A DNA stretch of 64,000 bases from Escherichia phage ManiWeber_Bas99. This document shows positions 1 to 64,000 of this stretch, piece by piece. The position numbers and the translations under genes were made by a program. Within the stretch, counting starts at the first letter, position 1. Each line of letters begins with the position of its first letter. The stretch is from the sequence record PQ850618.1; one strand, given 5' to 3'. Below the pieces are notes generated by a model, which was not told where the DNA came from, searched no databases, and worked only from the letters and a program-made list of their open reading frames with translations.

Positions 1-1428
1 ATGTACCAGTTGAATCCTGCTTTAAGAGAAGTCTGGAAGACGAAAGCGCGATACAAAGTCATATACGGCGGTCGTGCATCTTCCAAATCGCACGATGCCG
101 CTGGTTTTGCTATTTATTTGGCGGCAAACTTCAAATTAAAATTCCTTTGCGTTCGACAATTCCAGAACAAGATTTCTGAATCAGTATATACGCTATTAAA
201 AGACAAAATAGAGATTTCTGATTTTAAAGATGAGTTCAATTTATTAAAGAACTCTATTGAACATAAAAGAACAAAATCTGAATTCTTATTTTACGGTATC
301 GCACGCAACGTTGACGAAATCAAATCAACAGAAGGTGTTGACGTTCTTTGGCTTGAAGAAGCGCACGCGCTGACTGAAGAGCAGTGGGACATTATTGAGC
401 CGACAATTCGTAAGGAAGGGTCAGAAATATGGATCATATTTAACCCTGATGAAGAGGCTGATTTCGTCTACCAGAACTTTGTCATGCGACCGCCGAAAAA
501 TGCCATCGTTAAGAAGATTAACTGGCAGGACAATCCATTCTTGTCGCAAACAATGCTGGATGTTATCGCTGGCATGTATGAGCGCGACCCGAAAAAGGCA
601 GAACACGTTTATGGCGGAGTGCCGAAGACAGGCGGCGATAAGTCGGTCATCAACCGTGCATTCGTCAAAGCCGCGCTAAACCTCCACAAACACCCTACGC
701 TGGGATGGAGCTTGTCAGGGTCTAACCGTATAGGCTTCGACGTGGCGGACGACGGCGACGACTTAAACGCCACAGCATTTGTCACAGGCAACGTATTACG
801 TGGCATCAAGACATGGGAAGGTCTGGAAGATGAATTGCTTAAGTCCGCAAGCGGAGTCTGGAAAGACGCATTGACATTCGGCGCATCAATCACCTATGAC
901 GCCATCGGTGTTGGTGCATTTGCTGGTTCAAAATTTGATGAGCTTAATGAGTATGCAATCCATGAAAATCCAACATTCCCAAGAATCGAATTTAATGCGT
1001 TCAACGCGCAAGGTGCTGTTGATGATCCTGATGACGTTTTCCTTGAGTTACCACACGTTGAAATACTCAATAAAGACCATTTCGCAAACATAAAAGCGCA
1101 AAAATGGACTGAGATTGCCGAACGATTCAGGAAGACATATGAGTATGCGACAGGGCAGGCCGTATATCCGACTGATGAGTTGATTTCCATCGACACAGAC
1201 GGCATCCCAGAACTTGGGATTCCTGCTTGGACTGCGGAAGAGATTGAGACGTTTCTTTTTGAGATGTCAGCGCCGCGCAAAGATACGTCTGTTCTTGGTA
1301 AGTTCAAAGTTGAATCGAAAAAAGATATGGCAAAGCGTGGAGTCAAATCGCCTAACAAAGCGGACGCCGCAATCATGGCATTGATGAAACCAATTGTTGC
1401 AGCATCCGGCTTCTTCTCTAACCTTTAA
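1..1428 (+). CDS. terminase large subunit
   Basis: 475 aa; N-terminal Walker A-like GGRASSKSHD as in PBSX/terminase_6 large subunits; followed by portal and MuF-like genes. ORF starts at the window edge, so the true start may lie upstream. Confidence 0.8.
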   Translation: MYQLNPALREVWKTKARYKVIYGGRASSKSHDAAGFAIYLAANFKLKFLCVRQFQNKISESVYTLLKDKIEISDFKDEFNLLKNSIEHKRTKSEFLFYGIARNVDEIKSTEGVDVLWLEEAHALTEEQWDIIEPTIRKEGSEIWIIFNPDEEADFVYQNFVMRPPKNAIVKKINWQDNPFLSQTMLDVIAGMYERDPKKAEHVYGGVPKTGGDKSVINRAFVKAALNLHKHPTLGWSLSGSNRIGFDVADDGDDLNATAFVTGNVLRGIKTWEGLEDELLKSASGVWKDALTFGASITYDAIGVGAFAGSKFDELNEYAIHENPTFPRIEFNAFNAQGAVDDPDDVFLELPHVEILNKDHFANIKAQKWTEIAERFRKTYEYATGQAVYPTDELISIDTDGIPELGIPAWTAEEIETFLFEMSAPRKDTSVLGKFKVESKKDMAKRGVKSPNKADAAIMALMKPIVAASGFFSNL

Positions 1429-1431
1429 CAA

Positions 1432-1671
1432 CTAAAGCATTCCGTGCTGAAGGTCAAGCTTTCTTGCGGCAAACGACCTGGCACGGAATCGCTTACCCGC
1501 TCTTACTGCCTGTCGAATCTTCTTTTGCAAACACTTACGGTCAAAATCGTTGCGGTCGACGGCTTCGAGTAAATCGCGACGCAACGCACCCAGTGTCGAC
1601 TTTTCGGAGACTTCAACGCCCAGCGCGGCTGCAACATCTTTCAAAACATCGAGTTCGGTTAAAGTTCTCAT
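1432..1671 (-). CDS. hypothetical protein, basic C-terminus (79 aa)
   Basis: Minus-strand ORF overlapping the upstream gene by 4 nt (ATGA); no recognisable motif. Confidence 0.4.
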   Translation of the reverse strand: MRTLTELDVLKDVAAALGVEVSEKSTLGALRRDLLEAVDRNDFDRKCLQKKIRQAVRAGKRFRARSFAARKLDLQHGML

Positions 1672-2084
1672 TTGATAATCCCCTTGATGTCTGATTCTGC
1701 CATAAATATTGGAGTGCCGCCGCCAGGAACAATCGAGCGTGTGACCTTGTCAAACATATCGTTTTCTTCAACTTGAATACGATAAAATTTATTTTTGGAT
1801 GAAGATGGGCACAATCCCATAAATTTGCCGATGCCGCGAACGCATTCATCTTCAAAGTATACTGTTTCACCTTGAATGGAGTCGATGTCGTCTACTGGAT
1901 AGACCTTGCGACCCAATAGCCACTCATCCAAAGTCGCCTGCAAGACGTTGCGCGCATCTAAAATCCACGGGTCAATAGTAGCACCTTCATATCGCGCAGC
2001 AGTGGCCTTTGCCAGTTCTTCATATTCGCATACGTTAACGACTTCGCCGTTGTGCAAGACGACAAATACAATTGTTGTGCTCAT
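1668..2084 (-). CDS. hypothetical protein (138 aa)
   Basis: Strong SD AAAGGAG 6-7 nt upstream of ATG; own promoter-like element; opposite orientation to flanking packaging genes. Confidence 0.55.
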   Translation of the reverse strand: MSTTIVFVVLHNGEVVNVCEYEELAKATAARYEGATIDPWILDARNVLQATLDEWLLGRKVYPVDDIDSIQGETVYFEDECVRGIGKFMGLCPSSSKNKFYRIQVEENDMFDKVTRSIVPGGGTPIFMAESDIKGIIK

Positions 2085-2112
2085 TTCAATCTCCTTTCGT
2101 TTGGTTAACTAA

Positions 2113-2140
2113 AATATAACTCAAAATGATACAAAAGCAA
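2113..2140 (-). promoter_or_regulatory. sigma70-like promoter (TTGCTT-16-TATATT) for the minus-strand cassette
   Basis: Read on the reverse complement of the 2085-2213 intergenic region; sits upstream of the 1668..2084 gene. Confidence 0.4.
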
Positions 2141-2179
2141 AATATTTTATGAACTATTTATGATCACCATACATATCAT

Positions 2180-2208
2180 TTGCTTACAAACACATGAATA
2201 TTTATAAT
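2180..2208 (+). promoter_or_regulatory. sigma70-like promoter (TTGCTT-17-TATAAT) upstream of portal gene
   Basis: Hexamers TTGCTT at 2180-2185 and TATAAT at 2203-2208 with a 17-nt spacer in an AT-rich intergenic region. Confidence 0.45.
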
Positions 2209-2246
2209 ATAGATTGATTCCCTTTCACTGTCAGGTGGCGTTAACA

Positions 2247-4622
2247 ATGAAAATTCTTGGCATAAAACTCTGGGAGAAGACGCAACCAGAAGCCGAACCA
2301 GCGGAGATGCCGCCAGGCGACCCATTGGCACCGTTTGAACGCCTTGAAAGGCGCGGCAGCGGTCAACGCTGGGAAAAGACTGAAAGCAATCGACCGACCT
2401 TTAAAACGGTTGATGACTTCCCTTTATATGAGCCTGATATTAATGGCGATGGTGTTGCAATCATAAAAGGTCGTTCAGTCGATTCCGCAACAGTATCCAA
2501 AAAGGTTATGGATAATGCCTTAAAGAACATCAGTTCAGAAGGGCAAGTCAACCCATACACAGTACCTATTCAACTTCAAAACTGGTATTTGTCACAGTCA
2601 TTCATCGGCTATCAAGCTTGTGCCATCATCGCACAGCATTGGCTGGTGAACAAGGCGTGTTCCATGGTAGGCCGCGATGCGGTCCGTAAAGGTTGGGAAG
2701 TCAAATCCAGTTCTGAGTCAGAATTGTCAGTACAGGCAAGCGAACGCCTAAAGCAAATTGATAAAGAATTTAATATCAAAGAGCACTTAGTTGAAGCCGA
2801 ACGATTCAAAAATATTTTTGGTATCCGCGTCATCATATTTGATGTGCGTAGCGATGACCCAGAATATTACAGCAAGCCTTTTAACATTGATGGCGTGACA
2901 AAGGGGTCTTATAAGGGAATCATTCAGGTTGACCCTTATTGGATGATGCCGTTTCTGACGTCTGAAAACACAGCAGACCCTGCATCACAGCACTTCTATG
3001 ACCCAGAATATTGGGTAATCAGCGGACAACGTTATCATCGCAGCCACCTCATAATCTTGCGCAACGATGAGCCAGCTGATATTCTCAAGCCGACTTATAT
3101 TTACGGCGGCATTCCTCTGACTCAGCAGATTTATGAACGCATCTATGCCGCTGAACGTACCGCCAACGAAGCGCCATTGCTGGCGATGTCCAAGCGTACA
3201 ACGACGCTGCGGACCGACGTTGACAAGGCTATTGCCAATGAGCGGTCTTTTGCAGAACGTCTGATGATGTGGATCAAGTACCGCGACAACTATGCAGTCA
3301 AAGTGCTTGGCCAAAAAGAAGAGATGGACCAGTTTGACATCAACTTGTCAGACTTCGACAGCATCATCATGAACCAGTACCAGCTTGTGGCCGCAATCGC
3401 AAAAGTTCCGTCGACCAAACTGCTTGGGACTTCGCCAAAAGGCTTTAACGCCACTGGTGAATTCGAGATGGTCAGCTATCACGAAGAGTTGGAAACGTGC
3501 CAGCAGCATGACCTGACAAAAATTCTCGACCGCCATTACAAAATCCTTCTCAAATCAGAAGGGGTGGATGTCGATGTTAAGGTTGCATGGGAACCAGTTG
3601 GCTCACTTACTGCTACTCAACTTGCAGAAATCAATGATAAGCGAGCCAACACTGGCAAAACTCTTATTGATGCTGGCGTCATTTCTCCTGATGAAGAGCG
3701 CGACCGCATCAAAGACGACAAAAACAGCGGCTACAACCGTCTGCCGGAAGACGCAGCAGAAGAAACCCCAGGGATGTCTCCAGAGAATATGGCATTGCTT
3801 GGCAAGTCTGCTGGTGAAGTCCTGCAAGGTAAGGCCGATATTGAACAGGCGAAAGCTGATGTCGTTAAGATGGGCGGCCAGTTCTATAGCGAAACAGGTA
3901 TTATGCCAGAGGGTGCCGCGCGCGGTGAGTTGGCGGAAAACCCTGACAAAGCGCCTGTCGAAATCAACATGGACGATACCGATGATGAATCAAGCCATCA
4001 GGTTGATGTCCTAACGCAGTTGAAAGAAGGGCTGGAGGGTATTGCGGATTACTACCTGAAAGAAGGTCAGGATGTGGATTTTGACCCTCAAAAAGATTCA
4101 CGGTCGGTGCAACCGTCTACCCTTCCAAGCGTTAAAGGACACGTCGTCAACTTACGCCACAACGTGGGTAAAATGGACGCAGCATCATTACCTAAGATGA
4201 AGTTGCACGGAATGATTCTTGGCATTGAGAATCCGCGAAACAGCATTCGTAGAGGAAACAGCCTTGACGGTGAATGGGCCGTGAAGATGCCGCACCACTA
4301 CGGATTCATCAAGGGCACCAAGGGCGCAGACGGTGATGAAGTCGACTGCTTTGTGGGTCCAAATCTGAAGTCGCCGAAAGTCTTTATCGTGAACCAAAAC
4401 GATAACTACTCTGGCGAGTTTGATGAACACAAGTGTATGCTTGGATTCGATTCAGCAGAAGAAGCGAAAGAAGCTTATCAAGCATCATTTGGTAACGGTT
4501 GGAACGGATTCGACTCAATCCACGAATTAGATGTGAACTCATTCAAGGAGTGGTTGAAGGGTGATTGCTCTCAAGCATACGGAGCACTCAATAATCCTAC
4601 TAATTCACCGAAGCAAGGTTGA
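2247..4622 (+). CDS. portal protein with C-terminal inorganic-pyrophosphatase-like domain
   Basis: About 790 aa immediately after TerL and before the MuF-like gene, the expected portal position; ATG at 2247 preceded by AGGTGG. C-terminal ~130 aa contain HHYGFIKGTKGADGDEVDCFV and AEEAKEAYQASF, resembling the PPase motifs YPxNYGxIxxT..DGDPxDVLV and [12 protein letters not shown]. Confidence 0.7.
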   Translation: MKILGIKLWEKTQPEAEPAEMPPGDPLAPFERLERRGSGQRWEKTESNRPTFKTVDDFPLYEPDINGDGVAIIKGRSVDSATVSKKVMDNALKNISSEGQVNPYTVPIQLQNWYLSQSFIGYQACAIIAQHWLVNKACSMVGRDAVRKGWEVKSSSESELSVQASERLKQIDKEFNIKEHLVEAERFKNIFGIRVIIFDVRSDDPEYYSKPFNIDGVTKGSYKGIIQVDPYWMMPFLTSENTADPASQHFYDPEYWVISGQRYHRSHLIILRNDEPADILKPTYIYGGIPLTQQIYERIYAAERTANEAPLLAMSKRTTTLRTDVDKAIANERSFAERLMMWIKYRDNYAVKVLGQKEEMDQFDINLSDFDSIIMNQYQLVAAIAKVPSTKLLGTSPKGFNATGEFEMVSYHEELETCQQHDLTKILDRHYKILLKSEGVDVDVKVAWEPVGSLTATQLAEINDKRANTGKTLIDAGVISPDEERDRIKDDKNSGYNRLPEDAAEETPGMSPENMALLGKSAGEVLQGKADIEQAKADVVKMGGQFYSETGIMPEGAARGELAENPDKAPVEINMDDTDDESSHQVDVLTQLKEGLEGIADYYLKEGQDVDFDPQKDSRSVQPSTLPSVKGHVVNLRHNVGKMDAASLPKMKLHGMILGIENPRNSIRRGNSLDGEWAVKMPHHYGFIKGTKGADGDEVDCFVGPNLKSPKVFIVNQNDNYSGEFDEHKCMLGFDSAEEAKEAYQASFGNGWNGFDSIHELDVNSFKEWLKGDCSQAYGALNNPTNSPKQG

Positions 4623-4623
4623 T

Positions 4624-5475
4624 ATGGCTTTTAAAGCTTCGAAAAAACGTGAACGCCGCTCACCCGATAGAGTCGGGCGCGGCAGTCCGATAATCCCATC
4701 CAACGCTATTGCGATGGCCTATCGTCGTGAGATGAAAGGTCTTTGCTATGCGATGATTGACGACTATCAAGCAGGAATTGCTGAGTGGCTTGAAAAGAAG
4801 CAGGTTAAAAAGTTCTTTGCGCAAGACTCTGCTGATTCAACTTTTCAGACCTTGATGAAGCGACTGCAACTGAAATGGGCAAAAGCTTTCGCCCGTGTCG
4901 GGTCAAAGATTGCCGCAGATTTCATCAAGTCAGTTGAAAAGGGTGCCACTTCTGCTACATTTGCAAGTCTTAAATCTGCAGGAATAGAAGCGCCAAAAGC
5001 CACATATAATAAATTCGTTGAGAACACTCTTAAAACAAGCGAGACGTTCAACACGACTTTAGTGACTAAGGTTGGCGAAGATATTCACAACAGGGTGTAC
5101 GAAGCGGTGATGCTTTCGCTGACTTCGCCAGACCCAGCGCAACAAGGCACGTCAGGCATTCAGGCGGCATTAAGAAATGTAAAACACTTCTCTGCAAAAC
5201 GCGTAGACCTTATCGCTAAAGACCAAACGAGCAAACTTTATTGCGTATTAAGTGATGAAAGGATGCGACAGAATGGCGTTGAGGAATTTGAGTGGGCGCA
5301 TTCAGGAGCAGGCAAAGAGCCGCGAATATCGCATGAGCATGTCGATGGAATGAGATTCAAGCTTGATGACAAACGCTTATGGGAAGTAGGTGGAGAACTT
5401 AAGTTCAAAAAGGGTGACATCGGTCCTCCTGGATGGGCGATACACTGCAAGTGCAGAAAAATACCAATTATCTGA
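4624..5475 (+). CDS. head morphogenesis protein (Mu gpF / SPP1 gp7-like)
   Basis: 284 aa directly after the portal gene; TerL-portal-F synteny typical of Mu-like head modules. Confidence 0.6.
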   Translation: MAFKASKKRERRSPDRVGRGSPIIPSNAIAMAYRREMKGLCYAMIDDYQAGIAEWLEKKQVKKFFAQDSADSTFQTLMKRLQLKWAKAFARVGSKIAADFIKSVEKGATSATFASLKSAGIEAPKATYNKFVENTLKTSETFNTTLVTKVGEDIHNRVYEAVMLSLTSPDPAQQGTSGIQAALRNVKHFSAKRVDLIAKDQTSKLYCVLSDERMRQNGVEEFEWAHSGAGKEPRISHEHVDGMRFKLDDKRLWEVGGELKFKKGDIGPPGWAIHCKCRKIPII

Positions 5476-5482
5476 GGTCATT

Positions 5483-6403
5483 ATGACGATACCAATCAAC
5501 ACATTCCCTCTATCTGGACAAACTCCAGTCTTGCCTGCGGTGTATGCTAATGGCTTGGCGATTGTCTCAGAATTCACTTCTGATAAAAACTTGATTGTTC
5601 CACTGAGCCCGCCGCTTGCATCGGGGTACAACTCAGTAGGTCAATTCTTTATGATTGGCAATGATGGCGATTCGACCAGCAAGCCTAATCTGACATTGTC
5701 TGTACCTAAGATGAACATCACCGACGTTCAAACTGGCTTGACTGCATCAACAATCACCATTGCTTTTGGAGAAGCAGTGATTATAGGAATGGAGTCTGGA
5801 GGGTCCAAGAATGCTGTCGCCGTTAAGGTAGTCAAATCCAGCGACAACCAATACACTTTACCAGCTGCGACGGCTTCCGTTCTCGGCGGCGTCAAAATAG
5901 GAAGCGGAATAAGCGTCGCAGGTGACGGTACAATTAGCGTCACTCAATACTCATTGCCGATTGCGTCAGCATCTACTTTAGGCGGCGTAAAGGTCGGTAC
6001 AACTCTATCAATTGATGGTTCCGGTGTGCTTAACGCAGCGGCAAGCACCGTCCAGAATGCCACGAACAGTGTTAGCAATCCTCCAACCACTTTGGTTAAT
6101 CTGGCAACATTAAACCTTCCTGCAGGCAAGTGGCTGGTCACGGCAAGCCAATTGACCGTTGCAACAGCAGGCGTTCAAGCGAATACCGGAATTACAGTCA
6201 AATTGTCAACAAGCAATTCAGATATTACGGATGATGCATTTACCATGTCAGCTGGCATTCGGGCTGCAGGTCGTTTCGGCGGCAACATCCCAACAAAAGT
6301 AATTACTCTTGCCGCGCCTGGTAATGTGTATTTAAACTATCAGTGCACCGACGCGTTGACATCTACCGTTTACGGACAGATCACCGCAATTAAGCTGAAC
6401 TAA
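5483..6403 (+). CDS. virion protein with tandem LGGVK(I/V)G repeats (fiber-like)
   Basis: ATG at 5483 with GAGGT SD; two repeats ASVLGGVKIGSGISVAGDGTISV and ASTLGGVKVGTTLSIDGSGVLNA; Gly/Thr/Ser-rich. Confidence 0.45.
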   Translation: MTIPINTFPLSGQTPVLPAVYANGLAIVSEFTSDKNLIVPLSPPLASGYNSVGQFFMIGNDGDSTSKPNLTLSVPKMNITDVQTGLTASTITIAFGEAVIIGMESGGSKNAVAVKVVKSSDNQYTLPAATASVLGGVKIGSGISVAGDGTISVTQYSLPIASASTLGGVKVGTTLSIDGSGVLNAAASTVQNATNSVSNPPTTLVNLATLNLPAGKWLVTASQLTVATAGVQANTGITVKLSTSNSDITDDAFTMSAGIRAAGRFGGNIPTKVITLAAPGNVYLNYQCTDALTSTVYGQITAIKLN

Positions 6404-6589
6404 AGAGGAAGTTATGCAAAAGATTATTCAGTCACGTTATGTTAAAGTGCGAAATATTAATTGCAACTCTTTGCTTTCTTGGAAATGGGCTGTTTATGAC
6501 TCGATGTTGATTGGCGTTTTAGTGGCAGGAGTGCTATTTAATATTCACTGAATTCATCGGCAAAGGATTGCCGAGAGTTTTATACGTAT

Positions 6590-6860
6590 AATGACGTATC
6601 ATCCGTATCAAGTAAGTTGTTGTTTTCAAAAGAATCTTACGGATGATACGGATGATACGCGTTGCCGCCGTACTATATAGGAATTCAAATAAATTAATTT
6701 AAAATTATATATCTAATTTAATTTTATTTTTTTATAAACTCTTATATGTGAAAAGTATCCGTATCATCCGTATCATCCGTATCACACCAGTGATAGCGCG
6801 GCTTATACACCGATACGGATAAAAATACGCCTCATTTTATCCGTATCATCCGTATCACAC
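6590..6860. repeat. iteron-like repeat element A
   Basis: Units of CATCCGTATCA in both orientations (6594-6610 forward, 6639-6660 reverse, 6756-6785 forward triple, 6811-6820 reverse, 6839-6858 forward) around an AT-rich core carrying GAATTC; homologous to the element at 58.7 kb. Confidence 0.6.
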
Positions 6861-6914
6861 TAATAAAGGCGCGGCTATATCGGTTGTTATACATATTCAA
6901 ACCATAATTATTGT

Positions 6915-6943
6915 TTGCCTAAGTTTTTTTCATTAGATATAAT
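6915..6943 (+). promoter_or_regulatory. sigma70-like promoter (TTGCCT-17-TATAAT) upstream of scaffold gene
   Basis: Hexamers at 6915-6920 and 6938-6943 with a 17-nt spacer, about 25 nt upstream of the start codon. Confidence 0.4.
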
Positions 6944-6966
6944 ACACAATACTTATTTGAGGGTGG

Positions 6967-8385
6967 ATGCGAATGCAAACGGCACGCGAAATTGACAAAA
7001 ATGGATTCTTGACGATTATGGGTTGTCCGATTTCGTCATTTGGCATTTTTGATTATTCTGCTGGTCAAGTTGGTCTTGATGGTGATCCGAATCGCATCGT
7101 AAAAGTCTATCGCCCTGAGTCAGCGGTGAAAGACCCCGAAGCGATAGATTCATTCAAAAATATCCCTTTCATCGACAATCACGAAATGCTTTCTGGATTT
7201 GAAGGTGATGAGGATAACACAGCACCCGAAGAGTATGGCGTTGATGGCGTTCTAACTGGCAATGTTTATTATGACAAGCCATGGATGCGCGGCGACCTTA
7301 AAGTGTTTAGCCGTCGTCTGAAGAAGGCCATTGATTCTGGAAAGGTTGACTTGTCTTTGGGCTATGACTGTGAATTCATCATACAGTCTGGAGAGTTTGA
7401 CGGGCAGCCGTATGAAGTGGTACAGACAACTCTTCGCGGCAACCACATTGCTCTCGTGGACGTTGGTCGAGTACCAGGTGCACGGGTGCTGGATGGTCGT
7501 TGCTTTGACCATCTTTGTTTGACGACTGTAACACCATCCAACGAGGATTTAGACATGCCAAAACCGTTAAAAGGTAAAGCGCGTGATAATGCTGTTGAAC
7601 AGCTGAAATCACTGATCCCTGCGCTCGAACAATTTCTGAATGAAGAGAGCACCGAAGCGGCTCATCAGGACGAAGTTGAAGTGAAAGCAGAAGAGAAGGA
7701 TTCAACCGAAGAACGTGAAGAAGTGATGGTTGATCCAGAAGTTAAAGCAGAAGCTGAAGAAACTCCAGAAGGTGAAGAGAAGTTTGAAGTTGAAACTGAA
7801 TCTCACGCTGGCGGCGAGCTTCCGCAACTGATCAGCCAAATCGAAGCACTTATTGCAAAACTGAAAGGTGGCGCGGTAGGTGATGAAGAAGAAGTTGAAG
7901 CCGAAGTCAAAGACGAAGAAGTTGAAGTCAAGGCTGAAGATGTATCACCTTGCGACAAAGCTGAAGATGTGGTTAGCGGCCTGCAAAACAGCAACGTAAA
8001 GGGGGCTTCGGTCGAAAAAGATGACAAACCGACAAAAGCGGCGAAAGCGTCGCCAGGTCCAGCAAAAGGGGAACACTCAATGGCATCTGATTCAGCAGTT
8101 GCTGCTTTCTACGCTGATTCTGCTCGTAAGAATAGCCTCTACCAGCGCCTGTCTAAAGTTGTTGGTGCCTTTGATCATGCAACTATGGACTCCAAGTCCG
8201 TAGCGAAATATGGCGCTAAAAAGTTAGGCTTGAAGTGCGTTGATGGTGCTGAGTTTGACGTGGTGGATAATTATCTGCGCGGCGTTGAACACGGTCAAAA
8301 ACAGCGTGTAGTCGCAAAACAAAAGGCCGCTGCGGATTCTGCAGCGACTGACGAAGCATTTGAAGCTTGGTTGAAAGGGGAATAA
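6967..8385 (+). CDS. scaffolding / prohead core protein
   Basis: 472 aa; N-terminal region resembles DUF2213-type phage head proteins (from memory, unverified); central acidic Glu/Lys/Val repeats typical of scaffold proteins; lies upstream of the capsid gene. Confidence 0.5.
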   Translation: MRMQTAREIDKNGFLTIMGCPISSFGIFDYSAGQVGLDGDPNRIVKVYRPESAVKDPEAIDSFKNIPFIDNHEMLSGFEGDEDNTAPEEYGVDGVLTGNVYYDKPWMRGDLKVFSRRLKKAIDSGKVDLSLGYDCEFIIQSGEFDGQPYEVVQTTLRGNHIALVDVGRVPGARVLDGRCFDHLCLTTVTPSNEDLDMPKPLKGKARDNAVEQLKSLIPALEQFLNEESTEAAHQDEVEVKAEEKDSTEEREEVMVDPEVKAEAEETPEGEEKFEVETESHAGGELPQLISQIEALIAKLKGGAVGDEEEVEAEVKDEEVEVKAEDVSPCDKAEDVVSGLQNSNVKGASVEKDDKPTKAAKASPGPAKGEHSMASDSAVAAFYADSARKNSLYQRLSKVVGAFDHATMDSKSVAKYGAKKLGLKCVDGAEFDVVDNYLRGVEHGQKQRVVAKQKAAADSAATDEAFEAWLKGE

Positions 8386-8387
8386 AC

Positions 8388-9005
8388 ATGACTTTCCAAA
8401 CTAGTGTAGGCCGTCAATATACAACTGGCTTTCCTGGCGACATCGTTCGCGACGGCCCACAGCGTGGGAAGCCAGGCCGAATTGCCAACGCTAACGAAGG
8501 CGCAAACGTAAACGCCATCAGCCGTGTGTTCGGTTTTAAGACTGACGTATCCTTAATGGGTACTGGTCAAACCAAAACTTTGGGCGCGCAGGACTTTGAA
8601 GTTGAGCTGGGCGGCACTAACTACTACGGCATCCTCGGCAATAGCAAGCGTTACGCGCTGTATGGCAACTCTACTGGTCCTTTGGGTGCCAGCATGGTCC
8701 TGCCTCAATATAGCGAAGGCGAGTTCTATGATATGTGCACGGGCCTCGTAGTTGAAGTATTCAACCCAAGCACCAGTCCGCAGACGCTTAACTATGGCGA
8801 CCTGCTTGCTTATGTACCTAAAGGCATTTCCAGCGGTAACAACCCGAACAACTTGCCTATTGGTGCAATTATCGCCTATACTGGCTCATTGCCAACTGGC
8901 ATGGTTGCCATCCCAGGCGGTATTGTGATTGACCCGACGACTATTGCCCTTTCCGGCCCAAGCGTCCAGTCTTCCACTTATACCATTGTACAATTGACTC
9001 GTTAA
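8388..9005 (+). CDS. head structural protein (decoration/auxiliary candidate)
   Basis: 205 aa between the scaffold and capsid genes; Gly-rich. Confidence 0.45.
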   Translation: MTFQTSVGRQYTTGFPGDIVRDGPQRGKPGRIANANEGANVNAISRVFGFKTDVSLMGTGQTKTLGAQDFEVELGGTNYYGILGNSKRYALYGNSTGPLGASMVLPQYSEGEFYDMCTGLVVEVFNPSTSPQTLNYGDLLAYVPKGISSGNNPNNLPIGAIIAYTGSLPTGMVAIPGGIVIDPTTIALSGPSVQSSTYTIVQLTR

Positions 9006-9019
9006 TAGGCAGGTGAATA

Positions 9020-10159
9020 ATGACTCGCATTAGCCAAACACACTCTCGCCTCCCAGCGAGCAAGGTGCGCCCTTTTGATATGCAATCCGTGACCGACGCG
9101 GCTGTTTCCCAGCTTGCGCGTATCGGTATTGTGTTTGATTCCGCGATTGTGCGTGATCAGATTGAGCACTTAAACCGTGCAGGCGCTTTCCGCGTAGGTG
9201 ACGCCGCATTTACTGCGCCGCAGACCACGCCATCAATCCCGACCCCGCTGCAGTTCCTGCAACAGTGGCTGCCTGGCTTCGTCAAAATCATGACCGCTGC
9301 CCGTAAAATTGACGAGCTGGTTGGTATTGACACCGTTGGTCAGTGGGAAGATGCAGAAATCGTTCAGGGCATCGTTGAACCAGCTGGCACCGCAGTTGAA
9401 TATGGTGATTTCACCTCTATTCCTCTGGCAAGCTGGAACGTGAACTTTGAACGCCGTTCCATCGTTCGCGGTGAAATGGGCATGGCAGTCGGCATGCTGG
9501 AAGAAGGCCGCGCGTCTGCGATGCGTCTGAACTCTGCAGAGACCAAGCGCCAGCAGGCTGCTGTATCTCTGGAAATCATGCGTAACGCAATCGGCTTCTA
9601 TGGTTGGTATAACGGGAACAACCGCACGTTCGGCTTCCTGAATGATCCAAACCTGCCAGCGGCAATGACTTCAAACACCACTTCCGGCTGGGCTACTGCG
9701 ACCTTCCAACAGGTGACTGCAGACATCCGTTTGATGGTTCGTCAAATCCGTGTCAACTCTCAGGATCAGATTGATCCAGAGAAGGTTGATATGACTCTGG
9801 CGCTGCCGACCAACTCTATTGATTGGCTGTCAAACACCACCGACTTCGGTATTTCTGTACGTGACTGGATCACCCAGACTTATCCGAAGATGAAGATCAA
9901 ATCCGCACCGGAACTCAACGGCGCACTTGGCAGTGACCCGACTTTCCTGAATGTGGCATATCTGTACGCTGATCACATCGATTCCTCAATTGATGGCTCA
10001 AGCGATGATGGTTCCGTATTCAGTCAGCTGGTCCAGACTAAGTTTATGACTCTGGGCGTTGAGAAACGCGCTAAGAGCTACGTTGAAGACTACGCAAACG
10101 CAACAGCAGGCGTTCTGCTCAAGCGTCCTTTCGCAGTCGTCCGTATGACTGGTATCTAA
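9020..10159 (+). CDS. major capsid protein
   Basis: 379 aa; ATG at 9020 with AGGTGA SD; position after scaffold; followed by a stable hairpin as commonly seen after capsid genes. Confidence 0.55.
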
Positions 10160-10184
10160 TTGCTGTGATTACACAGTAAAACAC

Positions 10185-10214
10185 ATGGGGCGTGGTCGAA
10201 AGGCTTCGCCCCAT
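10185..10214 (+). terminator. stem-loop after capsid gene (8-bp stem ATGGGGCG/CGCCCCAT)
   Basis: Perfect 8-bp inverted repeat with a 14-nt loop; no clear U-tract, so possibly an attenuator or RNA stability element. Confidence 0.35.
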
Positions 10215-10274
10215 ATCAATAGACCTCAAGGGCTGTAGGGGCTTATCTGAGGCTTATATAAATAGGACTACAAA

Positions 10275-10739
10275 ATGCCAAAATACATCGTTTCAACTAT
10301 GTCTATGTCAGTCAACTACACTTTCTATACGGAAGTGAAAGAAAACCCGAATGCAAAAGCTGGTTCAGGCGCTCTTCCAAATATTCGCAAACAGATTCTG
10401 ATCAAGGGCGGTGCTGGTCTTACTTCGGCAACTTCCGGCTTTGGTGAAATGGCAAAAGGCGCTGATGGTGCACCTTTGTGGACTCCTGAAGGAATCGTCA
10501 CCGTTGTAAGCGATGCTGATTTTGAACATTTAAAAGATCATCACGTATTCAAGCAGCACCTTGAAAAAGGTCTGGTTAAAGTGGTTAACCACGACATCGT
10601 TGGCAATCATAAAGCTGTCGCTAAAGAAGTGCGCGGCATGTCAGATGACCCGTTCGCGCCTATGACGCGTGAGACGGCTGACAAGCGCATCAAGGTTAAA
10701 TTGAGCGGCGAACAAGAAGATGATTTGTTCCGCGTTTAA
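10275..10739 (+). CDS. hypothetical head/virion protein
   Basis: 154 aa ORF in the structural operon. Confidence 0.5.
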   Translation: MPKYIVSTMSMSVNYTFYTEVKENPNAKAGSGALPNIRKQILIKGGAGLTSATSGFGEMAKGADGAPLWTPEGIVTVVSDADFEHLKDHHVFKQHLEKGLVKVVNHDIVGNHKAVAKEVRGMSDDPFAPMTRETADKRIKVKLSGEQEDDLFRV

Positions 10740-10753
10740 ATAAGGTGAATGCC

Positions 10754-11209
10754 ATGTCATTAGATTACGAAAAGTTCAGAATAAAATTTCCACAGTTTGC
10801 TGATCAGGTAAAATTCCATGATACAACGCTTCAAGTATTCTATGACATGGCATGTGAATTTATTGAATCACAAGACAGTCCTTGTCGTGTTTTAAATGGC
10901 AGTAAATTGGAGCTGGCATTGGAATATATGACGGCTCATCTTTTATGCATAGCCACAGACCAACAGGTGTCTGTGTCTTCTGGTGACGGAGTTGAACAAG
11001 GCGGCTTCGTGACTGGCGCAACAATTGGTGACATCACAGTAAACAAAGTCGCGCCGCCTGCGAGTGATGGCTGGGAATACTGGCTATCAAGCACTCCATA
11101 TGGAATGGCGCTGTGGGCGCTTCTTCAAGCACTGGCCGTTGGCGGCTTGTCATTCGGCGGTCTTCCAGAGCGTGAAGGATTCCGTAAAATTGGTGGGGTA
11201 TTCTGGTGA
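10754..11209 (+). CDS. hypothetical head-tail connector region protein
   Basis: ATG at 10754 preceded by AAGGTGA; structural operon. Confidence 0.5.
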   Translation: MSLDYEKFRIKFPQFADQVKFHDTTLQVFYDMACEFIESQDSPCRVLNGSKLELALEYMTAHLLCIATDQQVSVSSGDGVEQGGFVTGATIGDITVNKVAPPASDGWEYWLSSTPYGMALWALLQALAVGGLSFGGLPEREGFRKIGGVFW

Positions 11210-11592
11210 GGATTCCTGGCGTAAACTTATATCGAGTGGCGACAAAGGTTATCGGTCGCCAACCGATTCAATATTACATGTACAAGGGGCGCACCCTTGA
11301 TAAGATGCGCAACTATGTCACTACATATGAAAAACCAATCACCTTGCTTGCTTCGGTGCAGGCTGTACTTCGAAACCAATACGTTGAGCTTGGTTTAGAG
11401 CTTCAAAAGAACTATGTTAAAATCTGGGTGGACAAAGACGTTGTTGACCTTGACCGCGACGCTTCCGGCGACTATTTTGTGTTTGGTGGCAAAACGTACA
11501 AGATGGAAGATGAAACGACATGGTTTGACCAAGATGGTTGGACGACTTGCCTTGCCGTGGAAGTAAAACAAAGCTTTCCAGTGTCTACTTGA
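11206..11592 (+). CDS. hypothetical structural protein
   Basis: GTG start overlapping the upstream stop (GTGA); 128 aa. Confidence 0.45.
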   Translation: MRIPGVNLYRVATKVIGRQPIQYYMYKGRTLDKMRNYVTTYEKPITLLASVQAVLRNQYVELGLELQKNYVKIWVDKDVVDLDRDASGDYFVFGGKTYKMEDETTWFDQDGWTTCLAVEVKQSFPVST

Positions 11593-11599
11593 GGTGTAT

Positions 11600-12175
11600 A
11601 TGACAGATGTCGACCTGATTGACATGCTGGCAACGCGAATTGAAGAAGGTCTGGCGACGTATAGTCGTGCAGACCTTTCTGCTGTTCCAGTCCAGAAAAA
11701 ATACCAACCGACTCAACAGGGCATTCCGACTGGTGATCAGATTTGGTTTAACCTTTTATTCTCAGTCCCATTCGGTTGGTCAATGAGAAAGAATGAATTT
11801 GTCAATGATGAATCTCAATTTGTTAATGGCAAATTTAAAGATATTGAAGATCAGATATACGCAACACGTTTTCAAATTAGCGGCTTATTTCCAGAAGTTC
11901 CTGGCAATCCAGAAAAGCCTACGGCTAATGACGTTTTGACTTATTTAGCAAGATTCATAACCCACAAGGCTAATTTGAGGGATTGGTTTAAAAGGCATCA
12001 AGCTTCAGTATATAGAGTCGACATGAACAACAATGAAAAGTTCTATGACGACATGTCTCAGTTTGAATCGTTTCCTTCTTTTGATTTGGTGATCCTTCAC
12101 AGAAACGCAATTTCAATTGACACGCCTGCTGTTGCAAGAGCTGTTAATAACGATTTGGGCGATATTCCGGTGTGA
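11600..12175 (+). CDS. hypothetical structural protein
   Basis: ATG at 11600 preceded by GAGG; 191 aa. Confidence 0.5.
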   Translation: MTDVDLIDMLATRIEEGLATYSRADLSAVPVQKKYQPTQQGIPTGDQIWFNLLFSVPFGWSMRKNEFVNDESQFVNGKFKDIEDQIYATRFQISGLFPEVPGNPEKPTANDVLTYLARFITHKANLRDWFKRHQASVYRVDMNNNEKFYDDMSQFESFPSFDLVILHRNAISIDTPAVARAVNNDLGDIPV

Positions 12176-12176
12176 T

Positions 12177-12662
12177 ATGACAAAATCAAAAATGATAGAG
12201 AAACAGATAAAGGCGCTTCAATCAATGAAGGGTCTTACTGTTGAGGCAGGATGGTTTGACTCTACCAGATACCCTTCAGAAACTGGTGGAGAAGGTATTC
12301 TGGTGTCAGAAGTTGCGCGGCTTAATGAATTTGGTCACATAGCCGTTTTGAACTTTGGACAAGGACCAGTCAGGGTAGAAGTGCCACCCAGACCATTCAT
12401 GAGATACGCCTATGAATTATTCGTTAGTGAGCGCAGTGAAATAGAGAATAAAATTGCTAAAAAAATTTTTTCCGGTAAAATAGACGCTAGACAGGCATTG
12501 GGTCAAATTGGGCTTGCGATGGAAGCAAAGATTGTCGAATCAATTAAAAACGGACCGTGGCAGCCAAACGCCAGATATACTGTACGTGTGAAGGGATTCG
12601 ACAAACCTTTGATTCACACCAGCCTCATGTGGCAATCTGTCAGCAGCCAAGTCATTAAATAA
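12177..12662 (+). CDS. hypothetical head-tail joining / tail completion protein
   Basis: ATG at 12177 directly after the upstream stop; 161 aa. Confidence 0.45.
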   Translation: MTKSKMIEKQIKALQSMKGLTVEAGWFDSTRYPSETGGEGILVSEVARLNEFGHIAVLNFGQGPVRVEVPPRPFMRYAYELFVSERSEIENKIAKKIFSGKIDARQALGQIGLAMEAKIVESIKNGPWQPNARYTVRVKGFDKPLIHTSLMWQSVSSQVIK

Positions 12663-12674
12663 GAGGACACCGAC

Positions 12675-14213
12675 GTGATCAGTCAATCTCGTTATATTAA
12701 AATTGTATCAGGGGTCGGAGCAGGCGCGGCTGTTGCAGTTCGCAAACTGTCGCTTCGCGTCATGACTTCTAATACAGTTCTGCCGCCGGGCATTGTAGCA
12801 GAATTTTCAACGGCTGATGCTGTTGGATCATATTTCGGTTATTCTTCCGAAGAATATAAGCGCGCAGCATTATATTTTGGATTCATCAGCAAGCAAATCA
12901 ACTCGCCTGATTCAATCAGCTTCTCGCGTATTGTTTCAACTGCGATTCCAGCAATGGTCATCGGTGATACTGAGCCTAAAGTGCTTGCTACGTTTCAAGC
13001 ATTCACTGGCGCTATTTTAAGCATCACTTATGATGGCACAGACTACCTGACTGACGCAATTAACCTTTCAGCGGCAACAAGTCTGGCGAATGTGGCTGAA
13101 CTTCTGGAAACGGCAATCAATACTAAATTTGCAGCAGAAGGTGGCACGTCGGTGCCTGCACTTGCTGATGCAGAAGTGTATTGGAACGCTAATACTCAGC
13201 AGTTCACGCTGGAAGCAGCGCCGTCGACCGCTGGCGCAGGCAACCTGTCTATCAACGTCACAGGCCAACCGACCGACCCGTCTCAAGCATTGGGTTGGAC
13301 CACCACTGGCACCGTAACCGTTGCAGGCCAGGGCGTTTCAAGTCCGGTAGAAGCAATCGCAGCATCTGTGGAAATCTCCAACAACTTCGGCTCATTCCTT
13401 TTTGCTGGGGCTGACCGAACTCTGGAAGAAATTACCGCTGTGGCAGCGTGGAATCATTCGCAGAATAATATGTACATGTATTTATTCTCGACTTCGTTCG
13501 CTAATATCGGGTCATACTACACCGCTCTGAAAGGGTACTCAGGCGTTGGCATGATGATTCGCGCCACTAACCTTGCAAACGATTACATCGACCAAGCGCC
13601 TGCTGAAATCCTCGCGGCGACGAACTATAATACTGTGAATGCGACTCAAAACTACATGTATTATCAGTTTGATACTCGCAACGTGACTGTTTCAACTGAC
13701 TCTCGCGCAGATACTGCTGATCAAAACCGTGCTAACTACATCGGTGCAACTCAGCAGGCCGGACAAACCTTGGCATTCTTCCAGCGCGGCGTATTGATGG
13801 GCGGGTCTACCGCAGCAGTTGACATGAATACTTATGCCAACGAGATGTGGCTTAAATCTGCTATCACTTCTCAGCTGTTCAGCATGTTCTTGAATCTTGG
13901 TCGCGTGCCTGCAAACGAAGAAGGTAAAGCTACTGTACAAGCCATGATTCAAGTTGCTGTTGACAATGCGAAGGTTAACGGCACCATCTCTGTTGGCAAG
14001 GCGCTGACTGAGATTCAGAAACAATACATCACGCAAACTTCCGGTGACAACACTGCTTGGCGGCAGGTTGAAACTATCGGTTACTGGCTGACTGTAGATT
14101 TTGATACTGAAACCACTTCCGATGGGCGCACCGAATACTATGCAACATACACGCTAATCTACTCTAAAGATGATGCTGTGCGTCGCGTTGAAGGTCGTGA
14201 CGTCCTTATCTAA
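12675..14213 (+). CDS. major tail protein, sheath-like
   Basis: 512 aa; GTG start with AAGAGGA SD; placed before tube-like genes and the tape measure; sheath assignment inferred from size and synteny only. Confidence 0.4.
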   Translation: MISQSRYIKIVSGVGAGAAVAVRKLSLRVMTSNTVLPPGIVAEFSTADAVGSYFGYSSEEYKRAALYFGFISKQINSPDSISFSRIVSTAIPAMVIGDTEPKVLATFQAFTGAILSITYDGTDYLTDAINLSAATSLANVAELLETAINTKFAAEGGTSVPALADAEVYWNANTQQFTLEAAPSTAGAGNLSINVTGQPTDPSQALGWTTTGTVTVAGQGVSSPVEAIAASVEISNNFGSFLFAGADRTLEEITAVAAWNHSQNNMYMYLFSTSFANIGSYYTALKGYSGVGMMIRATNLANDYIDQAPAEILAATNYNTVNATQNYMYYQFDTRNVTVSTDSRADTADQNRANYIGATQQAGQTLAFFQRGVLMGGSTAAVDMNTYANEMWLKSAITSQLFSMFLNLGRVPANEEGKATVQAMIQVAVDNAKVNGTISVGKALTEIQKQYITQTSGDNTAWRQVETIGYWLTVDFDTETTSDGRTEYYATYTLIYSKDDAVRRVEGRDVLI

Positions 14214-14260
14214 ATAATTGCCGCCGTAACTGGCGGCCATCTCTCTGAGAGGAATCTGTA

Positions 14261-14728
14261 ATGATTAACGTTTCCGGTTTTGGCGCTTCGATTCGTTTAG
14301 TGGCATCAAACACTTTTCCAAATGGTGTAACTCTTTCTGATTTCGCAGATGATGCTGATCCGATTGACGCGCCTGATCTTCAAATCTCTGAAGCGGCAAT
14401 GGGATTGAACGGTGACTTGGTAGTCTGGAACCGTGCCAACCCTCTTGAAGTAGGCGTCAACATCATCCCTACTTCTGAAAGCGATGTAAACTTAGATGTT
14501 CTGGCAGCGGCTAACCGTGTAGGCAAGCGCAAGAACTCTGCGAAAGACGTGATCACCCTTATTCTGACCTACCCTTCTGGCATGGTCATCACACTGAATA
14601 AGGGAACTTTGACGACTGGTTCAGTGATTCCTGGCATCCAGTCTCAGGGTCGTGTAAAAACACGTCAATATCGCTTTAAGTTTGAGAACGTAGTCAAAAC
14701 TGGCGTGAGCAACCAAGAGATTTTATAA
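14261..14728 (+). CDS. tail tube-like protein (paralog 1)
   Basis: 155 aa; N-terminus MINVSGFGASIRLVA... parallels the 15679 gene; position after the sheath-like gene. Confidence 0.45.
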   Translation: MINVSGFGASIRLVASNTFPNGVTLSDFADDADPIDAPDLQISEAAMGLNGDLVVWNRANPLEVGVNIIPTSESDVNLDVLAAANRVGKRKNSAKDVITLILTYPSGMVITLNKGTLTTGSVIPGIQSQGRVKTRQYRFKFENVVKTGVSNQEIL

Positions 14729-15057
14729 TGTATCAAATACCACTTGACAGCGTACCTAACCAGAATATCAGCTTTAACGTTGACGGTGCTTATTGGCAGC
14801 TGCACATATTCGCCGCAATTGAGCACATGTGCGCAGATGTTTACCGCAATGGCGAATTGTTGATTCAGGGGGTACGTTGTTTTGGTGGTATACCAATGGT
14901 GCCTTATAAATATCTCATGATTGGGTACGGCAACTTTATTTTTGACAGCGTACCCGATTATGAGCATTTTAACTCTGGCGGCTGTAATTTATATTACATG
15001 TCAGAATCTGAGTTGGCTGAATTCCAGAAAACTGCTGAAGCGGAGTTTGCAATTTGA
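14728..15057 (+). CDS. hypothetical tail protein
   Basis: ATG overlapping the upstream stop (TAATG). Confidence 0.45.
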   Translation: MYQIPLDSVPNQNISFNVDGAYWQLHIFAAIEHMCADVYRNGELLIQGVRCFGGIPMVPYKYLMIGYGNFIFDSVPDYEHFNSGGCNLYYMSESELAEFQKTAEAEFAI

Positions 15058-15410
15058 CAACTCTAACGATTGAAGTTAATGATAACAATGACCTGTTTCT
15101 GCCTGATGGAAGAAATTTGAATATTCTGTCAGGAGAAAAGGCCATGGTACAAGTTATCAAGGCGGCGCATCAAATGCGACTTGGTGAAGACTTGTACGAT
15201 GTTGAAAACGGAGTCGATTATTTAGGCACTGTTTTCAAATCGCCCGTTGATGAAGACGGTGCGAGAAAGTCGATTGCAGATGCTATTCTGAAGAAAGCAG
15301 ACGTTGCCGGAATCGACTCATTGACTGTCACCATCCAAAACGGTATTCTTGGATTCACCGCTGAAGTGGTGACTATTTATGGCGAACGTATAAAGGTGAG
15401 TAATCAATAA
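15054..15410 (+). CDS. hypothetical tail protein
   Basis: TTG start overlapping the upstream stop; 118 aa. Confidence 0.4.
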   Translation: MTTLTIEVNDNNDLFLPDGRNLNILSGEKAMVQVIKAAHQMRLGEDLYDVENGVDYLGTVFKSPVDEDGARKSIADAILKKADVAGIDSLTVTIQNGILGFTAEVVTIYGERIKVSNQ

Positions 15411-15676
15411 TGGCACAAGTAATTCATTTTGCTAATGGCGTCATGAAATTTGGCGAAAAATTTGAAGACGCATCGGAATTATTCAAAAAGACTTCAAACC
15501 CTGTTGCGGAGAAGAAAGAACAGGTTGAAGAGAAGGCAGTAGAATCGAAAGTTGATTTCGATTCAATGAGCGTCTCTGAATTGAAGGCTTATGCAAAGGA
15601 ACATGAGATTGACATCAAGGGTCTTTCTTATAAGGATGAAATTCTTGCTGCAGTTAAATCTGCATCTGCGGAGTAA
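15410..15676 (+). CDS. hypothetical protein, Lys/Glu-rich
   Basis: 88 aa ORF, overlapping start/stop with neighbours. Confidence 0.4.
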   Translation: MAQVIHFANGVMKFGEKFEDASELFKKTSNPVAEKKEQVEEKAVESKVDFDSMSVSELKAYAKEHEIDIKGLSYKDEILAAVKSASAE

Positions 15677-15678
15677 AC

Positions 15679-16176
15679 ATGGTCAATATTAGTGGATTTG
15701 GCACAAGCATTAGAATTGTCGCTCTTCAATCTTTTCCTGTTGGGCTGAATATCAGTTCTTTTTCTGATGACCAGGATTCGCTAATTATTGAGGAAGTTGA
15801 ATCAGTAGGTTATCAACTTACTTACGACGGCAGCATTTGCATATACGACAAAGCCGCCGTCGTTCGCGTATCCATTGCGGTCATTCCAAACACTGAAGAT
15901 GACATAAATCTTAAGCTTTTATTATCTGCCCGTAAAGGTGGATTCAAGTGGTTGCCAATTCAGGATGTGACATCAATGCTTATTACATATCCTGACGGTG
16001 GAAGGGTGGCATTCTCTAACGGAACAATAATCAGCGGTCCGCTTGGTGACTCCATAGAGCAATCAGGCCGTCGCAAGACAAACCGATACACATTTGTGTT
16101 TGCCAGCTACGGCGGCGCGCAGAGCACGTCTCAAATTGCCAAGGGCGTGGTGCAGAGCATATTGGGGTCCATTTAA
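15679..16176 (+). CDS. tail tube-like protein (paralog 2)
   Basis: 165 aa; N-terminus MVNISGFGTSIRIVALQSFP... and C-terminal KTxRYxF match the 14261 gene. Confidence 0.45.
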   Translation: MVNISGFGTSIRIVALQSFPVGLNISSFSDDQDSLIIEEVESVGYQLTYDGSICIYDKAAVVRVSIAVIPNTEDDINLKLLLSARKGGFKWLPIQDVTSMLITYPDGGRVAFSNGTIISGPLGDSIEQSGRRKTNRYTFVFASYGGAQSTSQIAKGVVQSILGSI

Positions 16177-16709
16177 TGGCTATCGATTTACTGTCATATA
16201 GTCTATCAAACAGAAGCTTCACGATAAAGAGCTTCAACCTTGGAGAAGTATCCACGCTTGGATGGGCCATAGTCAACGTCAAAATAAGACTCCAAGCGAA
16301 GATATTCAAAAACCAAAGGGAAGACGGCAGCTATATTGTCGATGGCAGAGTAAAGATGCCGCGAATACTCACTGTCACCGTGATAGCGCAAACGAAAAGT
16401 GCATCAGATGCAATAGCTAAAATGCTGCAAAACAGGTCGACTATATACACAATTAATTCCCGTGGTCTAATATTCGAACGTATGGTGCTGCAAAATAACA
16501 ACTTCAGCCAGGACGCTGACAATATAACGTCTCAGCCCATACAATTGGTCTTCCATGAGATATTAACACAGCAGGATGTGTCTATTCAAACAGCGCAGGC
16601 AGGCGACTCAACAGTAATAGAGCGCGGCATTGCATACATAAAAGAAACTTCTGCCAGCGTCACTGGCGTCGCTACAAAGGTGATGAATGGTATCAAGGGG
16701 ATGTTCTGA
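16176..16709 (+). CDS. hypothetical tail protein
   Basis: 177 aa ORF. Confidence 0.45.
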   Translation: MAIDLLSYSLSNRSFTIKSFNLGEVSTLGWAIVNVKIRLQAKIFKNQREDGSYIVDGRVKMPRILTVTVIAQTKSASDAIAKMLQNRSTIYTINSRGLIFERMVLQNNNFSQDADNITSQPIQLVFHEILTQQDVSIQTAQAGDSTVIERGIAYIKETSASVTGVATKVMNGIKGMF

Positions 16710-17269
16710 TGGACTTCGTTTCGATTCTGCTTTCTGGTCAATCTTTGACCATAACGAATGAGTCAACAGGTCTTCCTGTCTGGACAAGGCTTTCACCTGT
16801 TTCTGCAGAAATAACATCCCCAGCAGAAACAACTCAATTCCCTCTTGCTGGTACAGCCATGCAGGTTGTCGAAGTATCAAGCACGTCATCAGTAAGCAAT
16901 TTACAGGCGGCAAAGGTTGTAATGCCAGCCCATATGGCGTTAAACGTAATTTGCAATGACCAGTCTACAATTGAAAATATCATAAATTCATTTGATGATG
17001 ACGAAGTCACATTTTCAATAACTTCACGAAGCATCATTGCCAGTAAAATGTCGATGTCCGACGTTGAAATAACCCAGTCAGAAGAAAACTTGAATGGAGT
17101 CTCAATAGTAATAACCTTCGAGCAAACGTCATTTAGCATTCAAGGAAGCTTCGACCCTAAACAATCTGCAGACGAATCATCAAATGGTGTTGCTATTAAA
17201 GAACCAGTCAGTTTGACTACAACTGTGAGTTCGTTATATAATAAAATAAAATCAACAGTAGGAATATAA
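16709..17269 (+). CDS. hypothetical tail protein
   Basis: 186 aa, Ser/Thr-rich; start overlaps the upstream stop (TGATG). Confidence 0.45.
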   Translation: MDFVSILLSGQSLTITNESTGLPVWTRLSPVSAEITSPAETTQFPLAGTAMQVVEVSSTSSVSNLQAAKVVMPAHMALNVICNDQSTIENIINSFDDDEVTFSITSRSIIASKMSMSDVEITQSEENLNGVSIVITFEQTSFSIQGSFDPKQSADESSNGVAIKEPVSLTTTVSSLYNKIKSTVGI

Positions 17270-17270
17270 A

Positions 17271-17687
17271 ATGAAGATCACCAACAAACAAACTGGTCGT
17301 ACAGTAGAAATTAAAATCAGCAAAATGACTGCGATGGAAGGCTGGAATATTCAGCGTCGCTTTGTCGAATTTGCAATGTCGAAAGACCCTGCTTTTCGTT
17401 CAGAGTATACGATGGAAGTGTTGAGCTTCGCAAAAGTCGAGCTTGATGTGGGCCAAGAAATCCCATTAAGTACTGGTGCACTAATTGACAACCATCTTGG
17501 TGACTGGGAAAACCTTAAAGAAGTCTTCGAAGCAGTCCTCATGGAGAACGGTATAAACCCAGATACTCACGCCGAGCGTGAAGGCTACTGGGAACAAGCT
17601 GGCGGCGAAATGGCTGCAGCATTCATCGGCGAATCGATGCGATTAATCGCGCCATTCCTCAGCGGCGAGACTCCAAACAAGGGGTAA
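17271..17687 (+). CDS. tail assembly chaperone candidate
   Basis: 138 aa acidic protein directly upstream of the tape measure gene; positional inference. Confidence 0.4.
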   Translation: MKITNKQTGRTVEIKISKMTAMEGWNIQRRFVEFAMSKDPAFRSEYTMEVLSFAKVELDVGQEIPLSTGALIDNHLGDWENLKEVFEAVLMENGINPDTHAEREGYWEQAGGEMAAAFIGESMRLIAPFLSGETPNKG

Positions 17688-17690
17688 ACT

Positions 17691-19871
17691 GTGTCTGACT
17701 CATTAGAAAAATTTGTGCTTCAATATACGGTGGACTTGAAAGAGTCCATCAATCGTCTTGAGCAATTGCAAGATAAAGTTGATCAGACAAACAAAAAGGC
17801 GAAATCCGCTGGCAAAGATTTCTCTGGAGCATTCAAAGATGTTTTTGGCGAGCTAAAGCCGCTTACTGGTGAGCTAGGGTCAATTGACGGAATACTTGCG
17901 CGGCTGACATATCGTTTTGCCGCGCTCGTTCCTGTTGTCGCAGGATTGGCAGTCGTCGTCAAATCCATCGTTGATGTTCGAAAAGAATACGAAGCGCAAA
18001 GAAAGCTTGGTTTTGAAGCCGGACTCTCTCCAATGGGTGTCGAACAACTACAACGACAGTTGAATGAAAGTTCAGGTGGCATCCTTGGCGCACAGGGGTC
18101 GCGAGACTTAATCAGCAAAGCTTCTAATCTGGCATTCAATGCATACACCAACCCCGATGTGATGAACAAGGACAACTTGTTGTTGAACAAGATGGGGACA
18201 AGTCCTTTCAACAGTAACGGCGGCATCAAAGACACGAATCAGCTGCTTGATGAAATTGGAACAAAGCTGAGAAGTGTTAATGAGCAAACCGCTCGTGCCA
18301 TTGGTGCTCTGGCAGGTTTTACCGCCGATGAAGTCCGCGCCCTTCGCGAGCGCAACCAGTCTGTGAAAGAAAGCACACGCATAAGCGATGAGGAAACGGC
18401 AAAGCTGCAGCGCCAACAAGCTGCTCTTGAGACTATACGAAATAGTATGGGGCAAATTCAAGAAGATTGGCGACGTATTGAATTGGTCATCGGTGAAAAC
18501 GTTATGCCTGCATTCTCGACGCTTGTCAGCAAAACCGCCGATACAGTCGAAGGATTCCAGATGATGTTCCAAAGAATGTCTGACGGATGGAGCGAATTTG
18601 TCGACAATTTCATTGCTGACTTGAAACACCCGTTTGATAAACAGGCGGCTGTTAACGAGCGTCACGAGCGTGCCGTTGATAGATGGATCACGCAGATGGC
18701 CGAAGGCGATGTGAAACGCCAGAGGAACCAGGAGCAAAACGCAGCTGAACAACGTTCTGCGCAAGCACTTTTCACTCGCGATATAAACCTGTTTTCAAGC
18801 GCCGTTTCAACATTTGCTGGCGTCATTGATGAGCGACAAGCATGGGCTGCATGGGCTGGTGAAATAGGACGAAGCGCAGGTCAATCTGCCATGCCTGGAA
18901 CACCAGCACTAAGTACTGGCGCGACCGTAGGCAACAACTTGGGATCAGGCAATCCGACCGCTTACGACTCAATCTATGAGGAAGCATCCAAGCGTTATGG
19001 AATCCCTGTTGCGATGATGAAGGCCGTAACAGAAGTCGAATCTGGATTCAACCCCAATGCCGTAAGCGGAGCAGGTGCGACCGGACTGATGCAAATCATG
19101 CCTTCCAACTTCAAGGGTCTTGGTATCACAGACGGCAACGACCCTAGACAAAACATTATGGGCGGCGCTCAACTGTTGAAAGAGTATTTAAACGCTGCCA
19201 ACGGCGATTGGAATCTTGCGCTGACGATGTATCACGGTGGCTACGACCGCAGCGGCTGGGGCAAGAATACACGCGCTTATCCTGGAAAGGTCATGGCCGC
19301 TCTCGACCGACAATCCAATGGTGAGTATGCCACGGCAGCGCCGCAAGGTGCACCAGTTACTCCAGTGCTTAGCGGTAGCGGAGCGGAAGCACCAAAGGGC
19401 AGCTATGCACCAGTACAAGGCCAATCGCGCCAAACGGTGCAATACAGGCAATTGCAAGAAGCCATTGCAGGATACCTGAACGTACCAGTTGAGCAGTTGA
19501 TGCAGGGACAAGTCAACAAAGGCGATATTGACTTTGCTCAAACTTACCTTAAGCTTGGAACGCAAAGGGATTATATTAAAAACATGCAACTGGCTTCAAC
19601 TCCAGGTGTAAGACCGAACATTCAAGCCGAAGCGATGAAAAACGCTCGTCTTGCTGCATTCCAACTTGAAGCATTCCAGAAATACGGCGGCGACCTTTCC
19701 GCGAATAGTCGACCTGGTGGGCGTGATATTACTATGGGTCAGAAAAACGTTGTCATCAACGTCAACGGCGCTCAAGACCCACGCAGCACGGCATTCGAAA
19801 CGAAACGAGTGCTTGAACAAGATGATATCAACGACATAAACAACCTTACTGCTACACCTTTGAAGTGGTGA
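17691..19871 (+). CDS. tape measure protein with lytic transglycosylase (SLT) domain
   Basis: 726 aa; coiled-coil N-terminus with a hydrophobic segment; C-terminal EVESGFNPNAVSGAGATGLMQIMP matches the SLT catalytic-Glu motif. Confidence 0.65.
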   Translation: MSDSLEKFVLQYTVDLKESINRLEQLQDKVDQTNKKAKSAGKDFSGAFKDVFGELKPLTGELGSIDGILARLTYRFAALVPVVAGLAVVVKSIVDVRKEYEAQRKLGFEAGLSPMGVEQLQRQLNESSGGILGAQGSRDLISKASNLAFNAYTNPDVMNKDNLLLNKMGTSPFNSNGGIKDTNQLLDEIGTKLRSVNEQTARAIGALAGFTADEVRALRERNQSVKESTRISDEETAKLQRQQAALETIRNSMGQIQEDWRRIELVIGENVMPAFSTLVSKTADTVEGFQMMFQRMSDGWSEFVDNFIADLKHPFDKQAAVNERHERAVDRWITQMAEGDVKRQRNQEQNAAEQRSAQALFTRDINLFSSAVSTFAGVIDERQAWAAWAGEIGRSAGQSAMPGTPALSTGATVGNNLGSGNPTAYDSIYEEASKRYGIPVAMMKAVTEVESGFNPNAVSGAGATGLMQIMPSNFKGLGITDGNDPRQNIMGGAQLLKEYLNAANGDWNLALTMYHGGYDRSGWGKNTRAYPGKVMAALDRQSNGEYATAAPQGAPVTPVLSGSGAEAPKGSYAPVQGQSRQTVQYRQLQEAIAGYLNVPVEQLMQGQVNKGDIDFAQTYLKLGTQRDYIKNMQLASTPGVRPNIQAEAMKNARLAAFQLEAFQKYGGDLSANSRPGGRDITMGQKNVVINVNGAQDPRSTAFETKRVLEQDDINDINNLTATPLKW

Positions 19872-19875
19872 TAAT

Positions 19876-20748
19876 TTGAAAAAGAGAATCCTTAAAGTCA
19901 CCTTATCTATGCCGGATGGCACAAGCCAAGTGCTTGATGAAGGATTGATGCTTAGATGCCGAATCAAAAAGGCAGCACTTTCCGTGCAAAATAAGGCCAC
20001 AATCGAAGTCGCAGGATTGACAGGGTACTTGAGAGAGTACCTGCTTTCCAACTTCACCGCATTCAACAAACGTCTGCGTGATCAAGGCCAATTGGCGGCG
20101 AATTACGTCAACGTAACAATTGAAGCTGGATATAGAGAAGGCAACGTTGTTAGCAGCAACTTGGTATACAAGGGACAGGTGACGACTGTCGAGATAACAG
20201 CGCCGCCGCCGAACATCGTCATACGCATCACTTGCTACACCAACCAGATAAACAGGACTAAGTTTATCACTCAAGCTGCACCGTCAAACCCAACCTTCAA
20301 AGAGTTTGTGGAGTGGTCAGCAAAGCAAATGGATATTGATACTGTTATATGCGATACGTCGATTAACAATCAGCGCCTTGTTAACCCAGGCCGCACAACA
20401 TATGTTGCAGCAGCCTTGCTGCTTGAGATTCAGAACTATCAAAGGAACTCTATTGCGGCATATATCGATGATGATACGCTCATCGTCAAGGATAAAGACA
20501 AAATTCTGAATCCAGAACAGATAACGGTGATTGAGGAATTTGTCGGAATACCGATGTGGAACGAGTGGGGCGCTGACTTCACTTGCATGTATAACGCGGA
20601 TTTGAAGCTTGCCCAAGGTGTGAAATTCAAATCAGTCTTAAACCCAAGCTTGAACGACACCACATTCGTCATCATGCAACTTGAATATGATTTAGCAAGT
20701 CGTGATGACATATTTACGGTGACGGGCGGCGTTGCACCATCGGCCTAA
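19876..20748 (+). CDS. hypothetical tail/baseplate protein
   Basis: 290 aa after the tape measure; TTG start in track, alternative ATG at 19909. Confidence 0.45.
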   Translation: MKKRILKVTLSMPDGTSQVLDEGLMLRCRIKKAALSVQNKATIEVAGLTGYLREYLLSNFTAFNKRLRDQGQLAANYVNVTIEAGYREGNVVSSNLVYKGQVTTVEITAPPPNIVIRITCYTNQINRTKFITQAAPSNPTFKEFVEWSAKQMDIDTVICDTSINNQRLVNPGRTTYVAAALLLEIQNYQRNSIAAYIDDDTLIVKDKDKILNPEQITVIEEFVGIPMWNEWGADFTCMYNADLKLAQGVKFKSVLNPSLNDTTFVIMQLEYDLASRDDIFTVTGGVAPSA

Positions 20749-20750
20749 AT

Positions 20751-21272
20751 ATGAGAAAGAATAAAGTAATTGAGTTGTTTGGAGTTACTTATGAAATACA
20801 TCAATTCAGCGCAATAGATGCGTTTGAAATGGTTGATGCGATAAGCATATTAACTCCACTTGAATTATTAAGTGAATGTCATGTTATTAAATATGACGGA
20901 ACTAAAGTCAGGTTGAATTCTGAGAAGGCCATCAGTGAAGAAGTGAAAAGTGTGCCAAATCACTTGCCGCCCAACCTTGTATTGAAAGTTCTAATGGAAG
21001 CGGTAAAGAAGCACAATTTTGGATTCCTCAGTGATTGGAAAGGCACTAAGATTCCAAATAGATTCTTGGCTGACGTTCCGACCGTGGAGCCTAATTATCT
21101 TGAGCCGATGGTTGCAAGCCTAATAAACAATGGTCTTGCTTCGTTAAAAGAATTGGAAGAATATTATTCATTGCGTGATGCATTCGCCATGTTTGATGGA
21201 CTAATAGCAAAATCACTTAATGAAGCCTACTCAAACGAAGCTGCCATTAAAGAATCAAAGTCAAATCGCTAA
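20751..21272 (+). CDS. hypothetical baseplate protein
   Basis: 173 aa ORF. Confidence 0.45.
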   Translation: MRKNKVIELFGVTYEIHQFSAIDAFEMVDAISILTPLELLSECHVIKYDGTKVRLNSEKAISEEVKSVPNHLPPNLVLKVLMEAVKKHNFGFLSDWKGTKIPNRFLADVPTVEPNYLEPMVASLINNGLASLKELEEYYSLRDAFAMFDGLIAKSLNEAYSNEAAIKESKSNR

Positions 21273-21329
21273 AATATTGCTTATAGACTCCTTATAGATT
21301 ATAATTTGTTGATCAGATATAAGGAGTCT

Positions 21330-22058
21330 ATGATGGCAGAAAAGTTAACCCAACTTACAAGCCCCAACCAAACTGACAAATCAAGTATGTTTGCCGCGCT
21401 GCAGGGAATGCTGGACCGTGGCAAGTATACCACTGACGGCATGATTCCTGCACAAGTAATATCTTATGACCGCAAACAGAATTTAGCAGTCATAAAGCCT
21501 GTTATTCATTTCGTAAGTCTTGATGATAGACCAGTGGAGCGTCAACCACTGGTGTCAATTCCTGTATTGGCAATCGGCGGCGGCGGCTTCGTAATCAACT
21601 TTCCTCTGAAAGAGGGTGATTTGGGCTGGATATTCGCTGGCGACCGCGAGTTGTCGACATTCCTTGAAGAATTGAAGCCGACCGCGCCTACCAATGGCCG
21701 CGCGAAAACTTTCGCTGATGGACTGTTCATACCGGATGTATTTAGAAAATACACCATAAGCGGAGAGGATGCAGGCTCAATGGTAATCCAGTCACTCAGC
21801 GGCGCTGTCCGCATTGCATTAAGTGATGACTCGATAAACATAACTGCATCGGCTGGAGTAAATGTGAAAACACCAATAACCACTATCGACCAACAATTGA
21901 TAGTTAATGGAAAGGCAACGTTCAATGGTGGTATAGAAGGGAAAGAAGGAACGACGGCAACGCTTCCGACTGGCACAACAATCGGCGGCACAAATGTATC
22001 CACTCACGGTCACATAGGTAACGGACCTGGAAACAGAACTGGGGATATGATAGAATGA
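21330..22058 (+). CDS. baseplate hub/spike-like protein
   Basis: ATG at 21330 after AAGGAG; Gly-rich C-terminus; placed before the baseplate J-like gene. Confidence 0.4.
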   Translation: MMAEKLTQLTSPNQTDKSSMFAALQGMLDRGKYTTDGMIPAQVISYDRKQNLAVIKPVIHFVSLDDRPVERQPLVSIPVLAIGGGGFVINFPLKEGDLGWIFAGDRELSTFLEELKPTAPTNGRAKTFADGLFIPDVFRKYTISGEDAGSMVIQSLSGAVRIALSDDSINITASAGVNVKTPITTIDQQLIVNGKATFNGGIEGKEGTTATLPTGTTIGGTNVSTHGHIGNGPGNRTGDMIE

Positions 22059-23326
22059 GTGCACAATATTCTTACATAGTAAGCACTGGTGTAATAACCA
22101 TCGACACAGCCGATTTGCTGGCTGACGTTCAAAGTGAATGGATTGAGTCATTAGGGGTCGGGCTTGACGTTGATGCCTCGACACCGCAAGGCACCCTAAT
22201 CGCGACAGAGACTTTGGCAAGAACTTCAGTCATGAAGAACAATGCCGAGCTGGGAAGTCTCATCAACCCTAATTATTCATATGGCGTATACCTTGATGCC
22301 ATCGCGGCGTTGCTTGGTATTGAGCGAACGAAAAACATCAGCACGATGTTGAAAGGAATTACCGCAGAAGGAACGCCGCTGTTGGAAATTCCTGCTGGAA
22401 GTTTGCTGACGGATTCAAACGGTACATACTGGTATGTTCTTGAAGACGTTCAAATCACTTCGACTGGCAAGACAGGCAATATGACTCTTGCATCAAAAGA
22501 GTATGGCTCATTTACTGTTGCGCCTGATGAAGAGTTTACCGTGGTGCAAGGATATGACGTCATCGGATGGTCAAGAACGTATTCAACATCAGCAACGACG
22601 ACCGTACCAGGTACGCAATACATGGGCGACGGAGCGTTAAAGGCCGCTCGCGTTAAGCGCCTTTACCAGCAGGGAATTGCATCGCTTGGTGCTATTCGCG
22701 CTCGCGCCATGTCGGTCGACGGCGTGGAATCGGTGATGGTCGTGGAGAACGACACGGGATTGCCTGGAACGGTGCGCGGCATCACCTTTTCAACGCCTAA
22801 CGGTGTCTGGGTGTGCGCAAGCGGAACGTTCGATAAGCAAGTTTTTGCTGAGACTATTTTCAAGGCAAAGATGGGTGGCCAGCCGTGGGACTTTGGTGCT
22901 ACCAACCAGGGTGATCCAGTCAACTCGCCTGATGGAATAGAAGTTGTCGACGAAGAATCGCAACTGTCTTATTTCGTAAAGTTCAACACTGCTGTCATAT
23001 ATGACTTGTATGTCGACATTACTGTTGTAAGAGGCACCGCAACCGCCGATGCCGAATCTATTATTGCCGCTGTGTTGAATTACGGTAATGGAAATTTTAA
23101 CGGCGAGCAAGGATATGCAGTGGGCCAATCTCAATCTTCTTTTGAGATTGCTTCAGCAGTGTCTTGCGAGTATCCAGGTCTGTACATTAAAGATTGCAAA
23201 ATTGCAGCAGTAAAAAGCGGACAGGCAGCGCCAAATTATCCATCCGATTACGGCAGCGAGTGGATTGCCAATCCTTGGGATAAGGCTAATACTATGCGCG
23301 GCTTCATCAACGTTAAATTTGTGTGA
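22055..23326 (+). CDS. baseplate J-like protein
   Basis: 423 aa; size and position typical of a baseplate wedge subunit; no motif verified. Confidence 0.4.
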   Translation: MSAQYSYIVSTGVITIDTADLLADVQSEWIESLGVGLDVDASTPQGTLIATETLARTSVMKNNAELGSLINPNYSYGVYLDAIAALLGIERTKNISTMLKGITAEGTPLLEIPAGSLLTDSNGTYWYVLEDVQITSTGKTGNMTLASKEYGSFTVAPDEEFTVVQGYDVIGWSRTYSTSATTTVPGTQYMGDGALKAARVKRLYQQGIASLGAIRARAMSVDGVESVMVVENDTGLPGTVRGITFSTPNGVWVCASGTFDKQVFAETIFKAKMGGQPWDFGATNQGDPVNSPDGIEVVDEESQLSYFVKFNTAVIYDLYVDITVVRGTATADAESIIAAVLNYGNGNFNGEQGYAVGQSQSSFEIASAVSCEYPGLYIKDCKIAAVKSGQAAPNYPSDYGSEWIANPWDKANTMRGFINVKFV

Positions 23327-23332
23327 GGAACT

Positions 23333-26071
23333 ATGCAAAAGTTTGACACAAACCTGTTGCAAAACCTTAAGTGGATGCAGAACAATGCGCCAAACATCAC
23401 ATCTTTGGTGCAAAAGAAAAGTGACTGGTATGAAAGATACCAAGATCAGTTTTGGACTGACTGGTACAATAACATTTTTAACATTGACACTTGTGATGCA
23501 ATGGGCATTTATATTTGGTGCGACATTCTTTGCATACCAAGAGACTTTGTGGACTTAAGCAATTATGAGCACAACTGGGCGTTTGGACCGACGCGCGACA
23601 ACTTTGAAGGTGCGGACAACATCGGCGGCAACTTCTTTGGTGCTGGCGGGAAGGTTGTAAAGAATATCGAAGAAGCGCGCATACTTCTTAAGCTTCGTTA
23701 TCTGACGCTTACAAGTGATGGCCGCATCGAAAGTATCAACCGCATGCTTAAGTGGATTTTTAACCGTGGAGAGGCTTGGGATTACTCTTCATCACGCTAC
23801 GCATATGTGACCGACAATACTCAAGGTGCGGTGTCTTCATCTGAATCAACAAATGGCTCATTCCTTCTGTACGACTGGCAAGGGTCAACTGAGATTCAGC
23901 ATGATTATAAGCAGATACTTTTAAGCCATGGCAACAACGCCGGGCTGACCATCAGCGGAGTGTCAGGCACCGTGTCACGGATGGCGCACCCAGATTGGTA
24001 CTCATGGGGAAATGGTTCCGGCACAGGGATTGTCGGCGGCGACACCAGACAGTATGGTGGGCCTGATTACTATGGGCAGTTGTGTGGTGATTACCCAGGC
24101 GAGGCCATAGAGAATTTTGCCAACGCAGTAAGGGTCATCAAGACGGCTTCAAGCGGTGAGCCTGTGTATTCTTTGGCCAATAAACCAAGTGCCAAATCAA
24201 TTTCGCTTCCTTCGCAGGCTGGCGTCAACGTTTGCTATAGCTTCTACATAAAGGTGCTTTCTGAAAATGTCGCTTCTGTTTCTGTTACAGAGAATAGTGA
24301 TGCATCGAGTAATGGAAAGCTGTTTGACCCCGTCACTGGCCAGTTCAACTTGGACCCGTCATTGAGCTATTTCATCAAAGGTAAATTCGATGGAGTAAGA
24401 AGGGAATCAAACCGTGGTGGCATAAAAGCAATTGGCGGCGATTGGTATCGAATCTGGATTGTAGAGCAGACGGCAACCGCTGCTTCTGGAGTAAGTACCA
24501 GCTTTTCAATAGAGTTGAAGGCGACTGCCGCTGGATCAACTCAAACTCGTGAATTGCCTGAAGGGTCTGATGCTCTTTTGTTTGGATACTCGATTTGCGT
24601 CTGCGACCCTGTTCAGAATCCAAATGGACCTGAGCCTTATTTTTATGGAACGCAAAACCCTCCTTCTGACGGAACAGCAATCCTGTCTGTAACGGCGGGA
24701 ACGCTCAATAACATCTCCTGTGCAAACGGACCGCTGACGACAAGAAACGGTGTAGTTGGCGAGTCATTCATGCAACCTGGCTCATCACTTGCATACTCTG
24801 GCTCAATCGGCGGCTACCCGTACCCAGGGAACGCCACGCTGATTGCAGAGACTGATGGAATCAGACGCTCATGGAACGTTAGCAGGCTGGATGGAGTACC
24901 GCCGCCGCCGACCGCCGACTATTACATGGAATACGTCATCGGACCTTATTTCGCCAACAACCTGTCTGACAACTTTAAGACGCTAGTTGGCGACAGGAAT
25001 GAAGGATTCTTGCCAGCAAATGCCGGAATACGCTGGCAGCTTTACCAAGAAGTCGCAGACTTATCTGATATCGATTTGACTGTCAGCGACATAACAGACA
25101 CGCGCGTAGGATTTGAAACGGAAGGTGTTGCGTGGATTAACACTGACGGTATCATCAGAGTTGGCGGCATTAACGAGTGGCCACTGAACAACTTCAACGG
25201 TGTGATACGCCAGCTTGAATCTTTGAAAGGTGTAAACCAGGTCGTCGACGGCGCGCTTGTCAACGACTATTCAATCTCAAAAGCATCAAGAGATGACTTT
25301 GGTCGTGAAATACCACGCGCGGCAATCACTAACTATTGGCGCTACACACAGCCAAATGACGGTACATCTTTTGGCAATATCATTGAGGATGGCGCAAACA
25401 CTGTCACAGCGACGCCAATCAGCGGTGCGCCCAACCAGTTCCCATCATTCAAGCTTTCCGCTACAATAGGGACTGTGCCAGCATCCGGTTATGCACGCGC
25501 TGTACTTGCTACTAAATACACTGGCACCCTGACCGGCCCTTTGTCATTTATCGCGATAGTCAAAAACAACACGGTTAACGGTCAAAAACTTTTTGTAACT
25601 GTACCGGACGGGATGGGCGACTATATCCCTAAATTCTACAACATAGGCGCAGGTGATTTGCAACGTATCGAAATTGACCTTGCCGCTGAGATTGTTGAAG
25701 GCGCTACCTGGGATGGATCAACAGGTGGCATCAGCATCGGTTTGATATCAGGGAAAGACTTGCCGACCGAAGTTGGTACGACTCTTGAACTTGATATTTT
25801 AAGCTTGATGCTTGTGTCTGGTAATACGATGAATGCGCTTGCAATTTCAACAAGCGAAGATTTCGCAAAGAAAACTGCGACTTCTATATACATCAAAAAC
25901 CCAGGATCACTTGCCACTGGAGTTCAATTGATTGCTTCTAATGGTGATGTTGTAGCAACAGTAAACTTTCCGAGAAGTGCTGCTGGTGGTTATGTTTCAA
26001 GCATGAACATAACTGACTTAACTGGTGATTGGGCATCAACCCTTTTATCAAAAATTAAATACATCGTGTAG
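23333..26071 (+). CDS. large tail fiber / baseplate-associated protein
   Basis: 912 aa, Gly/Ser/Thr/Asn-rich, in the distal tail module. Confidence 0.5.
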   Translation: MQKFDTNLLQNLKWMQNNAPNITSLVQKKSDWYERYQDQFWTDWYNNIFNIDTCDAMGIYIWCDILCIPRDFVDLSNYEHNWAFGPTRDNFEGADNIGGNFFGAGGKVVKNIEEARILLKLRYLTLTSDGRIESINRMLKWIFNRGEAWDYSSSRYAYVTDNTQGAVSSSESTNGSFLLYDWQGSTEIQHDYKQILLSHGNNAGLTISGVSGTVSRMAHPDWYSWGNGSGTGIVGGDTRQYGGPDYYGQLCGDYPGEAIENFANAVRVIKTASSGEPVYSLANKPSAKSISLPSQAGVNVCYSFYIKVLSENVASVSVTENSDASSNGKLFDPVTGQFNLDPSLSYFIKGKFDGVRRESNRGGIKAIGGDWYRIWIVEQTATAASGVSTSFSIELKATAAGSTQTRELPEGSDALLFGYSICVCDPVQNPNGPEPYFYGTQNPPSDGTAILSVTAGTLNNISCANGPLTTRNGVVGESFMQPGSSLAYSGSIGGYPYPGNATLIAETDGIRRSWNVSRLDGVPPPPTADYYMEYVIGPYFANNLSDNFKTLVGDRNEGFLPANAGIRWQLYQEVADLSDIDLTVSDITDTRVGFETEGVAWINTDGIIRVGGINEWPLNNFNGVIRQLESLKGVNQVVDGALVNDYSISKASRDDFGREIPRAAITNYWRYTQPNDGTSFGNIIEDGANTVTATPISGAPNQFPSFKLSATIGTVPASGYARAVLATKYTGTLTGPLSFIAIVKNNTVNGQKLFVTVPDGMGDYIPKFYNIGAGDLQRIEIDLAAEIVEGATWDGSTGGISIGLISGKDLPTEVGTTLELDILSLMLVSGNTMNALAISTSEDFAKKTATSIYIKNPGSLATGVQLIASNGDVVATVNFPRSAAGGYVSSMNITDLTGDWASTLLSKIKYIV

Positions 26072-26081
26072 AGGAACGGCA

Positions 26082-27866
26082 ATGCCAACACTTATTAACA
26101 GACCTTTCGCGCAAAGCGGTGATGTATCCGTGGTGCCGGATGCAAGTCCAAGCGGTTATGTGAACTTCCAGCGCGGCTACACCCCTGACTATGCACTTGC
26201 CCTGGAAGCCGGAAACGTCGCCGCGAAAGCGGTTGAACGTGAGTCGATGAACTGGTTGCTGAATCTGATCACCGACAACCTTATGTTCATCCAGGACCAC
26301 GGCGCTCAACAGTATTTCTCGTCTGACTTGAAGCCAGATGGATACCCGAAAAATGCCATCGTTGTCAGCAACTCTGGCACCCCTTCAGCGCCTGAATGGC
26401 GCATTTTCCAGAGTGTGGTAGACGGCAACACCAGCGCAGTCCCAGCTAACGGCGAAACGGAATCTTGGCAGGAATTGACGCTGCCTAGCGAAGCGAGAAA
26501 ATATATTCCTATGCCTGCTGGCGGCGATGCGCAAAACCCGTATTTTGTTCGCGGACTGATTTCAAACTTTGTGGACTTTGATAATATCACGACTTCCACA
26601 ACTATTGTCATCCAATCTGACGCCGTTGCCGCTCTCTGCTCTAACATCCCGAACGCGGTTGGTGCGACGAAGGTTGCAGGTCGTCTCCAGGTTTGCGCTT
26701 GGCAGGTTGATGCGCAAACTTTTGCCCTGCAGCAATACACATCAATGAACGGATATGTTTTCACCCGCTCTTATACTTCTGGTGCTTGGAGTGCCTGGAT
26801 TCAAAATGCTACTGTTCAAGACGTGCAAATTGGAACGCCGAATCTTGCATCAGGTAAAGGCGCACAAGATATAATCCTTACCGTTCCAGCAGGTTATTCA
26901 TGGCCTCCGTCAGCAGGTAGTCGCCTGACAATCGTCAATGATGTGACGACTACCGGACCTGTCACCGTGACCATTGGTGTAAACAAAGTTGCCGTTCTTG
27001 GATTCGACGGCAGCGAGTTGCCAGCTGGCGCTATCGTAGGCCTGTTGCCATTCACCATCATCTATGACGGCACTGTTTGGCGTCTTCTTCAGGCATTCGG
27101 CGCGGCGCAAATCGGCGTTGATGCTACGGAGCCGCAGCAGTTTGTTACCAAAAGGCAACTTGACGCGCTTGCCGCGAAGTTGATTACCATGGGCGACGTA
27201 TTCGAAGTTGGTGAGACTCGATTCCTTACCAACGGGACCAACCCAAATACTAAACTGGGCGCTTACGGTCAGGTATGGACAAGGTTGCCTGATAACATGG
27301 TGATTCGCACGTCTGGAACGGCGCGAAACGGTCTTGATACAGGCGGTGCAGACTCTGTTACTCTTACCGCCGCAATGCTTCCACTCCACAATCACAGTGT
27401 GAACATTACCACGCGACAAAGTGGTCCATGGTCCAATACCACTGGAGACGCAGGCAACCATAGCCACACAGGCGATACAAGCCAAAACGGTGCTCACTCT
27501 CACGGTATGGATGCAGCTGGTAACCACCATCACGACAGCGGATGGGGCGAGGCGTATGCCGACCAAGCTCGATACGGAGTTTATGATGGAACAAACAACA
27601 ACATTGGAAGCAGAAAGACGGATTATGATAACTACAAGTTCAACACTTCAACTAACGGCAACCATGTCCACAATATTCAATCTTCTGGTTCACACACCCA
27701 TGGCTTGAATATTCAATTTTCCGGCAATCACAGCCACGGCTATACACTTCCCGCTCACACTCACGATGTGGTCGGTAACACTGGCGATGCAGGGCAGTCG
27801 GTGCCAACGGCTGTTTCAACTCTGCCGCGATACGTTGTTTTGAATGGCTGGTACAGAAGCGCATAA
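26082..27866 (+). CDS. tail fiber protein with C-terminal His-x-His repeats
   Basis: ATG at 26082 with GAGGAA SD; C-terminal NHSH, AHSHG, NHHHD, NHVHN, SHTHG, NHSHG, AHTHD repeats resemble metal-binding HxH motifs of fiber tips. Confidence 0.55.
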   Translation: MPTLINRPFAQSGDVSVVPDASPSGYVNFQRGYTPDYALALEAGNVAAKAVERESMNWLLNLITDNLMFIQDHGAQQYFSSDLKPDGYPKNAIVVSNSGTPSAPEWRIFQSVVDGNTSAVPANGETESWQELTLPSEARKYIPMPAGGDAQNPYFVRGLISNFVDFDNITTSTTIVIQSDAVAALCSNIPNAVGATKVAGRLQVCAWQVDAQTFALQQYTSMNGYVFTRSYTSGAWSAWIQNATVQDVQIGTPNLASGKGAQDIILTVPAGYSWPPSAGSRLTIVNDVTTTGPVTVTIGVNKVAVLGFDGSELPAGAIVGLLPFTIIYDGTVWRLLQAFGAAQIGVDATEPQQFVTKRQLDALAAKLITMGDVFEVGETRFLTNGTNPNTKLGAYGQVWTRLPDNMVIRTSGTARNGLDTGGADSVTLTAAMLPLHNHSVNITTRQSGPWSNTTGDAGNHSHTGDTSQNGAHSHGMDAAGNHHHDSGWGEAYADQARYGVYDGTNNNIGSRKTDYDNYKFNTSTNGNHVHNIQSSGSHTHGLNIQFSGNHSHGYTLPAHTHDVVGNTGDAGQSVPTAVSTLPRYVVLNGWYRSA

Positions 27867-27874
27867 GGTGATTT

Positions 27875-28519
27875 ATGATTAATGCAAACGTAATATCTAA
27901 AGGGACCGGATGCAGCATGGATGTTGCTGAAAAATGGGTCGACCCCTTCAAGCAGGCTTGTGAGCACTACGGAATCAAAAGCAAGAATGCCATCGCGGCG
28001 CTGCTTGCAAACGTAGGAGTGGAAACAGGCAGTCTGAAGACCTTTGTGGAAAACCTGAATTATTCCGCTCAAGGTCTTGCTAATACGTGGCCTAGCCGTT
28101 ACAGCGCCAGCGGTCGTTTCGGTGGCGCACCAAACTCCTTGGCATTGTCGATTGCCCGTAAACCAATGGAAATCGCCAATAATACATATGCAAACCGAAT
28201 GGGAAATGATTCGGTAGCATCTGGCGACGGTTGGAAGTACCGTGGCCGTGGTGCCATTCAGCTGACTGGAAAGGCTAACTATGCAGAGTATTCAAAACAA
28301 TCAGGGTATGACGCATTGAATAACCCTGACATTTTGACTGAGCCGAAATACATCGCTGACAGCGCGGCGTGGTTCTTCAAGAACAGCGGTTGCATTCCAC
28401 TTGCCGATGCGGGTGCATTTGATTCGACCGTGAAGCGGATTAACGGGGCCGCGCCGAATACGGCCAACCACGGGGATTTGCGACGGAAGCGTTACAAGGA
28501 TGCACTAGCAGTTATGTAA
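27875..28519 (+). CDS. endolysin, glycoside hydrolase family 19-like
   Basis: 214 aa; LANVGVETGSL...VENLNYS...YRGRGAIQLTGKANY fits the GH19 catalytic region. Confidence 0.65.
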   Translation: MINANVISKGTGCSMDVAEKWVDPFKQACEHYGIKSKNAIAALLANVGVETGSLKTFVENLNYSAQGLANTWPSRYSASGRFGGAPNSLALSIARKPMEIANNTYANRMGNDSVASGDGWKYRGRGAIQLTGKANYAEYSKQSGYDALNNPDILTEPKYIADSAAWFFKNSGCIPLADAGAFDSTVKRINGAAPNTANHGDLRRKRYKDALAVM

Positions 28520-28520
28520 G

Positions 28521-28551
28521 AAAAAGGCCCATATGGGCCTTTGTTTATTTT
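28521..28551. terminator. bidirectional rho-independent terminator
   Basis: AAAAAGGCCCATATGGGCCTTTGTTTATTTT: GC stem with A-run upstream and T-run downstream, between convergent genes. Confidence 0.6.
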
Positions 28552-28775
28552 ACGGCTTCAACCTGGACGGGTGGCGCGGAACTTGTATCAATGTCTGGCA
28601 AGTCGAAGTAATACCCCGCCATGCCAATCACGCCAACAATCGCGGCCCGTGCCACCTTGTTGCTAATTGACTCCCCAATAAGCTTTACCAACAGGGACAA
28701 GATTTGAGACGTCAAAGCCTTTTTCAGCCTTTTGTTTTCTTCCAAATCTTTCTGCATAACTACCACCCATGTCAA
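28545..28775 (-). CDS. small membrane protein (holin-like candidate)
   Basis: 76 aa with one hydrophobic segment AAIVGVIGMAGYYF; close to the endolysin but on the opposite strand. Confidence 0.35.
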   Translation of the reverse strand: MTWVVVMQKDLEENKRLKKALTSQILSLLVKLIGESISNKVARAAIVGVIGMAGYYFDLPDIDTSSAPPVQVEAVK

Positions 28776-29314
28776 CGCACATCCTGTGTCTTAACATTAC
28801 CTGAAGCATCTCTTAAGGGCAGTGGATAGTAGGCCATTTGGTAGTCTGATACGCCTTCAACATGATAAAACACGATTACGTCTTTGCTGTTGATGAGCAT
28901 GTTAACGACATCTGATTTATCTTCTGGAGTGAGTATGAGTGCGCCGCCTGTCCTGCTGTCTACTGCAACAGGGTATGTCTTGTCGACAAGGCCGCTGTCC
29001 AATGTATTATACCTGACAACGATTTCAGCGGCATCAACTTTTGCAATTGACATTCCGAACACAAACGAAACGACTTGGCGACCGCGATCATTCATTACGC
29101 ACATCTTTTCCTTATCAAACCTTTCCTTTATCACATCATATTTGTTCCAGCAAAATTCGAACGATTGGCCGTTGTTAAAATATCTCGTTAACACTTTGGC
29201 ATTACTATTTGGTGGCGTAAACATACTTTCAGCCGCTGCACTTTTGGTGAAGAACAAGACTGTCAGCATAGCCATGATGGTGATCAAAACAATCTTTAAA
29301 GTTTTCGATTTCAT
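28772..29314 (-). CDS. secreted protein of unknown function
   Basis: 180 aa with N-terminal signal peptide MKSKTLKIVLITIMAMLTVLFFTKSAAA. Confidence 0.5.
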   Translation of the reverse strand: MKSKTLKIVLITIMAMLTVLFFTKSAAAESMFTPPNSNAKVLTRYFNNGQSFEFCWNKYDVIKERFDKEKMCVMNDRGRQVVSFVFGMSIAKVDAAEIVVRYNTLDSGLVDKTYPVAVDSRTGGALILTPEDKSDVVNMLINSKDVIVFYHVEGVSDYQMAYYPLPLRDASGNVKTQDVR

Positions 29315-29385
29315 TATAATTCACCTTTTGATTACGAATATTAATAGTATAGGCCGAAGGTTTTGAAAGTAAATAAGGCGAAAGG

Positions 29386-29418
29386 TAAATAAAAGAAAAG
29401 CCGGAGATTTCCGGCTTT
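29386..29418 (-). terminator. rho-independent terminator after ligase gene
   Basis: Stem AGCCGGA/TCCGGCT with a 4-nt loop and a U-tract on the minus strand. Confidence 0.5.
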
Positions 29419-29490
29419 ATGTATACACTGTATATTAAATTCTATAAAACGACGAGATAGATTATCCGCACCAATTATTTATCTAGTGTC

Positions 29491-30453
29491 TTAAAAATAC
29501 TCCATATCGGTAATATCACGGAAGCATTTATACAAAGCAGAGCGCGGCACGTCGACGATGCCAAAGTTAAAGAATTTATACGTTAGGTATTTATCGCGAT
29601 AGTTCTCGCGATTCTCCCAAAGCATTTTACGCTCTGCCATAGGCATTGAACCAGCGGAGACGCGGAAAGGAATCATTTCACCTTTCTCATCCACATATTT
29701 TGGATTGACGACTACGAATGAGCCAAGGCATCCTTTCGCAACTAAACCTTCAGCCTCTTTTGAACGTTTGGTGCGACCCAATTCGTCAATGAATGCTTCG
29801 TTGTTGTTCTCCATCATCTCAACGAAGTCTATGATCAACCCTTCTTCATCGGTCCACGGCTTGTCCTTCCACACATCACGTGACTTCGGCGTCGCGCGCC
29901 CATGCTTATATTTGCCCGTCCAAGACTTGCCATACAAGCCTTCATATCCAAGCTGGTCTGCTTCGATTTGCATCGCCGCGTACTGTTCCATATTTTCGAT
30001 GTTTCGATATTCGAGAGCGCGAAGGAATGGGCGTCGACCATGGTTGATGAGATGTTGATTAACTTCAGCAACTCTAGCTCGATAGTTTGCATAACGCTTT
30101 TCAAAAGGCAGATCAGGGTCGCTGAAGTCATCAAACACCCACCATGTAAAGTTAGTGATTGCATCAGTATTCATGCATGCAGTATAGGCCTGTTGCATGA
30201 CGTTCTTATCATTTGGATTGCCGTCGATTAGCTCTCCATCAAGTCCGTGAATTAGTTCACCCAAAAAGAGGAACTCTTTTTTGATTTGAACGTTGCGCAA
30301 CGGCATGCCGGAAGTGCCCATTGGCAAGTTGTCATACGCCATTGCACGTATGCCATCGACCTTGAATGACAGTCCGCAAGGCAGCGGCACGTCCTCGCCG
30401 CGCTCGATAATCTGCTTACGTTGGCAACCCTTCATTGGTTTTAATGCTGTCAT
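29491..30453 (-). CDS. ATP-dependent DNA ligase
   Basis: 320 aa; nucleotidyltransferase motif I KVDGIR and DGELIDG. Confidence 0.65.
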   Translation of the reverse strand: MTALKPMKGCQRKQIIERGEDVPLPCGLSFKVDGIRAMAYDNLPMGTSGMPLRNVQIKKEFLFLGELIHGLDGELIDGNPNDKNVMQQAYTACMNTDAITNFTWWVFDDFSDPDLPFEKRYANYRARVAEVNQHLINHGRRPFLRALEYRNIENMEQYAAMQIEADQLGYEGLYGKSWTGKYKHGRATPKSRDVWKDKPWTDEEGLIIDFVEMMENNNEAFIDELGRTKRSKEAEGLVAKGCLGSFVVVNPKYVDEKGEMIPFRVSAGSMPMAERKMLWENRENYRDKYLTYKFFNFGIVDVPRSALYKCFRDITDMEYF

Positions 30454-30455
30454 AA

Positions 30456-31079
30456 TTATTGTCCTGTAACTTCTCTGATCACACGGTCTTCAAGTTCCAG
30501 CTTCTTTACCATTTTGCAGGAGTGCTCATAAGCCTGATCAGTCGATTTGATGAATGTGCCGTTGTACATGACACCTTTTCGGTCTTTAATGTCTTCGTAG
30601 GCAGCTTGCGCACAGTCGGATAAGCGAAGGCCATAATCATGAGCTACGCCGGAAAGGTAATCGACTGCGGCCATGATGGTCACGTCAATATCCATGGTCT
30701 GATTCTTAGCGATTGCATCACCAAGTCGTCCAAGGGTCTTTGCCAGGCGAAGGATAAATGAATGAGGGTGAGCACCTTTATCAGCGCAACCGCCGCCATT
30801 AATGTTTTCGATTTCAGTACCGTTTTGCGCTGCCAGGATGGTCAACACAACAAGGCAATCGCCGATGTCATCCTTAATTGCGGCCTGCAAGTCACAGATG
30901 GCCTGCTCTGTATATCCAATTTCAGGGTCAAAGAACACAAGGTCATGTAATTGATCAACGTGGTCTGTCAACTCCCCAAACTCGCTAATAAGCTTCGGGT
31001 ATTGGTCCTTAAGGTCGCAGCCTTGGATGATGTTACGGTCAGAAGCCCACTGGCGAATGTTTGCATAAATCTGGTTCAT
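30456..31079 (-). CDS. MazG-like nucleotide pyrophosphohydrolase
   Basis: 207 aa; ISEFGELTDHV and DDIGDCLVVLTILAA resemble MazG/HisE acidic helix motifs. Confidence 0.45.
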   Translation of the reverse strand: MNQIYANIRQWASDRNIIQGCDLKDQYPKLISEFGELTDHVDQLHDLVFFDPEIGYTEQAICDLQAAIKDDIGDCLVVLTILAAQNGTEIENINGGGCADKGAHPHSFILRLAKTLGRLGDAIAKNQTMDIDVTIMAAVDYLSGVAHDYGLRLSDCAQAAYEDIKDRKGVMYNGTFIKSTDQAYEHSCKMVKKLELEDRVIREVTGQ

Positions 31080-31594
31080 TTATTTTCCTTTGATGCATTG
31101 AATTGATCGATTTTAATTTTAGCCTGATTATAAGTATCAATCAAGCTATTAACTTTCTCTTTTAATCGATTTGTTTCTGCGGCGAACTGAACAAGAAATC
31201 TGACATCCTCTTCTGATAGTCCACAGTTTCCTTCTGGGATAGAGAGGCGTCCAGTGGTCGCAGAGTCGGGCACACTCCTGAGTAACTCACGGGAGCAGCT
31301 GAGTTGCTCGCGCAACTTGACATTCCCAGACTTGTAACGAGCAATAGTGCCATCAGCAACCAGTTGCGCTTCCTGGCGACCCTTCTCATATGCCGATGCC
31401 GATTCAACCTGTAAAGTTGCAATTTGCTCTTCGAGTGCATTTATCTTGTCCTTACGCTCATTAAGCGATGTCAGATATTGATTATACTTGGCCAGTGATG
31501 CGTTGGTTTGCTGCAGGTCTTCAACGTATGATCCAGCGGCAAACGCGCCAACAAGGGCCAGAATCTTCAGGAGCGGTACAATTCTTTCTATCAT
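31076..31594 (-). CDS. Rz: i-spanin (Rz-like)
   Basis: 172 aa; N-terminal transmembrane segment then coiled-coil region; contains an embedded out-of-frame lipoprotein ORF. Confidence 0.55.
   Translation of the reverse strand: MIERIVPLLKILALVGAFAAGSYVEDLQQTNASLAKYNQYLTSLNERKDKINALEEQIATLQVESASAYEKGRQEAQLVADGTIARYKSGNVKLREQLSCSRELLRSVPDSATTGRLSIPEGNCGLSEEDVRFLVQFAAETNRLKEKVNSLIDTYNQAKIKIDQFNASKENK
31162..31389 (-). CDS. Rz1: o-spanin (Rz1-like) embedded in the i-spanin gene
   Basis: Alternate frame within Rz; MRRVARKRN + hydrophobic stretch + relaxed lipobox GMSS-C, then short Pro-containing mature peptide. Confidence 0.45.
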   Translation of the reverse strand: MRRVARKRNWLLMALLLVTSLGMSSCASNSAAPVSYSGVCPTLRPLDASLSQKETVDYQKRMSDFLFSSPQKQID

Positions 31595-31651
31595 GATGCA
31601 CCAGATAAATAAAAGGCCGCCAATCGGCAGCCTTGTTGATTTGATTGTCGA

Positions 31652-32512
31652 TTAAAACTCTTCTGCGTCGGTCGGAGTTTCATTGACAGGACCAGCGGCA
31701 CCGCTTGCTTCTTCCTGCTTGCTGCGGTCAATGTTAACATTGCCGCCAACTACGTCGTTGTGGAATGCCTTGGCGACTTCGTACAGGCCTTTGTCCTGCA
31801 CCAGACCTTCCAGCTCAAACTTCAGAACAGACCAGGTGTTGCCGTCTTTGGACTGGGATGCAGTGCCCATGCGAACGATGTTCATAAAGGTCGGCGGCGT
31901 TTTCAGACCCTGCGGAGTCTGAACTTTCTTCTGCTGCAGAGCGGTCATCAGCATGCGAGACGGCTTGATCATGGAAGAAGTCAGAGACAGCATTGCGCTA
32001 CCAAATTCACCAGTTTCTTCGTTCAACAGAATTACGAAGTGGTTGCGTGTATCTGCGTAGTAAGGAGATTTCTTCTCGTGCACCTTGCCGTTTTCGTCCG
32101 GCACGAATACCTTACCGTTGATCTCAACAGCGCGGCCTGCTGCGACTTCTGCATCAACGTGCTCTTTGGTGAATTCACCTTTAAAGCCTTTATCGTCGGA
32201 CTCGCGACCGCCCCAAAGAATGAAGGTGCGTTTGAATGCGCAAGGGATGATCTGCACGCCTTTCTTGCCGTCATACAACTCACCAGTAACGGTGTTGTAA
32301 AGCATGCCAGCTTTTGCGCCAGGAACGTGTTTCGGATCATCTTCGTCGACCATAGGAGACATCTTCTGCAGTACGACGATAAAAGGAATGGCATACGCAT
32401 CGGCATCGGCACCTTCAAAACCAGCGCCAAAATCGGTCATGTCGACAAAATCAGCCATAGCGGACATCTGGGTGTTTTTCACTGCAACTTCGGTGGTTTC
32501 TTTCTTAGACAT
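31652..32512 (-). CDS. ssDNA-binding / annealing protein candidate
   Basis: 286 aa; Gly-rich, acidic C-terminal tail ending ...TDAEEF as in T7 gp2.5-type SSBs; in the replication module. Confidence 0.4.
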   Translation of the reverse strand: MSKKETTEVAVKNTQMSAMADFVDMTDFGAGFEGADADAYAIPFIVVLQKMSPMVDEDDPKHVPGAKAGMLYNTVTGELYDGKKGVQIIPCAFKRTFILWGGRESDDKGFKGEFTKEHVDAEVAAGRAVEINGKVFVPDENGKVHEKKSPYYADTRNHFVILLNEETGEFGSAMLSLTSSMIKPSRMLMTALQQKKVQTPQGLKTPPTFMNIVRMGTASQSKDGNTWSVLKFELEGLVQDKGLYEVAKAFHNDVVGGNVNIDRSKQEEASGAAGPVNETPTDAEEF

Positions 32513-32571
32513 TTGATATTTTCCTATAGTATCAAGTTTCGTGGCAACCTGATTTCAAGATAAAGGTTAAA

Positions 32572-33129
32572 TTACTTTTTGCTTTTAGGCAAGGTTATTT
32601 TAGCTTCTTTGTATTCAAAAACGCTAATATCTTCACTAACTGGATTGCCCGCTTCCAGCTGTTCTTTTACAAACGACTTCAGTGTAGCAGAATGAACGCC
32701 TTGTTTCAACGTGGCTTCAACACCATCTTCACGCAGCGCGGCAACAATCTCTTGCGCCTGTTCGATTTCTTCGCGACCGAACTCAGCCGTGACGCTGGAC
32801 TTGATCAAGCCGCCGTAACCGTTGTTGACAAGCCAATCGAAAACTTTTAATTCGTTTTCTTTCTTGATTGAAGCGTTCACCTTGGACTCGACCTTGATTT
32901 TGGTCTTGTCCTCAAGCTTGATTTCGGACACGCCAAGCTCATCCATAACGCCAGGAAGCAGAACAGTTTTGATTTCACTGATTCGCTGCTTTTGCATATC
33001 AGCTTCATCTTCAAGCTCTGTCAAAGCTTCTTGGCGTTCTGCCAGTTCAGATACTAAGCGCGCAAGGCGCTCTTGAATGCTCTCAGGAGCGACCTGCGGC
33101 AAATCATCTTCCCAATTAATATTGCTCAT
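32572..33129 (-). CDS. hypothetical coiled-coil protein
   Basis: 185 aa acidic ORF. Confidence 0.45.
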   Translation of the reverse strand: MSNINWEDDLPQVAPESIQERLARLVSELAERQEALTELEDEADMQKQRISEIKTVLLPGVMDELGVSEIKLEDKTKIKVESKVNASIKKENELKVFDWLVNNGYGGLIKSSVTAEFGREEIEQAQEIVAALREDGVEATLKQGVHSATLKSFVKEQLEAGNPVSEDISVFEYKEAKITLPKSKK

Positions 33130-33446
33130 ATTTTACCTTCTTGCATTAGCCCTTCAACACGGGTCATTTGATAACGTTCAGGTTTCCAAGCCGCCAAAGC
33201 CTTCTCAGCGCCTTTCAATGTTTTATATGCCTTGATGCCAGGCATAATAACGGTATTCACCCCAGCACCGTTGCCATAATCAAACTCTTTAACAACGCGG
33301 AACATCCCGTCAATTTCTTTGACCAAAAGACGTTTGAAAGCGATTGCACCAGTAGCTTCATTTTTTGTAACGTTCAAGGATGCGTACCATTTTGTATTCC
33401 TCTGTTTCGTTTCGATGAAGTAATTATGACTCATCTTCCGTGACAA
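33126..33446 (-). CDS. hypothetical protein
   Basis: 106 aa ORF overlapping the downstream start. Confidence 0.45.
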   Translation of the reverse strand: MSRKMSHNYFIETKQRNTKWYASLNVTKNEATGAIAFKRLLVKEIDGMFRVVKEFDYGNGAGVNTVIMPGIKAYKTLKGAEKALAAWKPERYQMTRVEGLMQEGKI

Positions 33447-33464
33447 GTCAAATTATTTTTGATA

Positions 33465-34988
33465 TTAATTCATCTTTTTGCCGTCGAGGATGTGATCAGC
33501 AAGCATAGACTTCATACTTAATGAACGCTGAATTTCTTCGTCGATGGTATCAACACCAATAAAATCAACATACAACACGCTTGATTTTGTGCCGATTCGG
33601 TGATTTCGGTCTTCAGATTGCTTGCGCAACTCGTTGTCATAGTTGCAAGAATAATAGATTGCCAAGTCGGCGGCGGTAAGCGTGATACCGATTCCTGCCG
33701 CTGCAGCGTGACAAACAAGCACTTGCGTCCCACCGTTCTCGACTGTGTTCTTCTGGAAGTCATCAATCAAGAACTCGCGCTGCTCTTTTGACGTCTCACC
33801 GTTATATACACCAGTGACCACTCCTTCAGACTCAAGCCAATCCTTAATCTGGTTCATCTCTTCCTTAAAGATGGCCCAAACAATGAATTTGCGCTCTGGG
33901 TCGTCTTCCAGCACCCCTTCCACATAGTCCTTAAAGGCCGTGAATCGTGGGTTGTCTTCCATGTAGACCATCTCATCATACACCTTAACAAAGCCTGATG
34001 TAACCTGCTTCATCTTAGTGCGAGATGCGATCATCTCAAACTTAACGTTTTCTTCTTCGCCCTTGTATTCCATCAAATAGTTGTACTCATTCTTGAGTTC
34101 ATCGTAGACATCGCGTTGTTTAGGCGACAGCTCGAAGTCGATAAACTTATACACCTTCTCTGGAAGGTCAGGCAAGTATTCCGCTTTTGTCGCACGAAAA
34201 TAGTGCGGTTCCATCAGCCGGATAAGCTTGTCAAGGTTTTTGTACATCGGTCGGCCAAACTGGTCTTTGCGCGGCACTTGCGGAATCCCATAGCCATTGC
34301 CGCCGATTTTCTTGAGGATGGCTTGCATTTCTGGGTCGTGCGCTTCAAGTAGCACAGTGAATTCAGAGTTGAAGGCGCGGAAAGATTTGGTGCCGAGCAA
34401 GCCTGCTTCAAGGAAGTGATATTGCATGTAAATATCCGCAGGCGAGCGCGGCAGCGGCGTGCCAGAAAGGATTCGACGGGCCTTTGCCAGCCGACCCAAT
34501 TCCACGACCTTGATGGAGCGTTTTGCTGTGTTATTTTTGATGCGAGTCGATTCATCAATGATCATCAGGCAGCGGTATTTCTTCAAGACCGACTCGATGT
34601 GTTGATAACCTACTGGTGTGTTGACGGTATCGATGTTGAATGAGAAGATGCGCGCAGGCACTTCGCCTTCAGGGTAGTGATCAGCAAACATCTTCTCCCA
34701 AAGCGCCTTGCCCTTTTTAGTCTTCATCTTGTCGTTGCCGCGCCAGTAGTGCCCAATCCACTTGATGGAAAGGTGTTCTGGTGCTTCACGACGAATCCAG
34801 TTGGAGTGGACACCGTTTGGAGCGATGACGACCATGGCATCGAACGCGCCAGCAGTGAAGTGCTTTTCAAACTCTGCCAAAGCGGTCCAAGTTTTACCAA
34901 GACCCTGTTCCATGAAATAGGCAAAGTATTTTCTGCGGCCTGCTTTATCAAGCGCCAGAAGCTGGTGGCGCATCCCTTGTGTTTTCAT
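33465..34988 (-). CDS. SNF2-family helicase
   Basis: 507 aa; GLGKT Walker A, DExx box LMIIDESTRI, and a C-terminal helicase region. Confidence 0.7.
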   Translation of the reverse strand: MKTQGMRHQLLALDKAGRRKYFAYFMEQGLGKTWTALAEFEKHFTAGAFDAMVVIAPNGVHSNWIRREAPEHLSIKWIGHYWRGNDKMKTKKGKALWEKMFADHYPEGEVPARIFSFNIDTVNTPVGYQHIESVLKKYRCLMIIDESTRIKNNTAKRSIKVVELGRLAKARRILSGTPLPRSPADIYMQYHFLEAGLLGTKSFRAFNSEFTVLLEAHDPEMQAILKKIGGNGYGIPQVPRKDQFGRPMYKNLDKLIRLMEPHYFRATKAEYLPDLPEKVYKFIDFELSPKQRDVYDELKNEYNYLMEYKGEEENVKFEMIASRTKMKQVTSGFVKVYDEMVYMEDNPRFTAFKDYVEGVLEDDPERKFIVWAIFKEEMNQIKDWLESEGVVTGVYNGETSKEQREFLIDDFQKNTVENGGTQVLVCHAAAAGIGITLTAADLAIYYSCNYDNELRKQSEDRNHRIGTKSSVLYVDFIGVDTIDEEIQRSLSMKSMLADHILDGKKMN

Positions 34989-35407
34989 GACAATTCCTCT
35001 AAATACTTGATGATGTGATGGATGGACCCGCTCGCGGCGACCATAGCCAGAATCTCATGCTTAGTATATTCTTTTAATCGCAATGAAGGGTGAACTAAAT
35101 AATAAGCCTTTTCAGAGTCCACCTTCAGCAACACGAATGACGAGAATTTCCAATCACTCCAAGAAGTCAAAAAGCTTTGTTGACCTTTCTCAAATGCGCT
35201 CTTGAAAGGAAGAGTGGTGGCCCTTGCAGGCCACGATTCAAAGAACTTCATTTCAAGCCAAAAGCCGCGCCCTTTCCGGTTGGTGCCGATTACGTCCGGC
35301 ACACCATCACCCGTCATTGATTCGATTCTTTGAAGCTTCAAGATTGATTCTGAATGCTTCTTCAAAGGCACGAATATGTATTTCTGTTCACGGTTATTTG
35401 TTGCCAT
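34985..35407 (-). CDS. VRR-NUC / PD-(D/E)xK nuclease
   Basis: About 140 aa; GVPDVIG...GFWLEMKF gives a D..E.K catalytic arrangement; ATGA overlap with the SNF2 gene. Confidence 0.55.
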   Translation of the reverse strand: MATNNREQKYIFVPLKKHSESILKLQRIESMTGDGVPDVIGTNRKGRGFWLEMKFFESWPARATTLPFKSAFEKGQQSFLTSWSDWKFSSFVLLKVDSEKAYYLVHPSLRLKEYTKHEILAMVAASGSIHHIIKYLEELS

Positions 35408-38291
35408 CTGGATACACCTGTTTGATAACGTCGACGATGAACATGTCAATGCCTTCAAGTTTGCGGCCTTTCATCAGGAAGAATGCGCCGTTCCCGACGT
35501 TCTCTGCAATGTATTTCCCGTATTTCTGGAACTTCTCTGGACGAATCCTGAAGCGCATTGGCGAGTCGGTCGAATCGTCCTTGCACATAAGGTCAATGAA
35601 CTGAGTCTCAAGCTTGTTTCCATACTGGTCAAACTCTGCGTAGCGGCCATCAGCTTGAAGACCCTTTTTAAGTTTGCCGTGCTTTGTATAAATGCCGCGC
35701 TCAAGACGTTTACGGATGCGTGTCGCTTCGTTCTCGTCAGCCAGCACTTTCTTGGTCAACTTGCCGATCACTATTGCACGCTCGTCATCGCCGACTTCCT
35801 TCATCTGGCGTATTGAAGCACCGGAAGTAACGCCAATCAGATAGGGGTCATTATATGCCCATCCGAACTTTGTGTGCATCTCTGTAAGGTCGCCGTATTT
35901 GACTTCAGCATTGGCCAATGCATCCTTTTGCTTTTGCGTTAAGGTTCCGGCTTCACGTGCTTCGATATACTTCATTGCCTTCACCATGCCATATCCTTTT
36001 GCGTTCATGATGCCGCCGATTAGCTTTCCGTTAGCGATGGTCCAGTTCATTGAAGAGTGGTCAGGGTCGATTGGCACATAATCCACGCCTTCCTTCGCAA
36101 GTTCACGTAATATCGCAATCGTCTGGTCTTCGTCCTTAGCAGCGCGTAAGCAGGCAGCGGCAAATTCCAACGGGTAGTGTCGCTTAAGCCACAAGGTCCA
36201 GTAGGTCACGACCGCGTATGATACGGAGTGTGACTTGTTAAAGCCCCATGACCCGAACGTCGCCATCGCTTGCCAAAGCTTTCTTGCATCCGCTTCCGGT
36301 ACGCCGTTATTTATTGCTCCTGCAACGAAGTCTTCGCCAAGCTTGTTAAAGTATTCCTCACCCTTACGACCTGACATCGCCTTACGTACAGCGGATGTTT
36401 TCGCCCAGTCAAATGAACCAATCTCTTTAACCACGGCCATGATTTGCTCTTGGTAAAGAAACACGCCGTAAGTCTCTTTTAAGTACGGCTCAAGCTGCGG
36501 CACGTCGTACTCAATCGGCGCACGTCCTGCCGCGCGTTCAATGTATTTCTGGGCCATACCGGACGACAACGGGCCAGGTCGGCCAAGTGCTGTCAGGTTA
36601 TCGATTTTGTTAAAGTTATCAACGTGCACAAAGTTGGTTACTGAGCGTACAGCGTCGCCTTCAAACTGGAAGATGCCTGACATCTTGTTTTCGTTAAGGA
36701 TGTCAAGGACGCTTTGGTCATCAAGCTTGATTCCGTACAGCGTTTCAGCATCTATCACGCCAGTATCAGAAATGATTCCGAGAGTACGAAGGCCCAGCGC
36801 ATCAAGCTTCAAAAGGTTTAGGTATTCGCTGTCAGGCTTATCGATTTGCGCAATACCTTCTGCAGTTACAGTACAGTAATCAGAGATTGGGTCATTACAC
36901 ACAATGATTCCCGCTGCGTGAACACCTGTGTGAGACGGGTGAATCTCAAGGTCACCCATGCAACGCGCGGCGTCAGGATATTTCGCCACAAACTCTTGGC
37001 CCGTGGTCGTTGTTGCAAAGGTATCCTCCAGGCCGTGACCATAACGGGCGTCACCGGATGAGTATTCAAGCAGTGCGTTTTTAATGTTGGCCGTTTCGTG
37101 GTATCCAATGTTGAACTTCTTACCAACCTGCGCCATTACTGAGTTGGCCTTAAGCGTGTTGATGTTGCCAAGCTTTGCAACGTTCATTTCGCCATATTTC
37201 TCTTTAAGATAATCAAACACCATGTAGCGTTTGGTATCTTCAAAGTCGATGTCGATGTCAGGAAGGTCGGCGCGGCTTACGTCGATGAATCGGGCAAACA
37301 GCAGCTTATACGGGATTGGGTCCACTTCCGTGATGCCGAGGCAATAGCAAACAAGTGAACCAGCCGATGAGCCGCGCGCAGGACCGACGAGCATTTTTGT
37401 TTTTGCGAATCGCACAAGGTCCGCTACCACCAGAAAGTATGAGTCGAAATCTTTCAGCTGAATCTGGTGAATCTCTTCGTTGAAGCGGTCCTCATATTCC
37501 TGAGTCCATTCTTTGATGTGACCTGCTTTTAGACGGTACTCCATCCCCTCACGAGCAAGCTTTACCATGTCACCAGCAAGGTGAATAATCGGTGCCTTAC
37601 GCAATTTCAAGTCAAGTCCGACTATGCCGTTTGCTATGTCAACAGCATTGGCCGTTGCCTGATCAAGTTCATCTTCAGTCAAGATGCCTTTAAGCTGTTT
37701 GCGCAAATCTTCCACGTCAACGATGCAATGCGGCTTGACCGTGTCGCGCACTTCCCAAGCATAAGCAAAGTCAACGTGCTCAGGTGAAGGCATGTGGTTG
37801 TATCCGGTTAAAACCAGCGGCCTTCCACCGCTACGATGAGCCAATGCCTGGCGCTTTGCCAAAAGGAACGATGATGGGTTGACGTCTATATAGTCGTAGT
37901 CCTCTGGCCGCAGCAACTCCACGGCACCGCCACAGAATTTAACGACGCCATCGAGCGCACCGAACTCTGCACGGGTAAGCCCACCGCGCTGCGTTGAAAG
38001 TGTTGTAGCGTTGTAAAAAGATTTTAAGTCAAGGGCCAATATCCAAGCCTTCGGTTTGAATCCCTTTTTCGGGTCCGCATCAGGGTCGATGATTGGAATC
38101 TCCATCCCAAACATAGGCTTAATATCATTTTTCTGGCATTCCTTTTCCCAGCGAACGTGACCCCATGTGTTGTTATCAACTAATGCCGCGACTTCGCAGC
38201 CCAACTCTTTGAGCCGTGCTATAATTTCAGGATGCCGTCCATAAACTTCTTTGAACGTGTAACCGCTGCGAACTCTCAATTGTGGAAACAT
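35394..38291 (-). CDS. dnaE: DNA polymerase III alpha-type (DnaE-like)
   Basis: 965 aa; N-terminal PHP-like region; GPARGSSAGSLVCYCLGITEVDP and DIDIDFE match conserved DnaE motifs. Confidence 0.8.
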   Translation of the reverse strand: MFPQLRVRSGYTFKEVYGRHPEIIARLKELGCEVAALVDNNTWGHVRWEKECQKNDIKPMFGMEIPIIDPDADPKKGFKPKAWILALDLKSFYNATTLSTQRGGLTRAEFGALDGVVKFCGGAVELLRPEDYDYIDVNPSSFLLAKRQALAHRSGGRPLVLTGYNHMPSPEHVDFAYAWEVRDTVKPHCIVDVEDLRKQLKGILTEDELDQATANAVDIANGIVGLDLKLRKAPIIHLAGDMVKLAREGMEYRLKAGHIKEWTQEYEDRFNEEIHQIQLKDFDSYFLVVADLVRFAKTKMLVGPARGSSAGSLVCYCLGITEVDPIPYKLLFARFIDVSRADLPDIDIDFEDTKRYMVFDYLKEKYGEMNVAKLGNINTLKANSVMAQVGKKFNIGYHETANIKNALLEYSSGDARYGHGLEDTFATTTTGQEFVAKYPDAARCMGDLEIHPSHTGVHAAGIIVCNDPISDYCTVTAEGIAQIDKPDSEYLNLLKLDALGLRTLGIISDTGVIDAETLYGIKLDDQSVLDILNENKMSGIFQFEGDAVRSVTNFVHVDNFNKIDNLTALGRPGPLSSGMAQKYIERAAGRAPIEYDVPQLEPYLKETYGVFLYQEQIMAVVKEIGSFDWAKTSAVRKAMSGRKGEEYFNKLGEDFVAGAINNGVPEADARKLWQAMATFGSWGFNKSHSVSYAVVTYWTLWLKRHYPLEFAAACLRAAKDEDQTIAILRELAKEGVDYVPIDPDHSSMNWTIANGKLIGGIMNAKGYGMVKAMKYIEAREAGTLTQKQKDALANAEVKYGDLTEMHTKFGWAYNDPYLIGVTSGASIRQMKEVGDDERAIVIGKLTKKVLADENEATRIRKRLERGIYTKHGKLKKGLQADGRYAEFDQYGNKLETQFIDLMCKDDSTDSPMRFRIRPEKFQKYGKYIAENVGNGAFFLMKGRKLEGIDMFIVDVIKQVYPDGNK

Positions 38292-38833
38292 TATTTACTC
38301 CAGATGTCATATACGCCAATTTGTTGGCAGACTTTGTGCAGTAATATTACGTCGTCTAATGCACGGTGTTTCTGTTCATATTTTCCGAAATATAATTCAT
38401 ACAGCTCTTGAAGCTTAACTCTTCGGCCAAAAATAGGCAAGGTTTGCTCAACTGTACAAATGTTTATTTCTGGAAAATTAACATCATCAAGCGTAAGTCC
38501 TTCGCGCTGTAGTGCATAATCAAGAATGTTTTTATCGAACGCATGGTTGTGCGCGATAGTGGCATCCGTCTTCTTGAAGATTTCTTTTAGCTGCGGGACA
38601 AAATTGATGAATGGTGGATTGCACTCAAGGTCTTCATTTGTTAATCCGGTAATCTTTGTGATAATTTCTTCAATCACGATTTCAGGATTAATTATGAATT
38701 CAAACGTTTCAAGAATCTCTTTGCCGTCTGTCAACAGACCTGCAAATTCAATAGGGCGCGGCTGCATCCCAAGCGGCGCTTTCGGGTGCACGGTCAATCC
38801 GGTTGTTTCGAAGTCATAAGGGAGAAATAACAC
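38291..38833 (-). CDS. DnaQ-like 3'-5' proofreading exonuclease
   Basis: 180 aa; Exo I YDFETTG, Exo II AHNHAFD, Exo III HRALDD. Confidence 0.75.
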   Translation of the reverse strand: MLFLPYDFETTGLTVHPKAPLGMQPRPIEFAGLLTDGKEILETFEFIINPEIVIEEIITKITGLTNEDLECNPPFINFVPQLKEIFKKTDATIAHNHAFDKNILDYALQREGLTLDDVNFPEINICTVEQTLPIFGRRVKLQELYELYFGKYEQKHRALDDVILLHKVCQQIGVYDIWSK

Positions 38834-38845
38834 ATTAGCCTCCTA

Positions 38846-38872
38846 CAAAAAGGCCGCCCATTAGGACGGCCA
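38846..38872 (-). terminator. rho-independent terminator
   Basis: Minus-strand hairpin GGCCGTCC-TAAT-GGGCGGCC (one G-U pair) followed by TTTTT. Confidence 0.45.
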
Positions 38873-38887
38873 CAGATTCACGATTTG

Positions 38888-39439
38888 TTATACAGTGTAC
38901 GGAGTACCGTCTTGATTCAACCGCACGATGAATTTAAGGTCGACACCGATGATTTCACGAGTATCAAAGATTACATAGTTGTAACGACGCTGACCAGCAA
39001 TGTTTGGGTTGGTGTGAGAGTCGGTCACAACTTCCTGCGCAACCTGAATGCCTTCTTCTTTAAAGAACTTGCGCCATTCAGCAAGTTCAGCGGCAGTCAC
39101 GTGCATACCAAGATGGCTAACCTGATTGTCGTGCGCATCGATGTATTCGATGTTTTCGTGAATCCAGTTGCAACCTTTTGTATAGTCAAGAATTTCAAGC
39201 TCAAGAGGCTTACCAGCGCCGCCATCGGTGCCGTTGCCAGCCTGATAGTTGAAGCGCAAGTCAGCTTCGTTGGTGCAATCGCCGCGCTGACCCTTAAAGA
39301 CATCAGCTTCAAATACGCGACCAGTAGCAACAACGTGATCATGGAACCATTCTGTCAGGCCGATTTTAGCCAGGAAATTCTGTGCGCGCTGAGCACCTGG
39401 AATTGACAGGGCGATTTGTTCAATTTTAAAATGTGGCAT
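38888..39439 (-). CDS. hypothetical protein
   Basis: 183 aa ORF with no confident motif. Confidence 0.45.
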   Translation of the reverse strand: MPHFKIEQIALSIPGAQRAQNFLAKIGLTEWFHDHVVATGRVFEADVFKGQRGDCTNEADLRFNYQAGNGTDGGAGKPLELEILDYTKGCNWIHENIEYIDAHDNQVSHLGMHVTAAELAEWRKFFKEEGIQVAQEVVTDSHTNPNIAGQRRYNYVIFDTREIIGVDLKFIVRLNQDGTPYTV

Positions 39440-39459
39440 TTTGTTTCCTTAATTAAATA

Positions 39460-39630
39460 TTATTGATTAATTACTGTGTTGCCTTCGATGGAATAAGTCT
39501 CAATGGAACCGACGCGCTCGTGGTTAATCTTTGCGTTTTCGATTCTTATTACTTCAAATCCAACACCTTCTTGATCAATCTTCACTTCTGCTACGTCGCC
39601 AATCACTTCTACAACAACTTTGATAGTCAT
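39460..39630 (-). CDS. small hypothetical protein (56 aa)
   Basis: Fills the gap between two minus-strand genes; weak RBS; not in the ORF track. Confidence 0.3.
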   Translation of the reverse strand: MTIKVVVEVIGDVAEVKIDQEGVGFEVIRIENAKINHERVGSIETYSIEGNTVINQ

Positions 39631-39633
39631 GAT

Positions 39634-40317
39634 TTATTTCCCAAATGGAATATCAGTACCAGACATAAAGCGCCATGCGCCCGTAATTAAGATATGGCGA
39701 ATGAAGTCAGCAATTACTTGCGGCTCAGTCTCCAATCCATTCATCAGCGCCTTTTTCTGGTATTCAGCAGCATACTCAGGAGTCCAGCCGCGAGTCGCGC
39801 AAACAGCATCTTCAATCTGTTTGGACATGCCAGTACCACGTAGCTTATTAGGACTAATAGAAAATACCGTGATCCCGTATTTAGGCGTAAGCTCGTGAGC
39901 CATCTGCTTGCTAATCATGAGCGCAGCAGCCTTGGAAGCATTATAACACAAGCTGGATGTCATAGGAATATGCGCAGCGTTGGAAACGATATTGATCACA
40001 AAACCTTTGTTGTCGATAAGACTTTTCAGCGCGGCTTGAGTCGTGTTGACGAAAGAGAAGGCGTTGGTGTGCATAACGCGATTGAACTCTTCGTAGTTAA
40101 CATCTTCAAACCAGTTGTTGGAGTTGACGCCAGCACAGTTGATCAAGCCTTCTACATCATATGGGCTTAAAATTTCTTTCATCTGTTTCGCGTCGCGGAC
40201 GTCATATCCGTATGCTGAATCGATTCCAAGCACGTTATGACCGTAAGCGCCAAGGGTGTCAAAAATAGATTTACCAAGACCGGAATTGGAACCTGTTACA
40301 ACAATTACTTTTTTCAT
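39634..40317 (-). CDS. short-chain dehydrogenase/reductase (SDR)
   Basis: 227 aa; VTGSNSGLGKS (TGxxxGxG NAD(P)-binding) and YNASK (catalytic YxxxK). Confidence 0.7.
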   Translation of the reverse strand: MKKVIVVTGSNSGLGKSIFDTLGAYGHNVLGIDSAYGYDVRDAKQMKEILSPYDVEGLINCAGVNSNNWFEDVNYEEFNRVMHTNAFSFVNTTQAALKSLIDNKGFVINIVSNAAHIPMTSSLCYNASKAAALMISKQMAHELTPKYGITVFSISPNKLRGTGMSKQIEDAVCATRGWTPEYAAEYQKKALMNGLETEPQVIADFIRHILITGAWRFMSGTDIPFGK

Positions 40318-40382
40318 TTATTTATCCTTTTTGGACTTCGTTTCAATGAGATAAATATAACTCATCGAAACGCACAAGTAAA

Positions 40383-41255
40383 CTATTTATTGAAATTAAT
40401 ATTGTGGGTGTTGACGAGACGTTCACACATGGCGCTGTAAACACCATCGTCGTGTATAGAGTCTTCGTGCTTCAGGCCGCTGATTGCAAAGCGTGTAAGC
40501 TTGACAATCTTAAGCTCGAACAGATGCCACATGTGGTAGTCTTCCGGCGTTTTCAACGTTACGCCATTAGGGAAAAGCACCTGCATAACCTGGCCAACCA
40601 TCACGGCATTATCGCCATAGACAGCGTTGCGCTCACGGAAGGTTGCTGCCATTGCATCAAGAATATCGGCGGCAGTTGCCGGAGATTGTTCAACTTCCAC
40701 AGCCTTAGTCTCTTCTTGCCCTGTTGCGCTTGGATCAATTGCTAATTGTTGCACCACTTCACCTGCCTTGCAAAGATTAAATGTAAAAGCGATTTTATTT
40801 TGAGCAACGGAATTATAATACAATGCTTCATCTTGCATCCGCGCGAGCACGTCTTGTCGGTCGTCGAATACATTGATGATTCGATAATCGCCGTGCCGCA
40901 ATGCGTGCGATAGCCATGCAGATTTCATAATAGTTGATGGACGTTTGTCGCCATAGTCTCTCATCTTGATTGTAAATTCATCAAAAGGAAAAACATTGTC
41001 CAGACGTTCAAAAGTCACTTGTCTGTATTTTTCTGGCCTTGCAGTCCAATATTCAACCGCCTCACCGCGAAGAGATGCCGACTCTACTGCTGATGCAATG
41101 TGAGGATAGAACTGATCATAACCAATACCGCTGTGATAGTCATCATAGTCTGACAACGGACCTGCCACCTTGATGCGGTCTAAGCGCCAACGGTCATCAA
41201 ACAGCGTTCCGTCAAGGTCGAATACGTTTAATATTTGGTTATTTTTAATACTCAT
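40383..41255 (-). CDS. HAD-superfamily phosphatase fused to a domain of unknown function
   Basis: 290 aa; N-terminal FDLDGTLFDD is the HAD DxDGT nucleophile motif; C-terminal half unassigned. Confidence 0.5.
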   Translation of the reverse strand: MSIKNNQILNVFDLDGTLFDDRWRLDRIKVAGPLSDYDDYHSGIGYDQFYPHIASAVESASLRGEAVEYWTARPEKYRQVTFERLDNVFPFDEFTIKMRDYGDKRPSTIMKSAWLSHALRHGDYRIINVFDDRQDVLARMQDEALYYNSVAQNKIAFTFNLCKAGEVVQQLAIDPSATGQEETKAVEVEQSPATAADILDAMAATFRERNAVYGDNAVMVGQVMQVLFPNGVTLKTPEDYHMWHLFELKIVKLTRFAISGLKHEDSIHDDGVYSAMCERLVNTHNINFNK

Positions 41256-42061
41256 CCCTTTGACACTCCATCTTTAGCAACTGGATTGTTTGTGATTGGC
41301 GCGGCATCCCAAAACTGGATGCGCAACTCTTCTTGCTGTGCCGTGGTATCCATCCAATCACGATACCACGGGCAATGGGCTTTGCCATGACGAGGAAACG
41401 CGCATTTACCCATACCGATGCATTGCGGCTGTAGTAAAGGATTAGCCCATGGGTGCACCTTGAGGACTTCCGCAACCATTGCGCGAAATACTTCTTGATA
41501 CTCACCTTGTGTGCGCGTGCACAAGCGGTTTGACGCCATCTGCTGCAGCGTGCGCAAGTTGAACTTTGCCATGATATGCGTTTGCATATTAGAAGGCAAC
41601 ACGGCACGTGCATCCTGAATCTCTGCGCCAGCCGCGCGAAGTTCTTGATACAAAGCATCGATAGTCGCCATTGCATCATCCCATTTCTCTGCCAATGAGT
41701 GATGTCTTATGTGCACATCATCAAATGCATTTTCATCATTGCAGTCAGAAGGGTGCTCGAATGCCTTCGGACGAATCGCATCAAATGCAGAAGATTCCTG
41801 AGCGCGGCTGGTGCGTTCTTGGTATGCACCTGTGCGTGTGCGTACCATCTGATGAGTCATATTCTTTGATACAGCGGTGATGTCAAAGATATAGTCCACA
41901 AAGTCAAAAGGCGACTTGATGGTGTCAAGCATGTAGCGCCAATGCTCTTGCTTCTCTGATTCCGTCATCTCAGAGACAGGCTTACCAGTCATGCGCGTGT
42001 TCTTTGTTTCCAGCAAAAGGTCAAGTGCATCTTGGGTGTATCGAATTAATTCAACTTTCAT
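41252..42061 (-). CDS. thyX: flavin-dependent thymidylate synthase-like (ThyX family, variant motif)
   Basis: 269 aa; HQMVRTRTGAYQERTSR aligns with the ThyX RHRx7-8S signature but has Thr in place of His. Confidence 0.6.
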   Translation of the reverse strand: MKVELIRYTQDALDLLLETKNTRMTGKPVSEMTESEKQEHWRYMLDTIKSPFDFVDYIFDITAVSKNMTHQMVRTRTGAYQERTSRAQESSAFDAIRPKAFEHPSDCNDENAFDDVHIRHHSLAEKWDDAMATIDALYQELRAAGAEIQDARAVLPSNMQTHIMAKFNLRTLQQMASNRLCTRTQGEYQEVFRAMVAEVLKVHPWANPLLQPQCIGMGKCAFPRHGKAHCPWYRDWMDTTAQQEELRIQFWDAAPITNNPVAKDGVSKG

Positions 42062-42074
42062 TTTAATTATCCTA

Positions 42075-42521
42075 TTAACGGTAATTTACTAGTTGCTGAT
42101 CACCAGAGAAGGTGCAATGATAAACGAATTGTGCGTTATAAAGCAACTGAAAACTTTTCTTTGGTTCATTATTAGAACTCATTGATGTAAAGATTTCTGC
42201 ACCAGAACGATTTTCACCAATCAGGTTGATAAAGCCGCCAGTTGAACGAGGCTGAACGAAAGTGAAACGTTGCATCCACGGAGTGCGGTTGGCACCTTTC
42301 CCTGTGAATCCTTGAATCTGAATATTCAGGCCTTCTTGCTCGTTCACACCGATGTAAGTGGTAATTGTTGCGCCAGTCGTTGCTGCGGTCTTGCCGTCCA
42401 TCGCTTCGCAATCGTAAACAGCGATTGAATCTGAAGTACGGACAGCGGCTTCAGTCGCTTCCATATACATGGTTCCGAGAATAGCAGTTGCGGCAAGCGC
42501 GATTCCAGTGATTCGTTTCAT
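42075..42521 (-). CDS. secreted protein of unknown function
   Basis: 148 aa with N-terminal signal peptide MKRITGIALAATAILGTMYMEA. Confidence 0.5.
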   Translation of the reverse strand: MKRITGIALAATAILGTMYMEATEAAVRTSDSIAVYDCEAMDGKTAATTGATITTYIGVNEQEGLNIQIQGFTGKGANRTPWMQRFTFVQPRSTGGFINLIGENRSGAEIFTSMSSNNEPKKSFQLLYNAQFVYHCTFSGDQQLVNYR

Positions 42522-42586
42522 TTTCGTTTCCTCTATGAGTTCTGCTTCAATGATTAAAGTATACGCCCATTGAAGCAGAAAGCAAA

Positions 42587-43582
42587 TTATTTATTAGCAA
42601 TATAAGCAAATTTTTGATAGTTATTTGCTTTGATGAGTTTTTCAACTTCAACAAGGTCATGAGCAACGTCATCAAGCAAAATGTTTCGCCAAGTAGCGAA
42701 TCGACCGACACTAAATACGTTCAAATCCATGGTCAGCTGTAGGAGTAGAGCGTGTCGCAAGTCTTTCGGAATGTCGACAATCTTGCCATACTTCTGGTCG
42801 ACCTTTTCAACTTCTTCGAGAGCGATGTCACTCCATGAGAGGCCAAAGGCCGTCAACACTTCGTCGACTTCTGCGCGCAGCTTGATGTCACGGTAACGAG
42901 TAATGCCGCCAGCGGCTTCAACTGCGGCTTCACTTACGCTAACCAAAGGAATTGTTTCAATGATCAGCGTGTCACCAGTGATTGATGCGCGGTAAGTTCT
43001 GACGGAGTAGTCAGGAAAGTAAATGGTTTGATACAGTTCACACTTGCGTTTAATCTTAAAGCGGTAAACACGAATGTTTGCCTTGTCGAATGAGAAATCA
43101 ATCTTTTGATCAATCCCAGCAAGCTTCATTATGACTGGCAGCGGCGATGTGTTGATGATTGGCGTCTCGCTATAGCCGCAAAGAGTATCAACAGGAGTAT
43201 TAAAGAATATGCGGTCACCCAGTTTGTCGACAAGCTGATCATAAAAGTCATCAGGCGCAATATAACGCGTTGCAGTTTTAAGCTTCATGATTGAACGGCT
43301 GCCAAACTGATTGGTGACCTTCATGGAATACATATTGGCAAGGTTGATTGGGCAATGGTCGTGGTAGTAGTTGCCGCGAAAATACACAGCCTTGTCAACT
43401 GTCACGGCTTTAAAAGGGATTCCGGTAATACGGCTTACTTCTTCGCTGCGAAAGCGTAGCAATGCCTTGTGCTGTGGCGCTCGCTCCCCTGCTTCGTACA
43501 CAATAGAGTTCGGGAAGTGACACGCGGTAATAAGTCCTGCCAAACCGCCGCCGATAATCATTACAGGTTGTTTCATGTTCAT
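42587..43582 (-). CDS. Rossmann-fold FAD/NAD(P)-binding protein
   Basis: 331 aa; N-terminal VMIIGGGLAGL dinucleotide-binding motif; substrate unknown. Confidence 0.5.
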   Translation of the reverse strand: MNMKQPVMIIGGGLAGLITACHFPNSIVYEAGERAPQHKALLRFRSEEVSRITGIPFKAVTVDKAVYFRGNYYHDHCPINLANMYSMKVTNQFGSRSIMKLKTATRYIAPDDFYDQLVDKLGDRIFFNTPVDTLCGYSETPIINTSPLPVIMKLAGIDQKIDFSFDKANIRVYRFKIKRKCELYQTIYFPDYSVRTYRASITGDTLIIETIPLVSVSEAAVEAAGGITRYRDIKLRAEVDEVLTAFGLSWSDIALEEVEKVDQKYGKIVDIPKDLRHALLLQLTMDLNVFSVGRFATWRNILLDDVAHDLVEVEKLIKANNYQKFAYIANK

Positions 43583-43717
43583 TTGTCCTTTGTGGGTGAT
43601 ATGAGAAGTATAATAGCTAAATTATTTTACAGCAACAAGTCATTTCTATTTAGTACAGACGAAAAAAAGACCCACAACAAGTGTGGGTCAATTACCGCTA
43701 TATAACCGTCCTACAGG

Positions 43718-44563
43718 TTATTCCGCTTGATCACCGTCTTCAGCATCGTCGTTGGATTCAACATCGACAAACTCGATGTGACCCATCTCTTCCAGCTTGC
43801 TCAGGTAGGAGCGAACGGAAGCGCCAAACAGTTGATCTTTAACTTTTTCGCCCAGCTCATCGATAGACTGTGCCACACCAACTTCGCCTTCTTTGATCGC
43901 CGCCAGAACGCGTCCACGGGTGGAATGCTCTTGCGGCTGGCTCAGGCCGTTGCCAGTGTAGATGAAGTGAGTGGCTTTTGCACGACGCTGACCGTTTGCC
44001 TTTTTAGCAGCCTTACGTTCTGCGATGGCTTTGCGACGTTCTTCAGCTTCTTTCTTACGCTGTTCTTTCTGCTGTTCTGCAGCTTCTTTAGCCGCAATCT
44101 TAGCAGCTTCACGCTCTGCCTTGCGTTTCGCTTTAGCTTCTTCTTTGGCCTTTTCTTTTTCGGCCTTCGCTGCAGCACGGGCTTGATCACGCTCTGCTTT
44201 CTTGGCCGCAGCCTGCTCAGCTTTCAGGCGCTTGGCTTCTTCTTTAGCCTTTGCCTTTTCGATTTCTTTTGCTGCTTTAGCGGCTTCACGCTCTGCTTTC
44301 TTAGCAGCAGCCTTTTCTGCACGCTCTTTAGCTTTCTTAGCTGCTTCTTCAGCACGCTTCTGAGCCTTCTCATCAGCAGCCTGCTTGCGTTTCAACGCAG
44401 CTTCTTCACGCTTGGCTTGTTTTTCCTGCTCACGCTTCTGGCGTTTTTCTTCGGCTTCTTTCTTTTTAGCCAGGCGTTTTTCTTCAGCCACGCGACGACG
44501 TTCTGCTGCGGCTGCTTGTTTTTCTTCTTTAGATAATACTTTGATTGCTTCGGCCATATTCAC
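43718..44563 (-). CDS. Lys/Ala/Glu-rich low-complexity protein with globular acidic C-terminus
   Basis: 281 aa; about 170 aa of KAEREAAKAAKE-type repeats, then a non-repetitive domain ending in an acidic tail. Confidence 0.55.
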   Translation of the reverse strand: MNMAEAIKVLSKEEKQAAAAERRRVAEEKRLAKKKEAEEKRQKREQEKQAKREEAALKRKQAADEKAQKRAEEAAKKAKERAEKAAAKKAEREAAKAAKEIEKAKAKEEAKRLKAEQAAAKKAERDQARAAAKAEKEKAKEEAKAKRKAEREAAKIAAKEAAEQQKEQRKKEAEERRKAIAERKAAKKANGQRRAKATHFIYTGNGLSQPQEHSTRGRVLAAIKEGEVGVAQSIDELGEKVKDQLFGASVRSYLSKLEEMGHIEFVDVESNDDAEDGDQAE

Positions 44564-44716
44564 AGTCCTTAAATAAATTAGTTTATTTTATATTCCCCGT
44601 TTGGGATAACTTAATTATGCCTTCAGTTGCCGCCAGTAGCAACTAAAAACTATGGCGGCAATGCCACTTTAATTAAACTGATTTTCAGTTTTATTTTTCG
44701 TAAATTTACGTCAACA

Positions 44717-45901
44717 TTAACGCGCTTTCAAATCACGGTACACGGTCAGATTCTTCTTAGCACGGGTGATAGCGGTGTACATCATCTTGGAGTACGGAAC
44801 GCCGCGCAAGATTTCTTCCAGCACGCACACATTGTCCCACTCGCTGCCTTGCGATTTGTGCACCGTGATGACATAGCCGTAGTCCATCCCGCCAACAGCA
44901 CGTTGCGCTTCTTTGCGCACTTCCTGATCAGTAGAGAAGGAAAGAGGATTAATCTTTACCTTTATATCTTTACCATCAGTCAATGAACGCAAGTTGACAT
45001 ACATTATTTCATTCGACTCATCTTCATCCCTTTCAAAGTCCGGCACTGGCTCATAGCTAATAACAATCCCTTGCTCGCCATTACAGAATCCTGGCCCGTG
45101 CTGGTTGAAGGTGCAAATAACTTTCTCGCCGATTCCTGGCATTGGCGTTATACGTCCGCTCACTTGCCGTAATAATGAATTCCATTTATCTTTGGTGCTA
45201 TTATAGGAGCAAATAATTTGATCATCTTCGCCCATGAATTTCTTCAATGCAGTAACGCGCGGCGATTCTGCCAATACTTTGACGTCATCGTATTCACGCG
45301 GAGGAAGGCGGTTGCCTTGGCGCACGAAGAAGGAGGCGCGGATTATATTGGACTCTTTCCCTTGCCGCATGATTTCTGTTAACAGTACGTCAACGGCATC
45401 TTCAGTAAAGTAGGCGGCGGCTTTTACCGGAGGGACTTGTCCAATGTCGCCTAATGCCAGGACAGGGATGCGGTGATCAAGAAGGCGCTCTGTGTCCCAC
45501 TCGCCAACCATCGACGCTTCATCGAGTACAACAAGGTGCGGCCTTTCATCCAGCTTTGACTTTCTCGAAAAGATTGGCTCATTGTCGTCATTTACGCCGC
45601 GCACGTTATAGATGAACTGGTGAAGGGTCTTAGCGCCACGACAGCCTTTTTGCTTTAATCGGCTTGCAGCCTTTCCGGTCGGCGCAATATAGATAGCTCC
45701 ATACTCACCGACACAACGGCGCACAATCTCGCGAGCAATAGAGGTTTTACCAGTTCCTGCATAGCCAGCGATGAAAAACACGCGCTTCGTCGTTTTACCG
45801 TCCTGCAATCGCTTGTACCATGCAACGGCTTTCTCGATGGCGTCGATTTGTTGCGCGTTAAACTGAATCACTGGCTCATCATTAAATTCTGGAATGTTCA
45901 T
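44717..45901 (-). CDS. Dda/RecD-like SF1B DNA helicase
   Basis: 394 aa; Walker A AGYAGTGKTS, Walker B LVVLDEASMV, C-terminal helicase motifs. Confidence 0.7.
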   Translation of the reverse strand: MNIPEFNDEPVIQFNAQQIDAIEKAVAWYKRLQDGKTTKRVFFIAGYAGTGKTSIAREIVRRCVGEYGAIYIAPTGKAASRLKQKGCRGAKTLHQFIYNVRGVNDDNEPIFSRKSKLDERPHLVVLDEASMVGEWDTERLLDHRIPVLALGDIGQVPPVKAAAYFTEDAVDVLLTEIMRQGKESNIIRASFFVRQGNRLPPREYDDVKVLAESPRVTALKKFMGEDDQIICSYNSTKDKWNSLLRQVSGRITPMPGIGEKVICTFNQHGPGFCNGEQGIVISYEPVPDFERDEDESNEIMYVNLRSLTDGKDIKVKINPLSFSTDQEVRKEAQRAVGGMDYGYVITVHKSQGSEWDNVCVLEEILRGVPYSKMMYTAITRAKKNLTVYRDLKAR

Positions 45902-46227
45902 TATAACTCCACTACGCTTTCAAGGTCCAGATATACTGGAATAAAATGGCAATCTTCTTTTCGTTCAAACATCTCACCATCAACATGGCTGAAGAAAACA
46001 GTCGTGTTTGGTATCTTCCATCCTTTCTCGTCGCGCACTAAGTACGCCATGGATTCAACAGGGATGTACAGCGATACCGGATTTGCGGCAAAAATAAATT
46101 TGATTCTGTCTGGCTGACCCAGGAATCGCATGATTGTTAGGCTTGAGTTCATTCGGGTATTAAGGAAGGACTCAACGATGCCGACGTGTGTTGCACGTTC
46201 GCGTTGCTTCGTATCTTTTTCGTTCAT
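45901..46227 (-). CDS. hypothetical protein
   Basis: 108 aa, first gene of the leftward operon. Confidence 0.45.
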   Translation of the reverse strand: MNEKDTKQRERATHVGIVESFLNTRMNSSLTIMRFLGQPDRIKFIFAANPVSLYIPVESMAYLVRDEKGWKIPNTTVFFSHVDGEMFERKEDCHFIPVYLDLESVVEL

Positions 46228-46265
46228 TTCAGGCGACCTTTGTTAGTGCGGAAATATTTTCTGAT

Positions 46266-46294
46266 AGTATAATTGCAGATATAGTATAAAGCAA
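46266..46294 (-). promoter_or_regulatory. leftward sigma70-like promoter (TTGCTT-17-TATACT)
   Basis: Read on the reverse complement; in the divergent intergenic region upstream of the minus-strand replication operon. Confidence 0.45.
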
Positions 46295-46330
46295 AGTAAA
46301 TCGAAATTGTGAACTAAATGGTAAATATTG

Positions 46331-46358
46331 TTGACTTTGTATCACTCAATATTATACT
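46331..46358 (+). promoter_or_regulatory. rightward sigma70-like promoter (TTGACT-16-TATACT)
   Basis: TTGACT at 46331-46336 and TATACT at 46353-46358, about 30 nt upstream of the primase start. Confidence 0.45.
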
Positions 46359-46387
46359 GCAGGTATTGATCACCGAAGGAAAGAAAG

Positions 46388-47470
46388 ATGGCTAGTTTAA
46401 GAGAAGAAGCAAAAATAATCGAAGAGTTTTTAACAGAACTCCAAAGAGGCATTCCAGAAGATGAGCGCGTCATGACGGTGTTTGCGCCTGAAGCAACGGT
46501 GCAGACTGACGAGCGCGGCAAGAAGATTAACAGCAGCTTCTGGCCTAAGCCTTGGAAGTTGGGCAAGCCGCTCATGCAGCACCAAAACGGCTATGCCTGC
46601 ATCAGTTCAATGCGTAAGTCTCCCAACCCGAAGACGGGTGAGATGCGATACTGGCGTACAGAGTCAGCCTTTGGTCACGGTATGGCGATGATGGTCGACG
46701 ACATCGGTCACGGTAAAGGGTCCAAAGGCGATTTAGATTTGGAATTCTTTTTCGAGCGACTGAAGCCGACTGTCATTGTCGAGACGTCACCGAACAACCA
46801 CCAGCTGTGGTACTTCTTTAAAGAACCAATTGACCATCTTATTCAGTTCAAAGCATTCCTTGGGTCTTTCGTAAACATGGTACTCAAGAAGGGCGGCGAC
46901 AACACGATTAAAGACGTAACGCGCGTGGGCCGTGTTCCTGGGTGCATCAACAACAAGCGCGTGACTCACGACGGCCCCTATAAATATGTCGATGAGAACG
47001 GCGACCCGTTCCGCTGCCGACTTGTCCATGCAGATTACTCCTTGCGCTACACCATCGAAGACATTTGTCAGGCATTCGGCTTTCACGTTGTAATGCCGCA
47101 AAAGCGTGAGATTCAAATTGACGTCGATGAATACAAATACGATGCTGTTTGGTATAAGATAGCCCAGCAGATTCTAGCGCGCAACAAGATGGGTGAAGGG
47201 TCTGATGGCGACGTTATCGAGAATATGTCAGGTAAGTGTCGCATAATCTGTCCTTGGGGTGAAGAGCACACCAACGGCGACCCGTATGGCGCTTACTTTC
47301 GCGGCCCTATCCCTGGTGCAGAACATGAATTTGTGTTCGGTTGCGCCCACGACTGTCACCGGAAAGGGGAAGGCAAGAAAGGTTGGACCGCTTTTGTTGA
47401 AGCAATCGTCATGCCTTATATTGAGAATCAACTTGACATGATAAATCGTCGTGCAGGTGGCATAAAATAG
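46388..47470 (+). CDS. DNA primase, archaeo-eukaryotic (prim-pol) type
   Basis: 360 aa; MVDDIG (acidic DxD-like) and SPNNHQLWYFF resemble AEP catalytic motifs; C-terminal Cys/His cluster. Confidence 0.5.
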   Translation: MASLREEAKIIEEFLTELQRGIPEDERVMTVFAPEATVQTDERGKKINSSFWPKPWKLGKPLMQHQNGYACISSMRKSPNPKTGEMRYWRTESAFGHGMAMMVDDIGHGKGSKGDLDLEFFFERLKPTVIVETSPNNHQLWYFFKEPIDHLIQFKAFLGSFVNMVLKKGGDNTIKDVTRVGRVPGCINNKRVTHDGPYKYVDENGDPFRCRLVHADYSLRYTIEDICQAFGFHVVMPQKREIQIDVDEYKYDAVWYKIAQQILARNKMGEGSDGDVIENMSGKCRIICPWGEEHTNGDPYGAYFRGPIPGAEHEFVFGCAHDCHRKGEGKKGWTAFVEAIVMPYIENQLDMINRRAGGIK

Positions 47471-47528
47471 TTTGCTTTTATTTTTATAGCAACTATAATC
47501 ATTTTATGAACTGAAGCAGAGGTGGTTT

Positions 47529-47675
47529 ATGCAAAGCGAAGAATTGAACATCGAGGTTGAAGGTCTGTTAAAGGCGTTAGAACCTAAACCAGTAGAGCTT
47601 CCGACCCTTCAAGGCGTCATGGCTCACCATCAAGCGGCTGCGGCCCAATACTACTCTGAATTTGTTAAGGAATAA
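47529..47675 (+). CDS. small hypothetical protein (48 aa)
   Basis: Strong SD AGAGGTGG; tightly packed with the next gene; not in the ORF track. Confidence 0.4.
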   Translation: MQSEELNIEVEGLLKALEPKPVELPTLQGVMAHHQAAAAQYYSEFVKE

Positions 47676-47678
47676 AAG

Positions 47679-47969
47679 ATGAACGAACCAAAAATGATGA
47701 CTGTTGAAGAAGCGCAAAAGCTTCGTGTTGAAAACGAGCTTAAGCTTGTCAACCAGATTCTTCCCTTGTTTGCAGGCTACGCAGTGGAAGAAGTTGTTGG
47801 TGCAATCCTTAACGTATCCACGCATGTAGCTATGAATCTCCAGGCCGAACGATTCAACACGCTGCTGACTATTAAAAACCTTACGGTCAGTGCAACATTC
47901 ACCGTTGAGCCAGTCAATTTTGACGAAGCTTCAGCCGCGATTCAACAGCAAAGAGATCAAGAGGTGTAG
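47679..47969 (+). CDS. hypothetical protein
   Basis: 96 aa ORF. Confidence 0.45.
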   Translation: MNEPKMMTVEEAQKLRVENELKLVNQILPLFAGYAVEEVVGAILNVSTHVAMNLQAERFNTLLTIKNLTVSATFTVEPVNFDEASAAIQQQRDQEV

Positions 47970-47970
47970 C

Positions 47971-48234
47971 ATGGGCGCTTTCCGTAACGAGTTCATCTGG
48001 AACGTTACCAGCAATCTCTCGACTTGTCCTAACTGTGCGAGCGATGTTATCAAGGTGCGGCAGCATCGCAACGCGGAGGAAGGTGCCTGGGAAGATGGCG
48101 ACCTTGTAGAGTGCCAGTGCTGCTCTCATGAAGGTGTTGTTGAGCTTCAAGCTGGTGAAGGTTGCCCACCAGCAGAACGCACGGCACGCGTTGAATGGGA
48201 TGCGACAGACTCCATTGGTGATCCTCAACAGTAA
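47971..48234 (+). CDS. Cys-rich zinc-ribbon-like protein
   Basis: ATG at 47971; CPNC...CQCCSH...C cysteine pattern. Confidence 0.45.
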   Translation: MGAFRNEFIWNVTSNLSTCPNCASDVIKVRQHRNAEEGAWEDGDLVECQCCSHEGVVELQAGEGCPPAERTARVEWDATDSIGDPQQ

Positions 48235-48252
48235 ATTTAGGTATAGATACTT

Positions 48253-48357
48253 ATGAAAGCCGTAAAGAAATACACATTAATCATTTCCCTTGTCATCATC
48301 CTGGGGCTATTATATGTATTGGATATGGCATATTATTTGGCAGGGGTGAGTGGATGA
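48253..48357 (+). CDS. small single-pass membrane peptide (34 aa)
   Basis: MKAVKKYTLIISLVIILGLLYVLDMAYYLAGVSG; stop overlaps the next start; not in the ORF track. Confidence 0.3.
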   Translation: MKAVKKYTLIISLVIILGLLYVLDMAYYLAGVSG

Positions 48358-48644
48358 ATATTGTAATTCTTTATGGTGAAAATATCAGCGATGACGACAT
48401 CGAAGTTGCCGTTGATGTTTACGGTATCGATGAGGTGAAACGTGTTGAAGAAATTAGTGGCGCAAATCTCAATGAGATTGTCAAAGAAACTGGCTGCCCT
48501 TCGGAAGAGATTCTGGTGGTTACTAACGATGACCTGTCTTCTATGGATCATTTGCGCCGCATCTTCACCGATTGCCAATACCTTCATGCTGTTCAATCAG
48601 TAAACAAATTGAGAAAGGCATACGCCAACCAATTTCCTTGCTGA
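48354..48644 (+). CDS. hypothetical protein
   Basis: 96 aa ORF followed by a terminator. Confidence 0.45.
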   Translation: MNIVILYGENISDDDIEVAVDVYGIDEVKRVEEISGANLNEIVKETGCPSEEILVVTNDDLSSMDHLRRIFTDCQYLHAVQSVNKLRKAYANQFPC

Positions 48645-48696
48645 TAGTTCACCAGTTATATTGCTTTAAATTGAGTTTTACTATATTAATATACAA

Positions 48697-48719
48697 CGCC
48701 AGATTTCTGGCGTTTATTT
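48697..48719 (+). terminator. rho-independent terminator
   Basis: CGCCAGA-TT-TCTGGCG hairpin followed by TTTATTT. Confidence 0.5.
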
Positions 48720-48780
48720 ACCGCACCCTGAAAGGATATATCCATGCAACAATATAACAAAGCCGTATCAGGAGGATTAA

Positions 48781-50451
48781 ATGTCAATTAATAATGACAA
48801 TCTTCCAGAGGATACAGGTGATGAATTTGGTGCAATCTTTGACGAAATTCAAGATGCAGGCGTTTCGGAAGAAATGCAGGCAGCAGAGCAGCAAGGCACC
48901 AGAGCTAAAATCAGCCTTCAACATAAAGCCGTTGAAAAAGATTCAGAGCGCATGGAATGCTACGGTGAAGAAGACTTGGTTGAAAGAGCACGCTTGCTCG
49001 CCTCACTTCAGGTAATCAAGTTCCCTCACTACAAGCCTACCAAAGATGACTTCGTTCTACAGGCAGACCGGACGAGTGACATGAACCGTTATGCGGTTTT
49101 CGACGCGTTGTTTGATAAGGGAAGTGGCATTGTTCCATTCCCTCACAAAGATACTTTTCGTGGGCGCTTAGTCGACCATCGCGGCGAAACATTCACTGAC
49201 CGTACCTTGGAAGTCACAGAGATAGTTGCCGCTGTCGACGCAGCAGGGCTGTCCAACCCAAACTCACGTCAGGTCGCTCAATCCTATAAGGAATGGGCCA
49301 TGCGTTATCAGCGCGACGACCTGATGGACTTCTTCTACAAGAAGCTGCCTGAATGGGACGGTACTGCGCGCATCGAGAAATACCTTATCGAGCTATTCCG
49401 ACCGTTCGATACAGAGTTAAACCGACGAATCGGTGTGTATTTTTGGCTATCGCTCTATAACCGCCTGACCAACCCTGGCTGTCAAGCGCCAATCTCCATC
49501 GCGCTCATCGGCGGCCAGAACGCAGGGAAGAGTTATTTTAGCAAGCTGCTTTGCGAAGCTATTATGAACGACCGCCACGCAACACCGATTCCGTTGAACT
49601 TAGCCGCGCAAAACTTCAACCCGTTCTTGCGCGCCATCACGGGTCGCTCCATTATCGCGAACGTTGGCGAGATGACAGGCTTTAAAAAGGCTGACATCGA
49701 AAACATGAAAGCATTCCTGACTAAGACGGAAGACGACCTGGACTTCAAATTTGAAGATACACAGGTTAAACCACGCCAGTGGATTGCTATTATGGACGGC
49801 AACGAATACGCAGGCATGCAGCGTGATGACACGGGCAACCGTCGTGTGTATCCTATCTTTGTTGGCCAACTTGCCGACAAGGACGGGCAGCCGAACTGGT
49901 CGAAAGACTTCCAAGCTGACCTTTCCACTTTGAAAGAAGACGTTTGGCAGTTGATGGCTGAGTGCGCTGCGTGGATGGAGAAGCACGGCGAAGCAGGCTA
50001 TAACGCGTTTGTTGGTGAAACATCTCGCATGCTTACTGAGTTCAGTAAAAACGAAATGGAACGCGCTCGCGGCGTTATCCGTGATGAGATGGTTGACAAC
50101 GACCTTGTTGAAGTCGTCATCACCGCGCCTTATGACCGACATCACAGCGGACGCTGGCACATCACCAGTGGTGCTATTGCTATGGGATTCAGAGCGAAGT
50201 GTGGCAAGTCGCCTTTCTCTCGTACCCTTGCGCCACACATGTCGAAGCTTGGTTTTGAGCCTGCAACCTATCGCAACCAGCGCGGTTACTTTACGCCGCT
50301 GATTAAGAATGAAGCAGGAGAATACATTTCTGATTTGATGACCATCTTAGCGTATCTTATTCGCGATGAGTCTGACCCTGAAGATATTGAATTCTTGAAG
50401 AAGGTTATCGAGCGTAAACGTTCTTTGGGAAGAGATAAGGATGAATTCTGA
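48781..50451 (+). CDS. P-loop NTPase, primase-associated helicase candidate
   Basis: 556 aa; Walker A GGQNAGKS; resembles P4-alpha/VirE-type helicase regions (from memory); same operon as the primase. Confidence 0.55.
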   Translation: MSINNDNLPEDTGDEFGAIFDEIQDAGVSEEMQAAEQQGTRAKISLQHKAVEKDSERMECYGEEDLVERARLLASLQVIKFPHYKPTKDDFVLQADRTSDMNRYAVFDALFDKGSGIVPFPHKDTFRGRLVDHRGETFTDRTLEVTEIVAAVDAAGLSNPNSRQVAQSYKEWAMRYQRDDLMDFFYKKLPEWDGTARIEKYLIELFRPFDTELNRRIGVYFWLSLYNRLTNPGCQAPISIALIGGQNAGKSYFSKLLCEAIMNDRHATPIPLNLAAQNFNPFLRAITGRSIIANVGEMTGFKKADIENMKAFLTKTEDDLDFKFEDTQVKPRQWIAIMDGNEYAGMQRDDTGNRRVYPIFVGQLADKDGQPNWSKDFQADLSTLKEDVWQLMAECAAWMEKHGEAGYNAFVGETSRMLTEFSKNEMERARGVIRDEMVDNDLVEVVITAPYDRHHSGRWHITSGAIAMGFRAKCGKSPFSRTLAPHMSKLGFEPATYRNQRGYFTPLIKNEAGEYISDLMTILAYLIRDESDPEDIEFLKKVIERKRSLGRDKDEF

Positions 50452-51098
50452 TGAATAAAGCAATCAACATCGCTAAATTCTTTCAACATCTTGGTGAACT
50501 GAACAAAGAAAGTGATGTTCATGGCGAAGAAATGAACCGGATGATTTCAACCGTGTTGCGTGGCTTTGGTTATGATAAGGACTCAATCACTTGCAAGCGC
50601 ACAAAGCTTGTCGATGAGTCTTATCTTTACTACGTAGAGTTGCGCATCGGGAAAGATGTGATGATCATTGACCCTAAACTGGAAGGGGCGCACTGTTTTG
50701 GCGCTCACCCTCGTGCGAGTGAATTCAAGGGTCGCGGTCGCAACCGAATCCAAAAGCTTGATGATGCAGGCGACTTGAACATTGCTATGTTCCTTAAAGA
50801 GTTCCTTGCGCTACCGAAGGTTGCATCATCCACTGGTCGTGATGACCCTTGCAAGATTGGATTCCGAACTAAAGATTTGCGCAATGCGCTACGCAAGAAG
50901 GGATTTGTGCCTTCTTATGACAATGTCGCCGCGCTGATGGCTTCAATGGAGGAAGCTGAAGCGATGGACAAGGTGCGCGGCTATTTCCTGAATACAGGCT
51001 TCACCATGTATGAATGGCACACGAAGGGATTGACTGTCGCCGACTTCATCTATTCATTAGAGCAGAAGTATGTACGCAATATGCAGGCCACAGGATAA
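50451..51098 (+). CDS. hypothetical protein
   Basis: 215 aa ORF with overlapping start/stop. Confidence 0.45.
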   Translation: MNKAINIAKFFQHLGELNKESDVHGEEMNRMISTVLRGFGYDKDSITCKRTKLVDESYLYYVELRIGKDVMIIDPKLEGAHCFGAHPRASEFKGRGRNRIQKLDDAGDLNIAMFLKEFLALPKVASSTGRDDPCKIGFRTKDLRNALRKKGFVPSYDNVAALMASMEEAEAMDKVRGYFLNTGFTMYEWHTKGLTVADFIYSLEQKYVRNMQATG

Positions 51099-51137
51099 TT
51101 ATCATCAAAATATTTGCTTTTCTGACGAGGTGATATT

Positions 51138-51362
51138 ATGATTAATTTAGACAGGATTGAGTTAGCACTTAGTACCTTAATCAAATATTACCAGTTTGCT
51201 TTTAAGGCTAGTTTGTTTGGCTTGTTCAATCCTCATCAAGCAGCAAAGGCGCGAAGCAATGCCAACCGCCTGCGCTGCACTGGTATAGTCATCCATGACC
51301 GGATATTGACAGAGGGTAGATTCAGCCATGAATACACAGGGGAGAATAACAAATCAACGTAG
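51138..51362 (+). CDS. hypothetical protein
   Basis: ATG preceded by GAGGTGA; 74 aa. Confidence 0.4.
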   Translation: MINLDRIELALSTLIKYYQFAFKASLFGLFNPHQAAKARSNANRLRCTGIVIHDRILTEGRFSHEYTGENNKST

Positions 51363-51537
51363 GGCTTTACAAGTCCTCATCCACTACCTGTCACGCCTTT
51401 ATCCAACGGCGCACGAGCAGAATCCAGAAACTGGTCATCTGTTTAAGCGCCGTAACCTTTCGCTAAAAACATTCGCTTTAATCCAATATGACCGCTACCT
51501 GGACGGGCGCTACTGCGGCCCGAAGGATTCTCTATGA
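51328..51537 (+). CDS. hypothetical protein
   Basis: 69 aa ORF overlapping the previous ORF; start uncertain. Confidence 0.3.
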   Translation: MNTQGRITNQRRALQVLIHYLSRLYPTAHEQNPETGHLFKRRNLSLKTFALIQYDRYLDGRYCGPKDSL

Positions 51538-51812
51538 TTACTACATACAAAGTATTCTTTGTCAAGTGCACATCATCTATTGATGACCAATTTACTGCTG
51601 GCAAGAATTATCCCGTGATTTCTGAGTCAAAGCTAGATATAATCTTGAACGATCATGAAATCTATGAGCCGATGCCAGCGACTGCGTTTGATGTTATCGG
51701 TCACGTTCGGATTAAGACTAATGTTGATACGATGCATGATCCGTTGTTCAAGAAGCAAATCAAGAATGCCATGCAAGACTTTTGCGCGGCCATGTTTAAA
51801 TATTATAAGTGA
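51534..51812 (+). CDS. hypothetical protein
   Basis: 92 aa ORF. Confidence 0.45.
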   Translation: MITTYKVFFVKCTSSIDDQFTAGKNYPVISESKLDIILNDHEIYEPMPATAFDVIGHVRIKTNVDTMHDPLFKKQIKNAMQDFCAAMFKYYK

Positions 51813-51819
51813 GTTGAAG

Positions 51820-52041
51820 ATGAGCAAGAAAACCCTTAAGGCTGGCGACCGTATCCGTTGGGTGTCAGGACAGCACATGCGTGCCGGCACCATCCTTGAG
51901 CTGGATGAATACCTTACCGATTCTCGCGGTCGCAATCATTACCGTGTAAGAATCGATACAGTAAAAGAAGATGACAAATCAATGGTTGGTGAAGTGGTCA
52001 TCGTTACTCCACGTCAAATTAAGGCGGCTTGTGAAGCATGA
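51820..52041 (+). CDS. hypothetical protein
   Basis: ATG at 51820; 73 aa. Confidence 0.45.
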   Translation: MSKKTLKAGDRIRWVSGQHMRAGTILELDEYLTDSRGRNHYRVRIDTVKEDDKSMVGEVVIVTPRQIKAACEA

Positions 52042-52193
52042 ATAAATATCAATTTAGCGATAATAAAATCAGTAAGGCAGATGCAATCAAGCAGCTTCGC
52101 CGCGTACTTGAAGCCAGCGGACATACGAAAGAGCGTGCACGCGTCCTGGCCAAAGAGCATTATAAACGTTTTGTGTCACAAATCAGAGGTTAA
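52038..52193 (+). CDS. small hypothetical protein (51 aa)
   Basis: ATGA overlap with the upstream gene; not in the ORF track. Confidence 0.35.
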   Translation: MNKYQFSDNKISKADAIKQLRRVLEASGHTKERARVLAKEHYKRFVSQIRG

Positions 52194-52195
52194 TT

Positions 52196-52687
52196 ATGAT
52201 CATTCATCGCCCTTTAATGTTAAACAAAGAAGAGTGTGAAGAAATTTTACACGCATTGAGACGTGCAGAGGCAGATGTCAACATTCGTGTAAAGGTAAGA
52301 AACTTTATCATGAATGAGTTTAAAAGTTTTGATGTTGACTATGCCATCGATGAATTACTGAAGCGAAACGTCAAGGGTGCAACAAGACCTATTCACCATC
52401 AATCACGTTGCGTAAGAGTTCCTATTAAAACTTATGTTGATAAAAAGCCGCGCCTTAAGCCAATTGACATATTTGACATAAAGAACGGCGACTCAATCAT
52501 AAGCAAGGACGCGGAAGAGGGTGCAATTCCTGTCAATGGCCGAGTGATTCACGTGTCGCACGATGCTGATCAGACTTTAATTCAATGGGTAAGGTTTGAT
52601 AACACTGGCGGCGGCAAATATCGCTACTATGGCGACGAGCGATTCACCACTAAATTCTATAAGGTACTCGACCATGGCTCATGTTAA
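52196..52687 (+). CDS. hypothetical protein
   Basis: 163 aa ORF. Confidence 0.45.
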   Translation: MIIHRPLMLNKEECEEILHALRRAEADVNIRVKVRNFIMNEFKSFDVDYAIDELLKRNVKGATRPIHHQSRCVRVPIKTYVDKKPRLKPIDIFDIKNGDSIISKDAEEGAIPVNGRVIHVSHDADQTLIQWVRFDNTGGGKYRYYGDERFTTKFYKVLDHGSC

Positions 52688-53021
52688 AGACGAAGTGTTG
52701 TTTGGCGCAGAGATTAAGAAACGTGTCAGAGAAATGGCAGGAGAAGAAAGAATGAAGTTGCTGCGAAAAGGTTTTGATCACATCAATGGCGTATCCGGCA
52801 CGAAGGAGATGGGCGTGTTGGTAAAAGACATTCGCATTGGCGATGTCATGGTCATCGACCGACAAGCGCGCGTCGTTATCCAGGTACAGCCGAACGATGA
52901 TGAAGGTTGTGTCCTATTGAAGTTGAAGAAGCTTTCATCAAGCCCAGCGAAGGCCGTCATCAAGAAGGTATGGCCCGAAGGATTGCGCAAACTCATTCGT
53001 CGACCAGTGGAGAATGTATAA
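52674..53021 (+). CDS. hypothetical protein
   Basis: ATG at 52674; 115 aa. Confidence 0.45.
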   Translation: MAHVKDEVLFGAEIKKRVREMAGEERMKLLRKGFDHINGVSGTKEMGVLVKDIRIGDVMVIDRQARVVIQVQPNDDEGCVLLKLKKLSSSPAKAVIKKVWPEGLRKLIRRPVENV

Positions 53022-53257
53022 TGGAAGATTATATCAACGCTATGTATATGGCATTCTATGTCGTGCAACTTCCGAATGGCGCGGTATTCTATGGCGAGTA
53101 TACCTTTGACGTTCAATATGACGTTTCAGAGCGTACAGTGTTAACAAGGGAGTTGATTGCGGACCTTAAGGACGACATCAAACGCGTCGCGCGGCAGCAG
53201 TTCAATTTGGATGACACGGTCATCGTTCGAATTACCGGAATAACAGAGGTGCAGTGA
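53021..53257 (+). CDS. hypothetical protein
   Basis: ATG overlapping the upstream stop (TAATG); 78 aa. Confidence 0.45.
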   Translation: MEDYINAMYMAFYVVQLPNGAVFYGEYTFDVQYDVSERTVLTRELIADLKDDIKRVARQQFNLDDTVIVRITGITEVQ

Positions 53258-53586
53258 TGACCCGTGATCAGATACTCGCCGCGCATGAGCGTGAAAAGGT
53301 GAAAGAAATCTGGAAAAGACACAACGCCTTTGCCGAGTCCTATTACTTCTTAAAGAGGTGCATAAAAGAGAATGTGAGGATGGGCGATACCGTTTTGACA
53401 TTTAACATTTTGTCTTATGGTAATAAGCTTAATGCAATATATGCTTGTCGACTAGCCAACATGAAGTTCGATAGAGGAGGTGACGGAGAGTTGACCATCT
53501 ATCGATTCTCTCACCGGACGGGTGATACAAAGATAACAAGGACACGTGACCAGATAGAGATTGACCTACTCCACTATGTAAAATGA
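53254..53586 (+). CDS. hypothetical protein
   Basis: 110 aa ORF followed by a terminator. Confidence 0.45.
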   Translation: MMTRDQILAAHEREKVKEIWKRHNAFAESYYFLKRCIKENVRMGDTVLTFNILSYGNKLNAIYACRLANMKFDRGGDGELTIYRFSHRTGDTKITRTRDQIEIDLLHYVK

Positions 53587-53594
53587 ATATCAAA

Positions 53595-53625
53595 AAAGGT
53601 GAGCTAAATGCTTGCCTTTTCTTTT
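53595..53625 (+). terminator. rho-independent terminator (copy 1 of a duplicated cassette)
   Basis: AAAGGUGAGC-UAAAU-GCUUGCCUUU (two G-U pairs) followed by UCUUUU. Confidence 0.5.
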
Positions 53626-53640
53626 ATCAATACTTATACT
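53612..53640 (+). promoter_or_regulatory. sigma70-like promoter (TTGCCT-17-TATACT) overlapping the terminator
   Basis: The -35 lies inside the terminator 3' arm; -10 TATACT at 53635-53640. Confidence 0.4.
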
Positions 53641-53671
53641 CTTTTCATCAAGATGAAAAGCGAGGTGAATT

Positions 53672-53989
53672 ATGATTTACTTAGGAATGGACGAAGATGC
53701 GCACAAAGACCTTTCAAGGGTGCCAAACGTTAAGTTAGACACAGCTGTACACATCAAGCCTTGGCCAATCGCCCACCCTGACGTAGTTGTACCAGTCGCG
53801 CCTGGCACGCGTTACGTGGCCATTGATGACGACGGAGTGATTCACTGTTATTCGGAAAAACCAAAGTATATAAAGCAATATCACGGTTGGTTTTTGGACG
53901 AGCGTGCAATGGCGCGTTACTGCGGCGAAGTCGGACTGGAAGGCTGGAGCTTCGAGGCTAGTGAATCGTGTGTCGAGGTGCAATTATGA
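53672..53989 (+). CDS. hypothetical protein
   Basis: 105 aa ORF. Confidence 0.45.
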   Translation: MIYLGMDEDAHKDLSRVPNVKLDTAVHIKPWPIAHPDVVVPVAPGTRYVAIDDDGVIHCYSEKPKYIKQYHGWFLDERAMARYCGEVGLEGWSFEASESCVEVQL

Positions 53990-54204
53990 ATGCCGCGCTG
54001 GGTAAGTTGTCTTTCAATAAACGCAACGAGTTGCGCATGGTGTCGGCTTTTCAGCGCACCCTTAATGCCATGTCAAGCGTTGCCATCACGATGCTTCGCG
54101 CTGATTGCCCTGCTGAAAAGCGTGAGACTTTATTCGAACGTCACCAACAATTACAAAAGGCGGCATTTAAGCTGCAGCAATATGCCATGGAGTATGCAAA
54201 ATGA
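53986..54204 (+). CDS. hypothetical protein
   Basis: ATG at 53986; 72 aa. Confidence 0.4.
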   Translation: MNAALGKLSFNKRNELRMVSAFQRTLNAMSSVAITMLRADCPAEKRETLFERHQQLQKAAFKLQQYAMEYAK

Positions 54205-54584
54205 GAATGAAGCGTTGCCCTTACTGCCACGATGTAATGCACCTTCCACACGAAGAGTTTGTGCAGCACATGACTAACTGTGATAAGAATCCTAATAGCG
54301 AAAGCCAACTTGAAGAAAGAATGTTCTTGGTGTCATTCAAAGCTTCTGCTTATGAAGTGCAACGTTCTTACGGCGCACCAAGTACGATTTACTGTCCAAC
54401 AACATTGAGAAGCGACATCGACTCAATTCAGCTTGCGGCCTGGATTAACGTTAAGGAAGGAATCACGCCGCACTTTATTGCGCGCATCCAATCTCAGATT
54501 CTACAAATCAAGCGCGAATACAACCGTGACATCACTGAAGTGAAGGTGTTGTCTATCACGCCTATGAATAAGGAGTTGCCGTGA
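54201..54584 (+). CDS. zinc-finger-like protein
   Basis: N-terminal CPYCH...H...C motif; 127 aa. Confidence 0.45.
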   Translation: MRMKRCPYCHDVMHLPHEEFVQHMTNCDKNPNSESQLEERMFLVSFKASAYEVQRSYGAPSTIYCPTTLRSDIDSIQLAAWINVKEGITPHFIARIQSQILQIKREYNRDITEVKVLSITPMNKELP

Positions 54585-54841
54585 ACAAGGGTCCGATGAC
54601 TAAGTTAGCCGTTGCCGCGCGGAAGCTTCGACAAGCCGTTAATGGGTCACGGCCCGTGGTGTTAACACTCGACGACGCAAAGGAACTGGTAGAGCTACTC
54701 GACGAGCACAACCGACGCAAGAATAGAGAGCGCACATTAAAGTACCGCGTCACGCCAGCCGGACGCGAGTGTGAAAAGAAAGCTTACTTGCGGCGGAAGT
54801 TAAGGTCGGTCGGTCTACACGAAGAAGCCGATCAGATTTAA
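54581..54841 (+). CDS. hypothetical basic protein
   Basis: 86 aa ORF followed by a terminator. Confidence 0.45.
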   Translation: MNKGPMTKLAVAARKLRQAVNGSRPVVLTLDDAKELVELLDEHNRRKNRERTLKYRVTPAGRECEKKAYLRRKLRSVGLHEEADQI

Positions 54842-54846
54842 TTCAA

Positions 54847-54877
54847 AAAGGTGAGCTAAGTGCTTGCCTTTTTATTT
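54847..54877 (+). terminator. rho-independent terminator (copy 2 of the duplicated cassette)
   Basis: Near-identical to the 53595 hairpin, followed by TTATTT. Confidence 0.5.
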
Positions 54878-54891
54878 GTCTGTATTATACT
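54864..54891 (+). promoter_or_regulatory. sigma70-like promoter (TTGCCT-16-TATACT) overlapping the terminator
   Basis: Same architecture as the 53612 promoter. Confidence 0.4.
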
Positions 54892-54919
54892 TAATTCATC
54901 AAGCAAAGGAGAGGTTATT

Positions 54920-55225
54920 ATGAGTACCGAAGCGATGAAGAGCAAGTTGTTGAAGGTTATGCAAGCCGCTGTCGAGTGCGGTGCTATTCAGGAGTTCAAA
55001 GAGACGCAAGAAGGCGGTGAGCCAGTATTCTTCTTTAAGAACAAGAAAGGTGCGGCAGCTGCTGTTATGCTCTTGAAGAACAGCGACATGACCTTTATTC
55101 TTTGCGCAGGCGGTTATGACCTTGTTGCCGATGACGCTTACATCACCTGCGCGACGGGCCTTAATCCTATGTTAACGTTTGAGCGTCGCGGTATTCGTGT
55201 TGCGACATTTGGAGGCGTTTTATGA
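54920..55225 (+). CDS. hypothetical protein
   Basis: ATG at 54920 preceded by AGGAGAGG; 101 aa. Confidence 0.5.
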   Translation: MSTEAMKSKLLKVMQAAVECGAIQEFKETQEGGEPVFFFKNKKGAAAAVMLLKNSDMTFILCAGGYDLVADDAYITCATGLNPMLTFERRGIRVATFGGVL

Positions 55226-55407
55226 GTACCGAAGTCCACAACGCATCAGCACTGGTAAGCTTTTACCGCAACAAAGGCGTGTCTCTCGTTAAAACGTCGC
55301 AAGGCATGCTGTTCTTTGGCACGCGATTCCTTAAAGCTTCGGAGCGTGAAACGCTGTCCAAGTTTGATCAGAAAACATTACAAGCAGTTTGGAGACGACA
55401 ACAATGA
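55222..55407 (+). CDS. hypothetical protein
   Basis: 61 aa ORF. Confidence 0.4.
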   Translation: MSTEVHNASALVSFYRNKGVSLVKTSQGMLFFGTRFLKASERETLSKFDQKTLQAVWRRQQ

Positions 55408-55700
55408 AACTAAGTTTAGCACAAGTCCAAACATTATACCGTATGGAAGACGGGACGCGATATATGTTGCGTGGCGATTGCAAGAAGGCTCATGAGAAGC
55501 GCCCATCGCTGTTTCATGACGTCAATGCACCATCAATCCCTGTTTTGTTTCGCCTTGGGCTTGTTGATTGGGCGGTTCAAGGAGAAAAAGACCCAAGGCT
55601 ATATTCATTTGTGGTGATGACAAAGAAGGGTCGCGAGGCATTACAAGGAATTAAAGAGAATATGAGAGGAGGAAAATACTATTATGACATCCAATCTTAA
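55404..55700 (+). CDS. hypothetical protein
   Basis: ATG at 55404; 98 aa. Confidence 0.45.
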   Translation: MKLSLAQVQTLYRMEDGTRYMLRGDCKKAHEKRPSLFHDVNAPSIPVLFRLGLVDWAVQGEKDPRLYSFVVMTKKGREALQGIKENMRGGKYYYDIQS

Positions 55701-55920
55701 AGCCCGTTTATTATTCATCAAGCCGCATGTGCCGTATAAGATTAGTAAGCGCACCTGGCTTAACATTTACAACCGCAGCGGCGACCGTTGTTTGTACAAG
55801 GCAAAGCGGCGCAAGAAGGTATATTTAAAGGCGGTGATGTCCCAGCCCGTCGATGCATTCAACATCGGCGAAAATGAATTGTCAATCGGCTATCAAATTG
55901 AACTAGGAGCAAAGAAATGA
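55684..55920 (+). CDS. hypothetical basic protein
   Basis: 78 aa ORF. Confidence 0.4.
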   Translation: MTSNLKARLLFIKPHVPYKISKRTWLNIYNRSGDRCLYKAKRRKKVYLKAVMSQPVDAFNIGENELSIGYQIELGAKK

Positions 55921-56417
55921 AAATCGAACAACTCGAAGCAGTATTGGAAATGGCTGTAAAGGCAGGCGCAATCAGAAGCTATAGCCGCGAGAAGTCGGAT
56001 GATGCTGCGCACTTTTGTCGCAACTTCTATATTGTCGGCAACCTTAACGACCACTACACCATCGAGTGGTATACTAATATGATGACGCTTAAGTCGCGCA
56101 CCATGGAGCTTTGGTGCAATGACATTTGCTTATCCAACACTCATCCATCCTACGACGTGGCATTGGCATTCTATTACGGAAGTCATCAACCAGTAGCCCA
56201 CATTGGTGAGAAGCATGAGCACTTGAAGAAGCCAGAAGAATCTCATGAAGGTTGGATTGAATGGTCTGGCGGCAAGAATCCGGTGCCTGGTAAAAAGGTC
56301 ATGTTGATGTGGAGGAATGAAGAGAAGTCTTCTTATTCATCCAATTCAGAAGGATGGCTATGGCAGCACAACGGAAGCATTTATGACATTATCGCTTATC
56401 GCGTCGTGGAGGAATAA
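55917..56417 (+). CDS. hypothetical protein with GG-NPVPGK / AYRVV C-terminal domain
   Basis: 166 aa; C-terminal WIEWSGGKNPVPGKKV...IIAYRVVEE shared with the 57299 gene. Confidence 0.45.
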   Translation: MKIEQLEAVLEMAVKAGAIRSYSREKSDDAAHFCRNFYIVGNLNDHYTIEWYTNMMTLKSRTMELWCNDICLSNTHPSYDVALAFYYGSHQPVAHIGEKHEHLKKPEESHEGWIEWSGGKNPVPGKKVMLMWRNEEKSSYSSNSEGWLWQHNGSIYDIIAYRVVEE

Positions 56418-56758
56418 TGGAAGAGCAAGAAGGCCGTGAGCTAACGTTCGACGAGCAAATGCAAGAGCTTCAGCGCACATCGCCGCTGCGCGGTAAGGTT
56501 GTTGACATCGAGGCGAGCGAATCCAATCTCACCCAGTGGCGGCTTAAGTGCACCAGCACAAGCAAGGATATGTTAAGCTTCAAGGTCGGTCAGACCTATT
56601 TGCTTTATGAGGCAAAAGGACTTATTATTGATGGAAGGCAAATTGTCTTCACGGTAGTCAGCGGAATGCGTTGGTTTGTGAAGCGTGATGTCGAGGGCCG
56701 TGACATGTTTGTCGCAGGCTTTCCAGAAACAAGATTCCAATTGGAGAAGGTTAAATGA
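56417..56758 (+). CDS. hypothetical protein
   Basis: 113 aa ORF. Confidence 0.45.
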   Translation: MEEQEGRELTFDEQMQELQRTSPLRGKVVDIEASESNLTQWRLKCTSTSKDMLSFKVGQTYLLYEAKGLIIDGRQIVFTVVSGMRWFVKRDVEGRDMFVAGFPETRFQLEKVK

Positions 56759-57087
56759 AATTGAAATGGTATGTGGACCCTGAGCCGACAGGCTCATACA
56801 GGTCATTCCAACGTCGCGGCTGGCCGATTTGTTACAGCGGCAATCCCGATAAAGAAGACTGCGAGGTGCTTGCCGCGATAGTAAGTCTTAATCATGACGG
56901 CTATGAAGGCCACTACGCGAGAGCAACCAACCTTCGTCTCAAGGTGCGCATCCATTTCAAGGTCGCAGGCGAGGACCGCACCGGACTCTCCAAGGAAGAG
57001 TTCAGCAGCATTGCCGAAGCAAAGGCATGGCTCAAGGCGTTCTACAAGAACAATCCTAAATTTTATCCAACTAAGGGTGCATTATGA
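56755..57087 (+). CDS. hypothetical protein
   Basis: 110 aa ORF. Confidence 0.45.
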   Translation: MKLKWYVDPEPTGSYRSFQRRGWPICYSGNPDKEDCEVLAAIVSLNHDGYEGHYARATNLRLKVRIHFKVAGEDRTGLSKEEFSSIAEAKAWLKAFYKNNPKFYPTKGAL

Positions 57088-57302
57088 CCGATAATCAATA
57101 CGCAGTCGGGCAACGTGACATCGAGCAACTCGACGAGGGCGGCTATTATACGCGCCACATCTATGCCATGACTCATGAAGGACTTTACAGCAAGTCGGAC
57201 ATCGCCGCTGAACTGGCCCATCGTGACTTGCAAATTGACCTTCTCAAGATAGAAATTCAAAACTTACGCAACACCCTGTTAAACACCTGGAGCTTAAAAT
57301 GA
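57084..57302 (+). CDS. hypothetical protein
   Basis: 72 aa ORF. Confidence 0.4.
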   Translation: MTDNQYAVGQRDIEQLDEGGYYTRHIYAMTHEGLYSKSDIAAELAHRDLQIDLLKIEIQNLRNTLLNTWSLK

Positions 57303-57724
57303 TACAGCGTTACGACCTGACATATGACGTGGCATCAGACGATTTCGCCGTCACTCCCGTTCCAGAAAGTCATGAAGGACGTTTTGTTGCATATGAGGAC
57401 TATGAATCACTACTCAAGCTTAATGAGTCGCTAACAAAAGAGATTGAGCAATACCGCGAGCGCATCAAAGCCGCTGAAGATGTTATCAAGCTTTTTAGCG
57501 AGGCTGTTGAGAAATACAAGGAGCGAAACGTACCGATTAAGGAGGAAGCGTGGACCGTGTGGTTTGGTGGCGTGAATCCGGTGCCTGGGAAGATGGTTGA
57601 GTTTGAATTACTCAACGGTTATAAGTCAAAAGGTGCTGTTCCTTCGGATAGTTTGACATGGGATAAAGTCACAAGCCCGACTGGTGCAAAGATTGTTGCT
57701 TATCGGGTCGTTAAGGAGGGGTGA
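57299..57724 (+). CDS. hypothetical protein with GG-NPVPGK / AYRVV C-terminal domain
   Basis: 141 aa; C-terminal WTVWFGGVNPVPGKMV...IVAYRVVKEG paralogous to the 55917 gene. Confidence 0.45.
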   Translation: MIQRYDLTYDVASDDFAVTPVPESHEGRFVAYEDYESLLKLNESLTKEIEQYRERIKAAEDVIKLFSEAVEKYKERNVPIKEEAWTVWFGGVNPVPGKMVEFELLNGYKSKGAVPSDSLTWDKVTSPTGAKIVAYRVVKEG

Positions 57725-58173
57725 TGGGTAACAAGCTTATCGCCGCTGGTTGGGCCATACCGAAGTGGGCTCATCGTGCGCACTACTTTGATGAAGGAGA
57801 AGTGCAAAGCCTTTGCGGTCGCGCAACGTATTTCGGTGATGAGCGCGTCAGCGGCGATTACATTGACTCGCTTTTAGGTAAAGGTGATTGCAAGAAATGT
57901 CAGGATATATTAAGAGATATTCTGACGCAAAAAGGATTGCTTGAGCTTGATGAGTCGGAGGAAGTAATAGAGCTTAAGCTTGAAGCCAATCACCTTATTA
58001 ATATGTTCAAGAATTATTACTTAACGAATATGCGCTCAAAGATGCGTGAGGAAGTAATAAAAGAGGTGCTCACTTACAATCCGTTAAGGATGAATAAAAC
58101 TAAACTGAAGAAGTTTAATGCAATGGTAAGAAAGGAATTTAGACGGCTTGGAGTGAAGAATTTTATATTTTAA
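57721..58173 (+). CDS. hypothetical protein
   Basis: 150 aa; last gene of the rightward early operon, followed by a terminator. Confidence 0.45.
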   Translation: MMGNKLIAAGWAIPKWAHRAHYFDEGEVQSLCGRATYFGDERVSGDYIDSLLGKGDCKKCQDILRDILTQKGLLELDESEEVIELKLEANHLINMFKNYYLTNMRSKMREEVIKEVLTYNPLRMNKTKLKKFNAMVRKEFRRLGVKNFIF

Positions 58174-58190
58174 TTATGATTAATGTTAAG

Positions 58191-58214
58191 AGGGCCAATC
58201 GGCCCTTTTTATTT
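58191..58214 (+). terminator. rho-independent terminator
   Basis: AGGGCC-AATC-GGCCCT hairpin followed by TTTTATTT. Confidence 0.6.
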
Positions 58215-58710
58215 GCCTGTGTAATGGGAGGCTTTTGTGGTTATTTACGATTCAAGGCTGTAATTTAAGAGAGCGAAAATATTATAATAATTTATCAAGA
58301 TTATTGCATATTGTGGCAATCAACGTTTATACGTATTTATGACAGTTTAATCCACTAAATAATACGGATAGAACAGTGAGGAAAATACAGCGGTGTATTT
58401 TAGTGTAAATATTGAATCAAAAATAAATAATTATGGTGCTATTATATACGCAGATTGTTTGTAATTTATAGGATATTTTATCGTGGAGTATTGGCTAACG
58501 GTGCGTTAGCCGTGGGTCTTGGTGCTTGTGGTGTTGATGCTCAGAATTTTAATAATGTTTTTAGTTTTAGTAATCGTAGTCAATGATGATACGTATAAGA
58601 AAATGAGAGTCACCCCTTCACAGGATATTGTACCGTGGCCCTGTGGCGCGCCGCGCCTGGGATTGCTGGTATACACTGGTGCTATTTTGCCGCGAAGGCA
58701 GTCATTCATA

Positions 58711-58952
58711 CGTATCATGACGTATCATTGGGCTATTGATTTATAAGGAAAAATACGCTGATACGGATGATACGGATGCAAACATAATATATATAGAATT
58801 CCAGAAAATTAATTAACTCCATTTTGAATTAATTTAAATTAATTTTTTTCTACATCCTCATACTTATACTAAACTTATATTTATACGTATTATCCGTAAG
58901 ATATAAGTAAAAACAAAGACTTGCGGCAATACGGATGATACGTCATGATACG
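58711..58952. repeat. iteron-like repeat element B
   Basis: CGTATCATGACGTATCA (58711-58727), GATACGGATGATACGGATG (58759-58778), AT-rich core with GAATTC, TTATCCGTAAG (58889-58899), ATACGGATGATACGTCATGATACG (58929-58952); same units and core as the element at 6.6 kb. Confidence 0.6.
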
Positions 58953-59166
58953 CTTCAACCAGCCAGCAGCGGCTAAGTCATTGATTTGCATAGCAAGCGG
59001 CGAAAGGGATGGATTTCTTTTATACGTATCAAACAGTACACCACGCACCACGGTCCGTTATCCATTCAGCAATATGATTTGTGTACGTTTATAGCCATAA
59101 TGAACATCAATCTGCACTTGAATATAATGTTCATCCATTGTATAATTCACACTATTAATTTGCACT

Positions 59167-59655
59167 ATGGGATTTTGCACTATGAGTCAAGATTATGTAG
59201 CGATGCCTGAAGACTTTGAAGACCCGCGATTTGCAGAGCACAATCAGGCTTTATTCGATGAGTTCATTGACCTTGTTATTCAGGGCCATGACATGCGCGC
59301 AGCTTTTGCACTAGTATTTGGAATGGAAGTTGCAACGGATAACTACACTGGCCAGCGAATCCTTTGCACGCAACGCAATCCATACTACAAGATGCGCTTC
59401 AAAAAGCGTATGGAAGAGATGCCACTCAAGGATTTGTGGAGCGTAAAAGGTGCAATTCACAATTTGGTTAAGCTTGTGCGTGATCCAGAAGTCGCAGCGT
59501 CAGCCAAGCTTAATGCTATTCGTGAACTGAATATCATCTACGGCATCACGATGATTGATGAAAACGGCAATAGTAAAATGGGCCGTTCCATGGACGATTT
59601 CTACAAGGATTTTGGAGAGGCGGCCAAAGAAGGTGAGCAATTCTCCCGCCACTAG
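59167..59655 (+). CDS. hypothetical protein
   Basis: 162 aa (alternative ATG at 59182); both candidate starts are immediately preceded by a copy of the TTTGCACTAT motif. Confidence 0.45.
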   Translation: MGFCTMSQDYVAMPEDFEDPRFAEHNQALFDEFIDLVIQGHDMRAAFALVFGMEVATDNYTGQRILCTQRNPYYKMRFKKRMEEMPLKDLWSVKGAIHNLVKLVRDPEVAASAKLNAIRELNIIYGITMIDENGNSKMGRSMDDFYKDFGEAAKEGEQFSRH

Positions 59656-59666
59656 CCAATTTGCAC

Positions 59667-59708
59667 TATAAAACGGCCCTAGAACACATCTTCTCCACTT
59701 CTAGGGCC
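59667..59708 (-). terminator. hairpin terminator candidate (10-bp stem GGCCCTAGAA/TTCTAGGGCC)
   Basis: Perfect 10-bp inverted repeat with a 14-nt loop between convergent genes; U-rich tract on the minus strand. Confidence 0.35.
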
Positions 59709-59769
59709 ATCGGTAATACGACGGGGAAGGTTACAACCATAAACGCGTTAGAAAGTGTATTATTATAAG

Positions 59770-60033
59770 TCATCTTTTAGTCACTTTACGTAACAATTTA
59801 CGACCTTCAGCCGTCCAATCGAACGACTCCACCAGCAGATTCGCACTATAACCTAAGATGATGCGCCCTTTCTCGTTATCGACCCGCCAACAAGTCTCGA
59901 ATAGCATTCGATTTGCACTATTAACTATCGCCGCAACGCGCGTAGGGTAAACGCAATTTGCACTATGGTCATAAAGGGATAAGGTGCGACCACTTCCGAT
60001 GGACAACGTAGCGATGAGAATGAGCGTATTCAT
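59770..60033 (-). CDS. hypothetical protein
   Basis: 87 aa; contains three in-frame SAN tripeptides encoded by the antisense of the repeated motif. Confidence 0.4.
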   Translation of the reverse strand: MNTLILIATLSIGSGRTLSLYDHSANCVYPTRVAAIVNSANRMLFETCWRVDNEKGRIILGYSANLLVESFDWTAEGRKLLRKVTKR

Positions 60034-60083
60034 AAGCCACCAATTTGCACTATGAAAAGCGACCCCGAAGGGCCGCCATTCGA

Positions 60084-60710
60084 TTAGATAATCTGGAAGG
60101 TGTAGGACTTGTTGCCGAACTCGAAGTTCAAGCGCCCAGCTTCCTTAAGCTTCATGCGGAAGCGAATGTGCTTGCTATCCGGTAATCCCAGCGCGGCGAA
60201 CGCTACGCGGACCGATTTGAACTCGCCTACACCCTCGACCATGACACCGTTACGGGTAAGACGCTTTTGCGCCACTTCCTTATTATCCCAGCTTTTTGCA
60301 ATACCTTCGCTATTCGAACGGCGATGGGAAGGAGTTCCATTTTGCACTACGCAATTTGCACTATCGTTTAAACCGCTCTTAACGAAGGCTTCATATTCTT
60401 CGTCGGTCATCGCGTCGAGTTCTTCCTGGGTCGGCTCAGCCTTTTTAACGACCGCACGCGCCTTATGCGTTTTTACATCGCTGGACACTTCCTCGCGCGA
60501 CTTCGCGTCTGGGATGGGCGATTCGTTGGACGGCTCATCTAGCGCGTTTAAGGACTCGATTAACGCGATGACGCGAGTCTCAGCGGTCCGGCGGTCCGAA
60601 AATTTCTTAATCGGCTTCGAACCGGAATTTGCATTATAAAATGCAACGAGGTCGGCGGTCTTAGTTGCGATAACGTCGCCGCTAGTCGAGAAACGATTTA
60701 AGCTAACCAT
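60084..60710 (-). CDS. hypothetical acidic protein
   Basis: 208 aa; SD AGGAG upstream of ATG; carries the motif as DSANCVVQ. Confidence 0.5.
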   Translation of the reverse strand: MVSLNRFSTSGDVIATKTADLVAFYNANSGSKPIKKFSDRRTAETRVIALIESLNALDEPSNESPIPDAKSREEVSSDVKTHKARAVVKKAEPTQEELDAMTDEEYEAFVKSGLNDSANCVVQNGTPSHRRSNSEGIAKSWDNKEVAQKRLTRNGVMVEGVGEFKSVRVAFAALGLPDSKHIRFRMKLKEAGRLNFEFGNKSYTFQII

Positions 60711-60790
60711 AATAAACTCCTATTTGTTAGGGCGCTAGGCGCGAAAGAATTTTATTAAAGCGCCGCGCACGACGCTCTAAAAATCCTCTC

Positions 60791-61075
60791 TTACGCTTCG
60801 ACGAGGGAGAAGGTCTCAAATTCTTCTTCGCCCATAACGAGTAAGATATTACCGATTTCGACCGCTTCGAAGAAATATCCGTTAACGTTTACTTCGAAGG
60901 CTTCGCGGTCCGATTCCGGTAGCGCCGCGTAAAGTTTAAAAGCCTCGGCGACCGTTACCCCACCCGCCTCGATAGTTTGGCCTACGTTCGCGGCGTAGAC
61001 TTCGGATAAAATTTGTTTTACGCCGTAGTTCTCGACGATAGCGTTACGAATAGAAGAAACGTTAAGAATAGCCAT
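60791..61075 (-). CDS. small protein, paralog family member 1
   Basis: 94 aa; N-terminus MAILNVSSIRN and internal VNVNGYFFEAVEIG parallel the 61710 gene; conserved CAACTAGGAG upstream. Confidence 0.5.
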   Translation of the reverse strand: MAILNVSSIRNAIVENYGVKQILSEVYAANVGQTIEAGGVTVAEAFKLYAALPESDREAFEVNVNGYFFEAVEIGNILLVMGEEEFETFSLVEA

Positions 61076-61299
61076 TTTAAACTCCTAGTTGGGAGAGGCG
61101 TTAACGACCTATTCGTTAACTCATCCCGTCCCGATATGAGTACATTATAATATAGTGTAGAAAAAAGTAAAGCACTTTTTCGATAAAAATGCGATAAATT
61201 ATTTTATCTTTTTTCTTTACTTCTTCGTACACTCGCGTATACTTGTTTATATCGAGACGGGCGATGGCCCTTTCTTCTACTAGCATCGGGAGCTTTATT

Positions 61300-61602
61300 A
61301 TGACTACTTTAATCTCTTCCATCCTTACTTACGACGAAGACCGCTTAACCGTTCGCTCTCTTATCGCCGCCGTTAACGCGGAACTAGAATCTAGCGCCAT
61401 TAAGGTCCGCGCGGTCGCCTTCATCGGCCTTTCCTTCGACGATATGAAGTATGCCGAACGTAGCGCCATCCGCTTCGCGAAGACCGACGACGAAGCCGTT
61501 ACCCTTATCGAGACGGTTACGCCGCGCGGCGAAGCGTTAATTATCGTCGAGTATATCGACGTAGAAGGCGATAAATCTTATAAACATTTTATCGCAGAAT
61601 AA
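61300..61602 (+). CDS. small protein, paralog family member 2
   Basis: 100 aa from ATG 61300 (GGGAG SD); MTTLISSIL... with conserved upstream TTTACTTCTTCGTACACT box. Confidence 0.5.
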   Translation: MTTLISSILTYDEDRLTVRSLIAAVNAELESSAIKVRAVAFIGLSFDDMKYAERSAIRFAKTDDEAVTLIETVTPRGEALIIVEYIDVEGDKSYKHFIAE

Positions 61603-61709
61603 CGAAAAAGTGCTTTACTTCTTCGTACACTAAGACTATAATGTTTTATATCGAGAGGGGATGAGGTAGCGAATAGGTCGCTGCCCTCCCGACCAACTAG
61701 GAGATTATT

Positions 61710-62000
61710 ATGATTACTTTAGCCGCTATCCGTTCCGCTCGCGTCGAGACTTCCGAAAACTCTAACGTATTTGGCGAAACCTTAGAGAGCGTTTATCTCT
61801 CTAACGTAGACGCAACTATCGAATCCATTTATGAGCCGATCAACTTCCTCGACCTTTACAAGTATCGCGATGAGGACATCGTGTCTTGCCGCGTAACGAT
61901 CAACGGCTTCGTCTATACGATTACCGAAATCGGCGGCGAATATCTCGCGGTCCCGCAACTCGGCGGCGAAGTAACTTATTTTAAAATCGTCTCCTTATAA
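61710..62000 (+). CDS. small protein, paralog family member 3
   Basis: 96 aa; MITLAAIRS...VTINGFVYTITEIGGEYLAV; conserved upstream box and CAACTAGGAG SD. Confidence 0.5.
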   Translation: MITLAAIRSARVETSENSNVFGETLESVYLSNVDATIESIYEPINFLDLYKYRDEDIVSCRVTINGFVYTITEIGGEYLAVPQLGGEVTYFKIVSL

Positions 62001-62019
62001 TACCCTTCCGTTACTAATA

Positions 62020-62045
62020 GGCCGCGCTTAGTCGCGGCTTTTCTT
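62020..62045 (+). terminator. rho-independent terminator
   Basis: GCCGCG-CTTAGT-CGCGGC hairpin followed by TTTTCTT. Confidence 0.55.
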
Positions 62046-62642
62046 CGCCCCTATCTCGGTGCGCTCCTACGCGAAAACTCCTTTATCCTTACCTTCGTCG
62101 TCGCATAATCTTCGTCGAGATGCTCCTTAGTTCGCATAACAGGTATTACGTTAAATGGAGAACATCGCGTAAGTCGTTGTTTTATATAGACACCTATATC
62201 GGACCGTTAGCGAGGGTCGCGTAAGTCGTTGTTTTATAAAGGCGCAAAACTTTCCCTTCGTTCCGAACTAAAACGAGGAATATGCCGACCCTTCGCCCGA
62301 AAATAGTACGCATGCGATATTACCGACATCTAGAATAATCCCTCCCGATATTATTACGCGCTCAATCATTAGCTTTCGAATCATTATGCTGCATACTATT
62401 ATGCGCCAAATCATTAGCCTTCGAATTGTAACGCTGGAAACTGTAACGTCGATTGATTATTGCGTTCGTGTGGTTTTTAGGACATGGGTCTTTTGGTGCG
62501 TTTTGCTACTTGATGGAATTTGCAGTACACTAATCAAAATACGACACATTTGGTCCACTAACTTTTCAAAGAAAAAGTCCTAGACAGTACCGTACTATTT
62601 TGTACCCACAGGAAATTTGCCGTACACTCCTGCGCGGCAGGC

Positions 62643-62670
62643 AAAAATAAAGGGCCGCACTAAGCGACCC
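62643..62670 (-). terminator. rho-independent terminator
   Basis: Minus-strand GGGTCGC-TTAGT-GCGGCCC hairpin followed by TTTATTTTT, downstream of the 62707 gene. Confidence 0.55.
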
Positions 62671-62706
62671 ACAACCCACGATTCACGGTTAAATCAGCAA
62701 CACCCA

Positions 62707-63087
62707 CTATTCACTCTTATGGGCATCACCAAAGCCATCAGCAATCTGGCTGATCAACGACTCAATGGACACGGTTTTACCAATTGATCGAGCGGTAATA
62801 GCAAGCATATTATCAATCAAACCACGATTGACTTCACATGTTCCAGGCTTTGACTCATCTTTAGGACCACCAAAAAGCTGGTCGCGCAGACTTTCAAGAG
62901 AACGCTCAATATTTTCCAACTTCTCTTCTAAATCGGATTGGCGACGTAAAACCCACGTCAAGTCACGGTTGCCAACTTCCAATCCATCAGAATAGCAAGG
63001 TGGAGCGTCAATTTTGATGCTGGAACCAAAAGCAATGCCGCTGCCTTTAGTATATGTGTGGCTAATAGAATCATTTTTATTTGACAT
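62707..63087 (-). CDS. hypothetical protein
   Basis: About 126 aa from the internal ATG at 63087 (the track ORF extends to 63153); coiled-coil-like centre. Confidence 0.45.
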   Translation of the reverse strand: MSNKNDSISHTYTKGSGIAFGSSIKIDAPPCYSDGLEVGNRDLTWVLRRQSDLEEKLENIERSLESLRDQLFGGPKDESKPGTCEVNRGLIDNMLAITARSIGKTVSIESLISQIADGFGDAHKSE

Positions 63088-63266
63088 ATCATTACCTTTA
63101 ATATTTGGGTGATTAACAATAACTATAATAAAGCCGCATAGCGCGGCATTCAAATCGGTTTGTTAATTGTAACGATTGAATTTACTTATCCAACCAATCA
63201 ATAAGCGCAATCATGGCTACAACAAATACTGCACTTATTGCTAATATGATCAAAAACATCACGAAA

Positions 63267-63503
63267 TCAACGTTCATCAATCGATACCAATTGTGCAGGG
63301 TCGCCGGATACAGTTGCGCCGATGATACCCATCTGAGAGAAAAATTCTGAATAAACTTCCTTCCAGTACTTGCGCGCAGCTTTCTGGGCTTGACCTTTTC
63401 GCTTGTAGCTTTTACCTTGAAAGATGAAACGGTCGCTTGTCGCGCGATACTCCACCACGCCTTCCAGCCATTGCAAGAATGCTGCTGATTCATTTTTATT
63501 CAT
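63267..63503 (-). CDS. hypothetical basic protein
   Basis: 78 aa ORF. Confidence 0.45.
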   Translation of the reverse strand: MNKNESAAFLQWLEGVVEYRATSDRFIFQGKSYKRKGQAQKAARKYWKEVYSEFFSQMGIIGATVSGDPAQLVSIDER

Positions 63504-63510
63504 GTTAACC

Positions 63511-63906
63511 TCAATATTTTAATAAGAAAGCACCCAACCAACTTTCCTCAATCTCGCGGCCAGTAGCCACACGGTCGGTCTTGGCTATGGGTCTGGATTC
63601 GCCGCAGGGCAATCCGTATTGTAGTTGTGTACTATTGCCAATTCTCACCATGACCTTTCCATCAGGGTCGATATAAGCGCGACAACCCATGATTTCGAGT
63701 CGTTGTAGACACTGGCGAATCGTTTTCAGCCTTTCACCGGACCGGATTGAGCGCGGTCGCGACCGCTGACCGTTCTTGTTCACTGTCCGCTTAACGACCG
63801 GAATATCATTGCTGCGCTGCGACTTGGGTCGATAATAGGCTTCTTCGCCAGGAGTCGCACCTGGCGTCAATTCGCGCTTAAGCGCCTTTTCAATATCGAT
63901 GATCAT
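63511..63906 (-). CDS. hypothetical basic protein
   Basis: 131 aa, Arg/Lys-rich ORF. Confidence 0.45.
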   Translation of the reverse strand: MIIDIEKALKRELTPGATPGEEAYYRPKSQRSNDIPVVKRTVNKNGQRSRPRSIRSGERLKTIRQCLQRLEIMGCRAYIDPDGKVMVRIGNSTQLQYGLPCGESRPIAKTDRVATGREIEESWLGAFLLKY

Positions 63907-64000
63907 GATTCATGCCGCTGCAGCGTAAACAATTGCATAAGCAATTCCAAACAGCGCGGCAATACATACCGTGCCCCAAAATGCAAAGCGTCGTGACTCT

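Follow-up and report, generated by a model that had tools for sequence, protein, structure and literature searches.

Gene content and boundaries of the block

The analysed window is a stretch of 64,000 nucleotides from Escherichia phage ManiWeber_Bas99 (PQ850618.1), a member of the genus Wifcevirus with about 95% identity to Bas98, FEC19 and WFH. Within the replication module of this E. coli phage, seven co-directional minus-strand ORFs span positions 38888-43582 and adjoin the exonuclease and DnaE genes (Table 1). Two minus-strand terminator-like hairpins enclose exactly these seven ORFs: one lies between an upstream K/A/E-rich gene and the flavoprotein gene, forming the upstream edge of the block, and the other immediately 3' of the VOC gene, ahead of the exonuclease gene, forming the downstream edge. 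All seven genes listed in the preliminary description are present, as are the motifs by which it had recognized them (TGxxxGxG and YxxxK of the SDR, DxDGT of the HAD phosphatase, and the ThyX, Rossmann and signal peptide features). Its treatment of the block as one unit holds for five of these genes, which form a conserved module, but not for the 148-aa and 56-aa ORFs, which are found only in Wifcevirus and look like insertions.

Table 1 Genes, domains and hairpins of the block, in window coordinates
Feature	Position	Strand	Assignment or sequence
Terminator-like hairpin, upstream edge	43669..43689	-	GACCCACAC-TTGTT-GTGGGTC then T7
Flavoprotein, 331 aa	42587..43582	-	phrog_4828; core gene 1
Signal-peptide ORF, 148 aa	42075..42521	-	Wifcevirus-only orphan
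ThyX-like flavoenzyme, 269 aa	41252..42061	-	Pfam Thy1; core gene 2
HAD-DUF6378 fusion, 290 aa	40383..41255	-	HAD_PNKP + phrog_4889; helical domain is core gene 3
N-terminal HAD part of the fusion	~40806-41255	-	PNKP-type phosphatase
C-terminal part of the fusion	40383-40685	-	DUF6378-related four-helix domain
SDR, 227 aa	39634..40317	-	adh_short; half of the SDR+VOC tailoring pair
Small ORF, 56 aa	39460..39630	-	Relatives detected only in Wifcevirus; variable slot
VOC-fold protein, 183 aa	38888..39439	-	Weak Glyoxalase_4; other half of the tailoring pair
Terminator-like hairpin, downstream edge	38852..38871	-	GGCCGTCC-TAAT-GGGCGGCC then T5

Families and folds of the encoded proteins

The flavoprotein carries the sequence IIGGGLAGL (GxGxxG), its beta-2 strand ends in an acidic residue, and its C-terminal motif GRFATWRN-LLDD is invariant. 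It matches phrog_4828 (1.7e-148) and no Pfam family, GLF included; likewise, none of its 1912 homologues yielded a Pfam domain. The AlphaFold (AF2) model is a two-domain FAD-type Rossmann fold (pLDDT 88) which, together with the glycine-rich motif, bears out the earlier assignment to Rossmann-fold FAD/NAD(P)-binding proteins. The top Foldseek PDB matches of this model are UDP-galactopyranose mutases (UGM; E 3.6e-10, TMq 0.64), followed at nearly equal scores by PPO, MAO and renalase. UGM, to which we liken the phage protein, is an FAD enzyme that handles sugars through a flavin N5 adduct. As far as the predicted structure indicates, the likeness is at the level of the fold only: UGMs are larger (367-510 aa), and an hhalign comparison with E. 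coli Glf aligned only the GxGxxG stretch, at a probability of 5%.

The ThyX-like protein matches Pfam Thy1 over the full length of the domain (1.2e-29), as previously proposed, but it is not an ordinary member of the family. Its TIGR02170 score of 80.3 is below the NCBIfam thyX equivalog cut-off of 87.9, the best PDB ThyX matches reach only E ~1e-4, and its signature reads RTR-X7-T instead of the canonical RHR-X7-S. In 68 sequences of the phage clade, the RHR histidine is invariably replaced (by Thr, Ser or Asn), the EH histidine is Phe and the position aligned to T. maritima His53 is Ile throughout, and Tyr91 gives way to Val, Ala or Ile. In contrast, the dUMP-binding Arg and Gln residues are retained; Q75, R78, R80, R90, R147, R165 and R174 (T. 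maritima numbering) are invariant in the clade and are shared, along with the complete Thy1 fold, with canonical ThyX of T. maritima and M. tuberculosis. Six ThyX sequences from outside the clade all have RHR and S-x-R-Y/F, and five have EH. The phage enzymes further differ from canonical ThyX in the obligate linkage to a second flavoprotein and, in the myovirus subgroup, in an extra C-terminal three-Cys segment (C-X5-C-AFPR...C in the window).

The fusion protein (phrog_4889, 1.5e-122) starts with a PNKP-type HAD phosphatase containing FDLDGT and DDR motifs (Pfam HAD_PNKP, 33.5 bits against a cut-off of 27.6; 5.3e-8), in agreement with the preliminary description. The database name 'polynucleotide kinase' was rejected because no kinase domain is present. 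The C-terminal part, reached through a variable linker and formerly left without assignment, is related to DUF6378, which is matched weakly by 28 of 36 members of its family. An AF2 model reached pLDDT 92, and a structure search returned no informative neighbour. The domain is also encoded separately, as a protein of ~100 aa (60-72% identity); the helical domain is thus the partner conserved universally, and the HAD part can be dispensed with.

The SDR contains TGSNSGLG and YNASK (Pfam adh_short, 2.6e-31), has generic FabG enzymes as its closest PDB entries (~1e-12) and is 60-70% identical to proteins of Erwinia, Serratia and Xanthomonas phages. The 183-aa protein, described at first as unknown, turned out to be a VOC protein with the glyoxalase / MMCE-type epimerase / dioxygenase fold that travels together with the SDR. 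Its own match to Glyoxalase_4 is weak (E 0.09), and 13 of 25 family members match this profile, the best at 6.7e-6. The protein has 690 homologues, and the family alignment has invariant Q8, E80, E82, H109, H113, H142 and D167, which would fit a metal site.

The 148-aa ORF begins, as read by eye, with MKR, a 17-residue hydrophobic stretch and EATEA/A, a Sec-type signal peptide, in line with the earlier description as secreted; its place in the module was not sustained. It has no Pfam, PHROG, NCBIfam or PADLOC match and is confined to 28 Wifcevirus records; among 1.84 billion representative proteins, only two clusters contain it. It is present in 4 of 86 loci examined. Being a Wifcevirus-only orphan in a variable slot, it probably lies outside the pathway discussed below. 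For the 56-aa ORF, Pfam, PHROG and the comparison of loci detected no relatives outside Wifcevirus, and Bas98 carries two different small ORFs in its position.

Conserved gene order and an exchangeable cassette

We compared 53 metagenomic viral loci (IMG/VR) in which 4.5 kb or more of sequence follows the flavoprotein gene. All 53 continue with the ThyX-like gene and 52 encode the DUF6378 protein, while the SDR is found in 37 and the VOC protein in 35. The order is invariant: FAD-type flavoprotein, ThyX-like, (HAD-)DUF6378, SDR, VOC, exonuclease, DnaE. In GenBank, records with the flavoprotein and with the clade ThyX are equal in number in each genus (Pseudomonas 292/292, Escherichia 26/26, Serratia 9/9), and across very different phages the module occupies a fixed position between the Dda helicase and exonuclease/DnaE.

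Among the 51 loci that extend from the flavoprotein through the exonuclease, all encode the DUF6378 protein, whereas the SDR and VOC genes are both present in 31, both missing in 18 and discordant in 2. These two genes are gained and lost as a pair and constitute an exchangeable cassette. Elsewhere, the slot holds a sulfotransferase-like protein, a methyltransferase, MazG, a T4 endoV-like glycosylase or DUF4406. Such a variable tailoring slot is typical of hypermodification clusters.

Possible role in thymidine hypermodification

Pbunavirus belongs to the same wider (PB1-like) lineage as Wifcevirus. The virion DNA of the Pbunavirus phages F8 and 14-1 contains thymidine derivatives of 362 and 390 Da that occur in the TG context, replace about one quarter of T and were interpreted as a tetrose sugar-alcohol derivative and a cyclised aldopentose derivative; the modification was not assigned to any genes (Yee et al. 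2025 preprint, PMC12191111). Both phages carry the core module. In Pbunavirus, the flavoprotein homologue is ~40% identical and the ThyX-like homologue ~49%; their genes and that of a homologous HAD-DUF6378 fusion lie beside exonuclease and DnaE in the order seen in Wifcevirus. Pbunavirus lacks the SDR, the VOC protein and the 148-aa and 56-aa ORFs, and five small ORFs separate its flavoprotein and ThyX genes. The adducts of F8 and 14-1 differ, yet their module enzymes differ modestly (flavoprotein 97% identical, ThyX 94%, HAD fusion 79%, with differences mostly in the linker), which sits uneasily with hypermodification by these enzymes. A scan of the ten larger hypothetical proteins of 14-1 revealed no other recognisable small-molecule enzyme, and the annotation of Bas98 lists none. 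For Wifcevirus, restriction resistance has been published without an explanation, and EcoRI is resisted in vivo. Avoidance of EcoRI sites is ruled out as the cause by the 17 sites in the window and 36 in Bas98 (S2 table of the Wifcevirus restriction-resistance paper).

Given the gene content, operon-like boundaries, core synteny, fold and family assignments and atypical ThyX residues observed here, and the hypermodified thymidine of Pbunavirus and the resistance of Wifcevirus known from the literature, we infer, at roughly even odds, that the block encodes a pathway for thymidine hypermodification that includes a variable tailoring cassette. Of the options in the preliminary description, a nucleotide for DNA modification is thus the best supported, on indirect evidence: the chemistry was shown for Pbunavirus, and the putative Wifcevirus pathway is proposed from its genes. 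The best candidate for the synthesis of the sugar-decorated thymidine in the related Pseudomonas phages is the flavoprotein/ThyX-like/DUF6378 core. The operon would produce a thymidine-type nucleotide with a bulky sugar or polyol at C5 that becomes part of virion DNA and shields it from restriction enzymes. The ThyX-like protein would bind dUMP (or dU) and perform flavin-dependent C5 alkylation via the exocyclic-methylene chemistry established for ThyX, capturing a sugar-derived group either in place of the final hydride transfer to the methyl or after it. The linked flavoprotein may supply or activate the second substrate, or supply reduced flavin; the DUF6378 helical domain would be an essential third subunit, and the HAD phosphatase could dephosphorylate an intermediate, either a sugar-phosphate or a nucleotide. 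The SDR and VOC protein would form an optional pair for oxidoreduction and epimerisation or isomerisation, altering the Wifcevirus-type adduct relative to that of Pbunavirus, and the two lineage-specific insertions would stay outside the pathway. If so, the module would explain the restriction-enzyme resistance of these coliphages.

Several points count against hypermodification. The link between the core and the Pbunavirus modification rests on exclusion, and any of the genes lacking an assigned function, the majority in these phages, could instead encode the pathway. The TG context calls for a sequence-reading step, probably on DNA; searches with Pfam, PHROG and PADLOC found no recognisable DNA-binding or base-flipping domain among the module proteins, and the ThyX-like protein keeps the arginines that are expected to hold the 5'-phosphate of a mononucleotide. 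F8 makes its sugar-alcohol adduct without SDR and VOC, which are therefore unneeded for that chemistry. EcoRI cuts F8 DNA, so the two genera do not share one phenotype, and the EcoRI resistance of Wifcevirus could just as well be due to a protein that inhibits restriction.

The main alternative, possible but doubtful, is that the ThyX-like enzyme makes plain dTMP for fast replication, with the flavoprotein as the flavin reductase of a two-component synthase. Loss of the usual histidines on the NADPH/folate side would then explain the dependence on the flavoprotein, and HAD-DUF6378, SDR and VOC would be pool-balancing or auxiliary metabolic genes with no role in DNA modification. The complete Thy1 domain with all dUMP-binding arginines, the location beside exonuclease and DnaE, the lack of another annotated thymidylate synthase in the genome and the name thymidylate synthase given by database annotators all agree with this reading, and the strict 1:1 coupling fits a reductase partner equally well. 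However, ThyA is already available in hosts such as E. coli and Pseudomonas, and in structure the flavoprotein model comes closest to UGM, amine oxidases and PPO rather than to known NAD(P)H:flavin reductases. Plain dTMP synthesis also fails to account for the universally linked, highly conserved DUF6378 domain, the exchange of the SDR+VOC cassette or the sulfotransferase-like protein, methyltransferase or glycosylase in its slot, and leaves the Pbunavirus adducts and Wifcevirus resistance without candidate genes.

It is unlikely that the module instead yields a modified nucleotide, sugar derivative or similar small molecule that stays free, outside DNA, and inhibits host defence or metabolism. 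Flavoenzymes, a phosphatase, an SDR and a VOC protein represent generic secondary-metabolism chemistry, the mononucleotide-binding residues are retained and no DNA-acting domain was found in the module; but the genomic position is fixed in very different phages, no PADLOC or anti-defence signature was detected, and a pathway is needed for the thymidine-derived DNA modification of related phages. A chance neighbourhood of unrelated genes sharing a strand in a dense phage genome has in its favour the two insertions among the seven ORFs. The synteny statistics in effect refute it: 53 independent viral loci share the gene order, and the grouping is not accidental. The other five genes are collinear in at least 50 divergent loci at 36-50% protein identity, the ThyX-like and HAD-fusion ORFs overlap by 4 nt, and hairpins enclose the block.

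A thymidine-hypermodification pathway of this kind would differ from the known 5-hmdU route, which employs a ThyA-family dUMP hydroxymethyltransferase, the kinase 5-HMUDK, aGPT-Pplase, and PLP and radical-SAM enzymes (Lee et al., PMC8989533). None of its defining enzymes is present by Pfam, PHROG or annotation, and the enzyme acting on C5 comes from the flavin-dependent ThyX family instead of the ThyA family. Both systems have a variable set of tailoring enzymes, and the shared endpoint would be a bulky substituent on the thymidine C5-methyl, partial replacement of T and protection from nucleases. A mechanistic precedent is offered by MnmEG/TrmFO, in which a Rossmann FAD protein also takes part. 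These enzymes act on tRNA, have no sequence or fold relationship to the module, and neither MnmG nor TrmFO appears among the Foldseek matches of the flavoprotein. In these systems, a flavin N5-iminium moves carbon to uracil C5, and glycine or taurine, not hydride, completes the reaction; the chemistry of ThyX and MnmEG alike leads to an exocyclic methylene open to capture by a nucleophile (PMC8989533).

The seven-gene block and its conserved core

All seven minus-strand ORFs that the preliminary description placed at 38888-43582 are present, with the coordinates exact. The motifs reported there were recovered as well, namely, TGSNSGLG and YNASK in the SDR, FDLDGT in the HAD domain and GGGLAG in the 331-aa protein, along with the signal peptide of the 148-aa protein (MKR, a hydrophobic stretch and EATEA/A). 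The ThyX and HAD fusion genes share 4 nt. Exactly these seven genes lie between two strong terminator-like hairpins, so that the block looks like a single transcription unit. The genes upstream encode a K/A/E-rich protein and a Dda helicase; those downstream, a DEDDh exonuclease and a DnaE-type polymerase. Across this region, 28 Wifcevirus genomes (including Bas98 HermannAdler, FEC19, WFC/WFH, ECML-117 and vB_Eco4M-7) are 93-97% identical to the window; the annotations in these records are hypothetical protein, thymidylate synthase, FabG-like reductase and 'polynucleotide kinase/phosphorylase'. PADLOC returned no match for any block protein.

Features of the block and its boundaries
Feature	Coordinates	Strand	Remark
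Putative VOC-fold protein, 183 aa	38888-39439	-	
56-aa ORF	39460-39630	-	
SDR, 227 aa	39634-40317	-	
HAD-DUF6378 fusion, 290 aa	40383-41255	-	
ThyX-like, 269 aa	41252-42061	-	
Signal-peptide ORF, 148 aa	42075-42521	-	
FAD-type flavoprotein, 331 aa	42587-43582	-	
Strong terminator-like hairpin	43689-43669	-	One edge of the seven-gene block
Strong terminator-like hairpin	38871-38852	-	Other edge of the seven-gene block

In GenBank, 361 phage records encode the flavoprotein, from Pbunavirus, Wifcevirus and phages of Serratia, Xanthomonas, Pantoea, Aeromonas, Rhizobium and Vibrio, and the per-genus counts of the linked ThyX-like proteins (the ThyX-like clade) equal those of the flavoprotein. Xanthomonas phage XcP1 and Serratia phage MyoSmar share the gene order of the window, SDR and VOC genes included. 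Pbunavirus 14-1 has five small ORFs between the flavoprotein and ThyX genes and another between ThyX and the HAD fusion, after which come the exonuclease and the polymerase. A 40-kb Vibrio podophage has ThyX directly after the flavoprotein gene and then a HAD fusion, with a sulfotransferase-like protein in the SDR and VOC position.

The ORFs of 80 IMG/VR loci encoding the flavoprotein were searched with the window proteins. Among the 53 loci that extend 4.5 kb or more downstream, in which the module gene order is always the same, all 53 encode a ThyX-like protein, 52 DUF6378, 47 the exonuclease, 37 the SDR and 35 the VOC protein. A DUF6378 protein is found in every one of the 51 loci that span the region from the flavoprotein to the exonuclease, either small and stand-alone (16) or longer or fused (35); SDR and VOC occur together in 31 of these loci, are both missing from 18 and are discordant in 2. 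The conserved core consists of the flavoprotein, the ThyX-like protein and the DUF6378 domain, and the SDR-VOC pair is an optional cassette. The 148-aa and 56-aa ORFs are insertions. Neither has a match in any library; the 148-aa ORF is confined to 28 Wifcevirus records, and a search of 1.84 billion representative proteins gave a single distant relative; the 56-aa ORF is similarly restricted.

Elsewhere, the variable slots contain other genes (loci are denoted by L numbers): Pyr_excise, a T4 endoV-like pyrimidine-dimer glycosylase (L038-L040, L055, L075, L088), a class I methyltransferase (L048, L068, L078, L087), MazG (L067, L078, L080), the deoxyribosyltransferase-like DUF4406 (L020, L022), a sulfotransferase-fold protein (L003:9226-9981) and a stand-alone HAD. 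A 278-aa ORF in L025, L045 and L046 has the look of a glycosyltransferase by eye, with no Pfam match.

Outside the block, the gene directly upstream of the flavoprotein gene (43718-44563, minus strand; phrog_4765) encodes a 281-aa protein whose C-terminus is structured and whose long N-terminal part is rich in Lys, Ala and Glu and resembles histone H1; it is conserved at this position in 35 loci of the myovirus subgroup, and XcP1 has a homologue with the annotation 'putative structural protein'. The regions 30456-31079 and 31652-33129 (both minus strand) contain a 207-aa protein that is weakly MazG-like (E 0.023), whose gene adjoins the ligase gene and whose Bas98 and 14-1 counterparts are annotated as MazG-like pyrophosphatase, and two ORFs that match Pam3_Gp34 (4e-86) and DUF7307/Pam3 gp33-like (3e-37), both recently defined Pfam families.

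Predicted proteins of the core and the cassette

The flavoprotein belongs to no Pfam or NCBIfam family and falls into phrog_4828, a functionally unannotated group; its 1912 homologues, nearly all on phage-sized contigs, likewise carry no Pfam domain. The AlphaFold model, built from 38 sequences, is confident (pLDDT 88, pTM 0.85) and shows a two-domain FAD Rossmann fold resembling UDP-galactopyranose mutase (UGM). The best PDB matches of the model in Foldseek are UGMs (E 3.6e-10, TMq 0.64), with protoporphyrinogen oxidase, monoamine oxidases and renalase close behind. When compared with E. coli Glf by hhalign, only 20 columns covering the GxGxxG stretch were aligned, at 5% probability. Identity as a true UGM finds no support in the sequence, given this comparison and the absence of a Pfam match, which leaves a resemblance of fold. 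Because of the close non-UGM matches and the limited Glf alignment, the protein is predicted to be an FAD-type flavoprotein of the UGM/amine-oxidase fold and not a UGM.

The ThyX-like protein contains a full-length Thy1 domain (Pfam PF02511, 1.2e-29, 103.9 bits vs a cut-off of 24.8; profile positions 2-191 of 191). It scores below the NCBIfam equivalog thyX, TIGR02170, membership in which would imply the same function (80.3 bits vs a cut-off of 87.9), and matches solved ThyX structures at about 1e-4, no better. Identity to this protein is at least 36% inside the clade, and no phage ThyX outside it exceeds 29%, a sharp drop. We aligned 68 distinct clade sequences with fragments of the T. maritima and M. 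tuberculosis enzymes (T. maritima numbering). Invariant across the 68 are Q75, R78, R80, R90, R147, R165 and R174, which, going by the T. maritima structures, make the contacts with dUMP and part of those with FAD. The ThyX signature RHR-X7-8-S is replaced by RTR-X7-T in the window, and its middle residue in the clade is Thr (53 sequences), Ser (12) or Asn (3), never His. All 68 sequences have Ile at the position aligned to His53, which in T. maritima stacks on folate or NADPH over the flavin, and Phe instead of the His of the EH motif; Tyr91 is replaced by Val, Ala or Ile, and Ser88 mostly by Thr. In six ThyX proteins of phages and viruses outside the clade, RHR and S-x-R-Y/F are kept throughout and EH in five. 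The invariant Q75 and arginines, combined with the replacement of the RHR and EH histidines, of the residue at the His53 position and of Tyr91, indicate that, throughout the clade, the nucleotide pocket is preserved and the flavin/co-substrate side remodelled.

C-terminal to the Thy1 domain, an extension (residues ~208-269; window 41252-41440, minus strand) carries an invariant C-X5-C-AFPR-x-G...C motif that could be a metal site. It is found only in the myovirus subgroup (30/68 sequences, those of Pbunavirus among them and with a 40-residue insertion) and is absent from the podophage-type, Vibrio and Rhizobium members. A separate 'ThyX-like' group, from actinobacteriophages, likewise has no His in the RHR signature (RQR) or in the EH motif (EA/ES); it includes gp65 of Mycobacterium phage PBI1 (L090:236-1336) and gp84 of Gordonia phage Ranch (L092:191-1246). 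In both genomes, an SDR is encoded ~4-5 kb upstream of the ThyX-like gene, and no flavoprotein homologue was found for this group, which may represent an independent pairing of a non-canonical ThyX with an SDR.

In the 290-aa fusion protein, a PNKP-type HAD phosphatase domain (HAD_PNKP, 33.5 bits vs 27.6) is joined by a variable acidic linker to a ~100-aa C-terminal domain. The alignment shows conservation of all four HAD motifs (FDLDGT, TAR, K and DDR), as in HAD phosphatases. The database name polynucleotide kinase was rejected, there being no kinase family in Pfam or NCBIfam and no Walker A motif in the sequence. The linker ranges from ~30 to ~200 residues across phages, and an AAED repeat expansion within it distinguishes F8 (L089) from 14-1 (L002). 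The C-terminal domain also occurs as a stand-alone ~100-aa protein with 60-72% identity on many contigs of ~40 kb; 28 of 36 family members weakly match the Pfam family DUF6378. The AF2 model of this domain has four helices (pLDDT 92), and no sequence or structure search returned an informative neighbour. We considered a MazG-like all-alpha NTP pyrophosphohydrolase and found no sequence or fold match, and a likeness to HD phosphohydrolases, which amounts to a loose H...HD spacing (H54, H78-D79), was supported by no search. The domain (window 40383-40685, minus strand) is the most conserved protein of the module, at 60-72% identity where the flavoprotein shows 40-50%, with R19, Y23, N26, H54, K62, R65, H73, D75, S76, D79 and E88 invariant.

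The 227-aa protein is a classical SDR, with the TGxxxGxG cofactor motif, the YxxxK catalytic motif and the adh_short domain (109 bits vs 26.6), for which the PDB returned generic FabG enzymes alone. The 183-aa protein, a putative member of the VOC superfamily (glyoxalase / MMCE / extradiol dioxygenase fold), represents a family of 690 members; 13 of 25 sampled members match the VOC family Glyoxalase_4 (best 6.7e-6), and the match of the window protein itself to the VOC profile is weak (13.5 bits vs a cut-off of 27). The family profile found no match among PDB sequences. The invariant Gln, Glu, His and Asp of the family would fit a VOC-type metal site.

Thymidine modification and restriction in related phages

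Hypermodification of Pbunavirus DNA was discovered only in 2025, with the biosynthetic genes not assigned: in F8 and 14-1, about a quarter of T is replaced by thymidine derivatives of 362 and 390 Da, read as derivatives of a tetrose sugar alcohol and a cyclised aldopentose, and F8 DNA is resistant to enzymes with TG in the site (Yee et al., PMC12191111). These authors stress that Pbunavirus lacks the genes previously implicated in hypermodification (PMC12191111), and our literature search found no later paper assigning genes to this modification. A scan of ten other hypothetical proteins of 14-1 detected no recognisable enzyme. The assignment of the core as the Pbunavirus modification genes is made by exclusion, in genomes full of ORFs without known function. 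We compared F8 with 14-1, which carry different adducts, in search of the determinant of adduct specificity. The most divergent enzyme is the HAD fusion (79%); because the divergence lies mostly in the low-complexity linker, the comparison is not decisive on specificity.

The Wifcevirus phages of the BASEL collection resist restriction, with EcoP1_I as the exception and with no cause named by the authors; Bas98 contains 36 EcoRI and 82 EcoP1_I sites according to the S2 table (PMC11990801). Site avoidance as the source of EcoRI resistance was rejected because the window contains 17 EcoRI sites, about as expected; it is a possible cause of resistance to EcoRV (3 sites) and EcoKI (4 sites). Over the whole 64 kb, site counts are uneven, with 59 HindIII sites (AAGCTT) vs ~18 expected, 1 XbaI and 3 EcoRV sites vs 18 each, and 99 GATC vs 247, along with EcoRI and NdeI (13) near expectation. 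Dinucleotide statistics of the window show no TG anomaly. A literature search for restriction-digest data on Wifcevirus DNA found none. The restriction phenotypes of F8 and Wifcevirus differ.

A candidate pathway, its rivals and known hypermodification routes

The idea of the preliminary description that the block serves DNA modification, here of the thymidine type, stands as the best explanation at hand and is unproven. The chemistry of ThyX and MnmEG includes an exocyclic methylene intermediate that is open to capture by nucleophiles (Lee et al., PMC8989533). In a conservative version of the pathway, the ThyX-like enzyme would act on dUMP to form an exocyclic methylene at C5, and the reaction would be completed not by hydride but by a hydroxyl group of a sugar or polyol, yielding ether-linked products; by our own arithmetic, 5-hmdU plus tetritol gives 258 + 122 - 18 = 362, and 5-hmdU plus pentose 258 + 150 - 18 = 390. 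Such a reaction would consume no reducing equivalents, which would fit the loss of the His53-aligned residue, provided that the folate/NADPH-stacking role of the T. maritima residue holds. The role of the flavoprotein would be to maintain reduced flavin or to prepare the sugar, that of the HAD domain to dephosphorylate an intermediate, either a sugar-phosphate or a nucleotide, and that of the SDR and VOC proteins to alter the redox state or stereochemistry of the sugar.

In another version, which we consider unlikely, the ThyX-like enzyme would dispense with methylene-tetrahydrofolate, and C5 of dUMP would attack a flavin N5-iminium of a sugar aldehyde or NDP-sugar carbon, forming a C-C bond. 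The sugar carbon itself would be the electrophile, and the N5-iminium would arise by chemistry like that of UGM, perhaps on the partner flavoprotein; hydride transfer would then yield 5-(1-deoxyalditol-1-yl)-dU, and ring closure a cyclic C-glycoside. By our own arithmetic, these C-C-linked products fit both published Pbunavirus masses as well as the ether-linked structures do (open-chain pentose, 228 - 1 + 135 = 362; cyclic hexose, 228 - 1 + 163 = 390). Neither version accounts for the TG context, which needs a sequence-reading step that we could assign to no protein.

Among explanations that do not involve modified DNA, chance clustering of the block genes is excluded by the synteny. The strict coupling of ThyX with the flavoprotein could also be accounted for by a two-component dTMP synthase, a less probable alternative, which leaves unaccounted for both the DUF6378 partner and the exchangeable tailoring slot. 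That the block makes a free small-molecule product appears improbable.

The candidate pathway comprises a three-gene core and exchangeable tailoring genes. With this candidate, the questions of the Pbunavirus genes and of Wifcevirus resistance become directly testable in genetically tractable E. coli phages; Pbunavirus phages rank with those most often used in therapy against P. aeruginosa. If the thymidine-modification reading is true, new flavoenzyme chemistry would be revealed, and the combination of the flavoprotein, an R[TSN]R-type ThyX and DUF6378 would be a sequence marker of probable modification in phages by the hundred and in thousands of metagenomic contigs, with relevance to sequencing, cloning, phage engineering and predicted sensitivity to modification-dependent nucleases such as END. 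Should the C-C version hold, thymidylate synthesis would be the special form that a general flavin-dependent 'aldose-to-C5' alkylation takes with a single carbon.

The block is outside every known type of hypermodification pathway. Every thymidine hypermodification known so far begins with a hydroxymethylase of the ThyA family (Lee et al., PMC8989533). Unlike the 5-hmdU-type pathway, the block includes neither a ThyA-family dUMP hydroxymethyltransferase nor a 5-HMUDK kinase, judging from the Pfam and PHROG matches of the block and the Bas98 annotation. If confirmed, the pathway would be a new, ThyX-based variant, the first route to hypermodified DNA based on flavin-dependent ThyX enzymes and not on the ThyA family.

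Follow-up and report, generated by a model that had tools for sequence, protein, structure and literature searches.

The ThyX-like gene analysed here encodes a confirmed, genuine yet divergent homologue of the ThyX fold, and the threonine that replaces histidine in its RHR signature is, on sequence comparison, one mark of a large virus-restricted branch of ThyX proteins and no private oddity of one phage. Nearly always, this branch has an obligate genomic partner, an orphan flavoprotein that we call p331. The enzyme probably still methylates dUMP, but some of the standard machinery would be remodelled or delegated.

The window, i.e. the whole stretch of 64,000 nucleotides that was analysed, belongs to a Wifcevirus phage of E. 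coli and has 96% identity to Bas98. The features to which we refer are listed below; Tm denotes residues of T. maritima ThyX.

38888..39439, minus strand: p183, an accessory protein that co-occurs with the SDR
39634..40317, minus strand: SDR, an accessory short-chain dehydrogenase/reductase (Pfam adh_short, 2.6e-31)
40383..41255, minus strand: two-domain protein, HAD phosphatase plus DUF6378 (Pfam, PHROG)
41252..42061, minus strand: ThyX-like protein, 269 aa, from a divergent branch of the flavin-dependent thymidylate synthase family that is confined to viruses
41372..41521, minus strand: region of four cysteines (C181, C214, C220, C230; alignments), putative metal site
41801..41803, minus strand: A87, at the conserved Tm Tyr91 position (alignment)
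41804..41845, minus strand: signature region VRTRTGAYQERTSR, residues 73-86 (three alignments)
41900..41920, minus strand: residues 48-54 (IKSPFDF), in which I48 corresponds to Tm His53, D53 to Tm Glu58 and F54 to Tm His59
42075..42521, minus strand: p148, a small protein whose N-terminal leader is hydrophobic
42587..43582, minus strand: p331, an orphan FAD-binding protein with a UDP-galactopyranose-mutase (UGM)/protoporphyrinogen-oxidase (PPOX)-like fold

The ThyX-like ORF begins with ATG and has an AGGA about 9 nt upstream in the window sequence. Its product matches Pfam Thy1 (PF02511) with an E-value of 1.2e-29 and 103.9 bits, for a cut-off of 24.8, and the match spans residues 5-205, i.e. 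positions 2-191 of the 191 of the model. The AF2 model of the protein has a pLDDT of 94.5; its best Foldseek matches are all ThyX structures, with E-values of about 1e-11, the top ones being T. maritima ThyX (TM 0.75-0.78, normalised to target). Yet the score with NCBIfam TIGR02170, the thyX equivalog, is 80.3 bits, below the curated cut-off of 87.9. The earlier identification of the protein as a ThyX-like one, made from the sequence alone, is thus borne out, with the qualification that it is a divergent member of the family.

The same sequence-only reading had noticed Thr in place of the His of RHR, and this observation is correct. Three independent alignments (phmmer against the PDB ThyX chains, MAFFT with T. 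maritima ThyX and 115 homologues, and hmmalign) place R74-T75-R76, encoded by CGC ACA CGC at nt 41834-41842, on Tm R78-H79-R80, and the comparison with characterised ThyX proteins upholds the Thr column. In the alignments T84 takes the place of the signature Ser, Tm S88, and next come S85 and the conserved R86 (Tm R90); the query accordingly reads R74-T75-R76-x7-T84, where canonical ThyX has RHRx7S. Both changes, His to Thr and Ser to Thr, are conservative hydrogen-bonding replacements. All three alignments rule out a signature His at a shifted position: the single nearby His is H70, in 'THQ', and it is not a displaced signature residue, since canonical enzymes carry the same His ('SHQLVRHR'). 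RTR is neither a chance occurrence nor a sequencing event, because it is found in 120 out of the 120 closest database homologues, which range from 53 to 100% identity.

The further step, from the His-to-Thr substitution to an altered chemistry or a different pyrimidine, does not follow. The RHR residues form hydrogen bonds with the phosphates and the ribityl of FAD (PMC6514825). Among 89 diverse homologues, position 79 (Tm) is T in 61, H in 18, S in 4, N in 4 and Q in 1, all of them residues capable of hydrogen bonding, and about 21 switches are inferred at this position on an NJ tree; T, F, Q or Y is also occasionally found there in otherwise canonical ThyX proteins. Since the position alternates between T, H, S, N and Q inside the clade, the substitution by itself probably amounts to a conservative swap of an FAD-phosphate/ribityl ligand. 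Long relatives of an 'RQR' type are present among the homologues as well. Moreover, the query and its homologues retain the residues responsible for binding and activating the uracil nucleotide. The dUMP/flavin residues Tm Q75, R78, R80, E86, R90, R147, R165 and R174 are all present, as Q71, R74, R76, E82, R86, R152, R170 and R179, respectively; R74, R152 and R179 are invariant in the 89 homologues, R76, R86, R170 and Q71 are conserved in at least 90% of them, and at the Tm E86 position the query has Glu and most homologues have Gln. Tm R78 is known to stabilise FADH- (PMC11940539).

The real active-site differences are all on the folate/reduced-flavin side: compared to T. maritima ThyX, the query has Ile for His53, Phe for His59, Ala for Tyr91 and Arg for His178. 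Tyr91 and His53 are regarded as conserved catalytic or gating residues in ThyX; this stacking pair is absent from the query, which has I48 and A87 instead. The divergent clade has I, L or V at Tm 53, F at 59 and A, V, T or I, never Tyr, at 91, in all sequences. In the T. maritima enzyme, His53 makes stacking contacts with folate and reduced flavin, and mutation of Y91 makes flavin oxidation about 1000-fold slower (PMC11940539); because of the latter effect, an enzyme devoid of both residues may be an inefficient stand-alone synthase. It is the losses at 53, 59, 91 and 178, together with the obligate neighbour genes, and not the His-to-Thr change, that make an altered chemistry possible. Another peculiarity is a C-terminal element with four cysteines, absent from every solved ThyX in the comparison with structures. 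C181, C214, C220 and C230 co-vary across homologues (all four are present or none), and C181 lies two residues past the catalytic R179 (Tm R174); this pattern suggests a putative metal site.

The divergent clade is found on more than 550 viral contigs, and its cellular occurrence is limited to 12 MAG contigs among 185,579 species genomes. On the NJ tree, the divergent type forms one clade with 125 out of 128 tips, and its sequences span about 30-100% identity. Among its members are Pbunavirus phages, in which the core trio of p331, ThyX-like protein and HAD phosphatase is present and which are widely used in therapy. No assay of any member of the clade, biochemical or genetic, was found in the searchable literature.

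The linkage of this clade to p331 is very tight. A p331 HMM match was found near the divergent ThyX in 87 out of 92 loci, versus 0 out of 80 for canonical viral ThyX (Fisher p ~1e-43, the loci being phylogenetically non-independent). In the opposite direction, a search seeded with p331 gave the same picture: a ThyX-like gene is present in 70 out of 74 loci, every one of the divergent type. The p331 stop and the ThyX-like start are no more than 50 bp apart, in either direction, in about 45 out of 75 loci, and the two genes frequently overlap, which suggests translational coupling. RHph_TM39 has a ThyX-like gene and no p331 within +/-9 kb, and fusions of the ThyX-like protein with p331 or the HAD protein were absent from the 25 long homologues. 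The N-terminus of p331 has a GxGxxG motif and an acidic residue, E30, both conserved; this Rossmann-type FAD domain and the structural similarity place p331 in the UGM/PPOX/amine-oxidase FAD superfamily. Its best structural match is UGM, with an identity of only 18% and no match to Pfam GLF, and searches of Pfam, NCBIfam and the PDB (phmmer and profile) returned the dinucleotide-binding motif only. In GenBank, the p331 homologues are labelled 'galactopyranose' by one annotator and 'oxidoreductase' by another.

The clade is linked as tightly to the HAD phosphatase plus DUF6378 as to p331, the HAD gene being present in 85 out of 92 divergent loci and 0 out of 80 canonical viral ones. In the window, the ATG of the HAD gene overlaps the stop codon of the ThyX-like gene (ATGA at 41252-41255). 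The protein, assigned to PHROG 4889, has an N-terminal HAD domain of the PNKP-phosphatase type with a DLDGT motif (Pfam HAD_PNKP, 5.3e-8). For the C-terminal part (about 100 aa), 11 out of 18 homologues matched DUF6378, while a Pfam search with the window's own copy gave zero matches; this part may resemble a MazG-like pyrophosphohydrolase. The remaining genes are less constant. Found in Wifcevirus only, p148 sits between p331 and the ThyX-like gene and is probably outside the conserved cassette; the SDR occurs in 35 clustered loci, about one third of the total, and p183 has a non-significant similarity to the glyoxalase/VOC-like Pfam Glyoxalase_4 (E=0.09). Known hypermodification genes, such as those for kinases and transferases, were not seen in the cassette.

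The ThyX-like gene is located in the phage replication module, and in most loci a DnaE/DnaQ-type replicase adjoins the cassette. RHph_Y65, a Rhizobium jumbo phage with a PolA replicase, has the trio as well, next to a dUTPase and a ribonucleotide reductase (RNR), and a dCMP deaminase is another product of its genome. Since no ThyA was found in the RHph_Y65 genome, the ThyX-like gene is its sole thymidylate-synthase candidate. The dUTPase/dCMP deaminase/RNR context makes dUMP the likely substrate; it is silent on the product.

We can thus propose that the ThyX-like protein would bind FAD and a uracil deoxynucleotide and move a one-carbon unit to C5, with dTMP for phage DNA synthesis as the most likely product. 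Thr75 would stand in for His as hydrogen-bond donor to the FAD phosphate/ribityl. In canonical enzymes the His53-Tyr91 pair speeds methylene transfer; as the clade lacks this pair, flavin reduction and/or one-carbon loading would be done differently, most plausibly with p331, to judge from its linkage and fold. The HAD phosphatase and DUF6378 may adjust the nucleotide pool, either through substrate supply or through nucleotide removal. We give about even chances to this explanation as a whole, i.e. a p331-dependent flavoenzyme that methylates dUMP at C5, probably still to give dTMP, with HAD/DUF6378 tuning the pool. Counted against it were the loss of Tyr91 and His53, the TIGR02170 score below cut-off, the RHph_TM39 locus, the arrangement of the phosphatase, which recalls thymine replacement, and the restriction resistance of Wifcevirus.

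Three other explanations have to be weighed. The protein could be an ordinary self-sufficient ThyX, whose substitutions, H79T, H53I and Y91A included, are tolerated drift and whose neighbours are functionally unconnected. This would agree with the strong Thy1 match, with the conservation of the arginines for nucleotide and flavin binding and with the existence of RHph_TM39; besides, gene order in phage modules can last without functional coupling, and the DnaE/DnaQ-type replicase is shared by most loci. However, Ile at 53, Phe at 59 and a residue other than Tyr at 91 are fixed clade-wide, down to ~30% identity, and so the losses are not random drift; the distribution of p331 (87/92 against 0/80), the frequent gene overlaps and the recurrence of the linkage in jumbo phages of an unrelated lineage, whose replicase is different, also speak against unconnected neighbours. 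We regard this explanation as rather unlikely. Very improbable, in our view, is a substrate other than dUMP (UMP as for PolB, uracil in nucleic acid or another nucleotide), or else a non-catalytic or anti-defence role. A precedent is provided by PolB, a ThyX scaffold re-targeted to UMP (PMC5954106) which is among our structural matches, and Tyr91 is indeed gone from the active-site loop; but the residues contacting uracil and phosphate are conserved, the neighbours are DNA replication genes, joined in RHph_Y65 by the dUTPase, RNR and dCMP deaminase, and a Pfam scan found no extra nucleic-acid-binding domain in the ThyX-like protein.

Another possibility is that the cassette serves a non-canonical pyrimidine: the ThyX-like protein and the flavoprotein would produce a C5-modified dUMP, e.g. 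5-hydroxymethyl-dUMP or a derivative, HAD/DUF6378 would remove dTMP/dTTP, the SDR and p183 of Wifcevirus would elaborate the product, and the DNA would be protected from restriction. A phosphatase beside a thymidylate-synthase homologue is classical in thymine-replacing phages (SP5C/SP8-type, PBS2-type), and here the phosphatase is obligately linked; the loss of H53 and Y91, which steer normal methylene transfer and reduction, the additional redox enzymes of Wifcevirus and the score under the thyX equivalog cut-off point in the same direction. Wifcevirus phages are resistant to almost every restriction system tested, and no mechanism for this protection is known (PMC11990801). Against this, Pbunavirus has the core trio too, and PB1-like DNA was digested by restriction enzymes without comment in a study that flagged YuA-like phages as resistant (PMC4482731), and was cloned in and rebooted from yeast (PMC10913387). 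Furthermore, the cassette lacks the known hypermodification genes, the His-to-Thr argument has no bearing on product chemistry, modified bases are without direct evidence in any of these phages, and nothing specific on DNA modification in Wifcevirus or Pbunavirus was found in the searchable literature. Taken jointly, this set of proposals is unlikely. We consider distinctly unlikely the joint claim that p331, ThyX, HAD and DUF6378 (plus SDR and p183 in Wifcevirus) form a virus-specific pathway to a non-canonical C5-substituted deoxyuridylate, operating through flavin-iminium chemistry, excluding thymidylate and protecting from restriction.

ThyX is an antibiotic target and a model for flavin-mediated methylene transfer, for which His53, Tyr91 and RHR are held essential. 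A clade of more than 550 contigs without His53 and Tyr91, with a variable RHR and a nucleotide site that is kept, bears on these supposed essentials. If the dUMP-methylating explanation is true, the canonical catalytic roles would be dispensable or supplied in trans, the latter amounting to a two-component flavin thymidylate synthase; alternatively, the ThyX scaffold would have been recruited to a different nucleotide product, and the cassette may help account for the restriction resistance of Wifcevirus. There is also a consequence for annotation, since in hundreds of phage genomes the gene is annotated as 'thymidylate synthase' and the partner as a 'hypothetical protein'.

Comparison with known systems shows what is shared and what is not. 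Canonical ThyX/FDTS enzymes (T. maritima TM0449, M. tuberculosis, H. pylori, PBCV-1) have the same fold, Pfam family and nucleotide/flavin residues, and their genes are likewise found among replication and nucleotide-metabolism genes; the query differs by RTR, the signature Thr, Ile53/Phe59/Ala91/Arg178 (Tm numbering) and the four-Cys C-terminal extension, and the divergent type by its nearly constant association with p331 and the HAD phosphatase, seen at none of the 80 canonical viral loci. The UGM/PPOX/amine-oxidase flavoproteins are much larger than p331 (331 aa), which adjoins divergent ThyX only. The phage dUMP/dCMP hydroxymethylases (SPO1, T4, M6, ViI) are ThyA homologues, often encoded near nucleotide phosphatases or pyrophosphatases, and offer a functional analogy, that of a thymidylate-synthase homologue diverted to a modified pyrimidine. 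An identity as a ThyA-type hydroxymethylase was rejected: the fold is that of ThyX, unrelated to ThyA, and no ThyA-like sequence is present within the 64-kb window. We know of no flavin-dependent hydroxymethylase of ThyX fold. A last comparison is with PolB, the ThyX paralogue of polyoxin biosynthesis, a bacterial secondary-metabolism enzyme that retains the RHR motif. It is a ThyX-scaffold methylase of UMP/dUMP (PMC5954106). By sequence, its similarity to the query is very weak (phmmer E=0.31 to 4p5a), and genes of a nucleoside-antibiotic cluster of the PolB type are absent from the query locus, which lies in a phage replication module. Both proteins nevertheless have the ThyX fold (PDB 4p5a/4p5b, structural match with TM 0.70-0.72), both have diverged from housekeeping ThyX, and both are encoded within a dedicated gene cluster.

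The window is the nearly complete genome of a Wifcevirus myovirus infecting E. coli. Isolation of Wifcevirus is reported to have been possible only on E. coli K-12 devoid of cryptic prophages, and the reported latent period is very short, 3-5 min (PMC11990801). Over a 7-kb stretch around the ThyX-like gene, identity is 96.4% with HermannAdler_Bas98 and 95% with FEC19, WFC and WFH. Positions 41252-42061 hold exactly one ORF, on the minus strand, which encodes 269 amino acids and is labelled 'thymidylate synthase' in GenBank. Residues 1-205 of its product match the Pfam Thy1/ThyX family (E=1.2e-29), and the predicted structure (AlphaFold, pLDDT 94.5) superposes on T. maritima ThyX, T. thermophilus Thy1 and PolB with target-normalised TM scores of 0.7-0.78.

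The sequence-only reading had proposed that Thr takes the place of His in the RHR signature of this protein, and this proved right. Residues 73-86 read VRTRTGAYQERTSR, the RTR codons being CGC ACA CGC at nt 41834-41842. The T. maritima reference used for numbering (Tm) is what we take to be the sequence of that enzyme, and it agrees with the PDB fragments in the phmmer output. It also fits the published numbering of S30, H53, R78, N85, E86, S88 and Y91 (PMC11940539). The same register was obtained in three alignments, i.e. a phmmer search of solved ThyX chains, a MAFFT alignment that included T. maritima ThyX and 115 homologues, and an HMM alignment:

Query R74: T. maritima R78
Query T75: T. 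maritima H79
Query R76: T. maritima R80
Query E82: T. maritima E86
Query T84: T. maritima S88
Query R86: T. maritima R90

These alignments ruled out a signature His at a shifted position; H70, in the motif THQ, occurs in canonical enzymes too.

All 120 closest homologues (53-100% identity) have RTR, among them those of Pbunavirus (PB1-like) Pseudomonas phages, at 49% identity; of the 150 top-ranking cluster representatives out of 1.84 billion proteins, most have RTR and some RSR, RNR, RQR or RHR. We classed as the divergent type those sequences whose Tm53 residue is aliphatic and whose Tm91 residue is not Tyr. In a tree rooted on T. maritima (a simple neighbour-joining tree, as were all our trees), this type forms one clade (125 of 128 tips), within which position Tm79 has undergone about 21 changes among T, H, S, N and Q; T, F, Q or Y is occasionally present there in otherwise canonical ThyX. 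Since the RHR residues hydrogen-bond to the AMP phosphate, the ribityl and the FMN phosphate of FAD (PMC6514825), Thr is a plausible conservative replacement of His, and the substitution, which had been read as a possible sign of new chemistry, is by itself weak evidence for it.

The clade is set apart by other active-site positions. Residues Tm Q75, R78, R80, R90, R147, R165 and R174, which are involved in dUMP binding, uracil polarisation and FADH- stabilisation, are invariant or nearly so across homologues, and four positions are replaced jointly throughout the divergent clade:

Tm His53: Ile
Tm His59: Phe
Tm Tyr91: Ala, Val, Thr or Ile
Tm His178: Arg

His53, which Tyr91 and Asn85 keep in place, forms a stack with the folate pterin as well as with the reduced isoalloxazine; mutation of Tyr91 makes flavin oxidation during methylation about 1000-fold slower (PMC11940539). 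With the nucleotide-side residues kept and the His53/Tyr91 pair lost, the residue pattern suggests that the dUMP side of the pocket is intact and that its folate/reduced-flavin side has been rebuilt.

Other features of the family were seen in passing. Four cysteines (C181, C214, C220 and C230; window 41372-41521), of which C181 is two residues past the catalytic Arg (Tm R174), occur on an all-or-none basis across homologues (59 of 89) and also in many viral ThyX proteins canonical in other respects. This C-terminal element is in no solved ThyX structure and could be a putative Zn or Fe-S site adjoining the flavin. Five metagenomic proteins of 350-573 aa (P0218, P0226, P0229, P0232 and P0265) combine the four cysteines with an RQR signature and long unrelated N-terminal extensions; they may be ThyX of chlamydial type. 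Another metagenomic protein (P0166, 637 aa) carries an intein/HNH-like insertion of about 390 aa directly before its THQLVRHR motif, and thus the signature region is a homing-element target, of the same kind as in the known mycobacteriophage ThyX inteins.

The divergent clade is a virus-only family. With 185,579 bacterial and archaeal species represented by one genome apiece, clade-specific patterns retrieved only 12 loci, every one of them on a MAG contig and 10 with the same gene cassette as in the window; the same alignment gave at least 551 confirmed relatives in IMG/VR. In this cassette the ThyX-like gene follows p331, a predicted FAD-binding protein (42587-43582, minus strand) with a UDP-galactopyranose-mutase/protoporphyrinogen-oxidase-like fold, and precedes a HAD phosphatase gene (40383-41255, minus strand). 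A p331 homologue lies just upstream in 87 of 92 divergent-type loci and in none of 80 viral loci with canonical (H53/H59/H79/Y91) ThyX, and the HAD phosphatase is found in 85 of the former versus none of the latter (Fisher p ~1e-43 and ~1e-41, nominal values because the loci are related and not phylogenetically independent). Conversely, a search seeded with p331 found a ThyX-like gene, always of the divergent type, in 70 of 74 loci; the other four have only 170 to 1,853 bases of sequence downstream of p331. Among cultured phages, those that carry p331 coincide with those that carry divergent ThyX (Pseudomonas 292, Escherichia 26, Serratia 9, Rhizobium 8-10, Xanthomonas 6). The genes are tightly packed: the p331 stop is at most 50 bp from the ThyX-like start in about 45 of 75 loci, with frequent overlap, and in the window the ThyX-like stop and the HAD start share an ATGA. 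Because p331 is also present beside two divergent-type proteins that keep RHR, it tracks the losses of H53, H59 and Y91, not H79T.

In the C-terminal part of the HAD ORF (40383-40800, minus strand), the last 100 aa or so form a separate conserved domain, found in 85 of 94 loci and matching DUF6378 in 11 of 18 homologues. This domain, which other phages have as a gene or domain of its own, is more strongly conserved than the HAD part across the 94 loci; the ORF is annotated 'polynucleotide kinase/phosphorylase' and is without a kinase domain. In about one-third of loci, Wifcevirus included and Pbunavirus excluded, an SDR and a 183-aa protein (38888-40317, minus strand) lie downstream, the latter with a weak, non-significant glyoxalase/VOC-like match. 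As some SDRs are pteridine reductases, the pair might conceivably be connected with the supply of a one-carbon cofactor. Between p331 and the ThyX-like gene, Wifcevirus alone has a 148-aa ORF (42075-42521, minus strand) with a hydrophobic N-terminal leader, for which no family match was found. Positions 43718-44563 (minus strand) encode a 281-aa Lys/Ala/Glu-rich low-complexity protein kept in Wifcevirus and Pbunavirus, annotated 'TolA protein' in relatives and as structural in Pbunavirus.

An independent lineage is provided by RHph_Y65 (NC_070967), a 207-kb Rhizobium jumbo phage of the Kleczkowskaviridae with a PolA-type polymerase. Here a 6-kb stretch holds p331, the ThyX-like gene (RNR motif) and the HAD gene, followed by a dUTPase and both RNR subunits; the genome codes for dCMP deaminase, DHFR and 5'-deoxynucleotidase as well, and ThyA is absent from it. 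DHFR beside a ThyX-type enzyme is unusual, since canonical ThyX yields no dihydrofolate. The p331 homologue and the HAD gene are mis-annotated, as 'polysaccharide deacetylase' and 'phosphoheptose isomerase', and a PurA-like enzyme is labelled '2-aminooxy adenylosuccinate synthetase'.

We propose that the ThyX-like protein is a flavin-dependent enzyme that would methylate dUMP at C5, most likely giving dTMP, with Thr75 serving as a conservative FAD ligand and the reduction or one-carbon-loading half-reaction rebuilt or handed over, probably with p331; for this reading as a whole we see the case as evenly balanced. It would have the protein bind flavin and interact, physically or functionally, with p331, HAD or DUF6378, whose own functions are likewise predicted. 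The gene context of RHph_Y65 points to dUMP as the substrate, and the lack of ThyA to the ThyX-like gene as the sole thymidylate-synthase candidate of that phage; a different substrate or role seems to us very unlikely.

An ordinary, self-sufficient ThyX with merely syntenic neighbours is rather unlikely, given that recurrence of the trio in RHph_Y65 makes the linkage more than PB1-type synteny. In its close relative RHph_TM39 (MN988559) no p331 was found within 9 kb of the ThyX-like gene; p331 and the exonuclease gene next to it seem to have been lost there through a natural deletion, so p331 may be dispensable in some settings. A modified-pyrimidine pathway could draw on the phosphatase of the cassette and the additional redox genes of Wifcevirus, and would suit the resistance to every tested RM system but EcoP1_I, with no protection mechanism known, that the BASEL study reports for Wifcevirus phages (PMC11990801). 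But PB1-like phages share the core trio, and their DNA is restriction-digestible (PMC4482731) and cloneable in yeast (PMC10913387). Literature searches brought up no direct evidence of modified bases in any of these phages, and we consider this pathway unlikely.

Among known systems, the ThyA-derived hydroxymethylases, to which the sequence-only reading had drawn an analogy, are unrelated in fold. PolB offers a precedent for a re-purposed ThyX, with remote similarity to the present protein (E 0.31). In the open-access literature we found no description of the subfamily or of p331 and no assay of any member, which is absence of evidence only. The protein resembles canonical ThyX in fold and Pfam family, but it does not match the RHRx7S signature, lacks the His53/Tyr91 pair and scores 80.3 bits against the NCBI thyX equivalog, just below the threshold of 87.9; we therefore assign it to a virus-specific subfamily of its own, one with dedicated partners, and do not regard it as a plain thyX orthologue.

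Follow-up and report, generated by a model that had tools for sequence, protein, structure and literature searches.

Most products of the replication and nucleotide-metabolism operon of Escherichia phage ManiWeber_Bas99 are cytoplasmic enzymes, and the question raised by positions 42075 to 42521 of the DNA analyzed here (sequence record PQ850618.1; a stretch of 64,000 nt, hereafter "the window") is why a gene for a protein with an apparent export signal should be embedded among them. A preliminary description of the sequence had noted at this site a 148-aa open reading frame (ORF148) between ThyX-like and Rossmann-fold genes, had ascribed to it a typical Sec signal peptide, and had pointed out that early-expressed periplasmic phage proteins are often superinfection-exclusion or receptor-masking factors.

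ORF148 is a genuine gene under constraint

The 148-aa ORF was found exactly where it had been placed, on the minus strand at 42075..42521. Starting with ATG, it encodes a 16.2-kDa precursor followed by a stop codon and has a good ribosome-binding site, GAGGA (42529..42533, minus strand), 7 nt 5′ of the ATG and conserved in the 15 genomes compared. The region shows 91 to 96% DNA identity to 28 Wifcevirus genomes, the closest being HermannAdler_Bas98. Conservation in related phages was borne out as well: the gene is intact and full length in 28 of 28 Wifcevirus GenBank records, with 94.6 to 100% amino acid identity, and its 90% cluster comprises 104 distinct sequences, the length being 148 aa in all 15 of those listed. 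ORF148 corresponds to vBEco4M7_81, Bas98_0052, and CPT_Mansfield_071, and its annotation is "hypothetical" in every record. Members of Wifcevirus are virulent E. coli/Shigella myoviruses with a genome of ~68 kb.

Selection was analyzed by Nei-Gojobori counting on the orthologues of ORF148 and its neighbors from 15 genomes. ORF148 had a dN/dS ratio of 0.062; in the same genomes, the ratios of the UGM-like gene, thyX, and the SDR gene were 0.025, 0.14, and 0.058, respectively. Sixty-five of the 148 codons were variable, 52 of them with synonymous changes only and 13 with nonsynonymous changes. Codons 1 to 25 had accumulated five synonymous and no nonsynonymous changes, indicating that the protein is translated from M1 and making the internal Met18 and Met20 unlikely starts. 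Codon usage, GC content, and GC3 were the same as in the neighboring genes. ORF148 is thus a genuine gene under constraint.

From 43582 down to 38888, every gene lies on the minus strand, and the unit is bracketed by intrinsic terminators, one closing the upstream unit (43669..43689, minus strand) and the other ending the cassette after the glyoxalase-like gene (38852..38871, minus strand; annotated in phage Mansfield as well). In order, the genes are UGM-like, ORF148, ThyX, HAD/PNKP-phosphatase-like, SDR, small ORF, and glyoxalase-like. ORF148 occupies a slot whose upstream border is the gene for the UGM-like FAD/Rossmann protein (42587..43582, minus strand; phrog_4828). Homologs of this protein, the N-terminus of which contains GxGxxG, occur in 361 phage records; the UGM-like call is an HHpred assignment in the phage Mansfield record, and UGM-like similarity was not detected by phmmer against the PDB. 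The other border of the slot is thyX (41252..42061, minus strand; Pfam Thy1, 1.2e-29), which starts 13 nt past the ORF148 stop codon with no terminator in between. The flanking genes and the operon of cytoplasmic enzymes given in the preliminary description hence stand, as a co-oriented, terminator-bracketed unit.

Predicted export signal and mature domain

The N-terminus was judged by classical rules, i.e., n-region charge, h-region hydrophobicity, and the residues at −3 and −1, and not by a trained predictor. By these rules, the Sec signal peptide previously ascribed to ORF148 could be recognized in residues 1 to 25 (MKRITGIALAATAILGTMYMEATEA; 42447..42521, minus strand) as a predicted signal peptidase I substrate, with cleavage before AV. 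The n-region is MKR (+2) and the h-region extends from I4 to M20 (ITGIALAATAILGTMYM), with 17 residues, none of them charged. Its best 10-residue Kyte-Doolittle window is 2.27, which falls between the MalE and OmpA signal sequences. In the c-region, EATEA, the small neutral residues T and A occupy −3 and −1, so that cleavage is predicted after Ala25 (TEA/AV).

The rule is a lax one, passed by 22 of 338 ORFs including the FAD-binding N-terminus of the neighboring gene. Among the plausible genes passing it, the full three-part layout was seen by inspection only in ORF148 and in the gene at 28772..29314. The latter had been described as encoding a second secreted protein next to the lysis region; it indeed exists, on the minus strand, beside a gene annotated as "lytic enzyme" in relatives, and its signal peptide is far more hydrophobic than that of ORF148. 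Paralogy of the two proteins was rejected (BLASTP E value 0.66; global z −0.3).

The best 19-residue Kyte-Doolittle window of ORF148 is 1.38, lower than the usual transmembrane threshold (~1.6) and short of what an integral membrane protein or signal anchor would show (at least ~19 residues with a mean of at least ~1.6), and the protein has no other hydrophobic segment. There is no lipobox of the form L-[AS]-[GA]-C, the first Cys being residue 38, 13 residues past the predicted cleavage site, and no Tat twin-arginine motif of the form S/T-R-R-x-F-L-K, the n-region MKRITG having a lone Arg after Lys. Overall, the sequence makes it highly probable that the ORF148 product is exported from the cytoplasm. 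Nine of the 17 h-region residues are Gly, Ala, Ser, or Thr and the segment is only moderately hydrophobic, yet a canonical cleavage site is present; with such an h-region, an uncleaved or signal-anchor-release (SAR) form, as in T4 RI (PMC6832632), is possible.

The predicted mature domain (42078..42446, minus strand) has 123 aa, 13.6 kDa, and a pI of 6.8, is hydrophilic in composition, and is predicted to be all-beta, with 7 to 8 short strands. It contains exactly two Cys residues, both invariant in the 15 genomes: Cys38 (codon at 42408..42410, minus strand; mature position 13), which is matched in alignments by the first Cys of the gp076-type proteins of Kylevirus discussed below, and Cys136 (codon at 42114..42116, minus strand; 12 residues before the C-terminus), which is also invariant in the cross-genus alignments. 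From the sequence we infer a Cys38-Cys136 disulfide.

AlphaFold2 gave all-beta models both from the single sequence (pLDDT 41.5) and from a six-sequence alignment (pLDDT 46.8). Foldseek matched the first model to LolA/lipocalin-like structures (best E value 9e-3, TM <0.5), and the fold search with the second model returned weak matches to C2-like sandwiches. As the two sets of matches disagree and the models are of low confidence, we assign no fold beyond "all-beta." Two specific candidates were rejected. A Y-x-C near the start of ORF148, an SGA motif, and the Cys near the end had prompted comparison with the MliC/PliC lysozyme inhibitors, a family whose MliC members carry an SxSGAxY loop in an 8-stranded barrel; there was no match to the Pfam model (PF09864), and hhalign against E. 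coli MliC gave a probability of 0.2% and the global comparison a z of 1.7. An outer-membrane beta-barrel of the Lom/Ail/OmpX type was discarded because ORF148 ends in LVNYR (no C-terminal aromatic residue), its mature part has 123 aa versus at least ~140, and Pfam returned nothing.

Searches for homologs gave a uniformly narrow picture. A word-indexed search of 5.8 billion proteins found none beyond Wifcevirus, and an exhaustive phmmer search of 1.84 billion representatives recovered Wifcevirus copies only, as did tblastn against phages and plasmids, blastn against E. coli genomes, and IMG/VR. There were no matches in Pfam, PHROGs, NCBIfam, PADLOC, or PDB sequences, permissive thresholds included (Pfam nil even to an E value of 10), and thus no similarity in these five collections to a known exclusion protein or defense-related model.

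The variable slot, its Kylevirus occupants, and the promoter

The interval between the UGM-like gene and thyX differs from one phage group to another. It is empty (~80 nt) in Xanthomonas phage XcP1 and Aeromonas phage Gekk3-15, contains an unrelated 86-aa ORF without a signal peptide in Serratia phages SMP and Hera (Myosmarvirus), and holds five small, unrelated, nonsecreted ORFs in Pseudomonas phage 14-1 (Pbunavirus). Since the slot is either empty or filled with unrelated ORFs in these other relatives, ORF148 is a lineage-specific accessory insertion in a permissive slot and not a component of the enzyme pathway. The match of its GC content, GC3, and codon usage to those of the neighboring genes led us to reject a recent horizontal acquisition and indicates that the insertion is old.

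Kylevirus, a group of Pantoea phages, is the closest outgroup, and here the slot holds one or two signal-peptide proteins. These comprise Kyle gp076 (138 aa), Kyle gp077, a 138-aa protein of PA1, and the metagenomic P0004 and P0005 (128 aa each), the genes for which also lie between the UGM-like gene and thyX. All five have AxA-type (Sec-type) signal peptides and are annotated as hypothetical. Kyle gp077 is annotated with a GTG start, but the resulting extension spans a TTGACG-N17-GATAAT promoter; hence, the true start is probably Met24, which would give MKRFIIAAAAIVAASTLCPVAVHA/ESS.

The Kylevirus slot proteins are only 15 to 24% identical to ORF148 and have mature domains of ~101 to 108 aa, ORF148 being ~15 residues longer. 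The gene position is nevertheless the same, and the gp076-type proteins, like ORF148, have a Cys at mature position 13 and another 12 residues before the C-terminus; gp077 also has two Cys residues, but at slightly different positions, and its match is weak (z 2.2). Motifs common to ORF148 and the gp076-type proteins are Y-x-C, Y-x-G-[VA]-[DN], F-x-[QH]-P, and C-x-[FL]-[ST]..[LI]V. In a MAFFT alignment of ORF148, its cluster representative P0001, and four gp076-type proteins, nine columns were invariant, i.e., Y11, C13, Y31, G46, F63, P66, G82, C111, and V120 (mature numbering).

Pairwise statistics were in conflict. BLASTP between ORF148 and the Kylevirus slot proteins was not significant (E value >0.5), and hhalign gave an E value of 0.19 over the last 15 residues/columns only. 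Permutation z scores from global Needleman-Wunsch alignments against ORF148 were 5.6 for Kyle gp076, 4.6 for P0005, 4.1 for P0004, 2.4 for PA1, and 2.2 for gp077; 62 decoy ORFs of comparable length had a mean of −0.2 (SD 1.0, maximum 2.7). No further members turned up when the combined ORF148/Kylevirus alignment was used for a profile search, and scanning IMG/VR with the Kylevirus alignment retrieved phage Kyle itself and nothing more. Considered together with the position and signal peptide that ORF148 and the Kylevirus proteins have in common, the sequence comparisons suggest that they belong to a small, fast-evolving Wifcevirus/Kylevirus slot family, for which distant homology is likely. 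ORF148 is 22% identical to Kyle gp076 while nine neighboring proteins are 43 to 67% identical between the same genera, indicating that the slot protein changes much more rapidly from one host genus to another; within Wifcevirus, however, its conservation is tight.

A further feature of the slot genes is the presence of a sigma-70-like promoter element upstream, in Kyle and PA1 as in ORF148. That of ORF148, TTGCTT-N16-TATACT (42558..42585, minus strand), lies directly upstream of the gene and is nearly invariant in the genus, as is the 65-nt upstream spacer as a whole (15 genomes). Three copies of TTGCT-N16..19-TATACT are present in the window, versus 0.09 expected, and all three are intergenic and on the minus strand, one each ahead of ORF148, the UGM-like gene, and the gene heading the helicase unit; a second such element is found at 43607-43635, after the terminator that closes the upstream unit. 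When the pattern is relaxed, sites on the plus strand in front of the primase gene and early-region genes match as well. In Kylevirus, each slot gene has a near-consensus TTGACA/TTGACG/TTGCTT-N17-GATAAT before it, and a run of 12 nt (TTGCTTTCTGCT) in the window recurs unchanged upstream of Kyle gp076. Judging from the consensus match, ORF148 probably has its own host-type promoter, which would fit early expression. The early expression suggested in the preliminary description is therefore plausible, given this element and the near-consensus Kylevirus counterparts.

The arms of a perfect 13-bp inverted repeat with a 15-nt spacer (42540..42580, minus strand; dG −20.9 kcal/mol, z −2.8) flank the −10 hexamer. 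The repeat occurs once in the window, its arms are identical in 15 of 15 genomes, and only two loop bases have changed, in a single genome. An intrinsic terminator was rejected, as there is no U-tract; the sequence could be an operator or form an RNA hairpin in read-through transcripts.

Possible roles at the cell envelope

The closest functional parallel is T4 Spackle (Sp, gp61.3), an early periplasmic protein that has a signal peptide and a disulfide and inhibits the tail lysozyme. It sets the precedent for a soluble periplasmic binder that keeps superinfecting phage out by inhibiting a murein hydrolase carried on the tail (PMC7677548). Like ORF148, Spackle is small, comes from a virulent E. 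coli myovirus, has an N-terminal export signal and one Cys pair, and is encoded among early/replication genes, away from the lysis genes. It differs in its mature part, an alpha-helical bundle of 75 aa versus 123 aa and a predicted all-beta structure in ORF148, and the two have no sequence similarity by Pfam, PHROG, or PDB comparison.

The following sequence of events can be envisaged. ORF148 would be transcribed early by the host RNA polymerase, probably from its own promoter plus read-through from the upstream promoter. The precursor would be exported via Sec and cut after Ala25, yielding a soluble periplasmic beta-protein of ~13.6 kDa in which the Cys38-Cys136 disulfide would join the first and last strands. 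The product would most likely act by binding an envelope partner, since it appears too small and featureless for an enzyme. The partner we favor is something on which incoming phages of the same kind rely, e.g., the virion-borne murein transglycosylase; by binding it, ORF148 would keep out superinfecting phage or guard the cell against lysis from without, as Spackle does in T4. By analogy with Spackle, exclusion of superinfecting phage or protection of the envelope is our leading guess, to which we would give a probability of roughly 0.35. No exclusion phenotype is reported for Wifcevirus in the literature examined, and the ORF148 gene is undiscussed in the BASEL study, according to which these phages need an O-antigen receptor (PMC11990801).

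In the published mass-spectrometry tables for vB_Eco4M-7 and ECML-117, neither the ORF148 counterpart vBEco4M7_81 nor its equivalent in ECML-117 is listed; in the same tables, the neighbors gp77 and gp83 were detected, and a 79-kDa murein transglycosylase was present in both phages (PMC7048862). ORF148 hence does not appear among the proteins of purified particles as a virion structural protein would.

Two other kinds of phage gene invite comparison. T5 Llp (PMC9586334) and T1/phi80 Cor are likewise phage-encoded, exported early envelope proteins that block reinfection, but they are lipoproteins with a lipobox Cys, whereas ORF148 has no Cys in its first 37 residues, and they concern a protein receptor such as FhuA, as opposed to the O-antigen receptor of Wifcevirus. 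Morons, which are autonomous insertions of a promoter and gene into phage genomes, resemble ORF148 in being lineage-specific genes between conserved genes, with their own promoter-like element and a function unrelated to that of the neighbors. Unlike a moron, ORF148 has no terminator of its own (thyX follows after 13 nt), belongs to a virulent and not a temperate phage, and matches its genome in composition. We regard ORF148 as a member of a small family that is new, although phage genes of this general kind are familiar.

A broader and more speculative version, which we regard as rather unlikely, is that ORF148 and the Kylevirus slot proteins form one unrecognized family of promoter-equipped, disulfide-stapled periplasmic beta-proteins expressed early by virulent Enterobacterales myoviruses to control the envelope. 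Their purpose might be to exclude relatives via the virion murein hydrolase or a block of DNA entry, with a fold and mechanism unrelated to those of T4 Spackle, Imm, Llp, or Cor. If so, the divergence between genera and the tandem duplication in phage Kyle would reflect an arms race.

Wifcevirus phages are candidates for E. coli O157 control and form part of the BASEL collection, and most of their genes are without known function. An early exported protein is one of the few routes by which a virulent phage can act on the envelope from inside. Should ORF148 block reinfection or modify the envelope, the behavior of phage cocktails would be affected, as related phages could interfere with one another. 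On the same condition, ORF148 would bring a new type of protein to the few soluble periplasmic exclusion factors and provide a handle on a fast-evolving locus common to Wifcevirus and Pantoea phages; if it has no such role, it is one more conserved orphan gene. The tools to address this exist: Bas98-101 can be grown on an engineered E. coli K-12, and for vB_Eco4M-7 there is a published synthetic-genome system.

The alternative that fares best is that ORF148 modulates the host envelope or counters a host defense in aid of its own infection instead of blocking other phages. It would bind and inhibit a target in the periplasm or outer membrane, for instance a protease, a nuclease of which EndA is an example, a murein hydrolase, or a part of the O-antigen/LPS machinery. 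The evidence for export applies equally to this explanation and to superinfection exclusion. The pattern of divergence, which tracks the host genus between Escherichia and Pantoea phages while the protein is conserved within the genus, would fit a host-specific partner, and the dependence of Wifcevirus on the O-antigen receptor (PMC11990801) also speaks in its favor. No candidate partner was found, however, and ORF148 bears no likeness to known periplasmic inhibitors, as seen above for MliC and Pfam, and we consider host modulation unlikely.

Less probable again is that ORF148 sets the timing of lysis in the manner of the T4 RI antiholin, through a SAR N-terminus and a periplasmic domain that binds a holin or lysis protein. 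The N-terminus of T4 RI resembles a cleavable signal and is only weakly hydrophobic. ORF148 is similarly a small phage protein with a predicted periplasmic location and a weakly hydrophobic N-terminus, as its Gly/Ala/Ser/Thr-rich h-region and low 19-residue window illustrate. T4 RI is periplasmic, being first tethered to the membrane by its SAR N-terminus (PMC6832632), and the very short latent periods of Wifcevirus phages (PMC11990801) would be compatible with a lysis regulator. Against this, ORF148 has a canonical −3/−1 cleavage site, lies in the replication region ~13 kb from the lysis-gene region (27875..29314), and shows no similarity to RI in PHROGs or Pfam. Moreover, the partner of RI is the T holin, and no related holin was found here.

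That ORF148 is not exported at all, its N-terminus being part of a cytoplasmic fold or a membrane tether of a protein that works with the nucleotide-metabolism enzymes, seems to us very unlikely. This would account for its location among cytoplasmic enzyme genes with which it is probably cotranscribed, the signal-peptide rule does yield false positives, and the protein-level invariance of the N-terminal 25 residues is unusual for signal peptides, even if only ~2 changes would be expected there by chance. However, the enzyme cassette is found without ORF148 in the Xanthomonas, Aeromonas, Pseudomonas, and Serratia relatives, all five Kylevirus-type slot counterparts start in a signal-peptide-like manner despite ~20% identity, and the paired invariant Cys residues suit an oxidizing compartment.

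Finally, a spurious or decaying ORF, which the restriction of homologs to two phage genera and the lack of domain matches might suggest, is effectively refuted by the selection analysis (dN/dS 0.062), by the intact 148-aa frame in all 28 records, and by a conserved ribosome-binding site and promoter element along with a codon usage equal to that of the neighboring genes.

Enzyme cassette and the slot holding ORF148

ORF148, the gene for a 148-aa signal-peptide protein (window positions 42075 to 42521, minus strand), lies within a terminator-bracketed cassette on the minus strand (38852 to 43689) that encodes a UGM-like FAD protein, ThyX, a HAD/PNKP-phosphatase-like protein, an SDR, and a glyoxalase-like protein. 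The cassette, which might constitute a pathway for nucleotide or DNA modification, is largely conserved, whole or in part, in Wifcevirus, Pbunavirus, Myosmarvirus, Carpasinavirus, Kylevirus, and one Aeromonas phage. The contents of the slot between the UGM-like gene and thyX vary by genus: five unrelated small ORFs of 68 to 87 aa in Pbunavirus (Pseudomonas phage 14-1, positions 6036 to 7163 of the extracted locus) and a single 86-aa ORF in Myosmarvirus (Serratia phage SMP, locus positions 5993 to 6253). None of these slot ORFs has a signal peptide. The slot looks like a general hotspot where lineages carry genes of their own.

In Pantoea phage Kyle (NC_048796.1), of the closest outgroup, Kylevirus, the slot encodes gp076 and gp077. 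As annotated, gp077 (positions 7600 to 8046 of the extracted locus) begins at a GTG that adds 23 residues overlying a TTGACG-N17-GATAAT promoter. Its true start is likely an ATG (MKRF...) at locus position 7977; this codon is served by an AAGGA ribosome-binding site and gives a product starting with a clean signal peptide. A copy of the same promoter precedes both gp077 and gp076, and this suggests that the two genes are a tandem duplication.

Between the helicase gene and the cassette is a minus-strand gene (43718 to 44563) for a Lys/Ala/Glu-rich protein of 281 aa, whose annotation reads "TolA-like" or "putative structural protein." The gene is kept in every relative examined, and mass spectrometry of phage preparations has detected the protein (PMC7048862).

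Promoter-like elements and an inverted repeat

A family of elements of the form TTG(C/A)(T/C)T...TATACT occurs in intergenic positions ahead of replication- and early-region genes, on the minus strand at 43607 to 43635 and 46266 to 46294 and on the plus strand at 46331 to 46358, 53612 to 53640, and 54864 to 54891. The loose form of this pattern gave 8 matches versus about 2 expected. These elements are candidate early promoters of the ManiWeber_Bas99 phage group.

Upstream of ORF148, the arms of a perfect 13-bp inverted repeat (42540 to 42580) lie on either side of the -10 hexamer in the promoter-like element. The repeat occurs once in the window and could serve a phage regulator as its operator. 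Its arms do not differ among the 15 genomes compared. In Kylevirus, the promoter spacer at the same place carries a different small palindrome, GCTCA-AGGA-TGAGC.

Second secreted protein and putative lysis region

The other secreted protein (180 aa) has a very hydrophobic signal peptide and homologs with 37 to 38% identity in Pantoea phages PA1 and Kyle. The end of its gene and the beginning of a 76-aa ORF with a C-terminal hydrophobic segment share 4 nt. The pair (28545 to 29314, minus strand) is convergent with a plus-strand gene (27875 to 28519) called "lytic enzyme" in relatives. In PA1, an 8.5-kDa "lysis-related protein" adjoins the endolysin (PMC11538084) and may be the counterpart of the 76-aa ORF.
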